56,915 bases of DNA from positions 1-56,915 of the forward strand of contig NW_021835176.1 of assembly GCF_006345805.1 (NCBI RefSeq), in the 5' to 3' direction. This document shows positions 1 to 56,915 of the stretch, one piece after another. Under the pieces are notes generated by a model. That model saw only the letters and a list, made by a program, of their open reading frames with translations. It ran no database searches and was not told where the DNA came from. This DNA comes from Octopus sinensis. Lineage: Eukaryota. Made by a program: the position numbers and the translations under genes. The first letter of the stretch is position 1. Each line of letters opens with the position of its first letter.

Positions 1-22
1 TATATATATATATACATATAAC

Positions 23-57
<35 letters not shown>

Positions 58-243
58 CATATAACATATATATATACATATATATACATAATATAATATA
101 TATATACATATATAATATATATATTATATATAATATATATATATATATAATATATATAATATTATACATATATATATATATACATATATATAATATAGTA
201 TATATATATATATACATATATATGATTGATTGATTGATTGATT
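1..243. repeat. (AT)n microsatellite followed by short (GATT)n
   Basis: Direct reading of the sequence; it truncates the LINE that lies to its right. Confidence 0.95.
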
Positions 244-2056
244 CTAGTTTCAGCTTATGAGCTGTGGCATATTTGTAGCATATGGCTTGCATTACAGACA
301 TGAATTGTTGAAGTTTCACGTCGATGTCTGGCGAGGAGAGAGACATTTAGGCCAGTTTGTTTGAGGATCTCTTTCTCAATTTGTTTCCAGTTTGCCTTAT
401 GGTAGTTCAAGCTGGAAAGATTTTGAGGGTTTCTTGTAGGCTGCATGTCCGTGCTCTCTTTTGGCCCGTACATGGTCAGCTCTATCATGTTGTGATCCGA
501 GTGTAGTGTCGGTGTCACTTTCACATTATGGATGAGATCCATGTTATTTGTGAAGCAGAGATCCAGTGTGTTACCTGCCTGGTTGGTTGGAGTATTACCT
601 GCTCCATGTACAGGGTGTTGATGAGGTTCAGGAGGGACCTCGCCTGTCCTCGTTCACATCTTGTCATTCCTGGAGAGAAAGGCCCTCGGGCCATCTGACA
701 TTGGGCAGATTGAAGTCTCCCATAAGAAGCACCCTATGTGTTGTTCTAATGTGGTTAGAATTTCTTCTATTTTTTATAGGCAGTCTTCAAACTTGCCCAC
801 ATGGCTTGGGGCATCTGGAGGGCGATATGTAGCACACACAACTACATCAAGTTGCCTAATATGTACAATTAGTGTGTCACACACCGAGTTTGAGTATGAC
901 AAGAGGACCTGGGGGGTGTGAGGTCCTCACGGATGTACATAGCAACACCTCCATGACTCATTTCTTTCCTGTCGGTCCGTAGTACAGCATACTGTGGTAT
1001 GTGTAACTCCGCATCTGCTATGTCCGGTTTCAGGTGCGTTTCTGTAAGTGCTATGCATAAGGCTTGATTGCATGCAACAAAGTCTCTCAGGAATGGGATC
1101 TTTGTCCTGTTACTGAGTGTTTGCAGTCCTCTGATGTTCAGTAGGAGTATCGAGGTGAGGGTGTACGTTGTTGCCGGCGGTGTCCTCTGTCTGTTCTGCT
1201 GTTGCTGTGGTGGTCTGGTATATAGTGGGTAGTCCCACCTGCGGGCTTGGGTTTGATGAAGCCAGGTCAGCTGCTGTACAATCTTTTGTGCCATGCACAA
1301 AAAAGATTGTTGCTCAGCAGCTGCTCTTTCGACAACATCATGTTGGCTGTTTGTGGCGCGCACAACATCTGCGTACCTCCGCTTTGGGCAGGTGGTGCGT
1401 GGTCCATCCCTTTTCTTTGTGTTGATGGTTTGTCCATCTGCTCGTGTCTCTGTGGCAGGGTCCCCGATGTGCAAAGCGGCAGCCTGCACCTTCCTTTCCA
1501 TGCCAGCAGGAACCTCTCAGGTAGAACATACACACCCGTGTGCGCTGTTTGGTTCCATCCTTTGCGGTTCCACTTCTATTCCTGGTTGTTTCACTCTTTG
1601 GTCCTGCTTGAGCTTTTTCTTTTCCTTTAGCTCTTCCAGTCCTTCTTTTAGTTCTTCTTCCTCTCTCTACTCTTCACCGGGTTCTCCGTCTCCATGGCCC
1701 TTGCTGCCGGTTGGAGAACTTGCACCTGGGTTCACTTCCCGGGCAGGTTTCTCATTCAAAACCTCCTCCCGGGCGTCACCAGGTGGGGGTGAGGTGATTC
1801 TTTCATCGTCTCCATTCTTGCCATCTTTGCCCCGCTCGTTCTCAAAGATGGCATCAAGTGCGCCAATGTGCGACCGTACAAGCGCATATGAGCGCACGAA
1901 TTCCCGTCTCTTTCGCTCCATCTGAGCGCTGTCCTCTTGTAGCCTCTGCTCTTCAGCGCAGCCGCAATCACCTCGCTCGCTAGGGCTATCTCCGCCGGTG
2001 CACTCCCATGCTTGTACGAATAAATCCAGCTCGTCAGGTCTCCATGCTCTGGACAT
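244..2056 (-). mobile_element. LINE copy A (CR1/L2-related, possibly Proto2-like): ORF1 plus APE endonuclease; RT missing because the element breaks off in the microsatellite
   Basis: APE motifs across frames: LLLNIRGL, ALTETHL, LRTDR..GGVAMY (869-1501), TYRPP and LMGDFNLP (~700-840), LHSDHNMI (255-542). ORF1 ATG at 2056; CCCH finger CMFYLRGSCWHGKEGAGCRFAH at ~1465-1535. Clade assignment not tested. Confidence 0.85.
1667..2056 (-). pseudogene. LINE A ORF1 N-terminus with a Myb/SANT-like domain interrupted by two compensating frameshifts
   Basis: The frames join as MSRAWRPDELDLFVQAWECTGGDSPS / EVIAAALKSRGYKRTA / QMERKRREFVRSY. Confidence 0.7.
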
Positions 2057-2109
2057 GCTGGATAATCCGTCTATCCGTTTATCTATCTAATTATGTTCGA
2101 GAGAAGACA

Positions 2110-3460
2110 GGAAATATTAAGGCTAATTAGAAGATAGAGTACTTGAAAAGAAATATTAACAATATTAAAGTTTGTGTAAAAACGTTATTTGGGTAAAAAC
2201 GTTATTTAATCTTAGGCTAATTAGGGGATAGAGTATCTGAAAATGTATTAGCAATATTAATATTATATTAGAGTGTGGATAAAAACGTTGTTTAATCTTA
2301 AGGCTAATTAGGAGATAGAGTATCTGAAAATATATTAGCAATATTATATTATATTATAGTGTGGGTAAAAAAACGTTATTTAATCTTAAGGCTAATTTGG
2401 AGATAGAGTATCTGAAAATATATTAGCAATATTAATATTATATTAGAGTGTGGGTATATAAACGTTATTTAATTTAATCTTAAGGCTAATTAGAAGACAG
2501 AGTATCTGAAAAATTATATATACAATATTAAGCATATTACCGTTATTTAATTTAATCTTAAGGCTTATTAGACGTTATAAATTTAAACGCTATTTAATTT
2601 AATCTTAAGGCTAATTAGAAGATAGAGTATCTGAAAATATATTAGCAATATTAATATTATATTAGAGTGTGGGTTAAAAAAACGTTATTTAATCTTAAGG
2701 CTAATAGGAGATAGAATATCTGAAAATATATTAGCATGTAAATATTATATTAGAGTGTGGGTAATATTAAACGTTATTTAATTTAATCTTAAGGCTAATT
2801 AGAAGATAGAGTATCTGAAGAATTATTAACAATATTAAAACATATTAAACGTTATTTAATTTAATCTTAAGGCTAATTAACAATAATTATTAACAATATT
2901 AAACAATATTAAACGTTATTTAATTTAATCCTAAGGCTAATTAACATAATTATTAACAATATTAAACAATATTAAACGTTATTTATTTAATCCTAAGGCT
3001 AATTAGACGTTATTAATATTAAACGTTATTTATTTAATCTTAAGGCTAATTAGAAGATAGAGTATCTGAAAAATTATTAACAATATTAAAACAATATTAA
3101 ACGTTATTTAATTTAATCTTAAGGCTAATTAACAATAATTATTAACAATATTAAACAATATTAAACGTTATTTAATTTAATCCTAAGGCTAATTAACAAT
3201 AATATTTAACATATTAAACAATATTAAACGTATTTAATTTAATCTTAAGGCTAATTAACAATAATTATTAACAATATTAAAACAATAATAAACGTTATTT
3301 AATTTAATCCTAAGGCTAATTAACAATAATTATTAACAATATTAAACAATATTAAACGTTATTTAATTTAATCCTAAGGCTAATTTGACGGTATCAATAT
3401 TAAACGTTATTTAATTTAATCTTAAGGCTAATTAGAAGATAGAGTGTCTGGAAAATTATA
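2110..3460. repeat. AT-rich minisatellite array, about 19 units of ~47-93 bp, anchored on AACGTTATTTAAT..C(T/C)TAAGGCTAATT
   Basis: About 19 AAGGCTAATT-like anchors counted by eye between ~2120 and ~3425; long, medium and short unit variants. Confidence 0.9.
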
Positions 3461-3907
3461 TATCGAGAACAGATATTGAAAATGTAAACAAACAAAATGA
3501 CGATCGCAACTTTACTAAGATGTGGGCCTAAGTGAAGGATAAAATAGAATAATAAATAAAATATGAAATAGATGAAATTGATACTTAATCCAACAATGTG
3601 GTCTGGATTATTTTTTTTGGTGTTACGGGATTTTTTTCAGGAGAGATGCTTCTTTTTTCTTTCTTGCAGGATATAACTTGATTCAGTTATTTTTGCACCA
3701 TGTGCGTTTCGGCGAAAATGAAAATTACTGTGTATATGTATATATTTTATATATATATTTTTAAAAATATTTTAACCAAAGTGTTGTAGTGATCTCTATG
3801 ACTTAGAGTTTTACGTTTTGCAACTACAGTGGGTTATTTCGCCGATCTATGCAAACTTTTTCACAGAGAAGAGGCAATACGTCTCTCTCTGTTAAAAACG
3901 GAACCGG

Positions 3908-4039
<132 letters not shown>

Positions 4040-4764
4040 CAAGGAAAAATTGTAAAAATGCAGAATGCTAAATTGAAAGAAAATTTTAATGGAATGAGAA
4101 ATTGATAAAATATATAAATATATATTTATTCAAACCGGTTTTCGTAATAATATGACTTATCAAGAATAGTTAGGTAAAAAAAAATTTTTTAAGTGAGAAA
4201 GGGGAAAAAAGGAAGTTGCATTGTTTTTTGCAAAAGAATAATAATAAATATGTACAAAAATTAAAAAATAAGTACTCCGATACATTGTGAATTCGTTGTG
4301 TATCTTGAGTTTAATGATTGTTCACGAAAAAATTACCTTGAGGTATTAGGATCCAATGGGATTAAGACCATGTGTTGTTTGGTTTAATTAAGGATGTTGG
4401 CAAAACAGGAAGTAGTAGTAATTGTGGTTCTTCAGTTCCTGTGTTGTGAATAAGGGGAGACAACTCTTTTGAGTTCTTCAATTTGTGTTTCTCAAAACTC
4501 CCCTGCAATAAAGGCTGCTAATAAACCCCAAATTATAAAATTATCATTTTAGCTTCATTTGCATTATCTTTTTTATATAATTGTTAGTTAACTTAACTTT
4601 CAGATTTTAACACTTTATTTATATTATTTTCTAATTATATAAATTTGCATAGACCAATTTAGAATTACATTTCAGATTGTTATATCATATATAATAAAAA
4701 TGATAGTAATAACAACAATAGTAAAAATGATATTTAAAGAATATAAGTTTTAGCTTGAAGTGAT

Positions 4765-6150
4765 GAATGCATGGTATCCTTATATATTTGTGTTAGTCCA
4801 TCCATGAAGAATGAGGTAGAAAAAGGAGAATGCATGGTATCCTTATATATTTGTGTTAGTCCATCCATGAAGATTGAGGTAGAAAAAGGAAGTTTGATCA
4901 ACGAGGAGTTTGCATATAAAGTTGTGTTTGGAATTTTTGAATAAAGAGATTCTCCTTGTTAATTCTCTCCTGTGTGGTGATCCCGTCTTTACATTGGTAG
5001 AAGGGGAATATATAGAATTTGGGGTTTAAGTCTTTAGCGCATGAGTCTATGTGGTCACTCAGTGGAATTTGTCGGTATTCCGGGAGATTTATTTGTTCTT
5101 TATGCACCGCTACTCGTTTACGTAACGGGAGATTCGTTTGTCCAACATAATTATGTTGGCAACCAGCGCATGTGAGAACGTAGATAAGGTTCTCGGAGGA
5201 ACAGGAGAAGTTAGTCTTGATTTTAAACTTCGTACCTTGTTTGAAGGTAAATTCAGAGCCTTCAAGTAGGAAGGGGCAGGTGCCACAGTTTGGACGTGCA
5301 CATTTTTTTACTGCTGGGGTGGATGTGGTGTGTGAAGTTTGGTATTTGTCAAGAGTTTTTTTAAAGATTTGTGTTGCCTTTTACATTTGAGGATTTTGTG
5401 TGTATTTATAATATTTTTCATTTTTGGGTCTGTTGACAGTAGACTGAGGTTTTGTATGAGTGTGGTGTATGCTTCGATATTTTTGGGGTTTTGGGTGGAA
5501 ATGTATGGAAGTATTTTGAGGTTGTGTGTGGTGTTAGGTTGGGTGGTTTTCAGTGTAATGTTATCTAGTTCTTTGGCGCGTTTTATTCCATACTCTATAA
5601 GGGTGGAGGGATATTGGCGTTGTAATAGTGTTTTTTTGAGGTCTTGAAGGCGTATTTCTCGTGTTTTTGGATCCGAGACAATGGTGCATACCCTTTTAGC
5701 TAAATTGAAAGGGATATTTGTCTTGGTGTGTTTTGGGTGGCATGAACTAAAGAGGAGGTATTGTTGTGAGTCTGTAGGTTTGTGGTAGATGTCTGTTATG
5801 ATTTGGTTCTTAGTGTGTTTTATAATTAGGAGATCAAGGAATGGGAGATGATGTTTGCTTAATTCCATAGTGAATTGGATGTTGGGATGTATGTTGTTTA
5901 GTATGGTTTTGAATTCCAGGAGTTTTTCATAAGGTTCTTTCCATATGATGAAATAATCATCCAAATACCTTTTCCAGTTTTCCATTAGGTAGGTGTGGAA
6001 AACATGTCCAAATTTCTGGCGTGATATTTCATAGAGTGATAGTTCGAAGAAACCCATTATGAGGTTCGCAAGGACTGGTGCAGCCTTGGTGCCCATCGCA
6101 ATACCACATTTTTGACGGTAGTGTGTGTCGTCGAAGAGAAAAAAATATAT
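4765..6150 (-). mobile_element. Penelope-like element, 5'-truncated: RT C-half plus GIY-YIG endonuclease
   Basis: RT motifs GIAMGTKAAP, WKRYLDDYFIIW, LPFLDL, YHKPTDSQQYL..SSCHP (5308-6168). A frameshift leads into KKCARPNCGTCP..NFSCSSENLIYVLTCAGCQHNYVGQT..HKEQ..KENLFIQKF (4898-5310), which has the Cys cluster and GIY-YIG pattern typical of PLEs. Confidence 0.93.
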
Positions 6151-6524
6151 ATGAATGTTGGTATGCATATGTAAGCGTATATTTATTTACAAGATTTTGC
6201 AAAAAATACTTAATACAGTCGCATTACATGAAGAGTTTCTTAAAAATTATTGACTATAAATATTCTAGAAAAAACAGAATGACACGAACTTATGGAATGA
6301 AATTTTTGTATTGTGCTTTTAAGTGGTTTCGTTATCCCGTAATCTGTAGAGACGAGGTTGTTTCTGGTAGTAGCGCAGATTACTTCCTATTTAATTATTT
6401 CAGATTTAGAATTCTTATAAAGTATTCATACTATTTTTGCCGTTCATAATTGATCATTTTTATAATTAGAAATATTGAATTTCTAAATGTCTCAAAGAGA
6501 CACGAGCGGTGGTGGAGCGATAGA

Positions 6525-6730
6525 GTGGTTGTATACAGTCAACATAACGTGACAGTCCTCTAAGGGAATTACACCACCGCTATTTAGCCCTAGGAAGCAT
6601 CAACGCTTCCTGTCGGCTTTGACACATTTCCTGTGTCATATAAGGACACAGGAAATGCTTCCTAGGGCTAAATAGCGGTGGTGTAATTCCCTTACAGGAC
6701 TGTCATGTTATGTTGACTGTATACAACCAC
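6525..6730. repeat. Long near-perfect palindrome (fold-back / MITE-like)
   Basis: 76-bp arms at 6525-6600 and 6655-6730 with 2 mismatches; nested 12-bp hairpin at 6626-6656. Confidence 0.9.
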
Positions 6731-7691
6731 ATTTTTATAATGTATTTTGAAAAAAGGAAATATTTTGAATTTTTCATTTGCACAAATATCTAGATGTTCA
6801 TTACATGGAAATTTCTAAGAGCATTTCTAAAGAAGTTCCTAACAACATTTCTAGTCTGATTTGCTGTTTGTGCATTCTCACACGGTTAGTTAATTTCGAT
6901 CCTGTTTCTCCGATATAGTTCTCATTGCATGTGATGCAGAAGATGAGTCTTTTTCTTTTGCTTTGCAATTCATGTTTGCTTTAACATTCAATTCCTTCCA
7001 CATTTGAACCTTTTTTGTTTTTCCCTGCTCAATTATCTTATACTTCGTACAATTGGGTCTCCATTGTTTGTTAACTTTAATATTCCTTCTTCAGATGTGA
7101 ATTTCACTTTCTGAGATGTCTTTTGAGATTTGCTGGTTGTCCTCGGCAGCTGATTATTTGTGATTCCTTAACTGTGTATTGGGAATTCGATGACTGATTT
7201 AGAATTGGAAGAAATCGTTTGGCCGAATGTATGATATAGTATTTTCTAAGATTATGGGTGACTACAAGTGCAATATTTATAGTTGTGTTTTTGTTTTTAC
7301 CCTCAACGTGAGTGTTTCTCAGTAAAGCAGAAATTAATAGTTATAGGTCCGTCAGCAGTGACTACTCAGTCGCTCGCTGGTTTAGCTAAACCGGCCTGTC
7401 AGTATATATATATATTGTTGGCATCCTTTTTGTCTCGGGAGACAATGGAGTTGCGCACCATATAAATTTATTGCAGACTTAGCGAAATGCTCATGTCTTC
7501 ATTAAAAATTAATATAAACAGCTAGGCACAATATAAGACCATAAAGGAAAAAAATTATCGCCACTAACTGTAACTGAGGGTCCTGACACACCTATATTGT
7601 AAGAAATAGTTAAAAACTCTTAATGCTGTGCGAAGCCCACAATATACATACACGGACAGGGGACATTATATATACATACATACATAATAAA

Positions 7692-7727
<36 letters not shown>

Positions 7728-7775
7728 TATACACGCACACACACACATATCTATGTATGTATATATATATGTATG

Positions 7776-7806
<31 letters not shown>

Positions 7807-7916
7807 GTATGTATATATACATCATGTATATATATATATGTTAATATATATATGTATGTATATATATATGTATGTATATATATATATGTATATATATATG
7901 TATGTATATATATATG

Positions 7917-7945
<29 letters not shown>

Positions 7946-7947
<2 letters not shown>

Positions 7948-7989
7948 GTACATGTGTGTGTAGATGACATATATACATACATGAAAGTG

Positions 7990-8021
<32 letters not shown>

Positions 8022-8606
8022 GAGCATGTTTGTATACATATAATCATGCAAACGAGCTTATGTTCACACACACACGCGTACATATATGCACATGCATATA
8101 CATACATATTTATGTATATACATATATATACGCACACATACACAGAGCTACCACTGTGTTTATATATAACGAATACACATGCACGCTTACACGCAAACAA
8201 TTTCTCATAAACAAACTGAAGCAATACACAATCGAAAGTACACAAACATATTACCTTCACTTGCTTCGTGTATACTCCTCGGTCACCTTATCCATTTAAG
8301 TGTGACTATTTTTATATTTTTAATAATAAACACATCAAGTCTGAATCATGAATTTTTTTTATTCTTCACAACAGACTTAACTTTCTGCGGTTTTTCGTAT
8401 TGTTTCTTGTCTTCGATTCTTCGACGATTTTTTTTCTTCTTTCTTGTTGTTTCCATTATGGAATAAAAATGCACACATTGACACGCACGCGCACACGTGT
8501 ATACGCTGGCCAAAACACACATGTACATATGTGTGCAGAAATTCACACACATGTATGTATGTATATGTATGTATGTATATATATATATATACATATGGAT
8601 ATATAT

Positions 8607-8642
<36 letters not shown>

Positions 8643-8681
8643 GTATACACACACACACACATATATAAGTATATGAATACG

Positions 8682-8712
<31 letters not shown>

Positions 8713-8997
8713 TATATATCTATACACACACCACACACATATATAATATATATATATATATTCATGTATATATGCATCTATAAATATATACATCTATACA
8801 AACAGATATATATATATATGTAATGCATATAATATATTATATATATAGTATATAATATATGTATGTATTATATATGTCTGTATATATATATATGTATATA
8901 TATTATGTATGTATATATATATGTATATATATATATGTATATATATATATATAATGTACATGTGTGTGTAGATGACATATATACATACATGAAAGTG

Positions 8998-9028
<31 letters not shown>

Positions 9029-9616
9029 GACATGTTTTTATACATATAATCATGCAAACGAGCTTATGTTCACACAACACAACGCGTACATATATGCACA
9101 TGCATATACATACATATTTATGTATACCATATATATACGCACACATACACAGAGCTACCACTGTGTTTATATATAACGAATACACATGCACGCTTACACG
9201 CAAACAATTTCTCATAAACAAACTGAAGCAATACACAATCGAAAGTACACAAACATATTACCTTCACTTGCTTCGTGTATACACTCCTCGGTCACCTTAT
9301 CCATTTAGTGTGACTATTTTTATATTTTTAATAATAAACACATCAAGTCTGAATCATGAATTTTTTTTATCTTCATTCTTCACAACAGACTTAACTTCTG
9401 CGGTTTTTCGTATTGTTTCTTGTCTTCGATTCTTCGACGATTTTTTTTCTTCTTTCTTGTTGTTTCCATTATGGATAAAAATGCACACATTGACACGCAC
9501 GCGCACACGTGTATACGCTGGCCAAAACAACATGTACATATGTGTGCAGAAATTCACACACATGTATGTATGTATATGTTGTATGTATATATATATATAT
9601 ACATATGGATATATAT

Positions 9617-9654
<38 letters not shown>

Positions 9655-9686
9655 GTATACACACACACCACATATATAGTATATGA

Positions 9687-9745
<59 letters not shown>

Positions 9746-9840
9746 TATATATATTATATATATATATATTCATGTATATATGCATCTATAAATATATACA
9801 TCTATACAAACAGATATATATATATAATGTAATATGCATT
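7946..9840. repeat. ~1 kb tandem duplication (copy 1 ~7946-8830, copy 2 ~8954-9840; period ~1008)
   Basis: The non-repetitive core (GCAAACGAGCTTATG...CACATCAAGTCTGAATCATGAA...AGAAATTCACACAC) occurs twice and differs mostly by single-base indels. Confidence 0.9.
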
Positions 9841-9918
9841 ATATATATATATATATATATATATAAATGTATATGCTATATATGATATTATAGATATATG
9901 TATATGCATATATATCTA

Positions 9919-9957
<39 letters not shown>

Positions 9958-9982
9958 GTATATGCATATATATATATATTAT

Positions 9983-10046
<64 letters not shown>

Positions 10047-10594
10047 ACATATACGTATATATGCGCACACACACATGTTTTATACAGAAACATGTTTGTA
10101 TACACATGTGAGTATATGTATGTATGTATTTATGTATGTATGTATGTATGTATGTATCTATCTATCTATCTCTCTCCGTGAACATGCAGGACGCACATGA
10201 GTAAGTATGTCCCTGTATGTGTGTGTTGGTGTGTGCGTGTGCTCGCACGCACGTGTGAGAGTGTGTGTGTTTGTGTCTGTCTCAGCATATTGAATACAGT
10301 TACCATCAGACAGATATACAGAACTTAGAAACCAACAAAAAATCCCCAAAAATCACCAAAAGGTAAGAAGGGAAAAATGAAGTAAAAAATTTATGCATTG
10401 CACACACACACATAAATATGTATGTGTGTATACACGCACACAGAGTCAAGCACACACATATTTATATATAGATGCATGTGTATGTTTGTCCGTGTATGTA
10501 GATGCATGTAATTAAATGTCTATATACCTATATATATATACGCGCGCACACACACTCATACACATACACACACATATATATATGCATACATGCA

Positions 10595-10630
<36 letters not shown>

Positions 10631-10857
10631 TATTATATATATATATATATATGTACGAGCATAATTGTCTACTGAAGTCTATGTACGGATTTCTGACCCT
10701 TCCATGCTAATGGACAAAAGCTTTTAGCATTAAACACGAATTATTGTTCGTTGCAGAATTGATGTCAATTTCAGTCTGTAAATGATGAAAAAAAAAAAAA
10801 AGAGTTTTAACCAAATATATATGTGTATATGTGTGTATACACACACACCCACACACA

Positions 10858-10919
<62 letters not shown>

Positions 10920-10983
10920 GCACACATAGATCTATACATATAAATGAAATAGACTAGCAATCTAATATATATATTATTATATA

Positions 10984-11031
<48 letters not shown>

Positions 11032-11348
11032 CTTTTATGTATATTAGATTGCCATAAATATCTATACATACATACACACGTATATATATGTATATATACA
11101 TACACAAACATACGCACACGCATAATACACACATATATGTATGTATATACACACACATACATAAATGCATATATATATATATGTATGACTATATGTATGT
11201 GTGGTGTGTGTGTATGTGTGTGTGTCTGTATGTGTGTTTGTGTGTTAAAATTAGTCTGAGAAGCCTGCATTCATATTTTTATCGTGAAGAATTAAGTACA
11301 AGTATTTCGGCATGACATACAGGGCACCGTTCATAAATACGTATTTAG

Positions 11349-11429
<81 letters not shown>

Positions 11430-11451
11430 AAGTGTATATATCTATATATAA

Positions 11452-11500
<49 letters not shown>

Positions 11501-11524
11501 TGTATGTGTGTATATGTATATATC

Positions 11525-12875
11525 TCTGACCAACCTCTGGAGAAATTCTTTAGGCTCAGGTTATATACCGAAACAACTCCTATCCCAGTCTGGCATTCCG
11601 GTTTTCATACAGGGAAACAGATCCATCGCAGTCAACTATCACCCAATCTCATTCACCTCCTACATCACTAAAGTGTTTGAAAGAGTGGTAAGATCAAGGA
11701 TAGCTGGCTTCCTGGAGATCCACAAACTCCTAAATGCAAATCAGTATAGCTTTCGCTGTGGCCTGGGACTGTTTAACACAGCTCATACACCATATTGAAG
11801 ATATACATAAAGCCTACGGAACAGGTTCGAACTCTGATGTCATATATCTTGACTTCAGTAAAGCGTTCGACAGGGTTGACCATAATATCTTACTCTCAAA
11901 ATTAGCAACTGTTGGAATCCATGGAATACTTCTACACTGGATTGATATCTCCTGGCGAATAGAACACAACATGTTGTGGTCGATGGAGTCCACTCAACCC
12001 CAGCAAAAGTCACCAATGGTGTCCCTCATGGGACTATCTTGGGCCCGCTCCTCTTTATAATCTACGCAAACGACCATTCCAACGTCGTAAATCACTGCAA
12101 AGTTAAAATATTTGCTGATGACTCTGAGTTCCAGCAAATCACCAATGAAGAAGACCGAACTCAACTCCAGTCTGATCTATATGCTGTAAGTTAATGGGCA
12201 GACAAAAACAAAAATGCAACTGAACGAGGGAAAATTTTAGCTGATGCATTTTGGAAGAAAGTCTATGCATTTTGGAAGAAAGTCTATGCTAAAACAGCCA
12301 TACTCTCTTCCTCCTGGGGAACTGCTCACAACATCTAATAATATGAGAGACCTAGGAGTAATTGTTGATAAAAATCTCAGTTGGAGTGCCCACATCAACA
12401 ATAAGGATCTTAAGAACCTTCCGGTCCAGAGAACAAGGTGTCATAATTCCACTTTTCTCCTTTGTATACTGCTGCCCCCTGTCGTCTCCCCATGCAAAAC
12501 ATCTCGAAAATTGAATCACTCCAGAGGGCACTCACTAAACGAACTAAGGGCATGATCTCGATTACTGGGACCTCCTTAAAGCCTTGAAACTCAACTCTTT
12601 CCAGCACCGCCGTGAGCGGTACATCATTTGCACGATGTGGAGAATATACCGCCAGCATTGCCCAAACGACCTGAACATTAGCTTCAAGGTTCATCCAAGG
12701 CTGGGACCACGGGTCATACGTCTCCTACCCAATTCAGGATCGCAACATATAGGTACACTGTGACGCAATTTCTTTTCCTCAACAAGCCTTGCCCTGTTTA
12801 ACATTGTCCCAAAACTGATCAAAGAGGAAAAGGATCCCATCACCTTTAAACGGAATCTGGACGAATTTCTTTTAC
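11525..12875 (+). mobile_element. 5'-truncated LINE RT fragment, same group as copy B
   Basis: [69 protein letters not shown] and LQHRRERY across several frameshifts; internal deletion near 12410. Confidence 0.92.
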
Positions 12876-13589
12876 ACTGCACTTTTAAAGCTGATTTTTC
12901 TTGAAATCACTTACCATTCTAAATCGTTGCTATGTAAAATGCAATATTGTTTGTTAATGTATTAAAAAATCATTGATTATTTTGTTGAGTACTAAATGAG
13001 GAGAGGAAACGTGGCAGATGAAGTTAGAACATTCGTCGATAAGCCAAAGTTGTCTCTTAGATGTAAATAGCGCAACATCTATGAAGTTGACTGTTTTAAC
13101 GTTCACTAAATCGCTGAATTAAGAGTACTCGTTCCTTAAATGTATTAAATCTTTCTGAACACAGGTTAGTCAAAATCAGAAATTATTTAGAGTTTTAAAG
13201 AAATAACACTTAATACAATGGCTCTAATATCAGTTTAGTCAACTGAATAAAGACGATTTTGATCGTTCAGCTCAGTTCGATACGGAAATATTATTGATCT
13301 TAATGATTAATTTGTATTATTTGCTCACATAAGTTAGTCAGACGAAGAAATATTTCCTGTCGTCGGCAACTCCAATCTATTCAAATGCAAGCAATGCAAT
13401 GCATATAATTGGTAAAACTGTGGCAGAAGGCGTAAGTATGGGCTGCAATGTATAGTTCGAGTGTAAACGAACCTGTTCTTCTTGATAGCGGATTGTATAA
13501 GGCTGGTCATTATCTGGTCGTTAGGTTACCAGACCATTTCTAGTCTGTTTTCGTTTCTTACATTGCCTCAATGTGAATGGACTAAATTT

Positions 13590-13620
<31 letters not shown>

Positions 13621-13769
13621 GTTGTGGCTATTTGCAAAAGTGTCGTAAGTTAAAAACTTAATTTACTCCATATTTACTGAGTATTAATTGAAACAGGTGT
13701 AAGGGATGATGATTAATTTGGTGTTAATTAACAAACAATTATTAATTTCCCAGTCTCCATTTTCTTGCT

Positions 13770-13868
13770 TCTTCGTTCTTCTTCTTCTCTTCTTCTTCTT
13801 CTTCTTCTTCTTCTTCTTCTTCTCTTCTTCTTCTCTTTTCTTCTTCTTCTTCTCTTCTTCTTCTTCTT
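13770..13868. repeat. (CTT)n microsatellite at the broken 3' end of LINE B
   Basis: Direct reading. Confidence 0.9.
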
Positions 13869-13879
13869 TATATATATCT

Positions 13880-16750
13880 ATATGTTAAAGAGAGCGGGGC
13901 CAATGAGGTGATAATTGTGCCGTATTGTTGTTATGAGATGAGAGTGCGATTTTTGTTTTGGGCGGAGGCACGGGGCCCAAGCCTTGGATGTACCTTAAAG
14001 GTGATGCCAACATCATTTGGGCAATGCTGATGGAATATTTTTCCACATCATGCAGATGATGTAGCGCTCACGACGACGTTGGAGAGAATAGAGTTTTAGC
14101 TTTTCTAGTCGACCCCAATAGTCGAGGCCTGTCATGCCATCTATCTTTTTTGTGATTGCCCTTTGAGGTGCTTCAACTTTTATGATACCTTGTATTGTGT
14201 GGGGAGACCACAGTGGACAACAGTATTCAAGGTGGGGTCGGGCAAAAGTGGAGAAGAGAAGGATAATGGTGTGGATATCTCTCGACTGGAAAGTTCTGAG
14301 AATCCAGGAACACATTCTGCGGGCCATGTCAACTTTGGTGTTTATATGAGTGGCCCAGCTTATGTTGTTGTCCACAATTACTCCCAAGTCTCTGATGTTG
14401 TTGGACGCCGCGAGAGTTTCACCTGAAGGAAGGGAGTATGGGAGTTTCAGGGCATCCTCTTTTCCAAAGTGGATTAGCTCAAATTTATCCTCGTTCAGCA
14501 GCATATTGTTTTTTTCTGCCCATTGGATAACAGCCAATAGATCTGACTGAAGGCATGTCCGGTCACTCGCCTCATTTATGACCTTCTGTAGCTTGGAGTC
14601 ATCTGCAAAGATTTTTATGTTGCTGTGCTTGATGATGTCATTAATGTCATTAATGTAAATGATGAAAAGAAGTGGGCCCAGCACAGTGCCTTGCGGAATG
14701 CCACTACTGACTTTGGCTGGGCTTGATTTTACCCCTTCAACTACAACATGTTGAGATCTGTCTGTCAGGAAACACTTGATCCATTTCAGTAACTTTCCAG
14801 AGACACCAATGTTGGATAGTTTTTTCAATAGGATCTTGTGATCGACCCTGTCGAAGGCCTTACTGAAATCAAGGTAGATGACATCGGTGTTGGAGCCCTC
14901 TCCAAAGCTCTCAAAATGTCCTCAAAGTGATGCAGGAGCTGCGTTAGGCAGTCCTTCCATTACGGAACCCATGTTGGTTGGAGATCAGCCGTCTGTTGCT
15001 TTCCAGAAATTGGGTTATTCGAGATCTCACCACCCTCTCAAATACCTTGATGATATGAGAGGTGAGTGAGATCGGACGGTAATTCACTGCAAGGGACTTG
15101 TTTCCCTCTTTGAAAACTGGGACAACAGACTGGGACAGAAGGTGTTTTGGAATATAGCCAGCATCCAGTGAGTTTCTCCACAGATTAGCAAGGGGAGATG
15201 CAAGTTGGTGTCGACACACCTTCAGGACACAAGCAGGGAACCTATCGGGGCCTACTGCTGAATTGTGTTTTATTTCGTTTATCGCCGCTAACACATCAGG
15301 GGCACTAAACGTTATGTCCGATATAGTGTGTTGGGGGTTGACATCACTGATACAGCCCAGATCGGCCATATCAGGATTGCTGAAAACAGAGCAGTATTGT
15401 TTCTGCAGTATTTCGGCCATGGATTTGGCATTATCTTGGAGAGTGCCAGTTTCGTCAATTAGAGGGCCTACAGTGGAGACAGTGACCCTGCGTTTCCTCG
15501 CAAATGAAAAGAACACTTTGGGGTTGAGTTTGATTTTTTCAATGGCCCACTTCTCCTCAGCTGATCTTTGGTTATTGATGAGGGTCTTCATGCATTGTTG
15601 GAGGTTATATTTTTTGGATTCAAGCAGTGCGATAGCCGTCGAATGTGTGTGTTGCTGTTGGCAGTACTTTAGTTTGTAAATTTTTTGTTTGTTCTTTTTA
15701 TTTTTCTGATAATGGTTTTTCTGTTTTGGGGGATTCTGCACTTTTTGTTCACAGGTCTTGGTGGGGAGTGTTTTGCACATATATCTGTGACGGTGTCTAC
15801 AAAGATCTGCCAAGATGTTTTATGGTTGGTGGAGATGTATGTAAAGGACCAGTCAACATGTGATAGCTCGTTCCTGATTGCATCCCAGTTGGCATTATGG
15901 AGATCCATGTTGTCAAATGGGTGGGCTGGAGGAAGGTCACTAGGATTAGCTTTCGGCTGGTGGAATTTCATGTTACAGAGAACCATGTCATGGTCTGAAA
16001 GAAGGGTTTTTTCCACTGTAACGTTATGTATAGTGTTAGTGTGGTTACTAAACACTAGGTCCAAAATGTTCTGATGTCTTGTTGGTGCAAGGACAAGTGG
16101 GACAAGAAAAACTCATTCGTAAAGTCGAAAAGTGACTCTGCTGCTTCTTTGTCAGCGGTTGAGGCGGGAGTGCTTGGTTTCAAACAGTTTGTAGTCCAGT
16201 CAACACAGGGTAGATTGAAGTCTCCCATCATGAGTATGTTGCTAGAATGGCACTGTTGAATAAAGCACTTAATGCTGTTGAGGCATTCTTTAAAGCACAG
16301 TATGGGTGTTTGGGGCGGCCTATAGAGCCCAATTACTGTCAGGTCATTGGCTTTGTTGTGCACGGTGACTGATTCACAGTAGCCGTTAGAGAGATATACT
16401 ATTTCCATCTGCCGTAAATGAATCATGCAGGAAAATGGCAGTTCCACCCCTCCTCCTGCCGATACGATCCGCGCGGATGGTTGTGAAATTCTTCACTCTC
16501 ACTTCGGCTTCCAAGTGGGAGTTGTCAAGGTGGGTCTCAGTGAGAATGAAGAAAGGGATGTGGTGTGAATGGTTACCAACCCAGTCTTCAATGAATTGGA
16601 CCTTCCATTTTTGTGCATTGATGGAAGGGCTGACACCTTGTGCATTGAGTAGGAATGTGGAGGTTAGTGTAGTGGCTGGTTTTGACTGTTGCAGGGGGCT
16701 TGGATTTTTTGTGTGTGTTAGTGGCAGCAATGTGGGGAATTGGTGCACTG
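13880..16750 (-). pseudogene. LINE B ORF2 (APE endonuclease plus reverse transcriptase), frameshifted into at least 5 pieces
   Basis: ORF-track pieces 16386-16748, 16055-16447, 15669-16064, 14944-15813 and 14013-14828 are collinear with APE-RT domain order. Confidence 0.92.
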
Positions 16751-17947
16751 GGGTAATAGCATAGGATGGTGTTGAGTGATGGCTAGAATGTTTTGTGTAT
16801 CTCTTCTGCCATGTTCAACATGGCTAAAAAAGAATTTTCCTGCTTAGGGAGCAGTTTTTGGCTGGAGGTGTGGTTGCACTGTTGGATAGGGCTGTAGTTT
16901 CCACTTTTGTTGTTGTTGTTTTTGTGTCTTCCTGAAAAGACTGGACCAGCATTACTGCAGCATGGTGTGTTTCTATTTTTATTTTATTCAGGTTTGGTGT
17001 TGGCTTGAAGCCCCGTTTCTGTTTGGCGTCGGGTCCCTGGAAGATGAGTGAGGGACAGTCACTCAGCAGACATGTTCTCTCACGTTGGGAATACCGGCAG
17101 ATTTTGGGACTCCGAGTTGTGTGTGTTTTGAATTTCGATTTACTATTTGGTGGTGTTGATGTTATTGTGGGTGCGTGCTTTGGCCTGGCCGGTAGTGCGT
17201 CTAGTGCCGGGTAGATGCGTGAAGATGCAGTCACTATTTGTGCAGAGTCTCTGGCGCAGTGAATAGCGGCATATTTGGGGATTTCTTGTTTGTGCCGTGG
17301 GGGGCGCATTCTGCTTCCTATGTTTCTTTAAGTTTTTGTTACTGCGTAGTATTGAGGTGGTGATGTGGGGGAAGAGGGCAGTGGTTTCTTATTTGGTTTT
17401 CTGTTGGTATTTTTGGTGATAGAAGACGATGGTGGCAGCGGTGGTGATGATGATGATGATAATTGTGGTGGTTGCCGTGAGAGCGGTGAAAAGATACTGG
17501 CATTTAGTGAATCATCTAGTAAGCTAGAGTTGAGGAGTGGCTGTTGTTGTTCTTGTTGCTGTGGCTGTTGTTGTTGTTGTTGTGCTTGACCGATGTTAGG
17601 GTCAGCCATTGTGCTGGGAACCAGGAGTGGCTCATTCTGTTGTTGTTGTTGTTGTTGTTGTTGTGGCTGCTGATTTTCTAGCTGTTGCTGTTCTTGAACT
17701 GTGAAAATATGAAGAAGCTTTTCATAATGGCCTTTTGTCAGTTTGAAAGATACTTCGATATGTTTCAGTTTGCTACGAATCTGTTTGACGGATCGTGTGT
17801 TGACCACTTGTGATGTTTTTTCGGCAATCTCATTCAAACACAAACATTTAGATTTTCTGTTTGGGAAAGAGAGAGCCATGTGTTTATTAAAACATCAATT
17901 TCGTTATCAGACCAATTTCGTCTGTTGCAGGCCTGCAAGTTAGTCAT
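16720..17947 (-). pseudogene. LINE B ORF1: Myb/SANT-like domain, polyQ/Pro linker, two CCCH zinc fingers
   Basis: MTNLQACNRRNWSDNEIDVLINTWLSLSQTENLNVCV / NEIAEKTSQVVNTRSVKQIRSKLKHIE; ICRYSLRQRLCTNSDCIFTHLPGTRR (17197-17280); ICRYSQRERTCLLSDCP/THLPGTRR (17026-17108). Confidence 0.8.
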
Positions 17948-18269
17948 GTTTGTTTTTCTTTTGTTTGTTTTCCTTTTGATTTTTGAAAATATATATATTC
18001 TTTCTTGGGAGTTAAAGAAGTGTATATATATATAAATGTTCTCTCTTAGGGTGTGAGTTTTTGATTATTTGGTTGTTTGAGGATATTAAAAGAAAAACAG
18101 GTGTATATAACAATTTGTAGTTAAATGAAAACGTACTTACGGGTTTGTAGGTAAACACGTGGTTACAAATATATATATATTTAAGGTCAGTTAAGTTTTG
18201 AAGCTGTGTAGCTTGCTACTGACTTGGGAGAGAAACAAATAGACGTCCGTCCACTTCAACAGTTAATCC

Positions 18270-18322
18270 AACATATATATCTATATATATATATCTATAT
18301 ATATCTAATATATATATATCTA

Positions 18323-18376
<54 letters not shown>

Positions 18377-18438
18377 ATATATATATCTATATATTATATG
18401 TATGTATGTTATATATATATATGTATGTATGTTATATA

Positions 18439-18473
<35 letters not shown>

Positions 18474-18474
18474 G

Positions 18475-18509
<35 letters not shown>

Positions 18510-18546
18510 TTATGTATGTATGTATGTATGTATTTATGTATGTATG

Positions 18547-18592
<46 letters not shown>

Positions 18593-18625
18593 TGTATGTA
18601 TGTATGTATGTATGTATGTATGTAT
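18270..18625. repeat. Compound (AT)n/(TATG)n microsatellite
   Basis: Direct reading. Confidence 0.95.
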
Positions 18626-18755
18626 TATAAAAGTGTTTGCCTTTCTGTCAAGTTTAGAAAGACTTTAATATTAAGCAGAAGGATTAATGAATACTGCTTT
18701 GAAGATCCCATATTCAATATTACATTCGAAGTTTCGGTTTGCTCGCCTTCAACCC

Positions 18756-18801
18756 GACTGTCTGATGAAGGCAAGTAAGCCCAAACTTCGAAGTCACAGT
18801 T
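18756..18801 (+). ncRNA. Type I minimal hammerhead ribozyme-like motif (G12 mutated to C)
   Basis: GACTGT-CTGATGA-A-GGC(AAGTAA)GCC-CAAAC-TTCGAA-GTC-ACAGTT. Stem I is ACTGT/ACAGT, stem II is GGC/GCC, stem III is palindromic, and the cleavage triplet is GUC. Confidence 0.7.
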
Positions 18802-19053
18802 AGCATTTTAACTGTAAAAGTTGATATAAATATAGTTACTCGTGTGTCTAATGAACACACACATTTGTTATATTTATGATATCTAGCTATCTATATACAT
18901 ACATGACATGAATACTTACATGCATGCATACATACATACATACACGAATGCATACGTATATACAGACATGCATACATCCATATATATACATATATATAAA
19001 TATATAATATATATATATATATACAATACATATATATAATATATATATACATA

Positions 19054-19107
<54 letters not shown>

Positions 19108-19545
19108 TATATTATATTCATATACACATGTATAAATATATTTTTATTAGTGTCTTCTAGCTATCTAATTATCTTACACTTAAGACATTTAGGCGAGTGA
19201 GTACACAGAGGAGGCTCCAGTCATCTTCTAGATATTATGATACTCTTGTCGGTAAGCTCTTACATATACGTATAATCTAGTTAAGAGTTTATCTCCCATC
19301 TCACGCGAATTCTATCCCTCCTCTGAATGTGCGTATATGGGACAGACGTGTGACCACAATCAGTAGGAAGCGCCAAGCCTAGTTTATTATTTATTTTTTT
19401 GTACTATATAAAGATAGATTTGTCAAGCATTCATGCGTGTTACTGCTTTTTACACGCTAAAACCTATTGCGTTACAAGATTTAGCTATTTTCTTTTGTTT
19501 GATATAATTTATTTACTTGTGTTTGTTATATTCGAATGGCATTAG

Positions 19546-19562
19546 CAATAATAATAATGATG

Positions 19563-19611
<49 letters not shown>

Positions 19612-19650
19612 TGATGACGATGACGATGACGATGATGATGATGATGATGA
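19546..19650. repeat. (AAT)n-(GAT/GAC)n microsatellite forming the tail side of the adjacent SINE
   Basis: Direct reading. Confidence 0.9.
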
Positions 19651-19867
19651 TTTTTTCTACTCTAGGCACAAGGCCCGAAATTTTGGCGGAGGGGCCCAGT
19701 CGATTAGATCGACCCCAGTACGCAAACTGGTACTTAATTCATCGACCCCGAAAGGATGAAAGGTAAAGTCAACCTCGGCGGAATTTGAACTCAGAACGTA
19801 AAGACGGATGAAATGCTGGTAAGCATCTCGTCCGGCGTGCTTAACGATTCAGCCAGCTCGCCGCCTT
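19651..19867 (-). mobile_element. tRNA-type SINE family A
   Basis: Head GGCGAGCTGGC..., B-box-like GAGTTCAAATTCC, core CCTTTCATCCTTTCGGGGTCGA, tail GTGCCTAGAGTAGAAAA; the family recurs many times in the window. Confidence 0.88.
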
Positions 19868-19868
19868 G

Positions 19869-21272
19869 TCAGGACAGAAGGCATATGGTTCCCAAGTGGT
19901 GAAATGATGAAGGCAATTCAACCTCAATCCAACTATAAATACCTGGGAATATTTGAGGCACATGGACATGACGGAAAAGACAAAAATATAGTACCTGTGG
20001 CGAGTGAGAAAAATACTGGCCTCAAAGCTGAATGCCAGAAACATAATTTCAGCAATAAACTCGCGCGCAGCCGCAGTAGTTCGGTATGGGGCTGGAATTT
20101 TGAAGTGGACAGTGGAGGAGCTAAAGGAGATGGACAGGAAGTCAAGAAAACTCCTAACGATGCATGGAACCCATCATCCACGTGCAGACACTGATCGCCC
20201 TAAAGAGAGCAAATGGAGGAAGAGGACTGGTAAGTGTGGAAGACTGCGTGGGTAACGAACTCGAGTGCTTAAGGAGATACCTAACCCAAAGTAAAGAAAC
20301 CTTGTTAGTGACAGTTAGGAACGAGGGAATATTGAAAGCAGAGAAAAACAAAAGAAGTACCAAATGGACATGAGGAAGAATTACGCAAGAAGGGACTACA
20401 CAAAAAATTCCATATAGCCACAACAGATGTTGCTGGAAAATATGTGTGGGATTGGCTGAAGAAAGGAATACTAAGAAAGAGACCAAGAGCATCATACTGA
20501 CAGCACAAGACCAAGCTTTGGCCACGACCTGGAAGGTCAACCTTAGGAATGAGCAAGTGTCTCCGCTGTGCCGCATCTGCAAGAGAGTGGAAGAAACCGT
20601 TGCCCATATAATCGAAGGACTGCCCTGGACTTTCCCAAAACCACTACAAGTTGTGGCGACACGATCAGGTAGCGAAAGTGCTACATTGGAAACTGCGAAA
20701 TGTGTGTGTGTGTGTGTGGGGGGGGGGGCTAGAGAGAAGTAAAACCGCAGAGAATAGCAGAGTCGGAGACTAGCAAAATCTTCTGGGATTTCTCAATCCA
20801 AATACATCAAGTGCTAGAGCATAACAGACCGGACCTAGTGGTGGTGGACAAGGTGCACCACATATGCTGTATAGTTGATGTTGCATGCCTCTTTGACCAA
20901 CTAGTAGCCAAGAAGGAAAACGAAAAGATAGATAGATACAACCCTTTTAAGTACGAAATAGCCCGGCTATGGAAAATGAAGAAGGTGAAGATAGTGCCGA
21001 TTATTGTTGGATCTTTGGGAACAGTATCAGAAGGCATCAAGGGAAGTATAAAGGAAATTGGAATATTATCCCCTGTAGAGTGTTAAAAATGGTTTGCCTC
21101 CTTAGCACTGTCAGAATAATCAGGAAGGTATTAGATAGCTGAAAAGAACGGATAGCATGGTACCGTAGGCTGCATGTAACAAGCCCGCTACGCATGTAAG
21201 ACTCCAGGAGTTCCAACAAAACCTGTGATAAAGAGAAATAATAATAATAATAATAATAATAGTAATAATAAT
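19869..21272 (+). mobile_element. R4/Dong-like non-LTR retrotransposon, 3' part (RT end, CCHC knuckle, RLE endonuclease, (AAT)n tail)
   Basis: YKYLGIFE, ILASKLNARNIISAIN, GGRGLVSVEDC, LTAQDQALAT, CRICKRVEETVAHII, HNRPDLVVVDK..IVDVAC, VPIIVGSLG; stop ~21142; (AAT)n at 21237-21272. Confidence 0.9.
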
Positions 21273-21289
21273 AGCATGCCTAAACATAA

Positions 21290-22310
21290 TCTGGAAGATA
21301 CTCACTAGAATATATGCGGCAAAAACATATACTTTCCTGGCACAGGAAGAAATACTACCAAGGGAACAAAAAGGATGTAGGGAGAGTTCTCAGTGTGCCA
21401 AGGATGGCCTGGTCATCGATAAAACAGTTTTGAAGCATTGTAAAAAACATCATACAAACATGTCTAAGGCTTGGATTGACTTTAAGAAGGCATATGATAT
21501 AATCCCTCATTCTTGGATTGTTGAGTACCTGCAGATGTTTGGTGTTGCTGAAAACATCACAAATTTTCTGATGCATAGCATGAAAGAGTGGAAAACCAAA
21601 TTGTACTCAAGTAATGTATTCCTTGGAGAAATTAATATTAAAAGGGAAATTCTCCAAGGTGACTCGTTTTCTCCACTACTTTTTGTAATTGCACTAATAC
21701 CCATAACAATAACACTTAGGAAAGTTAAGATGGGTTACCGATGTGGGAAGAAAGGCCCATCATTGAACCAGTGTATCTTCATTGGCTCTTATGCTGTAAA
21801 TACCAATATGAAGTAACAGAGAACTGGTATAACCAAAGTTATGCAGGAGGATGGAAAAGTAACGATACTCTGGGACTATGATTTTCAGACGGATCGTGTA
21901 ATCGAACACCGATGGCCGGATATTGTCATATTGAATAAGAGAGACAAATACTGTCAGATCATTGATGTAGCCATACCAAATGACATGAATGTTGTGGGCA
22001 AAGGGGTTGAAAAAATACCCAAGTACTCCGAATTGAAAGTGGAAATGACAAGACTATGGAATGCGAGAGGGTAATGTAAAAGTGATACCAGTGGTGATCG
22101 GAGCGTTAATCTCATTGAAAATTCAAAACTTCTTAAGGTAACTGGAAATCCCATGCAAGATTGATGTCTTGCAAAAAGCAGCCTTATTGGGCACAGTGCA
22201 CGTCTTAAGGAAAGTACCAGTCTGAGGTCCTTGTGAATTCACAGATGACTAAAGACTCTGGTGCATTTTTATCTACTCTGTGTTATGAAGGAATAATAAT
22301 AATATTAATG
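21290..22310 (+). mobile_element. Second, divergent R4/Dong-like element with a large internal deletion
   Basis: AWIDFKKAYDIIPHSW and ILQGDSFSPLLF jump at ~21773 to VYLHWLLCCKY; then ILWDYDFQTDRVIEHRWPDIVI..IIDVAIP and LQKAALLGT; (AAT)n tail ~22291. Confidence 0.88.
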
Positions 22311-22334
22311 ATTCAACATGTGACCTCGTGAGCA

Positions 22335-22520
22335 CCGCCAGCGATTTTATTTCCTCTGTCTTCCCTTCTCGGGATCTTTCCTTCTCCTTTGTTTCCGACG
22401 AAGAGCTCCGCTCGAAACGTTAAACCCTCCTTCCCTTCTTTCCTGAGCGTCCAATAATACTTTATTTGTTCCACGTCCTCGCGTTGCTGTGTTTTTTTGT
22501 GTTTTCTTGTTTGATTAACT
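22335..22520 (+). mobile_element. Penelope pLTR-like non-autonomous repeat with a hammerhead-like motif (22391-22426)
   Basis: GTTT-CCGACGA-A-GAGC(TCC)GCTC-GAAAC-GTT-AAAC; the downstream CCTGAGCG motif is shared with the copies at ~37.2, ~44.2 and ~52.7 kb. Confidence 0.6.
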
Positions 22521-23165
22521 ATATATATATACATGTGTGTGTGTGTGAAAAGAGAAAAATAAAGAAGGAATGAAAGTAAAGGCTCCACTAAGAATCGAAC
22601 CCGTGTTCCTACTTCCTATCCACAACCCAGTTCAATTATCTTCGCACACGGTTGGGCACACACTGACACCCACTCACCCACACACTCACATACGCACGCA
22701 CACACATGTACGCACGCACGTATAACCTATCGCATCATCCCACACACGGTAATAGATAATACAATACACGTCCGTCTATAACAATCTATCTTTTAACTAT
22801 TATGTCTTTAGCCTTTGCTCTTTCTGAATTGACAACATCACTTTCTGTCTGTCGCCTGGTGTAGTCTTACCTATGGCTCGGATCTCGAGACGTTATTAGC
22901 TACAAACACATTAAACAGGCGGCGCAATGCAGCTTATTTCCAGAAGTGTTAATAGATATTTGTCACGGCAAACCGGCAAACCTTGTCTTCCACCTGGTTT
23001 TCGCTTTCCCTCTCTCTCTCTCTTCTCCTCCTCATCTCCTCTCTCCTCTCCTCTCTCCTCTCTCCTCTCTCTCTCTCTCTCTCTCTCCTCTCTCTCCCTC
23101 TCTCCTCTCTCTATTGTATATTATATATATATATACATATACATACACACACACACACCCACACA

Positions 23166-23202
<37 letters not shown>

Positions 23203-23614
23203 CATATATACATACATACATGCATATATATATATATATATATAATATATATATAGAGAGAGAGGAGAGAGAGAGAGAGAGGGAGAGAGAGAGATACGCA
23301 CTTATATAAATTTATGTATATATAATATTTATATATATATACATACATTTCTATATGTGTGTGTGTATATATATATAATATCATATATCTATATCCTCAC
23401 TATATATATGTATATATATATGTAAGTATGTATGTATGTATGTATATATTATATACATACATACATACATACATACATAATATATATATATATATACATT
23501 TATATATTGTGTATCTATATATATACATTTTATATGGTGTATATATATATATATACATTTATTAGTGTATATATTATAATATACATATATATCATATATC
23601 TATATCTATATCCA

Positions 23615-23650
<36 letters not shown>

Positions 23651-23774
23651 TATTATGTTATATACATATATGTATAATATACATATATATGTATAATATA
23701 TGATGTATGTATAATATATATGTATATATATAATATATATGTATATGTGTATGTGTGTGTATAACTATATATAT

Positions 23775-23931
23775 TCTTTTATTCGTTTATTGGTTTCAAA
23801 CAAATTGACCCCCAGGACCTATTCTTTGTAAGCCTAGTACTTATTCTATCGGTCTCTTTTGCCGAACCGCTAATGCTACGGAAGCGTAAACACACCAGCA
23901 TCGGTTGTCAAGTGATGGTGGGGGACAAACC
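23775..23931 (-). mobile_element. SINE family B, 3' half, abutting (TACA)n
   Basis: Reverse complement of the 3' half of the full copy at 53253-53670. Confidence 0.85.
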
Positions 23932-24584
23932 TACATACATACATACATACATACATACATACATACATACATACATACATACATACATACATTCAAAAGA
24001 AGGTTTGCCTTTTCGAGCTCAGAGCTGGGAAAAATAATATAAGGAGGATACAATCGACAAAGCCAGTTTCTGAAGCGAGAAGACCCAAAATGGCTTGAAA
24101 GCGATAACATGCCAACTGGGAAATAGCGTCGCTAGGTGAGGCTGACAGACACTTAAGCAGCATCGCTGATTGACCGGTAGGCCAAGGTAGCGAACTCATT
24201 CATAGTGGCCACCCCACCTCCTGGTTCGAAGGCTTGCACCACCAAACAGCTGGTCGGTTCTGGCTGCTGGAACTGTAACTAACAGGACACTGTTGGAAGG
24301 CAGGTTTAGAGAAGGAGCGGGCTAAGATTACGCGCCCTTTGCCTCCATTTGTCAGTTGAAGCTTAGATAGTGTCACGTGACAGTTAACTGGTGCCAGCTG
24401 CTGGAGCCTACCAGCGAGTATTTAAAGGGCAATTTGACAGGAAGGTCAGTCGGCCGCTGACATTCGTTGATGTTGTATCGAAGAGGCCAGGGAACAGAGG
24501 AAAGAAGGAGAAAGAAGAAATGCACTCAACATCAGTGCTGAAGACACCTTCGAAAGTGGGGCCCCGCCACGTAGAAAACGGTAG

Positions 24585-24722
24585 AGGTACTTAATTTATC
24601 GACCCCAAAAGGATGAAAGGCAGAGTCAACCTTGGCGGAATTTGAACTCAGAACGTAGCGGCAGACGAAATACCGCTAAGCATTTCGCCTGGCGTGTTAA
24701 CGTTTCTTCCAATTCGCCTCCT
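24585..24722 (-). mobile_element. SINE family A, partial
   Basis: Core TCGACCCCAAAAGGATGAAAGG and GGAATTTGAACTCAGAACGT. Confidence 0.85.
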
Positions 24723-24751
24723 TCGTTATAGTAAATATTCTGCTCAATATC

Positions 24752-24965
24752 CTTTTCTACTCTAGGCACAAGGCCCGAATATTTTGGGGAAGAGGCCAGT
24801 CGATTAGATCGACCCCAGTACGCAACTAGTACTTAATATATCGACCCCGAAAGGATGAAAGGCAAAGTCGATCTCGGCGGAATTTGAACTCAGAACGTAA
24901 AAGAGAGACGAAATATCGCTAAGCATTTCGCACGGTGTGCTAACGCTTCTGCCAGTTTGCCGACC
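24752..24965 (-). mobile_element. SINE family A, full length, with a possible 16-bp TSD
   Basis: Complete head-to-tail match to the family; TCGTTATAG(T/C)AAATAT at 24723-24738 and 24966-24981. Confidence 0.88.
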
Positions 24966-25184
24966 TCGTTATAGCAAATATCACAGATTTGCTAGTCAGT
25001 TGCTTGACCCTAACCACTTGAGCGTGTCCCCTTAGTAGCTGACAATATGTGCTTTTCTAATCAGGATCAGGAGTAGTGGCGGTAGCATCATAGCCATGTG
25101 TTGAGAAGGATTCTGTAGAGTTTGAATAAATGTAAAGGAAGCAAAGCTTGAAAGAAATATTAACCATTTTTCATACTTTCTAAG

Positions 25185-25530
25185 AGTCGTCGTAGCACTC
25201 CGTCGGTTACGCGGGTTCCAGTTGATCCGATCAACGGGACAGCCTGCTCGTGAAATTAGCGTGCAAGTGGCTGAGCACTCCACAGACATGTGTGTACCCT
25301 TAACGTAGTTCTCTGGGATATTCAGCGTGACAGTGTGTGACAAAGCTGGCCCTTTTAAACACAGGTACAACAGAAACAAGAAGAAAGAGTGAGAGAAAGT
25401 TGTGGTGAAAGAATACAGCAGGGTTCACCACAACCCTCTACGGAGCCTCGTGGAGCTTTTAGGTACTTTCGCTCAATAAACACTCACAACGCCCAGTCTG
25501 GGAATCGAAAGTGCGATCCAACGACCGCGA
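25185..25530 (-). mobile_element. SINE family D
   Basis: 3' part is the reverse complement of the 45870-46113 copy (GTCACGCTGAAT..CAGCCACTTGCACG..GATCAACTGGAACC); degenerate TTCGATTCCC head. Confidence 0.8.
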
Positions 25531-26225
25531 GTCCGCTGCATTTATATATTTACGGCTCTCTTATATATTTAAAAAATCCGAAGATTAAAAATAATATGCT
25601 AAACATAGACGTCAAATCGCCATTACCGCGAAGAGCAAGACATGAAAATATACGAAATAAAAAACGATTACCTACGTACCATGATTTCACTTGTTAATAT
25701 TTACGTAAGTAAATACGCAAATATCTGCAAGATTGTCAGCGTAGACTGTCGCTTACAAAACACATTTCCAGAACTAGATACAGAACACTCAACCGAAATA
25801 GAGTATGTATAAAGTTCTACAAATTATATTTGGGTGTATTTTTCAAATGTCTTCACGCTGAGGCCGGAAATAACTCTGCAGTTAATGAATTTCATCAGCT
25901 AATTTACCGGTTAGAAAACATTTTTATTTAAAATTAAATAATAAGGGTAGAAATTGATATTAATCAATTAAAACCTGTGGCTTAGCATTTTAAAAACATA
26001 TTTTCATTTGTCTTGCTCATTTTTACATTTTGTCGCTTTGCTGAGATTTTTCTTGAGAACACACTCTTCGTGGTAATGACGATTTGATGTCTATGTTTAG
26101 CATATTAGGTGTCCACTTTATTGACCATTCTTAATTTCATACATATATATATGTATATATATATACATATATATGTATATGTATATGCATATATAACTAT
26201 ATATACATATATATATATATAATAC

Positions 26226-26258
<33 letters not shown>

Positions 26259-26265
26259 CATCTCT

Positions 26266-26335
<70 letters not shown>

Positions 26336-26687
26336 ATATATATGCGTGTGTGCGTGTGTGTGTGTGTGTGTATATGTATCTGTATATGAATGTGCACATA
26401 TGAGTGCGTATACTTACGGGTAAGGACATTTTTTTCGCGTGTATTTTATGTTGCTTACACGTACTTTTATTAATTTATTTCATTATTTTTTTTTAATGTT
26501 TTCAAATACAGGAAAACTCGGTTTAGCTCAAAATGGTGATTAGTCTCTTTATCAACCCGATATATCTCAGTTCCTATCAGGATTTGGGATCAGTAGAAAG
26601 GAACAGTGTCTGCTATTACATACAGACACACATGGACACATACAGATATACGTTATACATACATACATACATACATACATACATACA

Positions 26688-26779
<92 letters not shown>

Positions 26780-26874
26780 TATGTATATATATATACATAT
26801 ATGTATGTATATGTACGTGTATAATATATGTATGTATATATATATATATATGTATGTATGTATATATATATATG

Positions 26875-26922
<48 letters not shown>

Positions 26923-27179
26923 AATATATACATATGAATAAGTATATGTGTGTGTGTTTGTATACACACACATACACATATGTGTGTGTATGTCTGTCTA
27001 TGTGAGCGTATATATTCATATATATATAGATCTGTCTACATATACATATATATGTGCGTATATAAACGCACACAGGCACACGTACACACACACATATACA
27101 TACATGTACCCTTTATGTATCTCTATGTACATATGTGTGTGTGTTTCTATATTTATATATGTATAGGCGTGTGTCTGTG

Positions 27180-27222
<43 letters not shown>

Positions 27223-27501
27223 ATTTATCTATCTAGCTGTAACTGACGTTACTATCTCTATTACGTAAGAAAGACACGTACACATATGTACTTATGTACA
27301 CATACTCACACACATTTGTTTCTTACATGCTAGTATTGGTAACGATGCTTATATTAATAGTAGTATCGTTATGGCGCCAGTTTGGGAATTATATTAGTGA
27401 TATCAGTAATTAGTACTTTGCTTGGAGTATAGTTTTGTAGATTAGTTGTTAGTTTAACTTTGCAGAGTTCCTGTACGATTTATTCAATATTGCTGTCCTC
27501 T

Positions 27502-27900
27502 AAGGTGGCGAGCTGGCAGAAACGATAGCACGCCGGGCGAAATGCTCAGCGGTATTTCGTCTGCCGCTACGTTCTGAGTTCAAATTCCGCCGAGGTCGAC
27601 TTTGCCTTTTATCCTTTCGGGGTCAATAAATTAAGTACCAGTTACGCACTGGGATCGATATAATCGACTTAATCCGTTTGTCTGTCCTTTTTTGTCCCCC
27701 CTGTGTTTAGCCCCTTGTGGGTAGTAAAGAAATAAGTATTTCGTCTGCCGCTACGTTCTGAGTTTAAATTCCGCCAAGGTCGACTTTGCCTTTCACCCTT
27801 TCGGGGTCGATAAATTAAGTACCAGTTGCGTACTGAGGTTGATCTAATCGGCTGGCTCCCTTCCAAAAATTTCAGGCCTTGTGCTTAGAGTAGAAAAGAA
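27502..27900 (+). mobile_element. Dimeric SINE family A (unit + tail 1, then head-truncated unit + tail 2)
   Basis: Core GAGT(T/C)AAATTCCGCC..GTCGACTTTGCC occurs at ~27577 and ~27760 with two different 3' ends. Confidence 0.88.
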
Positions 27901-27979
27901 TATTGTTCCTCTCAAAGTTGTCTTTATAATACGCAAGAATAATTATGTATGTATATCTTGCATCACTTTATTAATTTAT

Positions 27980-28140
27980 TGTTTTAGTCATTGAACTGCG
28001 GTCATGCTGGGGCACCACCTTGAAAGGTTTTAGTTCAACAAATCGACCCCAGTTATTTATTCTGTGTATTTTGCCGATCCGCTATGTTACGGCGACGTAA
28101 ACAAACCATTATGTGAAAAAGATAAACACGGACACAAAAA
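27980..28140 (-). mobile_element. SINE family B, degenerate 3' fragment
   Basis: TAGTCATTGAACTGCGGTCATGCTGG..AAATCGACCCCAG..TTTTGCCGATCCGCTA. Confidence 0.7.
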
Positions 28141-28147
28141 AACGCAC

Positions 28148-28180
<33 letters not shown>

Positions 28181-28322
28181 CATACATACATACATACATA
28201 CATATACACATACATACATACATACATACATATACACATACATACATACATACATACATACATACACACATACACTTACATACATACATACATGCATACA
28301 TACATACATGCATACATACATA

Positions 28323-30444
28323 TTGGGTCATCCCATAGATATTGCGGTCTTTCAATTGTATGAACTAAAAGTCGGATGGGGACGGTATAAATTACCTGCA
28401 TCAACTTGCTATAAAAGCAGGTAGTAATTTTATCTTGTACTTTTATTCTTAGTGTAAGTTTTGAAGAGTGCAGTTCGATTTTAACAGTTATTTTTTCGAA
28501 GCTATAACGGAAGTGACAAAGAAGCATATTCGGCATATTTGGCTTTATGAGTTCAATAAAGGCAATAACACAACGGTAAGTGTGAGGAATATTTATGCAG
28601 TATATGGGGATTGGACAATAAGCGTAAGCCAGTGTCAACGGTGGTTCCAGAAATTCCGAGCCGGAAACTACAGCCTAGAAAGCGAGGCTCGTCTTGGAAG
28701 ATCTGTAGAATTCGACGAAGACGTCTTGCAAACCCTGGTGGAATGAAATCCCATCGTAACTGTTGAGAAACTCGTAGAGAAGCTTGGATTTGGTTATTCA
28801 ACCATTCATCGATATCTGCGTGCCATCGGAAAAGTCAGCAGATTGGATCAATAGGTTCCTCACAAACTTTCCGAGTCTAATTCCGCACAGAGTGTGAATG
28901 TGTGTTCTTCTTTGCTGGCAAGTCTCACGAATGAACCATTTAGGGACCGGACAGTGACTGGTGACGAGAAATGAGTTCTCTATAAAAAATGTCAAGCGCC
29001 GAAGATAGTGGGTAGGGAAAAGAGAAACACCAACATCCCAGGCTAAAGAAGTCCTTCACTCACGTAAGGTGTTGTTATCTGTTTGGTGGGATATGAAAGG
29101 TTTAGTCCACTGTGAACTTTTAAACCCAAACCAATCAATAACAAAGGAGATCTACTGCGTGTAGCTTGAGCGGCTTACGTCAGCGCTAGAAGTAAAATGA
29201 CCATCTTTGGTTTGAAGACGAAAGGTGTTCTTCAATCAGGATAATGCTCGGCTACATACAGCGAGGATGACATTCCAAAGGCTGAGCAGTTTAAATGGGA
29301 AACGATGCCCCACCCACCATATTCGCTGGACATTGCCTCATCTGATTTCGCAGTCTTGAAAATCATATGGACGGAAAAATGTGAATTCTATAGAGGAGGT
29401 CAGAACAGTACTGGAGGTGTATTTTTCGTCACGGACAAGTGAATTTTGGAACAGGGGCCTTGCAAGTCTACCGGATAGATGGAAGAGCATTGTAGGAAAT
29501 TAAGGAGAGTACATTTTAGATTAAAAAAGAACTTTGTTTATCTTAATTTTGAAAAATAAAAGAAGTATATGAAAACCGCGTTACGTGGTCTGATCAATAA
29601 ATATCCGCCCTGTTGCCATAGTAATGGAGCTAAAGCACGCAGAGTGAAGCTGCTTAGCACAGATTGACCTTGGACTCTGCTGTACATGCGCAGTAAGTTT
29701 TAACGTTCTAGCTCACTTCCGCTGTTTAAAGCAGCGCTTGGAAGGAAGGAATATAGCGTGTGATCGTTGCAATTCACCACGACAGAAAGTTGAGCAGAAA
29801 ATCTTCAAATTTTGCCAAAAGCTTGGCGATACCTGCTCAGACGACTACGCAAAGTTACAGAAAGTGTATGGAGAGGAGTGTATGATCCGAAAAAACTCGA
29901 TAGTGATGAACGTTCTGGAAGACCCACAACCAGCAGAACTGAGAAAAACATCGCAGATGTGCGTGCAGCCCTGAGGGGAAATCGTCGAATCACCACCCGT
30001 GGGTTATCAGAGAATGTGTAGATTAGTTATAGCTCAGTTCAGTCCATTATCACTGAAGATTTGGGTATGGGACGCGTGTCAGCCAAGTTTGTGACAAAAT
30101 TGCCTTCAGCTGACAACGCACCTGCCTATTCAGCGCAGCTTGTGCAACAGTTTTTGGTACAGCATTCTCCAGCAAATCCCACTTGAAAGGAAGATTTCAG
30201 GACGTCGAGGAAATGGAAATCATTGCGACGAGGCAGCTACTGATTATCCCAGAAAACGAGTTCCGGGAATGCTTCCAGCAATGCTTCCAGCAATGGAAAC
30301 AGCACTAGATTAGGTGTGTGACTTCCGAAGGGGATTAAACTTTGAAAGAGATTAAATGCCAAATTGGTACGTGCTGTAGTTTTGTTTTTATAACACCAAT
30401 CCGGATACTTATTGATCAGACATAGTATTTATGGGATGATCCAA
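28323..30444 (+). mobile_element. Mariner transposon (degenerate full transposase), right TIR split by a nested insertion
   Basis: KHIRHIWLYEFNKG..QRWFQKFRAG, VPHKLSE, VTGDEK, LSVWWDMKG, QDNARLH, PHPPYSLDIASSDF. Left TIR TTGGGTCATCCCATAGATATTGCGGTCTTT; the rejoined right TIR (29571-29583 + 30428-30444) matches 24/30; TA on both flanks. Confidence 0.93.
29584..30425 (+). mobile_element. Internally deleted mariner-type element nested in the outer TIR
   Basis: TIRs CGTGGTCTGATCAATAAATATCCG and CGGATACTTATTGATCAGACATAG; TA TSDs at 29582-83 and 30426-27; remnants KFCQKLG..KVYGEECM, DERSGRPTTS, RVSAKFV, DNAPAY, LKGRFQDVEE. Confidence 0.92.
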
Positions 30445-30649
30445 TACATACATACACACATACATAGATACACACACATACATACATACATCCCTCCTGT
30501 ATTATTATCACTAGACATGTTCCCTACACCTAAAATTTTATCATTAAGGCCTAGAGGGTATATGTTACACAATACCTTAGGCCAATACTATTTTTCTTCT
30601 AAATGTTTCCGTCTGTCATCTATTTGACAAATTAGCTGAATTTTACGTT

Positions 30650-30900
30650 TTTCAAACCCTAAGCTCTCTAAAGTGTTCGTAAATTCTAAGTTTACTACCC
30701 AATTTAAATGCCTGTCTATGACCATTGATACGTTGATGTAATTTCTGAGTAGTTTGTTTTACATACTGCACATTACATTCATCACAACTAATCAAATAAA
30801 TTACATTTCTAGATTTACAACGTAACTGTAAATTATTATTAATGATAAATTTCCTACCTGTAATTCTGCCGCTAAAAAACTTTATTATCAACCAAAACAT
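30650..30900 (-). mobile_element. Penelope-like GIY-YIG fragment
   Basis: LRCKSRNVIYLISCDECNVQYVKQTTQKLHQRINGHRQ..IYEHF. Confidence 0.8.
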
Positions 30901-31420
30901 TACAACAGAAACATTTCTTCTTACCACATTGACTAACATGACTATTACAAATAGGTATAAATACGTAGTTGTTATTTCCTTTATTGTAACGTTCGTGATG
31001 CCAACTTTACTTTACAGTTGCTCTCTTGAGTTATCAATAACCTACTCTAAACGGCTCAAAACAGAGAAGAGCAACTAGCTGCCAGGAACTTTTTAATGAG
31101 GGGTTGCCTCATCCAGTGGGCGTTACCTGGTATAATCCTTGTATAAAGAGATTTTCCATTCACACTAGCTTTGCCTAGCAGTTTAGTTTACAACTCTTCT
31201 AAACATTACAACTGGATCAAAACAAGCAGCCACGTTGTTTGGATAAAGGCGTAGGCTCCACACTTGGAAAAAAGCCATCTACGATACATATATACGAATT
31301 AATACATATCCATTAATTTAATTACATTATCCCTATAATCCAATGTAATCACACATGCCAGGGGCCTGTCAACGGGGAACTAGTATAATATATCAAAAGG
31401 ATGTGTTATAATACTATATA

Positions 31421-31455
<35 letters not shown>

Positions 31456-31460
<5 letters not shown>

Positions 31461-32122
31461 ATTTATACATGGAGAGAAGACCCTTGGCAGGACTTCATAC
31501 ATGCTAAAAAGGAACAGTTAAAACCAAACTATGAAAAAGGAATTGTTAAGGCACGCTGCTAATAGGCACTAGAGTGAATAAAAAATTGGTTAACCCTATA
31601 CTCGAGATTCGCTATTAATGGCCAAATAAATAAATTTAGTATATGTAGCTAGTAAGTAGGATCGCTAAAGAATGCATAATTATGTAGCTGTAATACGTAC
31701 TGAAAACACGAGGCAAACACATGCGCAAGACAGCTCCATCTTTATACATTATGGATTCAAACTTAATGCGTGAGGGTAGTCAGAATAGCGCAGCAGTAAA
31801 TAAATTTAAACTGTGTACTATATAGCCTAAGAATTGGAAAATTTTACTGCATAAGTATAAGGGCAAAAAATTAAAATAATTTATTACCAGTGGCTTGCAT
31901 GCTTAATAAAGGTTACAAGACATAAAATATTTTATATAAGAGTGCATAAAGATTTTTACACGGAGAGAAAACCCTTGACAGGACTTCTTACATGCTAAAA
32001 AGGGCAATTAAACCCAAACTATGAAAAAAGGAATTCTTAAGGCACGCTGCTAATAGGCATTAGAGAGAATTAAAAATTAGTTATGCCTGTACTCGAGTTT
32101 CGCTATTAATGACCAAATTAAT
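31456..32122. repeat. Pair of ~175-bp direct repeats (31456-31630 and 31947-32122)
   Basis: Both read TAAAGATTT..GGAGAGAA..CAGGACTTC..AAGGCACGCTGCTAATAGGCA..CTCGAG..CGCTATTAATG; roughly 80% identical by eye. Confidence 0.85.
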
Positions 32123-32190
32123 TTGGTATCTGTATATGTATATATATACGTATATGTGTGTATGTGTGTGTGTGTATATATATGTATAAA

Positions 32191-32237
<47 letters not shown>

Positions 32238-32599
32238 ATATATATATATGTATATGTGTGTATGTGTGTGTAAGTGTAGGTGTGTGTATGTATGTATATA
32301 TGTATTTACTTGTGAACGTGTACATGTGAGATGTTTTGATGCTTTCTAAATGACTATTCGTGTCTTTGAATATGTTTTTTTTTTGTGGCTGAGAGGAATA
32401 CAGATAGACGAGAGAAAGATAAAGACAGAGATAATGCTTTTAAGAGCCCGTGTGTATATGTCATTGTATCTGTGTGCCTGTATGCGTATATGTGTGTGTT
32501 TGTTTGTATGTGTGTGTGTGTGTGTGTTGTGTGTGTGTGGTGTGCACGCATTCGAATGTGTCTTTGTAAGCAATTGCTGGCAACTATGTGTTTTGCTTT

Positions 32600-32885
32600 G
32601 GAGTAATTCACTGCCGGAAGGATACAATCGCTTACATTTGTTTGTTTGTTTGCTTGTTGATAACCAGCGAAAATAGCAGCGAGATTTACGTCCTCTCGCT
32701 ACTCTCATTATAACGAGAGCAGCCGACACTTTCTCCGGAAGTTGCTCTATCGAACTCGAGACTGACACCAAAATGGCGCTAAAGAGTCTCAAGGCCAACA
32801 GAAACGGACAAGACCTTAACGTGCAATTAGTTCGTGTCGATGCCTAGTTTGAGCGGTGAATTTTTCAACCATATAATTTCCGGTT
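32600..32885 (+). promoter_or_regulatory. Candidate host promoter / first exon (CpG-rich, ETS and YY1 motifs)
   Basis: CCGGAAG at 32614, CCGGAAGT at 32735, CAAAATGGCG at 32769, ATTTCCGG at 32876; ATG in CAAAATGG context at 32773; donor-like CG|GTGAAT at 32856. Confidence 0.4.
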
Positions 32886-32936
32886 TTTTTCTTTCGGTAT
32901 TTCTTATGGAAATGAGCAACGCCGTCTTAACATCAG

Positions 32937-32996
<60 letters not shown>

Positions 32997-33163
32997 TCAC
33001 ACACACACACACACACACATACAGACATATGCACACAGTCATACACACTAAAACAAACACTTATACATGCGTAATATCTCAGACATGAGGGATCTCAGAC
33101 TCGAGGACAAATAAACACAGATGCAAACCGACGCATTTCAATACAAATGAAGCCATGCACACA

Positions 33164-33210
<47 letters not shown>

Positions 33211-33802
33211 CACACACACACACACATTCACACATCGATACAGATGTACAAACACGTGGGAACACATCAGACAAACAGGCAGACATATTTAAACATAAAT
33301 ACTCACACTGCACGCACGCACTTAAACACACACACATCCTTTCTTTCTTTCTCTCTCTCTCTGTGTTTCTCTCTCTCTATCTCTCGCACACACGCATTGA
33401 CATGAATTTAAGGACTGTTGGTTTTCACTTTTACATCTCGTTCAAAATTTATTCTGTGTGTAGAAGTCGACTAAGACAGTCTTGTAGCTAAGAAATCCAC
33501 GCAATTCTAGGTTCGAACCCACCCTGAATAAGTTTATTTATTTATTTATTTCACAACTTCTCTTAGACTAAATCCTTTCAGAGTGAAAATCAGTCGACGG
33601 ATTTCTGAAGAAGCCTGTCGAAAGGAATGCTCCTACTCCTGGATAAAAATCAATCATTGATTTTAACGCTAAATCCTTTAGCGGTGTCTCTATTGTGGAA
33701 AATACGTGGATTATTCAGGGATTATCGTTTCATCGTGCTCCTCCCCGAAGCTCTGTAAAAATATTATAGATGTACCTCTTCTTGTAATACTGAGAAATAA
33801 TA

Positions 33803-33893
33803 TACAGCAAACCTTCGACTATCGCGGGTATTACGTTCCAAAACACCCTGCGATAGGTGAAAATCCGCGAAGTAGAAACAATGCTGTACTGTA
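33803..33893 (+). mobile_element. Tigger/pogo-like MITE or 5' end remnant
   Basis: TA-CAGCAAACCTTCGACTATCGCGGGTATTACGTTCCAAAAC..GCGATAGGTGAAAATCCGCGAAGTAG..CTG-TA resembles Tigger-type termini I recognise; not database-checked. Confidence 0.55.
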
Positions 33894-34298
33894 TAATTTT
33901 TTATTATTTTTATAATTTGTATATATTTATTCTATTATAAATGTAAAACAACATCACGGAGGGATGAACATAAGCTTATATAATAAACCGCAATAAATGA
34001 ATCGCGATATGGAGAAAGATTACTGTGTATGATTTTTCTTTGAGTTTTATTTAAGTTCAACTTGAGTGAGTTCAAGCCTATTGCAAACAAAGCTACAGGA
34101 CTTTTTGAGTAAAGAGAGATACCGGTGTTTGTAGATATGTGGTTGACTTGGTGCGTGGGTTGAAATCTCGATTCATACGCTCAGGTATGCATCTATTCAC
34201 ATTTTCTTTAGTTGCGCGGTTATCACTTTAAGCTTATAAAATACTATTATTATTATTTACAGCATTGTAAAAATCGACACTGCTTAACCAAAGCATTC

Positions 34299-34355
<57 letters not shown>

Positions 34356-34364
34356 ATATCTAAT

Positions 34365-34945
34365 CATTACAATTGTTTCTACGCAACGTAGTTCTCCAGG
34401 CGTGGAGGTACTTGATTATGCAACCGATTCCCTGTATTATGAGATTTAATTGTGTTTCCTCAGGTATTATGTAAATATTGTCTCCATACGTTCAAATTCT
34501 CGGCTGCAAGAAGATCCTCTCTGTCTGCAGTTTTCATTATTAACCATTCTATCTCATATCTTATTTTTCCAACTTTTAAGCTCCATATTAGGTACGCTAG
34601 TGATGTTGGGTGCCGCCGGCTTATCTTTTGGAATGAGGAGATATGGTTGAGATAACGGACCTTATATTGGTTCTCGGTACAAAGAAATGAAATGCCAATC
34701 CCTTTAAAACGACAACCACTTTAACAGTTGTTGTCACTACATCCACACATTCAAAGCAGCTTACCAACGGCCCTTCAGTAACAACACACCCAGATAAACT
34801 CAGTGACTAAATTCAGCCCACGACAGAAAGTGAGGACATACCTGAACCCCAAAATTTGAACTTATGGACACAATATAGAAACACAATTAAATCTCATTAT
34901 ACAGCGAAGAGGTTGCATAATCAAGTACCTGCACACCTGAAGAAC
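34365..34945 (-). mobile_element. Old Penelope-like 3' fragment flanked by inverted pLTR-like repeats
   Basis: TENQYKVRYLNHISSF..TSLAYLIWSLK..YEIEWLI resembles a PLE GIY-YIG C-half. Inverted repeats at ~34388-34500 and ~34852-34945; degenerate hammerhead at 34368-34399 (-). Confidence 0.6.
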
Positions 34946-34958
34946 GACTTTTTCAGAA

Positions 34959-35009
<51 letters not shown>

Positions 35010-36102
35010 TATATAAACACATATTTTTTCATTTTGTTTCTCTGAAGTCACGTATAAAAACAATTCAACATTGAAATTCGAGTATTGCTGGATATGTTTT
35101 AGAAGAGTACATATATATATTAATTTCATAAGGAAACGACTGACAGGGACTCCGAAGTCTTTATTAACCTATATAACTCTCTCTCCACACGCGCGAACAC
35201 CCACACAAACACACACACACACTCACACACAAATAATATAATATGATATATATATGTGTATATATAATATATATATATATATATACATATATTATACATG
35301 AATATATATATATATATATATATACATAAATATATATATATTATATATATATATATATATATAATATATATACATAAATATATTATATATATATATATAT
35401 ATATGTTATATATATACATATATATATATTATATATATCTATATATATATATATATATTTATGCAAAATATATATACGCTCATATATATACAGATATATA
35501 TTCATCTCTCTCTCTCTCTCTCTCTAATATTATATATATATATAATATATATATATACAGACATACATATGTATATATACATATAGATATACTTATATAT
35601 ATTTGTTTATGCTTAGATACATGCATACACGTACATATATATGCATAATATATGTATATATATATACATATATGTATGTGCATATATACATATATATAAA
35701 TATATGTATATATATACATATACATATATGTATATACATATATATATATATATACATATATGTATATATGTATATACGCATATATGTATATGTATGTATG
35801 TATTGTACACATCATATCGTCTCCCAAACGAATGTCATATAAATGTAGTTTTGGCGTGAGATTCCGAGATTGCTTTATTGTAAAACGAATCTCTGACATT
35901 TTCATCTTTTCTAATGACTACCAAACTGTATTGTTGGATGTGTGGCTGCTTGCATAGTGTACAGGTATTCTTTGTGTGCCTCTATATACAGCACACATAC
36001 ATACATACATACATACATACATGCATGCATGTATGTATGTATGTATGTATACATATTGAGATAGCGTATATACATATACATAGATATACATACACATATA
36101 TA

Positions 36103-36145
<43 letters not shown>

Positions 36146-36166
36146 ATAATATATATTGCATATATG

Positions 36167-36224
<58 letters not shown>

Positions 36225-36225
36225 G

Positions 36226-36259
<34 letters not shown>

Positions 36260-36386
36260 GTATATATATAGCATATATATATATGCATATATATATATGA
36301 GTATATATATGTATATATATATGTATGTATATATATATATGTATATATATATGTATATATATATATATATGTTGTAAATATATATG

Positions 36387-36453
<67 letters not shown>

Positions 36454-36831
36454 GTATATATATGTATATATATATATATATATATGTATGTATTTATGTA
36501 TGTATATATGTATGTATTTATGTATGTATATATGTATGCATGTATGTATGTATATATCGTCAGTGGATCATATATCCGAGAAAGGAGCACAATCTAAAAG
36601 TTAGTGCAGTAATGTATTTACATGAAATTAAATATATGTCCGGTCATAGAGTGACCATTGAGTGACCAGTACTTTATGTATGCGAAACCATTGGTTACTG
36701 TATGTGACAAACATATATATGTGTGTGTGTGTGTGTGTAAGAAGAGTATCGAGAAAGACTTAAAAGCGCTGCGTGTAAATGAGGTAGAGGAGAGAAAATG
36801 TGACGAAAGATGATATATATATGTGGAGAGA

Positions 36832-36880
<49 letters not shown>

Positions 36881-37194
36881 CCAACAGAGAGATACAGAGG
36901 AAACGTGTAAGAAAGTGACAGAGAGGGAGTAATGATATAGGGGATTAAATGAGGCTGAGAAGAGGAAGGATGAAGGCGAGGAAGCAAGAGAGAGGAAGAA
37001 AGAGAAGCGTAAGAGGAGAATAATGAAAAAGCAGTGAAGAATGAATTTGTATGTATATATGCATATATACACGATGCATTTGTGTGTATGTGTGCGTATT
37101 TCAGTTTGTACGTATATACATATACTGACACACACACATGCAAATACGTATATATATATGTATCGCCATGTTGAATCGCTAGCTTCTGCACGCA

Positions 37195-37365
37195 TTTTTT
37201 TCTCTCCTTGTTTCTCTCCGTGTTTCTTTTCTGTGTATCTTTCTGTTGAAGAGCGTAGGCTCGAAATGTAAAAGACTTGTTTTATTTATATTCCTGAGCG
37301 CCATACTAATACAATTGTTTGTTTGTACTCCACCTGCCTTCGTCTTTTGTTTATTTTCATAAAGC
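37195..37365 (+). mobile_element. Penelope pLTR-like repeat with a hammerhead-like motif (37238-37275)
   Basis: TCTTT-CTGTTGA-A-GAGC(GTAG)GCTC-GAAAT-GTA-AAAGA. Confidence 0.6.
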
Positions 37366-37438
37366 TTCCCGTTATGTATATACATACATACATACATACA
37401 TACATACATACATACATACATACATACATACATCATAC

Positions 37439-37479
<41 letters not shown>

Positions 37480-37573
37480 CATTTATGTATTAACTTTGTT
37501 GGGTACTTCACTAGCAGTATATTGGATATATGTTATCCCATGGAGGGTTGCATTTACAACCCCTATCTCAATT

Positions 37574-37631
<58 letters not shown>

Positions 37632-38153
37632 ATACAATAAGATGCATATATAGGGTAGCGAATATTCGCTATAAAATATCACCACCAGTGGTCTAACATG
37701 TATAAGTATTCAATAGACAACATATTCATATTTCAAAATAGTGTACATTTAAACACAAAATAAAATTACCCATTAGCAGGTAATTTTTACATGCTAGAAA
37801 TAGCAGCCAACATGTCCAAAACCACTATTTAATAGCAGTTTTCGAAGAAATTGAAAAATAAAAACTTTTACCTTGTTATTTATTATCGTTCGAAATTTCT
37901 TTTACAAATAATATTATTTGCCATCCTTTTAATGGGTGATTTTCTTTTGTGTTTAAATGTACACTATTTTGATATATTGCGCTTAGCTTAGATTTTCCTT
38001 GGGGCTGGCCAGATTGGAGCAATCTCAAGATTAATCAGCCCAAATTGCGAGGATGATCCGGTTCTTGACTGAAGATTGAAGGCTTCGACTGTCCCGTCCG
38101 TGTTTTTTGTATCGTCTTCTAAATGTTTTGCGTTCTTGTCCCAGTTTGTATTT

Positions 38154-38211
<58 letters not shown>

Positions 38212-38217
38212 GTGGAA

Positions 38218-38545
38218 GAGCCCCCTACGGTAATGAATGACCATGGGATTTCTCGTAGAAAGTTACCCTCCCAGGCACAAGTCCGGGCAAGGTTGTTTAT
38301 GGAAGACCTGCAGTCACACATGCATACCAGCCTCTTCTTTCCACACCACTAATGTTATCCAAGGCTTATACTGCTTGGAACCAGTCATGTCGCAACTCAT
38401 TTCTACAGCTGAGTGAACTGGAGCAACGTGAAATAAAGTGTCTTGCTCAAGAACACAACACGCAGCACGGTCCCTGAATCGAACTCACAACCTCACGGTC
38501 CTAAGCTCGACACTTTAACCACTGAGCCATGCGCCTTCACATCTA
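38218..38545 (-). mobile_element. tRNA-type SINE family C
   Basis: On the minus strand: GGCGCATGGCTCAGTGGTTAAAG (A box), GAGTTCGATTC (B box), TGTGTTCTTGAGCAAGACACTTT central domain. Confidence 0.88.
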
Positions 38546-39163
38546 CATACCTATACACACACACATATATATGCAGTATATATGCATGCATCTTCGCATG
38601 AAATGTATTTGCGTGAGAATATTTCTTAATGTGTGTAGGTGCGTGCGTTGCCTTAAGAATTATGGCAGTGGAATACAAGGTCAGAAACAGTGCTAATGTC
38701 TATGTATGTATGTATGTATGTATGTATGTATGTATGTATGTATGTATGTATGTATGTATGTATGTATGTATGTATGTATGTATATGTGTGTGTGTGTGTA
38801 TGTTTGTGTGTGTGTGTATGTATGTATGTATATATGTGTGTATGTATGTATGTATATGTATGTGTATGTATGCATGTGTGTATGTATGTGCACACACACA
38901 CACACACATATATGCGTGTGTGTGTATATACATACATACACACATACAGCCGTTGGAAAACCGATTATAGCAGCGACTCCTTCAATTCCTAGGGATATCT
39001 GAAGAAGGAAGTTTTAATCCGAAATATCATACCAGACTATGAATGATTAAATTACAACAGTTATTATAGTTCATTGTTGTTATTATAGTGCATTGTTGTG
39101 TCATTCAAAACATTTTATTCTTTACAAACAATACACAATGCTTCAAGCGAACTACAATACTCT

Positions 39164-39196
<33 letters not shown>

Positions 39197-39456
39197 ATAT
39201 GTGTGTGTATATAATATATATATATATATATAAATACATATATATGTGTGCGTGTGTGTCTGTGTGTATATGCATATATACATACATATTCACACACACC
39301 TGCACACTCACATAACCATGTATATATATATATATATACATGTATGTACATGTATATATATATGTACACAAATACACATACACACACTTGCACATTTATA
39401 TAGATATACACCTATTTGTATGATGGTGAGAAGATATGCGTGTGTCAGTATTTGCA

Positions 39457-39498
<42 letters not shown>

Positions 39499-40189
39499 CG
39501 TGTGTGCGTGCGTGTGTGTGTGTTTGTGTGTGTGTTGAGATTAGAAACATGTTAATAGAATCCAAGTAATACGAGGAAGTGGATCGAATGGAATTCAACG
39601 TATCAACAACTACAGCAACAATAACACCATCATCATCATCGTCATCGTCGTTATCATCATCATCATCATCAACGTAAATAACAACAACAGCATTGACAAC
39701 ACAAGCAATAACATCCCCATCAACACCAATAATGGTGTTAGAAATGTAACAACAAACAATAAAAAACAGTAAAGTTTATTTGCCCACAGAATGTACAGTC
39801 CTTTAAAGGACGATGTTACTGTTGTTTAAACGTCAGGAAAGCATCTTTTCTAGTTGGGTACCGACACTATGTCTGTGTCCGTATAGTGTTTGCAAGGCGG
39901 GGGAGGGGATGGCATCGCTCCCATCTCCAGCCTTACGTGAGACTCACAGACCATGGTTTCTGGATCGTTACCCGTCATCATTGTGAGACATTAAGAAAAT
40001 ATATTTTAAAATAATACAGCAAAAATAAACCTACCACTACCACAGCCAGAACCACCACCACCGCTACCACCACCAATACCACTAGGAACAGCAGTTCCAT
40101 CAACCAGCAACAGTAACAAACAAAAGAAAAAATTGTTGTAATAATGGTTTTGAATTGTTGGCTGAAGGCTAGAAATTTCAGGTGAGCCA

Positions 40190-40290
40190 ATAAGTCGATT
40201 GCATCGACTCCAGCACTCAACGGATGCTTATTTTATGAACCCCGAAAGGATGAGAGGCAATGTCGACCTCGGCGAAATTTGAACTCAGAA
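40190..40290 (-). mobile_element. SINE family A fragment
   Basis: CCCCGAAAGGATGAGAGGCAATGTCGACCTCGGCGAAATTTGAACTCAGAA. Confidence 0.75.
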
Positions 40291-40699
40291 TATTTGTAGT
40301 AATAATGTGAACAAGAACAAAAGATGTAATGCGGATGGCTTTTCACGGCCATTTGCTTTGGCGAAATAGCAGTTTGATCTCCTTCAAATCACCCTCTGCT
40401 CTTCTAGATAAGGACACGTTTGGCAATGATGCTGCGAAGTCCATGTACGTAGGAGGATGATGGGTTGATCATGACTGGAAAGCCTTTCATTATAGGTCTG
40501 ATCAGTGATGGGTGACCCAGGATTAAACGGCAACAATAGCGCCTGCAAGAACTAGAACTCCTGACTGTCTGGATAAGGAAAGGACACAGTTGACAATGTT
40601 TGTCCCGCTTGATATAGCGACTCCTTCAACGGAGGGCTTGTCGCGGCTGGAACGCTTTTAAATATAAAAGGAATGTACCTTATTCAGAGCCAATACTAG

Positions 40700-40883
40700 C
40701 CAAAACGTCATCATCATCAACGTCGTCGTCGTCGTTGTCATCATCATCATCATCATCGTGGTCGTCGTCGTCGTCCGTCATCATCATCATCATCATCGTT
40801 ATCGTCATCGTCGTCGTGATCATCGTTGTTGTCGACGTCGTTATCATCATCACCACCACCACCACCACCACCACCACCACCAC

Positions 40884-40918
<35 letters not shown>

Positions 40919-41170
40919 CCCGCATCATCACCACCGTCATCGTTGTAGTCATCATCGTCATCATCCCCTTCAATAACATTAGCAAGAACAAGTGCAAATA
41001 CGACAACAGCAGCAACAACAACAACAACAAAAGTAGCAGCAGTAATAACAACAATAACACTATCAACAACAGCAGCCACAAACAGCAAAGCCCAATAAGA
41101 AATTAGCAGTAACAACACCAGCATCAACGGCAGCAGCAACAACAGCAATGAGAAAACAACAACACAAACT
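40700..41170. repeat. Compound trinucleotide microsatellite (ATC/GTC/ACC/AAC/AGC)
   Basis: Direct reading; it produces the poly-amino-acid pseudo-ORFs here. Confidence 0.92.
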
Positions 41171-41182
41171 CAATGAAAGATA

Positions 41183-42008
41183 ATCCTTTCTACTCTAGAC
41201 ACAACGCCTGAAATTAGAGGGAAGGGGCAGGTCGATTAGATCGACCCCAGTACACAACTGGTACTTAATTTATCGACCCCGAAAGGATGAAAGGTAAAGT
41301 CGACCTCGGCAGAATTTGAACTCAGAAACTCAGAACGTAGCGGCAGACAAAATACATATTTCTTTATTACCCGCAAGGGGCTAAACACAGAGGGGACACA
41401 CAAGGACAGACAAACGGATTAAGTCGATTATATCGATCCCAGTGCGTAACTAGTACTTATTTAATAAGGCAAAGTCGACCTCGGCGGAATTTGAACTCAG
41501 AACCTAGTGGCAGACGGAATTCCGCGAAACATTTCGCCTGGCATGCGTGGTAAAGATTCCTATTTCATTACTGCCCACAAGGGGCTACACTCAGAGAGGA
41601 CAAACAAGGACAGACAAACGGGTTAAGTCGATTATATCGACCCCAGTGCGTAACTGGTACTTATTTAATCGACCCCGAAAAGATGAAAGGCAAAGTCGAC
41701 CCCGGAAGAATTTGAACTCAGAACGTAGCGGCAGACGTAATGCCGCGAAACATTTCGCCTGGCGTGCGTGCTAAAGATTCCTATTTCATTACTGCCCACA
41801 AGGAGCTACCCTCAGAAAGGACAAACAAACGAATTAAGTCGATTATATCGACCCCAGTGCGTAACTGGTACTTATTTAATCGATCCCGAAAAGATGAAAG
41901 GCTAAGTCGACCCCGGCAGAATTTGAACTCAGAACGTAGCGGCAGACGGAATACCGCGAAGCATTTCGCCTGGCGTGCGTGCTAACCATTCCGCCAGCTC
42001 GCCGCCTT
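41183..42008 (-). mobile_element. Tetrameric SINE family A array
   Basis: Four successive cores (GAATTTGAACTCAGAA near 41310, 41487, 41708 and 41920); a single complete head at ~42008 and the tail-2 end at 41183. Confidence 0.9.
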
Positions 42009-42934
42009 ACACAATGAAAGATAATGAGAGACAGAAAGCAACAACAACAACATCAACACAGACAACAGCAACAGCAGCAATAACATCGGCAACGACTGCA
42101 ACGGCTGTAGTAGAAGCAGCAATCATAACTCGACCCAAAATGCCACGCAACCCGAAATCAAACCGAAAGCTGAATTCAATCCTCTCACAAAAACCCATTG
42201 ACAAATGAAGCAACCAAGTGTTGTAATTTGTCAGCAACGATCAAGATGTGTATGGACAAGTCGATATAGCTTTCCCCTGATGTCTGTCAAGAATGAGAAC
42301 TCAGTCACTGAATGATGAGTGAGAAATGAAAAGATCGTGTGCAATTGAACCAATAGGTGGCACTAGCATCGATTTGGAATTATATTTCTATTTGCTTTCT
42401 TTCTTTCATTTCTTTTTTTTTTGTTTTTGCATTTGATTTCCTGACGAGTGCGGGGTTGGAGTCGAGTATTTTTTTCTTTTTTCTTTTCTTTTTTTTCCCT
42501 TTTCAATGATTATCTTTTTTTTATATATTTTGATTGCTGGTTGAAGAGTGGATTGTGATAGATGTAGCTGGTTGTGGGTGGTTGTGGCTGGCCGTGTGTA
42601 TAGGAGTGTGTGCGTGTGTATGAGTGTGTATGTGTTAGGGGGATGTGCGTCGAAGATGTGATTATTTCGACCTGTGCTGACAGTTATGGCATGTCTATAT
42701 TACGTCCTTATTCGCACTTACATGCATACATACATACATACATACATACATACATACATACATACATACATACATACATGCATGCAAACACACACACATA
42801 TACACACGCACATACACGTGCACATGCGTGTGTGTACGTGTGTGTGCGTGTATCTATGTGTATCTGGTATCCAAGATTCTGCATTCAAAATTTTCGTGAT
42901 GTGTACGTTATATGTATATATGTGCGTGTGTGTG

Positions 42935-42969
<35 letters not shown>

Positions 42970-43137
42970 ATGTGTGTATATATATATGTGTGTGTATGTG
43001 TGTATATATATATATGTGTGTGTTGTATGTATATATATATGTATTTGTGTGTATATATATATGTATATATTTGTATGCATATATATATATATATAAATAT
43101 AAATATTTATATATGAATATATATATATGTGTATGTG

Positions 43138-43172
<35 letters not shown>

Positions 43173-43789
43173 ATATATATATATACGCACACACACACAC
43201 ACACATACATATATATATAGTAATATAGACTCACATACGCATACCTTCACACTCATACGTACATATAAATATGTATATGTGTTTGTATGTGCATGTTTGC
43301 ATTCGTTGTGTGTGTGTCTGTGTGTCTGCATGTGTGTGCATTTATAAACACACATACATTGACACGCAGACATAGGCATGCATATAAATATATGATAACG
43401 ACAGCAATAACACCAGCAACAACAGGCAAAACAACAACAACAAAGTCAGTTCGGTCGATGATCATAACGATAATGATGACGTTATGAAAAACGATTTTTA
43501 TTAGCATTGATGGTTGTTGATGTCAACCAATAATAAGATATTTTGAAAGATTTCAGCAAGGCGCCATCATCTGTTTGACAGCAAAGATAAACTACAAGAT
43601 GACTATTAAGATGATGATTTGAGAGAATGTCGGATTGGTTCTTTTATCGAGCTAAAGAGGGCGCCTTTACGTAGTCGCTCCAGTTTCTAGAAATAATAGC
43701 CAAATTCTCATAAATCAAACTCGCCATTGTCATGAAAAAGAAAAAGTCACCTTATATAAGATAATCCTTCTTTTCAAGTGGAGGTCAAT

Positions 43790-44050
43790 GGTGCAACTCG
43801 TGCTTTCTAGATAACACGGGTTTACATACGCGTGTTTCAGTTCTGCAGGCCAGAGCACAGCTCATCAGTGTTGGGGCAACTCATGTATTTCTGAGCACGT
43901 TCACATATGTTATCCTCCGGGCGACACGTTTAGCATTATTATGCATAAGTTTCCATGGGACAAGTCTAGAAACAATGCAGTCAGGATGGTGCACCCTGTG
44001 GCTAGTGAGCTTCAGTTTCCTTCTGTGGTCAGCAACGATGAACTACCTAT
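43790..44050 (-). mobile_element. Old RTE-clade LINE 3' fragment
   Basis: HRRKLKLTSHRVHHPDCIVSRLVPWKLMHNNAKRVARRITYVNVLRNT resembles the RTE-type C-terminal pattern RRLxLAGHxxRH..LVLWxP..GR..TY. Confidence 0.6.
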
Positions 44051-44179
44051 ACGAAGTATTATCCTAATTTAGCCGATAATATTGGTTACTCTAATTGTTC
44101 TCAGGGTAATTTAAGTCTTGATAATAACTATGAAAAATCAAGTACTATTAAAACCTTACATCCTATTACAAGGGTGACC

Positions 44180-44297
44180 TGAAAATTATATAAATATAAT
44201 TCAAATTTACAGAAAATAAAAGACGAGTGAAGGAACAATAAGCAGGTGTATTAATTAACGCTCATGAAGAATGGAAAAGTCTTTCACACTTTGACCC
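44180..44297 (-). mobile_element. pLTR-like repeat fragment, same family as 52700-52880
   Basis: The reverse complement reads AAAGACTTTTCCATTCTTCATGAGCGTTAATTAATACACCTGCTT..TTTTCTGTAAATTTGAA. Confidence 0.65.
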
Positions 44298-44370
44298 TAC
44301 GTATATATATATATAATATAATATATATATATAATATATAATATATATATATATATATAGATATATATAT

Positions 44371-44413
<43 letters not shown>

Positions 44414-44590
44414 ATTATATATATATATGTATGTATGTAGTGTGTATATGCATATGTATATATATATATATGTGTGTGCATACATACATACATACATATG
44501 TTTATGTTATATATATAGACATACATGCATATACGCAGAGCTACATGTGCGTAATATACATATACACATATACGTAAACATATCTATCTA

Positions 44591-44653
<63 letters not shown>

Positions 44654-45339
44654 GTCTGTCTATCTGTCTATCTGTCTATCTGTCTATCTATCTCTGTCTG
44701 TCTGTCTCTCCCACTCACTCTCTCTCTCTCTCTATCTATATATATTTAGTTGCAGGATTCATTAGAATCCAGGTATTTCAACGTGTATGTGTACTTTCAT
44801 GTGTGTACTTTCATACATACACACACACACACACACACAGCACACACACACACACACAAATAATGTGAAGAAGAAGGGGGAACACTGGTACCAACAACAA
44901 AACACCACACCACCACCACAACAAAACAAAATATAAAACTAACTATTTCACCATTAAGATTCCATTACAATACACGAGACATGTAATTTACTAATTGCAG
45001 ACGCTCACCAGGACAAACTCATTGTTGGATGTTTGATTTTGAAGATGATTTAGTTTCTACTGTGCAATTACAGAGGTCAAGTGACTAGATTCTTCTTTCT
45101 TTCTTTATTTATATCGACAATGATCAAGAGTAATAAATTTTGCCACAGAATACTTTGGGTAAACAGGTGGTTTTCATAAAAAATCCCAACAAAATTTACT
45201 GAAGAAAATGTCGTAAATAAGATAAAAAAAAAAGCGTAGCGTGTATTAGATGTAATGCCTATACCGTCTGCTGATTTATATCGGATAGGGTTCATTGAAT
45301 CTAATAGAAGCATCTTTAATAATCCTATGTCTAGACAGT

Positions 45340-46113
45340 GAAGGCGCGTGGCTGGTGTTAGGATATTCAGCTCAAGATCGTAAGGTGGTGAGTTCGATTC
45401 CTTGCGGCTCGGTTTTTGGATTCAATTTCACTGCATGTCACTTAGAGCACGTGCAGACAACTGTAGCCAGAGCCAACCCAAGTTTTATATTGATCTCAAT
45501 GTTTGTATTGATCACTTGCAGTATTGATCACAGTGAATGTGTGTGGCTCAGTGGTTAGGGGTATTCAGCTCGCAATCATAAGGTCGTGAGTTCGATTTCC
45601 AGCGGCTTTTTGTGCCCTTGTGTAAAACATTTCCCGCTTCTCCAGCTGGGAAAAGTGAATTGTACCTGAAATTCAAAGGACCGACCATGTCACATTCTGT
45701 GTCACGCTGAATCTCCCTGACAACTACGTTAAAGGTATGCGTGTGTGTGTGTGGAGTACTCAACCATTTGCACACTAAATTCATGACCAGGCTGTTCCAT
45801 TGATCGTATCAACTGCTACCCACATCGTCGTAACCGACAGAGTGCCAGTTTTTATGCGAAGATGCGTGACCAAGAGGTCGTGAGTTCGATTTCCAGCGTC
45901 TTGTTGTGTCCTTGTGTAAGACATTTCACGCTTCTCCGGTTCACTCAGCTGGAGTTGTAACTATACTTCAAAGGGGCCACCTTTCTCACGTTCTGTGTCA
46001 CGCTGAATCTCCCTGGAAACTACATTAAGGGGTACACGTGTCTGTGCAGTACTCAGCCACTTGCACGTTAATTTCACGAGCAGGCTGTTCCGTTGATCGG
46101 ATCCACTGGAACC
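45340..46113 (+). mobile_element. Cluster of three head-to-tail SINE C/D-type copies (heads at ~45345, ~45542, ~45870)
   Basis: Repeated GG(T/C)CGTGAGTTCGATT B-box heads; shared body GTCACGCTGAATCTCCCTG in the last two. Confidence 0.85.
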
Positions 46114-46307
46114 CGAAAATTTTGGTGAGGGTGTGGGCAGTCGATTAGATCGACCCCAGTACGCAACTAGTACTTAATCTATCGACTCCGAAAGGATGAA
46201 AGGCAAAGTCGACCTCGGTGGGATTTGAACTCAGAACGTAAAGACAGAGGAAATAACGCTTAAGCATTTCACCCAGCATGCTAATGTTTCTACCAGCTCG
46301 CCACCTT
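46114..46307 (-). mobile_element. SINE family A joined tail-to-tail to the preceding SINE
   Basis: Core and head are present; junction at GGAACCC|GAAAATTTTGG. Confidence 0.85.
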
Positions 46308-46694
46308 AGTCAGCCTGGAAATTGAAAATGAATTGGATTTGTCCCATTTTGATGATCCAGATGATGAATATAAAGCATGTGCTAGTGATGTAGGTGATGA
46401 AGCTGTGGATGAGTCTTACAGTACTGGACCTGCTAGTGGGAATGAGTCGCACAGTAATGGGGATAACCTTGAAGACGCAGATGATGTTGCTCCAGATAAC
46501 TGGATACATGTAAGTGACTTTGAAAACTAACAAACCCATGTTATAATTTGTTTTATTGATAGAAGACAATTAAATATCGCTTGAAGCGTTGTGACAAAGA
46601 AGTAAAATAACAAAATAATGAAAAAGGAGAGCTTCTTACAATGCGAAACGGGAAAAGTCTAATAACCTTTATATTTCAAGCACAAAGGCCCATC

Positions 46695-46841
46695 ATCAGA
46701 AATGAACGGAGTAAAAAAAATGTGAGTGTATACAGAACTGGCCATGCTGATCATTGTAACTTCACCACTCACCGTCCATACAGAATTCATCACAGCCGGT
46801 ACTGTATAGATACACGTTTCTTTACTCCGTTCATTTCTGAT
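46695..46841. mobile_element. Small MITE-like inverted repeat
   Basis: Perfect 21-bp arms ATCAGAAATGAACGGAGTAAA (46695-46715 / 46821-46841), extending imperfectly inward to ~48 bp; no clear TSD. Confidence 0.65.
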
Positions 46842-47317
46842 TAGTGAACCTTTATACTTCAAATATATAGGTTACTAAACTTTTTCTCGTTTTGCATTTT
46901 AAGTTATCTCCGGTCTTTATTATTTTATCGCTCATGGTGGACCTGTATGGGCACTAACTGAAGCCAAAGCCCGTTGATTATTTCGATCCTATTCTCTAAG
47001 CTGCTATTAGTGCTGGGCCTTCATTTTAGGATTATTTCGTGACAGAAACCAATAAAATTTATCCAAATCGCAAAGTTTTAAAAAAAAACAGGGTCTACAT
47101 GTGAAAGAATTAAATTTCGTGGCTAGTGGTTCGACAAGTAAAGATCAATAAAGTAAGTACCGGACTGGAATACATACAGAGGTCGATACGATCAATTAAA
47201 AAACCCACTTACAGTCAAGTACTCCAGTATGACCACAGAACAATCACTGAAGCTTGTACAAAAACAAAATAAAATGTTTGCGGCCATATTGCGGAATATT
47301 TAAAAGTGTGTTTATAT

Positions 47318-47540
47318 GCGGCGAGCTGGCAGAAACGTTAGCACGCCGGGCGAAATGCGTAGCCTCGTCTGTCGTTACGTTCCGAGTTCAAATTCCGCCG
47401 AGGTCGACTTTGCCTTTCATCCTTTCGGGGTCAATAAATTAAGTACCAGTTACGCACTGGGATCGATGCAATCGACTTAATCTCTTTGTCTGTCCTTGTT
47501 TGTCCCATCTGTGTTTAAACCCTCGTGGGTAGTAAAGCAA
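47318..47540 (+). mobile_element. SINE family A monomer with tail 1
   Basis: GGCGAGCTGGCAGAAACGTTAGCACGCCGGGCGAAATG..GAGTTCAAATTCCGCCGAGGTCGAC. Confidence 0.9.
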
Positions 47541-47654
47541 TATATATGTGGGTATGCGAGTGTGTGTATGTGTATTTGTGATTGAGTGCAACGTGTATGT
47601 GTGTGTGTGTACTTGTGTTTGAACGCACGCTTCTGTCTCAGTTTTATGTATGTA

Positions 47655-48051
47655 CTAGTTGTATCGCCCGGCGTTGCTCGGGTTTGTAAGGGAAATAACT
47701 ATATAAGCATTTTTAGAGAGTTATAGCCAAAAAATAGCAAAACATGCATTAAAAATGGAAAACAAATGATGGTAAATTTTTTAAAAATCGTTGACTCATC
47801 GTAGACATTTTTAGAGAGTTACTTCCCTTATATAATAGCGAAAAAAATGCATTAAAATGGAAAGAAATGATGGTAAATTTTTTTTTAAATCGTAAACTCA
47901 TCGTAGACGCGCGCTAATACTCAGAAGGGCTCGATATGAATCACGACTATAAGATACCCGGTTTTGGTTAAACTGCACCGCAAAATGTGGGAGTAGTTAG
48001 GAATCTAAATCGTAGGAGACAGACACACAACTTCTCTTTTATATTTAAAGA
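47655..48051 (-). mobile_element. Non-autonomous Helitron (~397 bp)
   Basis: The minus strand begins A|TC and ends with hairpin CCCGAGCAACGCCGGG, a short spacer, then CTAG|T, i.e. inserted between A and T with no TSD. An internal block (TTTTTAGAGAGTTA..AAAATGG..ATGATGGTAAATTTTT) is duplicated. Confidence 0.85.
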
Positions 48052-48576
48052 TATGAATGTGTGGGAATGTGAGGGCGTGTTGTGTCTGTTTCACTGAAAT
48101 TAGCAATTGATAATTTTCTAATCTTGTTTGGCTTTAACTAAGTTTAAATACTCAGTCACAATAAAAACACACATTTTACACACACGCACGCACCACACAC
48201 ACACACACACTAATGAAACGTACATGATACATATATACACTCTTGCATAAACATACAATTGATGCAAACAAAAAAAAATCGTTTATTTCTTCAAGTGTAT
48301 TGGCACGCGCGTGCACACACACACGCGCACACACACACACAATAAGTGTGTGTGTATATTCATGTATATTTATACATATGTCTATGTGTGTATATATGTA
48401 TGTATACATATGTATATGTATATATGTATTTATATGCATATATATTTGTATATCTATGTATATATTATGTATTTGTATGATATATGTATATTAGATATAT
48501 TATATATATTATATATATATACACACAAAAAAGGGTGAAATATGATTAATTTAATAAAATTAATTTCACCTAGTAG

Positions 48577-48619
<43 letters not shown>

Positions 48620-48740
48620 TACGTACGCATTATGTCCACACGTGCACACTTACATATATGGATACATGCATATAGACATATACATACAAAAGAAATAATA
48701 TATATATATTAATATATATATATATACATATATATATATG

Positions 48741-48775
<35 letters not shown>

Positions 48776-49044
48776 CTCACACACATAAACACATATATAC
48801 ATAGGCATATTTTACATATGTGTGAATATGTGTGCATAATATGTGAATTATACACATACCTACATATATTGTGCAAAGATATATACATATATATATATAT
48901 ATATTATATATATATATATATAATATATAATATATATATATATATACATATACATATGCACATATATGTATATAATCATATATAGTAATAGAAATATATA
49001 ACTATGTACGTACGCACGCACGCACGCACGCACGCACACACCAC

Positions 49045-49086
<42 letters not shown>

Positions 49087-49375
49087 CACGCACGCACAGA
49101 GTTGTATGTACAGAATGATGTGTACAGGTGCGTCAACTAAGTGAGGCTGATATATCACGTTCAGAACACAAAAAATACTTAGTACTGCACGCCCCTCTGA
49201 ACACGTCGTCATCGGATTATGCTTTAGAAATAATTCCCCTCCATTTTAAATAGTGTTTTCAATAATTCCATTTATCAACAAGTAAACCCCCCCCCACCTC
49301 TGTCTCCTGCCCCCGCATGCTTTTTCTTCTCCTCATGCTTCTTACCGTCCATCTTTCCCCTTCTCAAACTCATTC

Positions 49376-49900
49376 GTCTTGTTGTTGTTGTTGTTGTTGT
49401 TGTTGTTCTTCTTCTTCTTCTTCTTCTTCTTCTTCTTCTTCTTCTTCTTCTTCTTCTTCTTCTTCGTCTTCGTCTTCTTCTTCTTCTGCTTCTGTCTTCT
49501 TCTGCTTCTGTTTTCTTCTTCTTCTTCTTCTTCTTCTTCTTCTTCTTCTTCTTCTTCTTCTTCTTCTTCTTCTTCTTTTCTTCCTATTCTTCTTCTTTTC
49601 TTCTGCTTCTGTTATTCTTCTTCTTTTCTTCTATCTTATTTTCTTCTTCTTCTTCTTCTTCTTCTTCTTCTTCTTCTTCTTCTTCTTCTTCTTCTTCTTC
49701 TTCTTCTTCGTCGTCGTCGTGTCGTCGTCGATGCCGTTCTCGCTCCTACGCCCCATTTCGTTTCTTTTTCCCCCCTCTTTATCCTCCTTCGTCGTCACTG
49801 CCACCACCACAACCATCACCATCATCACCAACATCATCGTCGTCATTGTTAACGTCGCCACCACCACCACCACCATCATCATCATCCCGATATCCTGATT
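49376..49900. repeat. Long compound (TTG)n-(TTC)n-(GTC)n microsatellite
   Basis: Direct reading. Confidence 0.95.
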
Positions 49901-50694
49901 TGTTATTGTTGCTGTTGTTGTTGTTCTTCTTCTTCATCCTCTTTTCTCCCTCTTCTCCCTTTATCCAACTTTGCTCTCATTCAGGTACTCATCCATTTCA
50001 TAAACCAGCAAGAATTCTCCTCTCCCCCCTCTCTCCTTATCTCTTTTGCTTCCTTCTTTCTCTTTATTTCTTTTATTTTTTATCTTCTTATTTGTTTGTT
50101 TGGATTATATGTTGCTCTCACTCTACATTTATCTACGTTGTAATAACTCGCCTAAGTCCATCTGTACAGGACACGTGGTGTTGGTGCTATTGTTGCAGTT
50201 GATGTTGTTTTTGTTAGTGTTACTGTTGTTAATGTTGTTGGTGGCGGTGGTGGTTGTGGTTATTGCTGTTGTTGTTGTTGGTGGTGGTAGTGGTCTTGGT
50301 GATAATGTGTATGTGTTTGTGTGTGTGCGTGTGTGCGTGTGTATTCGGACGAGGCGTTGGCTCTATTTGGCGTTGTTGTTTTGTGGGGGATGTATTGGTA
50401 TGGCCGTGGTGGCAGAGGTAGTTCTGATGGTGATGTTGGTGTTTGTGTGTGTGTGGTGTGTGTGTGTGTGTGTGTGTGTGTGTCTACGGGGGTGGCCTGG
50501 AACGATGGACATGGAATGTGAAGTGATGGTCACTCATGCACTAAATGAAAATGACCTTTTGTGCCCTATCACTTGCTGAGCCTTCCTCTCCGAGCCGGAC
50601 AAGTGAAGACACCTGATAGGGATCAAGATCATCTGTTTGTAGTAACAGCAATCATGGTGGTTGTAGTAATTATGAGGGAGTGGAGGTGATTAGT

Positions 50695-50880
50695 CAAGGC
50701 GCGTGGCATAGTGGGTAGGGTGCTGCATTGACGGCCGCAATATCGCGGTTTCGATTTTCGGACCGAGCAATGCGTTGATTTCTTGAGCAAAACACTTCAG
50801 TTCACATTTTCTCCAATCCACTCGGCTGTAAATGAGTAACCATGTGACGGACTGGATTGTCGTCCCGTTAAGGGAGGGTG
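50695..50880 (+). mobile_element. Degenerate SINE C-type copy
   Basis: GGCGCGTGGCATAGTGGGTAGGG head, GGTTTCGATT, TTGAGCAAAACACTT. Confidence 0.7.
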
Positions 50881-51044
50881 TTGTAATTTCGGTCTCTTTT
50901 ATGCCGTGGGAACCGAGTAACCAGTCTTATGAGTTCTAAGTCTTGAAACAGCGATGCCCAAGGAGTGATGATTGTGATGGCGTTGATGATGGCAGTGTTA
51001 TTATTACTATTGTTGTTTAGTCCTAGGCAAGTTCTGATTGGGTG

Positions 51045-51250
51045 GAGGCTCGTGGCTTAGTGGTTAGGGTGTTGGACTTATGATCTTAAGATTGTGGTTT
51101 CGATTCCTAGACCAGGCGATGCGTTGTGCTTTTGAGCAAAATACTTCATTTCACGTTGCCCCAATCCACTCAGCAGGCGTCCCGTCCAGATGGAGAATAT
51201 AAGGAAACCGGGAAACTAGCCATGGAAACTGGGAAACCGACCTCTATGAA
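51045..51250 (+). mobile_element. SINE C-type copy
   Basis: GTGGCTTAGTGGTTAGGG A box, GGTTTCGATTCC B box, TTGAGCAAAATACTT. Confidence 0.8.
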
Positions 51251-51754
51251 TCAACACGATTCTAGAAAGTAACATTAATCTTTACCTAAATTCTGAGTGA
51301 GTAGACTAATGATCAAAAGCATTCTAAAAGTGACCATCCCGTTTTAGTTTTTATATCTGCAGGAAATACTGGATCGCATTATCAAACATGTTCGTTTCTA
51401 AGATGTTTGGGTATAATTTTAAGGAGATTTAGTTGTTATTTCTAGCTGGCCAAGCGACCAAATACAGGCGCCATCGTTTGTTCTGGTAGTGGTTGTGGTG
51501 GTGTGAGTGCAATAGTATTGTTGTTTAACTCATCCCCACCTCGGTCAATCCTGAATAAGCAGTCCCACGATCATAGGCAATCCAACCGTGATCTCTTCGC
51601 CTTGTCTTTTGTAACTCTAGGACTATATTGCTCAATGTGTCCTTCCTTTTCTATGAGGTAATTTGGCTGGTATTTCTAGCGGGTTCAATGACCGCACACT
51701 TATGCCCAGCGTTAGTGTGGAAGTTTTATTGTTGTTTTGTCCTATATCATCCTT

Positions 51755-51860
51755 GGAAACCGGTTTTCCGGTTTCCTTATATTCTCCATCTGGACGGGAC
51801 GCCTGCTGAAGGGATTGGAACAATGTGAAATGAAATGTTTTGCTCAAAAGCACAACATCC
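51755..51860 (-). mobile_element. Inverted partial copy of the 51045 SINE
   Basis: 41-bp perfect reverse-complement identity (51171-51211 vs 51768-51808). Confidence 0.8.
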
Positions 51861-52483
51861 ATGAACATCCCGGTTTTATTTTGTAGTCGAGGGTGGGAGA
51901 AGGTTTATTTAGGAATGCGTTCACCAATGTGTCCTTTCTGGCTTAAGACAGTGGAATTATATTTGAGAGAAATTGGTTGCTCACCTTAGCAGTTTGAGCC
52001 ATTGCACAGATGTATAATACATATACAAATTTTATTGGCTATATATTATATATGTTATTATATATATAGATATAGATATATATATATATATATATACAGA
52101 TTTTAATAATTATATACATAATTTAATAAGTGATTATAATAAGAGTTTTGAGGTGGTAATAGCGTCTTTTGGCGTCCATTTTTCTAGTGCGTGGGGAGGC
52201 TTATAACCAATCCCTTATCATAATTATGTATATAATTATTAAAATATTTGTAAAATTTACCTATAAGGTTTTTATTTCTGCGCTGACCCCTTGGTAAAAT
52301 CATTATTGATTTTTACCCTTTATTGTAATATATATATATATATAATCCAAATTGAAGGAAAGGAGCAGGTAAAATCCAGTCCACATATGTTTCCTAGTTA
52401 GCAGAACCTCAGAAATAATAATTCCTCAACGAGGGGTATTCTACTAGCTACTCATCAGGCCGAAGATACTTAGTTAAATTAAG

Positions 52484-52574
52484 GTTACATTGTCGCCAAT
52501 AGATCCCGGTTAACTCGTCAGTACACACACACGCACATGCACAGACACACAGGCACACACACAAACACACACAC

Positions 52575-52611
<37 letters not shown>

Positions 52612-52682
52612 ACACACATACACATACACACACACATACACACACACACGAGTTAACCGAGATCACTTGACGACATTGTAAC
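52484..52682. mobile_element. MITE-like element whose interior is a (CA)n microsatellite
   Basis: 35-bp inverted termini at 52484-52518 and 52648-52682, 30/35 identical. Confidence 0.7.
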
Positions 52683-52699
52683 TGTTAATCCTTACAAAA

Positions 52700-52880
52700 A
52701 AGTTTTTTCTCTCACCGTTTTTCATTCTCTCTTCTTATCTGTTCTCTTAATCATTTCTGTCGAGAGCTTAGCCTCGAAACGTAAAAGACTTTTTCATTCT
52801 ACCTGAGCGTTAAACTAACACACCTGCTTGTTTTTCCTACACCTAGCTTCATTTTTGTTTTCTGTAAATTTGAAACTTGT
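52700..52880 (+). mobile_element. pLTR-like repeat with a hammerhead-like motif (52754-52786)
   Basis: TTT-CTGTCGA-GAG(CTTAGC)CTC-GAAAC-GTA-AAA. Confidence 0.55.
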
Positions 52881-53252
52881 ATAATATATATATATATAAT
52901 ATATATATATATATACATAATACATACATACACATACACACACATACACAGGCAGAGGTATAGCTGTGTAGGTTAAGATGTTGTATCTGCAACCTGCAAA
53001 CACACAAGGTTTCTGGATCATGTCCTCTGCGCGGGACCTGGAGTAAAGTAAAAAGATTGCCCTACACTATGGACGCATTGCAATGGTTTTGAAACAAATA
53101 AAAAGAACAAACGCCTCCCCACATACATACAATACATACATTAATAATACACAAATACTTAATACATACATACATACATACTTACATGTATCATACATAC
53201 ATAATACATACATACATACATACATACATACATTATATATATATAATATATA

Positions 53253-53415
53253 GGTGTAGGAGTGGCTGTGTGGTAAGTAGCTTGCTTACGAACCACATGG
53301 TTCTAGGTTCAGTCCCACTGCGTGGCGTCTTGGGCAAGTGTTTTCTACTATAGCCTCGGGCCGATCAAAGCCTTGTGAGTGGATTTGGTAGACGGAAACT
53401 GAAAGAAGGCCGTCG

Positions 53416-53446
<31 letters not shown>

Positions 53447-53670
53447 GTATGTGTGTGTATATGTTTGTGTGTCTGTGTTTGTACCCCCAACATAGCTTGA
53501 TAACCGATGCTGGTGTGTTTACATCCCCGTAACTTAGCGGTTCGGCAAAAAAGACCGATAGAAGTACTAGGCTTACAAAGAATAAATCCTTGGGTCGATT
53601 TGGTCGGCTAAAGGTGGTGCTCCAGCGTGGCCACAGTCAAATGACTGAAACAAGTACAAGAGGAAAGAGT
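53253..53670 (+). mobile_element. Full-length tRNA-type SINE family B with an internal (AT)/(GT) microsatellite
   Basis: GTGGCTGTGTGGTAAG A box, GGTTCAGTCCC B box, CTTGGGCAAGTG domain, internal microsatellite ~53416-53475, 3' end GTCAAATGACTGAAACAAGTA. Confidence 0.9.
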
Positions 53671-53681
53671 ATATACACACA

Positions 53682-53725
<44 letters not shown>

Positions 53726-54296
53726 ACACATATATATTGCTATTATTAGTTTAACAGAAGGATTACTTCCCTCTTCACTGAATCGTGACGGAAGAAATTT
53801 CCTTTCCCAGTTTCCGTACGTTGTTTGCTATCTTAATTACAAATTCTTTCTTTTCTCCTTCTTATTATTATTCGCCAATCAAACACTGTTGCTTGTTCCA
53901 TGGCTTATCTGCGACTCAAGTGCGACAAGTTAATCGCCTTAATGCCGTTCACTTAACATTGATGCTTATTAATCCATTTTACGCACAATATCCGAAAACG
54001 AGAGCAGCTTAACTTGCTGTGAGTTAGGTCTGTTACTCAACAAAAGACAGATTTAATTTCTGCATTGAAGTACTGAACTAACTCCAACTCTTATATTGTA
54101 TTATATTGTTATATTTTAGTTCTACATTCGGCCGATGATTGAATACCATAGAAATCGTTCTGGCTGGAATATTAAGTATCATCATCATCATCATCATCAT
54201 TATTATTATTATTATTATTAGTAGTAGTAGTAGTAGTAGTAGTGATAGCTGTGGTGATCGGAAGGAGGAGGAAGTGTTATTCGTTCAAGTTAGTAG

Positions 54297-54472
54297 AAAT
54301 CCTTTCTACTATTGGCACAAAGCCTGAAATTTGGAGGAAGGAGACCAATCGATTACATCAACCCCAGTGCTTAACTGGTACTTAATTTATCGACCCCGAA
54401 AGGATGAAAGGCAAAGTCAGCTCCAGCGGCATTTGAACTCAGAACATGAAGACAGACGAAATACCGCTAAAT
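54297..54472 (-). mobile_element. SINE family A, partial
   Basis: Tail-2 end, core TCGACCCCGAAAGGATGAAAGG and ATTTGAACTCAGAAC. Confidence 0.82.
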
Positions 54473-55286
54473 ACCCCAAAACAAAATATCCTGGTGTCGA
54501 TCTGTCCGACACAAACTTTTCGAAGTTCGTACCCCAGCCTGGCCGCAGTCGAATGACTAAAGGAAATAAAAGACAAAAGATAAAACCTATAAGGACAACT
54601 CATTGAATTTGTTGGGATGACCACCCAGTTCGAATTCTCGTTAGTTGTCAGACGCGGGAAGTTAATCATACTGGAGTGAATTTCCACAGATACGCATACT
54701 CTCGCTCTCTCTTGTTCTGCGTCAAGACAAAAACAAGCGAAGCGAACCCGCGATAACCAAGCCTGAACTGCAAACGTTATATTTTATTTTTAATGGTTTG
54801 CTCTGGAGGGAGGTCGCCACGTCCATGACCTTCACAAAATTTCCGTAAACAGAGATGGGAGATGACAAGCGATGGTGCTGCAGCCACGCTTTGATGAATG
54901 TTATATGATGATAATGATACGATTTGAGAGAATATATTCGGATCTTGATCAAGCTTCAGCTACAAAACATGTCAGTAAGTCTTATCCATCAAAATGAATG
55001 AAACAAAATGCATCTTCTGCTTCCCCTCAGGGACCGGTAGGGAAGCCTTGACGGTTCCTGACGAGTCCTTCGGTAGAACAGAATATGGGTCTCATTGGAC
55101 TCATTTGTGAATAAGGTTTACACAGAGAGAGAGACAGCCAGCCAACCAGTCACACACACACACAGACATACTTGCACATGAAGACATACTTTCATATATA
55201 CAAACATACTGTACGCACGAACGTATACACACATACATACATACATTTCCTCACCATATATATATATATATATACATATATATATA

Positions 55287-56915
55287 CAAGCAGAGTTACC
55301 CGCCGTTGCCCGAGTTACAAACAATTGAAGAATTAAACTTTTCTGTTATATTTTCTGTAATGAACTGAAATACCTGTGTTCGAAATTTCATCAAAATTGC
55401 AGATGAGGGTTATTTCCCTCTTTACACCACCTAAACAAATTGTAATCGTGCGCATGTATCCCATACTACTGATTTTATGCGCCATTCCAAAAATTCCCGT
55501 ATTATAGAACCTGTTAAATGGATTTTGCCCCTGAAAAATGGAGGTCATGGAGCTCTAAAATGTGAGAGTTAACGCCCCTATGGGGTTGGGCCATTTAATG
55601 TCATCCAGAGAAGTTGAATTGTTGAGAATCTTTTAATTGGGTCTTATTTATTGTTTGAATTTCTTTGAAATAGGAAATATATGTTCCTGGGTTTGTAAAA
55701 GAGAGCAAAGCCACAGGAAACCAAAAGACGAATGATCACAATAGGCAGTCAGCTACAGTACCCTAGTCGTTACCACTGCCAATGTAGGATTCCTCACCAT
55801 CCAGGTGACAGGCACAGCCGTAAGATGCATTACGAATCTATAGCAATTGGAAGGGCGTGACCCAACTGAAATAAACATTAACAACTGTGTGACGTGAGGG
55901 CTAAGGAGAAATGAAAGTTGGAGCTTGCAAATGACCACTATACTGATACGTAACTGGACAGAATATATTTACAATATATAAATGTCTTTGAATAACCAGT
56001 CACTCATCTGGGAAGGCCTTGAAATCAATGTTACCGTGTGGGGACTATGTGTGACCAAGTGATAATAAAAAGACTGAAAGAGATCTGCAATCAAATAACT
56101 TTACTGAACACTTTGCAACTGAATCAGTGGAGACAAAGATGCTTCTCATTTACTTAACAATTTATGCAGTACATTGCAGAAATCACTAAGTGTATGTCAA
56201 AGCAAACTCTTACACTTGTACCATTAAATTACAAATAATGCTCATCTTCTATGCTCCGATGACCCCACAGCTTCCAAGAGTACAACTATTCGTCTTTGCT
56301 TCGATAAAATGACACAATTGTGGGGGTGTTAAGTCCCCGTGAAGGGGTCTTTCTCACTTGTAAGAAATGCAAATTTTATAATATTACTTCATTTCTTTAT
56401 ATCATAAATCTATGGTTAAAATTTCATCAACTGCAAAAATAATGAATTGTCATGGAGATTGTGGCCCTTATGCATAGAATATAATTTCCAAATTTCGTAA
56501 AGATCAATTCAGTACTTTGACTTAGTTTTGGATCATAAAAGAAATTACTAAAAATTTGGGAGCTAAGGCCCCCCATTAGGGTGTTTAGAATCCTCATGTG
56601 AAGTGGAAACTTTTGAGAAACTTCTTGATGTGTGTCAATTACCCATGGTTGAAATTTCATCATATCGAAAATTTATGATGTTTCATGGGGGGTTCTGCCC
56701 CCTTTAAGCCATCCGAAATTCAAACCAAACATATTACCTTATACCCGCCCTTATGCATTAATCCTAAATTTCAAATATCATAGGATCCATTCAGAAATTT
56801 TTTTCATGAAATGTATGAAACATACAGCATTACCCTTCTCCCTAGGCTGCGATTTGTGTTCCAAATTTCATTATGATCGGTGCAGCAGTTTCGAATGTAT
56901 AAGTAATACACGAAA
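55287..56915 (-). mobile_element. Larger degenerate Helitron-like element, 5' end probably beyond the window
   Basis: The 3' end CTCGGGCAACGGCGGG..CTTG|T mirrors the 47655 element with CTAG changed to CTTG; AAATTTC(A/G)T motifs recur through 55.4-56.9 kb. Extent is uncertain. Confidence 0.5.

What the first reader, a model, noticed from the sequence alone, without database searches (positions are those of the whole stretch)
16720..17947. LINE ORF1 combining a Myb/SANT-like DNA-binding domain with tandem CCCH RNA-binding fingers
Seen: reading from ATG 17947 (missed by the ORF track) gives RRNWSDNEIDVLINTW, and one inserted base (GTT TG AAT to GTT TGG AAT) restores V-W-NEIAEKTSQVVNTRSVKQIRSKLKHIE. 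Established: W-x3-E-x3-L-x3-W...W-x2-IA...R(S/T)-x2-Q-x3-K is the pattern of Myb/SANT-like trihelix domains (Myb_DNA-bind_4/5-type), and non-LTR ORF1 proteins are usually RNA chaperones (RRM, CCHC, PHD, esterase). Myb domains are known in R2-type ORFs, but I do not recall one in ORF1 of APE-type CR1-related LINEs. Inference: this ORF1p could bind DNA, either for target-site selection or to autoregulate its own promoter, in addition to binding RNA.
Basis: partly seen in the sequence, partly recalled or inferred. Interest (0 to 1): 0.85.

Follow-up and report, generated by a model that had tools for sequence, protein, structure and literature searches.

The report
Octopod LINE ORF1 with Myb-like domain
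A decayed copy of a cephalopod LINE retrotransposon encodes a first protein that joins a Myb/SANT-like domain to two CCCH zinc fingers; in related LINEs that N-terminal position holds Tudor/PHD chromatin-reader domains, so this looks like a domain swap, which is interesting to transposon specialists but is a variation on a known theme.

Summary
The sequence features are real. On the minus strand, an ATG at 17947 opens a degraded LINE ORF1 (17947-16783). It is followed by ORF2 with an AP-endonuclease and a reverse transcriptase.

An intact 407-aa ORF1 with the same layout exists in Argonauta hians. A third copy sits on a metagenome scaffold (L004).

The N-terminal ~65 aa match Pfam Myb_DNA-bind_4:
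- Window: 30-31 bits without any invented residue (curated cut-off 27).
- L004: 27.2 bits.
- A. hians: 13.4 bits, below the cut-off.
- Eight shuffled controls: no Myb hit.

DNA alignment to L004 puts the 1-nt deletion at 17845/17844, and the disputed residue is an invariant Leu.

The two C-x8-C-x4-C-x3-H fingers and a C-terminal "FLxxL" helix are homologous to a widespread LINE ORF1 family from marine metagenomes. Some members of that family carry a Tudor domain and a PHD-like region at the N-terminus, and none carries a Myb-like domain.

The best reading is therefore a domain swap in an octopod LINE lineage. DNA binding, the three-helix fold and CR1 clade placement remain untested. I found no paper describing a Myb/SANT or CCCH ORF1.

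Verdict: new variant of a known kind, moderate interest.

The parts
13880..17969 (-). Whole LINE copy: very short 5' leader, ORF1, ORF2. The 3' end is cut off inside the ORF2 C-terminal region at the ...GPALFN motif.
   Evidence: Nucleotide homology to L004 begins at window 17969 and runs through ORF2 at 71% identity. Three-frame translation shows the layout. The 3' end was read directly.
16783..17947 (-). ORF1, dead copy. Frame path: frame 1 17947-17846; frame 3 17843-17331; frame 2 17328-17146; frame 3 17144-17049; frame 2 17052-16786. Stops at 17330-17328, 17145-17140, 16986-16984, and the terminal stop at 16785-16783.
   Evidence: Collinear with the intact 407-aa ORF1 of A. hians at L001:5944-7167.
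17727..17923 (-). Myb/SANT-like (Pfam Myb_DNA-bind_4-type) N-terminal domain, residues about 9-74 of the repaired protein.
   Evidence: Pfam scores of 30.3 and 31.1 bits with X at the broken codon, against a cut-off of 27. Homologous domains score 27.2 bits in L004 and 13.4 bits in A. hians. The segment after the conserved R-S (putative helix 3 onward) has net charge +4 to +7.
17844..17845 (-). Site of the 1-nt deletion that splits the Myb-like domain. The frame-1 TGA at 17836-17834 is a consequence of it.
   Evidence: DNA alignment A5 with L004 and A. hians. Segment coordinates.
17310..17690 (-). Low-complexity Gln/Ser/Pro-rich linker, including CAA/CAG repeats. It cannot be aligned between family members.
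   Evidence: The A. hians linker is instead Thr/Pro/Asn-rich.
17215..17271 (-). CCCH finger 1, C-x8-C-x4-C-x3-H, with RNPQI lead-in and LPGTRR tail.
   Evidence: Regex hit in six-frame translations. Conserved in L004/P0121, in A. hians and in 22 of 23 members of the wider ORF1 family.
17044..17099 (-). CCCH finger 2. Three Cys lie in frame 3 and the His in frame 2, with the frameshift inside 17052-17049. It has the same lead-in (RSPKI) and tail (LPGTRR).
   Evidence: The intact counterpart is at A. hians L001:6937-6993.
16786..16836 (-). C-terminal NSFLAMLNMAEEIHKTF motif, the start of the conserved 'FLELxxLV' helix of the ORF1 family.
   Evidence: Alignments. In relatives AlphaFold2 models a ~30-residue helix at the corresponding position: block mean pLDDT 85-96 in P0136 (H118-148) and 82-92 in P0135 (H388-419).
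16055..16748 (-). ORF2 AP-endonuclease domain, carrying one frameshift.
   Evidence: Exo_endo_phos_2 at 36.2 bits. Translation.
14013..15813 (-). ORF2 reverse transcriptase, carrying frameshifts near 14830-14945.
   Evidence: RVT_1 at 46.4 and 19.4 bits. 59% amino-acid identity to an A. hians RT protein.
13762..13868 (-). (GAA)n simple repeat abutting the truncated 3' end. Whether it belongs to the element is unclear.

Best explanation
The region is the first reading frame of a dead copy of an APE-type LINE retrotransposon from an octopod cephalopod lineage. It carries at least four frameshifts and three internal stop positions.

Its protein (ORF1p, about 390-410 aa when intact) has four parts:
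1. An N-terminal Myb/SANT-like domain of the Myb_DNA-bind_4 type. Its core positions are W...L...L rather than W...W...W, and the segment aligned with helix 3 is basic.
2. A long low-complexity linker that is not conserved.
3. Two tandem C-x8-C-x4-C-x3-H zinc fingers, each with an R-[NS]-P-x-[IV] lead-in and a basic GT[RK]R tail.
4. A C-terminal amphipathic helix.

Shown:
- Parts 3 and 4 are homologous to a widespread ORF1 family of related LINEs from marine metagenomes.
- In that family the N-terminal region carries a Tudor domain in some members and a PHD-like Cys/His region. No member carries a Myb-like domain.

Inferred:
- The octopod lineage replaced a chromatin-reader module with a Myb/SANT-like module.
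- The CCCH fingers and their basic tails bind the element's RNA, taking the role that RRM or CCHC domains play in other ORF1 proteins.
- The C-terminal helix multimerises the protein.
- The N-terminal module tethers the RNP to DNA or chromatin.
For: Architecture:
- Window translations.
- An intact single 407-aa ORF with the same order of parts in A. hians (L001:5944-7167). An ORF2 frame that is open from before the ORF1 stop follows it.
- A third copy, L004, has an uninterrupted N-terminal domain that is 51% identical to the window.

Myb/SANT-like assignment:
- PF13837 is the top hit for all three copies: 30.3/31.1, 27.2 and 13.4 bits against a cut-off of 27.
- Eight shuffles gave no Myb hit.
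- Domain pI is 8.2-10.4 and the segment after the conserved R-S has net charge +4 to +7.

CCCH and helix homology:
- An exhaustive profile search found 23 further proteins matching the finger at E<1e-3.
- 22 of 23 members of the wider family (22 of those proteins plus the L005 ORF1) carry C-x8-C-x4-C-x3-H-x2-GT.
- An HMM built only from non-cephalopod members scores the window's repaired C-part at 84 bits and the A. hians ORF1 at 31.7 bits (E 2.4e-8). The best of 2000 shuffles scored 10.4 bits.

These relatives are LINE ORF1s:
- L005 and L008 have the ORF directly upstream of APE+RT ORF2s.
- P0142 reads through into the endonuclease.
- The L008 ORF2 is collinear with the A. hians ORF2, at 35% identity over 942 aligned positions.

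N-terminal modules in relatives:
- The AlphaFold2 model of P0135 residues 1-60 matches PHF20L1 Tudor1 (Foldseek E 1e-4, target-normalised TM 0.77, 36% identity).
- Weak Pfam hits to Tudor-knot, MBT and PHD.

Fingers and helix in relatives: block mean pLDDT 89-97 for the three fingers of P0136 and 82-96 for the C-terminal helix in the two models.
Against: - The intact A. hians domain is below the Pfam cut-off (13.4 bits).
- Two of the three canonical Trp positions are Leu.
- Profile comparison with the only solved Myb_DNA-bind_4-type structure I could retrieve (GT-1, 2JMW) was not significant. It aligned only the last helix (probability 1%).
- PDB sequence searches found nothing.
- The three-helix fold could not be predicted here.
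- The CCCH fingers do not reach any Pfam CCCH cut-off in the window or in A. hians. The finger model had no Foldseek match.
- Only three members of the Myb-type subfamily are known, and two of them are degraded.
- No binding activity of any kind is demonstrated.
- The direction of the swap is inferred from distribution, not from a rooted tree.
Confidence: 0.7

Rival explanations
1. The N-terminal domain is a real three-helix Myb/SANT-like module but does not read DNA sequence. Like SANT domains, or like the Tudor/PHD modules it replaces, it would bind histone tails or host proteins, or help bind RNA. It would then tether the RNP to chromatin or recruit cofactors without defining a target site.
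For: It occupies the position that holds a Tudor methyl-lysine-reader fold and a PHD-like region in relatives. The canonical Trp triad is degenerate, W-L-L. No target-site pattern could be extracted from the few copies available.
Against: The domain is basic overall (pI 8.2-10.4), with a strongly basic segment aligned to helix 3. From general knowledge, that is more typical of DNA-binding Myb than of acidic histone-binding SANT domains. The best-matching family, PF13837, is named for DNA-binding trihelix factors such as GT-1.
Confidence: 0.3
2. The Myb/SANT resemblance is spurious. The N-terminus would be some other small helical domain, such as an oligomerisation or RNA-binding helix bundle, that shares hydrophobic spacing with PF13837 by chance.
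For: Scores are only just above the cut-off in two copies (27.2 and 30-31 bits) and below it in the only intact copy (13.4 bits). hhalign against GT-1 was not significant. No fold prediction was possible.
Against: The same family is the top hit for all three divergent copies, with full-length coverage of the profile (positions 1-72 of 89) and E-values of 3e-7 and 5e-6 against 24,736 models. Shuffles give nothing. The invariant residues W12, E16, I17, L35, R49-S50, Q53-I54 and K57 (A. hians numbering) appear to fall on the W-x3-E...L-x2-I...RS-x2-Q-x2-K positions characteristic of the family, judged by eye against GT-1.
Confidence: 0.15
3. The Myb-like coding piece is not part of ORF1. It would be a fragment of another gene or transposon (for example a Harbinger Myb-like gene) that happens to lie upstream of a 5'-truncated LINE in this window.
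For: In the window the two pieces are in different frames, and the window holds only one copy.
Against: In A. hians the Myb-like domain, linker, two fingers and helix form one uninterrupted 407-aa ORF. L004 shows the same order, and nucleotide homology to the window starts just upstream of the ATG.
Confidence: 0.02

Closest known systems
PHD-type (type III) ORF1 of CR1/L2-group LINEs, as classified by Khazina & Weichenrieder 2009 and by Metcalfe & Casane 2014 (PMC4120745)
   Same: It is a two-ORF APE-type LINE. The ORF1 is modular, with an N-terminal chromatin-associated domain in relatives (a PHD-like region in P0125, P0128, P0134, P0135 and P0138). Reticulate exchange of ORF1 domains is the established theme for this group.
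   Different: The ORF1 types listed in that paper are built from RRM, CCHC, coiled-coil/CTD, PHD and esterase domains. The terms Myb, SANT and CCCH do not occur in its text. Here the nucleic-acid-binding part is CCCH fingers, and the N-terminal module is Myb/SANT-like or Tudor.
R2 non-LTR retrotransposon N-terminal zinc-finger + Myb DNA-binding region (PMC11204384)
   Same: A Myb-type domain encoded by a non-LTR retrotransposon, placed at the N-terminus next to zinc fingers. In R2 it recognises target DNA.
   Different: R2 has a single ORF, a restriction-like endonuclease, C2H2-type fingers and a classical Myb domain fused to the RT protein. Here the domain sits in a separate ORF1 protein of an APE-type element, is of the Myb_DNA-bind_4 type, and the fingers are CCCH. 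No site specificity is shown.
Myb-like (SANT/trihelix) protein of PIF/Harbinger DNA transposons and its domesticated MSANTD/NAIF1-type descendants (PMC9392472)
   Same: A transposon-encoded Myb/SANT-like domain of the same broad Pfam group, which acts as the DNA-binding partner of a transposition enzyme. It is a plausible donor pool for the domain (inference).
   Different: A different transposon class (DDE cut-and-paste). It is a stand-alone protein with no CCCH fingers. No direct sequence link to the octopod LINE domain was found or could be searched for here.
Plant trihelix factor GT-1 (PDB 2JMW/2EBI), archetype of Myb_DNA-bind_4
   Same: Same Pfam family hit. The register is shared: W-x3-E-x3-LI in helix 1, a hydrophobic residue followed by x2-I in helix 2, and RS-x2-Q/C-x2-K in helix 3.
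   Different: GT-1 keeps all three Trp, whereas the LINE domain has W-L-L. Direct profile-to-sequence comparison was not significant.
L1 ORF1p (coiled coil + RRM + CTD)
   Same: The proposed working logic is the same: an RNA-binding module, a helix that could multimerise the protein and a disordered region, packaging the element's RNA.
   Different: No sequence or domain homology. L1 ORF1p has no DNA- or chromatin-reader module.

Membership tests
APE-type non-LTR retrotransposon (LINE) | ORF2 with an N-terminal AP-endonuclease followed by a reverse transcriptase | tested here: met
   Exo_endo_phos_2 at 36.2 bits and RVT_1 at 46.4 bits, in the correct order on the minus strand. 4858 RT homologues at E<=1e-20.
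APE-type non-LTR retrotransposon (LINE) | A separate ORF1 immediately upstream of, or overlapping, ORF2 | tested here: met
   In the window ORF1 ends at 16783 and the ORF2 frame is open from about 16815. The A. hians ORF1 stop at 7167 lies inside the open ORF2 frame. In L008 ORF1 is 100-1572 and ORF2 is 1563-4544.
CR1 clade (within the Jockey superfamily) | RT-domain phylogenetic placement with reference CR1 elements | not testable with these tools
   No reference RT set (Repbase/RTclass1) was available. The database hits carry no family names.
CR1 clade (within the Jockey superfamily) | 3' end made of short tandem (often 8-nt) repeats rather than poly(A) | tested here: inconclusive
   The A. 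hians copy ends in (CTAAGTAT)x3 about 70 nt after the ORF2 stop, which resembles the CR1 octamer described in PMC2612034 (abstract seen). The window copy has lost its 3' end. One copy is not enough.
Myb_DNA-bind_4 (PF13837) Myb/SANT-like domain | Profile score at or above Pfam's gathering cut-off (27 bits) | tested here: inconclusive
   Met for the window with no invented residue (30.3 and 31.1 bits) and for L004 (27.2 bits). Not met for the only intact copy, A. hians (13.4 bits).
Myb_DNA-bind_4 (PF13837) Myb/SANT-like domain | Three regularly spaced Trp (or aromatic) core residues | tested here: not met
   Only the first is Trp (W12). The second and third positions are Leu in all three copies (compared with GT-1). 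Hydrophobic substitutions at these positions occur in other Myb/SANT domains (general knowledge).
Myb_DNA-bind_4 (PF13837) Myb/SANT-like domain | Three-helix bundle fold | not testable with these tools
Myb_DNA-bind_4 (PF13837) Myb/SANT-like domain | DNA binding | not testable with these tools
   Only indirect evidence: a basic domain with a basic segment aligned to helix 3.
CCCH (C3H1) zinc finger | Cys-Cys-Cys-His ligand pattern with canonical spacing | tested here: met
   C-x8-C-x4-C-x3-H occurs twice in A. hians, once intact and once frameshifted in the window, and in 22 of 23 members of the wider ORF1 family. The ligand columns are invariant in the 22-sequence alignment.
CCCH (C3H1) zinc finger | Pfam CCCH profile score above the cut-off | tested here: not met
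   Window: zf-CCCH_2 at 15.2 bits against 25.8. A. hians: 10.7 bits. Among relatives only a different finger of P0135 reaches zf-CCCH (20.6 against 20.5). zf-C3H1 hits score 14-17 bits against 20.9.
CCCH (C3H1) zinc finger | Compact zinc-knuckle fold / RNA binding | tested here: inconclusive
   The AlphaFold2 model of relative P0136 gives three compact fingers with block mean pLDDT 89-97, but Foldseek found no PDB match. RNA binding is untested.
Widespread marine-invertebrate LINE ORF1 family (Tudor and/or PHD-like region + 3 CCCH + C-terminal helix; defined here) | Terminal finger motif LC[RK][YF]S-x4-C-x4-C-x3-H-x2-GT[RK]R followed by an FL[ED]L helix | tested here: met
   A profile built from non-cephalopod members scores the window C-part at 84 bits and A. 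hians at 31.7 bits, with shuffles at 10.4 bits or less. Alignment.
Widespread marine-invertebrate LINE ORF1 family (Tudor and/or PHD-like region + 3 CCCH + C-terminal helix; defined here) | N-terminal Tudor and/or PHD-like region | tested here: not met
   The window, L004 and A. hians have the Myb/SANT-like domain instead. None of the 23 profile hits nor the L005 ORF1 shows the W-x3-E...LIN-x-W motif.

The most novel reading that the evidence does not exclude
An octopod-specific LINE lineage exchanged the Tudor/PHD chromatin-reader head of its ORF1 protein for a sequence-reading Myb/SANT domain. In this reading the ORF1 protein, not the ORF2 endonuclease, steers the RNP to particular DNA sites or to its own promoter. 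That would be the first ORF1-directed DNA targeting described for an APE-type LINE, and a natural example of retargeting a LINE by swapping a domain.
Probability: 0.15. Interest if true: 0.7.

Novelty: new variant of a known kind. Interest (0 to 1): 0.45.

Why it matters
LINE ORF1 proteins are usually described as RNA chaperones built from RRM, CCHC, coiled-coil, PHD or esterase parts. Two additions follow from this work.

First, there is a broad ORF1 family, not described in any paper I could find, whose RNA-binding part appears to be CCCH fingers. Some of its members carry a Tudor domain and a PHD-like region at the N-terminus.

Second, an octopod branch of that family has a Myb/SANT-like domain in the N-terminal position instead.

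If the N-terminal modules do tether the RNP to chromatin or DNA, the family would be a natural series for studying how ORF1 proteins influence where LINEs integrate. The apparently intact A. hians copy would be a testable element. Cephalopod genomes are very repeat-rich, so a lineage-specific and possibly active LINE also matters for annotating them.

The result fits the established picture of modular ORF1 evolution, so it extends that picture rather than overturning anything.

Tried and rejected
- A word-indexed protein search with the repaired window ORF1 found nothing. An exact look-up of the window RT ORF also found nothing.
- Pattern scans of JGI metagenome, GTDB genome and IMG/VR contigs with the three-member ORF1 alignment found no confirmed relatives.
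- PDB sequence searches with the N-terminal profile and with single sequences gave only chance-level hits.
- hhalign of the three-member alignment against GT-1 (2JMW) gave a probability of 1%, aligning only the last helix.
Both prediction jobs were therefore spent on relatives.
- Foldseek on the CCCH model returned no PDB match.
- dN/dS between the window and L004 for the N-terminal domain could not be computed because synonymous sites are saturated (dN 0.34).
- L002, L003 and L006 (RT about 48-51% identical to the window) have no recognisable ORF1 of this type upstream. They were not informative.
- A weak tblastn hit of the N-terminal domain at window 2050-1829 (E 0.27) has no Pfam support. 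I rejected it as a second copy.
- The chimeric-juxtaposition idea was rejected because of the intact A. hians ORF.


Full report
**1. What is in the window**

On the minus strand, an ATG at 17947 reads MTNLQACNRRNWSDNEIDVLINTWLSLSQTENLNVCV and then hits a stop. A second frame continues with ...CLCLNEIAEKTSQVVNTRSVKQIRSKLKHIEVSFKLTKGHYEKLLHIF, followed by a Gln/Ser/Pro-rich low-complexity stretch.

Further downstream, in alternating frames, come four pieces:
- RNPQICRYSLRQRLCTNSDCIFTHLPGTRR
- RSPKICRYSQRERTCLLSDCPS
- LTHLPGTRR
- NSFLAMLNMAEEIHKTF

The frame path is:
- frame 1, 17947-17846
- frame 3, 17843-17331
- frame 2, 17328-17146
- frame 3, 17144-17049
- frame 2, 17052-16786

There are internal stops at 17330-17328, 17145-17140 and 16986-16984, and the terminal stop is at 16785-16783.

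Immediately downstream lie an AP-endonuclease (Exo_endo_phos_2, 36 bits) and a reverse transcriptase (RVT_1, 46 bits), both also frameshifted. The element ends prematurely at about 13880, inside the ORF2 C-terminal region, next to a (GAA)n repeat. The window holds only this one ORF1 copy.

**2. Relatives**

A search with the repaired RT found 4858 homologues. The best was a protein of the octopod Argonauta hians, at 59% identity.

- **A. hians (L001).** The locus carries a single uninterrupted 407-aa ORF (L001:5944-7167) directly upstream of ORF2. It has the same order of parts:
  - N-terminus: ...RTWKDHEISTIINTWSELNEKGFTSLIHISNELFPLLKGRSRSQIQSKVRLIIQHFKL
  - a Thr/Pro/Asn-rich linker
  - two fingers: CMDAEYYGICTYKKCSRTH..GTKR and CRNAQRFKSCLQPNCDFTH..GTRR
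  - a C-terminal ...SPFLDLLKITQKLHTSLKKLLE

  Its ORF2 frame is open from before the ORF1 stop through a 933-aa ATG-initiated stretch, so this copy looks intact.
- **L004.** A profile search with the two ORF1s found P0121 on ENA metagenome scaffold L004. L004 has an uninterrupted N-terminal domain that is 51% identical to the window's: HNWSDSEIDMLINAWFSLSQTEDVYTPCLNHVAKRTVQLFNNRSEKQIRDKLRHIESSFKL. Its ORF2 is 71% identical to the window at nucleotide level.
- **L007/P0139.** This is a further degenerate copy that contains only the finger region.

**3. The frameshift and the "repaired Trp"**

DNA alignment of the three N-terminal regions shows a single 1-nt gap in the window between 17845 and 17844 (AAATG-TTTG against L004 GTATACTCCATG). 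Repairing the sequence there gives ...TENLN[x]LCL-NEIAEK. This has exactly 14 residues between W24 and the N, as in L004 (...TEDVYTPCL-NHVAKR).

The Trp is an artefact of inserting a G next to TG. Compared with GT-1, the third canonical Trp position is also Leu (K-L in place of K-W).

**4. Is the N-terminus Myb/SANT-like?**

Pfam Myb_DNA-bind_4 (PF13837) results were as follows.

| Sequence | Score (bits) | E-value |
|---|---|---|
| Window, alternative repair (...NVCLCLNEI...) | 29.9 | 7.8e-7 |
| Window, alignment-supported repair (X, Leu kept) | 31.1 | 3.2e-7 |
| L004 | 27.2 | 5.4e-6 |
| A. hians | 13.4 | 0.11 |

- The curated cut-off is 27 bits. In the window, profile positions 1-72 of 89 are covered.
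- PF13837 is the top hit for all three copies.
- Eight shuffles gave no Myb hit and nothing above 16.4 bits.
- The domain is basic (pI 8.2-10.4). Helices 1-2 are acidic to neutral, and the segment after the conserved R-S carries net +4 to +7.

Against the assignment, PDB sequence searches and an hhalign comparison with GT-1 were not significant, and I could not obtain a fold prediction. My judgement is that the Myb/SANT-like assignment is probable, at about 80%, but not proven. It does not depend on the Trp.

**5. The fingers and the C-terminal helix belong to a larger ORF1 family**

An exhaustive profile search of 1.84 billion representative proteins, using P0121 plus exact window pieces, returned 23 further proteins at E<1e-3. 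All of them matched the finger.

Their sequences and alignment show a common plan:
- a variable N-terminal region;
- a finger ICxxYKxGxCPHG...C-x3-H;
- a finger C-x13-C-x5-C-x3-H;
- the terminal finger LC[RK][YF]SVxxRLCTNxxCxFxHLKGT[RK]R;
- a linker;
- an FLELKxLVxxM... helix;
- a Pro/Gln-rich tail.

An HMM built only from these non-cephalopod proteins scores the window's repaired C-part at 84 bits and the A. hians ORF1 at 31.7 bits (E 2.4e-8), while 2000 shuffles reached at most 10.4 bits.

These proteins are LINE ORF1s:
- L005 has a 445-aa example upstream of an APE+RT ORF2.
- L008 is a 4.7-kb element with ORF1 (P0135) overlapping a 993-aa APE+RT ORF2. That ORF2 is collinear with the A. hians ORF2, at 35% identity over 942 aligned positions.
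- P0142 reads through into the endonuclease.
- One carrier scaffold is from a TARA Oceans sample.

AlphaFold2 models of P0136 and P0135 gave confident fingers and a ~30-residue C-terminal helix. Block mean pLDDT is 89-97 for the P0136 fingers and 82-96 for the helix in the two models. Pfam CCCH models match only marginally. Foldseek found nothing for the finger model.

**6. What relatives carry at the N-terminus**

The first 60 residues of the P0135 model match the Tudor domain of PHF20L1 (6l0x), with Foldseek E 1e-4, target-normalised TM 0.77 and 36% identity. Pfam gives near-threshold Tudor-knot and MBT hits and a weak PHD hit. A C-x2-C...C-x2-C-x4-H-x-C...C-x2-C region is visible in P0125, P0128, P0134, P0135, P0138 and the L005 ORF1. 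None of these proteins has the Myb-like motif.

The family therefore keeps a constant body, made of the CCCH fingers and the helix, and varies its head. The octopod branch carries a Myb/SANT-like head and two copies of the terminal finger type.

**7. How it most likely works**

Shown:
- the domain order;
- its conservation as islands separated by a non-conserved low-complexity linker;
- its homology to the wider ORF1 family.

Inferred from what is known of these domain classes:
- CCCH fingers are RNA binders in proteins such as TTP, MBNL, CPSF30, Nab2 and ZAP. Together with their basic GTRR tails, they would coat the LINE RNA.
- The amphipathic C-terminal helix would multimerise the protein, as the coiled coil does in L1 ORF1p.
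- The head would contact chromatin or DNA. In relatives this would be through methyl-lysine/histone readers. In the octopod branch it would be through a Myb/SANT-like domain whose basic helix 3 favours DNA contact.

**8. Comparison with what is known**

Full-text searches found no paper that describes Myb/SANT or CCCH domains in a LINE ORF1. The terms Myb, SANT and CCCH are absent from:
- the ORF1 classification paper PMC4120745, which lists RRM, CCHC, coiled-coil/CTD, PHD and esterase types;
- a 2026 survey of CR1-group elements, PMC13343379;
- a mollusc transposon survey, PMC10294476.

A gastropod non-LTR survey, PMC11203168, has no occurrence of Myb, CCCH or zinc; the one word-start match for "sant" was not among the passages shown.

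Known parallels are the zinc-finger + Myb DNA-recognition region of R2, in a single-ORF element with a restriction-like endonuclease (PMC11204384), and the Myb-like protein of PIF/Harbinger DNA transposons and its MSANTD descendants (PMC9392472).

Repbase and Dfam annotations could not be consulted. CR1-clade membership is plausible but not established by phylogeny. Three things point that way: PHD-type relatives, an octamer tandem tail (CTAAGTAT)x3 on the A. hians copy (compare the CR1 octamer in the PMC2612034 abstract), and the SLQRRRERYI motif, which resembles the CR1/L2 C-terminal motif as I remember it.

**9. Verdict**

The element is a new variant within the known, modular world of LINE ORF1 proteins. 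It is a Myb/SANT-like-headed member of a CCCH-finger ORF1 family that I found described in no paper. Interest is moderate. It would rise if DNA binding and target steering were demonstrated.

Noticed in passing
L008:100-1572, L005:5238-6575 and proteins P0122-P0144: A widespread LINE ORF1 family from marine metagenome assemblies, including a TARA Oceans sample. Its plan is a Tudor domain in some members, a helical region, a PHD-like region, three CCCH fingers and a C-terminal helix. I found this ORF1 type in none of the ORF1 classification papers I could read.
   Followed up: partly
L001:5944-10217 (Argonauta hians BAAFZT010000031): An apparently intact full-length copy. ORF1 of 407 aa is open, and the ORF2 frame is open from before the ORF1 stop through to 10217. 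It is followed by about 70 nt of 3' UTR and a (CTAAGTAT)x3 tail, so it may be a recently active element.
   Followed up: partly
window 11532-12711 (+): A 5'-truncated, frameshifted RT fragment of a related but distinct LINE family (65% nucleotide identity to the main copy), lying head-to-head about 1 kb from the main copy's 3' end.
   Followed up: no
window 5311-6168 (-): A 286-aa ORF with a weak RVT_1 match (19 bits), probably a remnant of another retroelement.
   Followed up: no
window 1829-2050 (-): A short ORF reading ...RAWRPDELDLFVQAWE..., with a W-x3-E-L-x-L-x4-W spacing reminiscent of helix 1 of a Myb/SANT-like domain (tblastn E 0.27). It has no Pfam hit and is probably chance.
   Followed up: partly
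window 9900-11300, 13590-13620, 18224-19050: Long TA/TATG/TGTA-type microsatellite tracts, which read as YIYIYI... and CVCVCV... pseudo-ORFs, flank the LINE on both sides. A similar (TA/TAAA)n tract follows the A. hians copy (L001:10310-10800) and another lies upstream of it (L001:4660-5250). This may be genome background or an insertion preference.
   Followed up: no
L004:1006-1038: A second, out-of-frame partial copy of the finger lead-in (RNPKICRYSLR) lies about 100 nt upstream of the intact finger. This suggests finger duplication or decay within the family. L004 lacks a recognisable second finger.
   Followed up: no
window 17537-17694: CAA/CAG (poly-Gln) repeats in the ORF1 linker. The A. 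hians linker is instead Thr/Pro/Asn-rich, so the linker composition turns over quickly between species.
   Followed up: no
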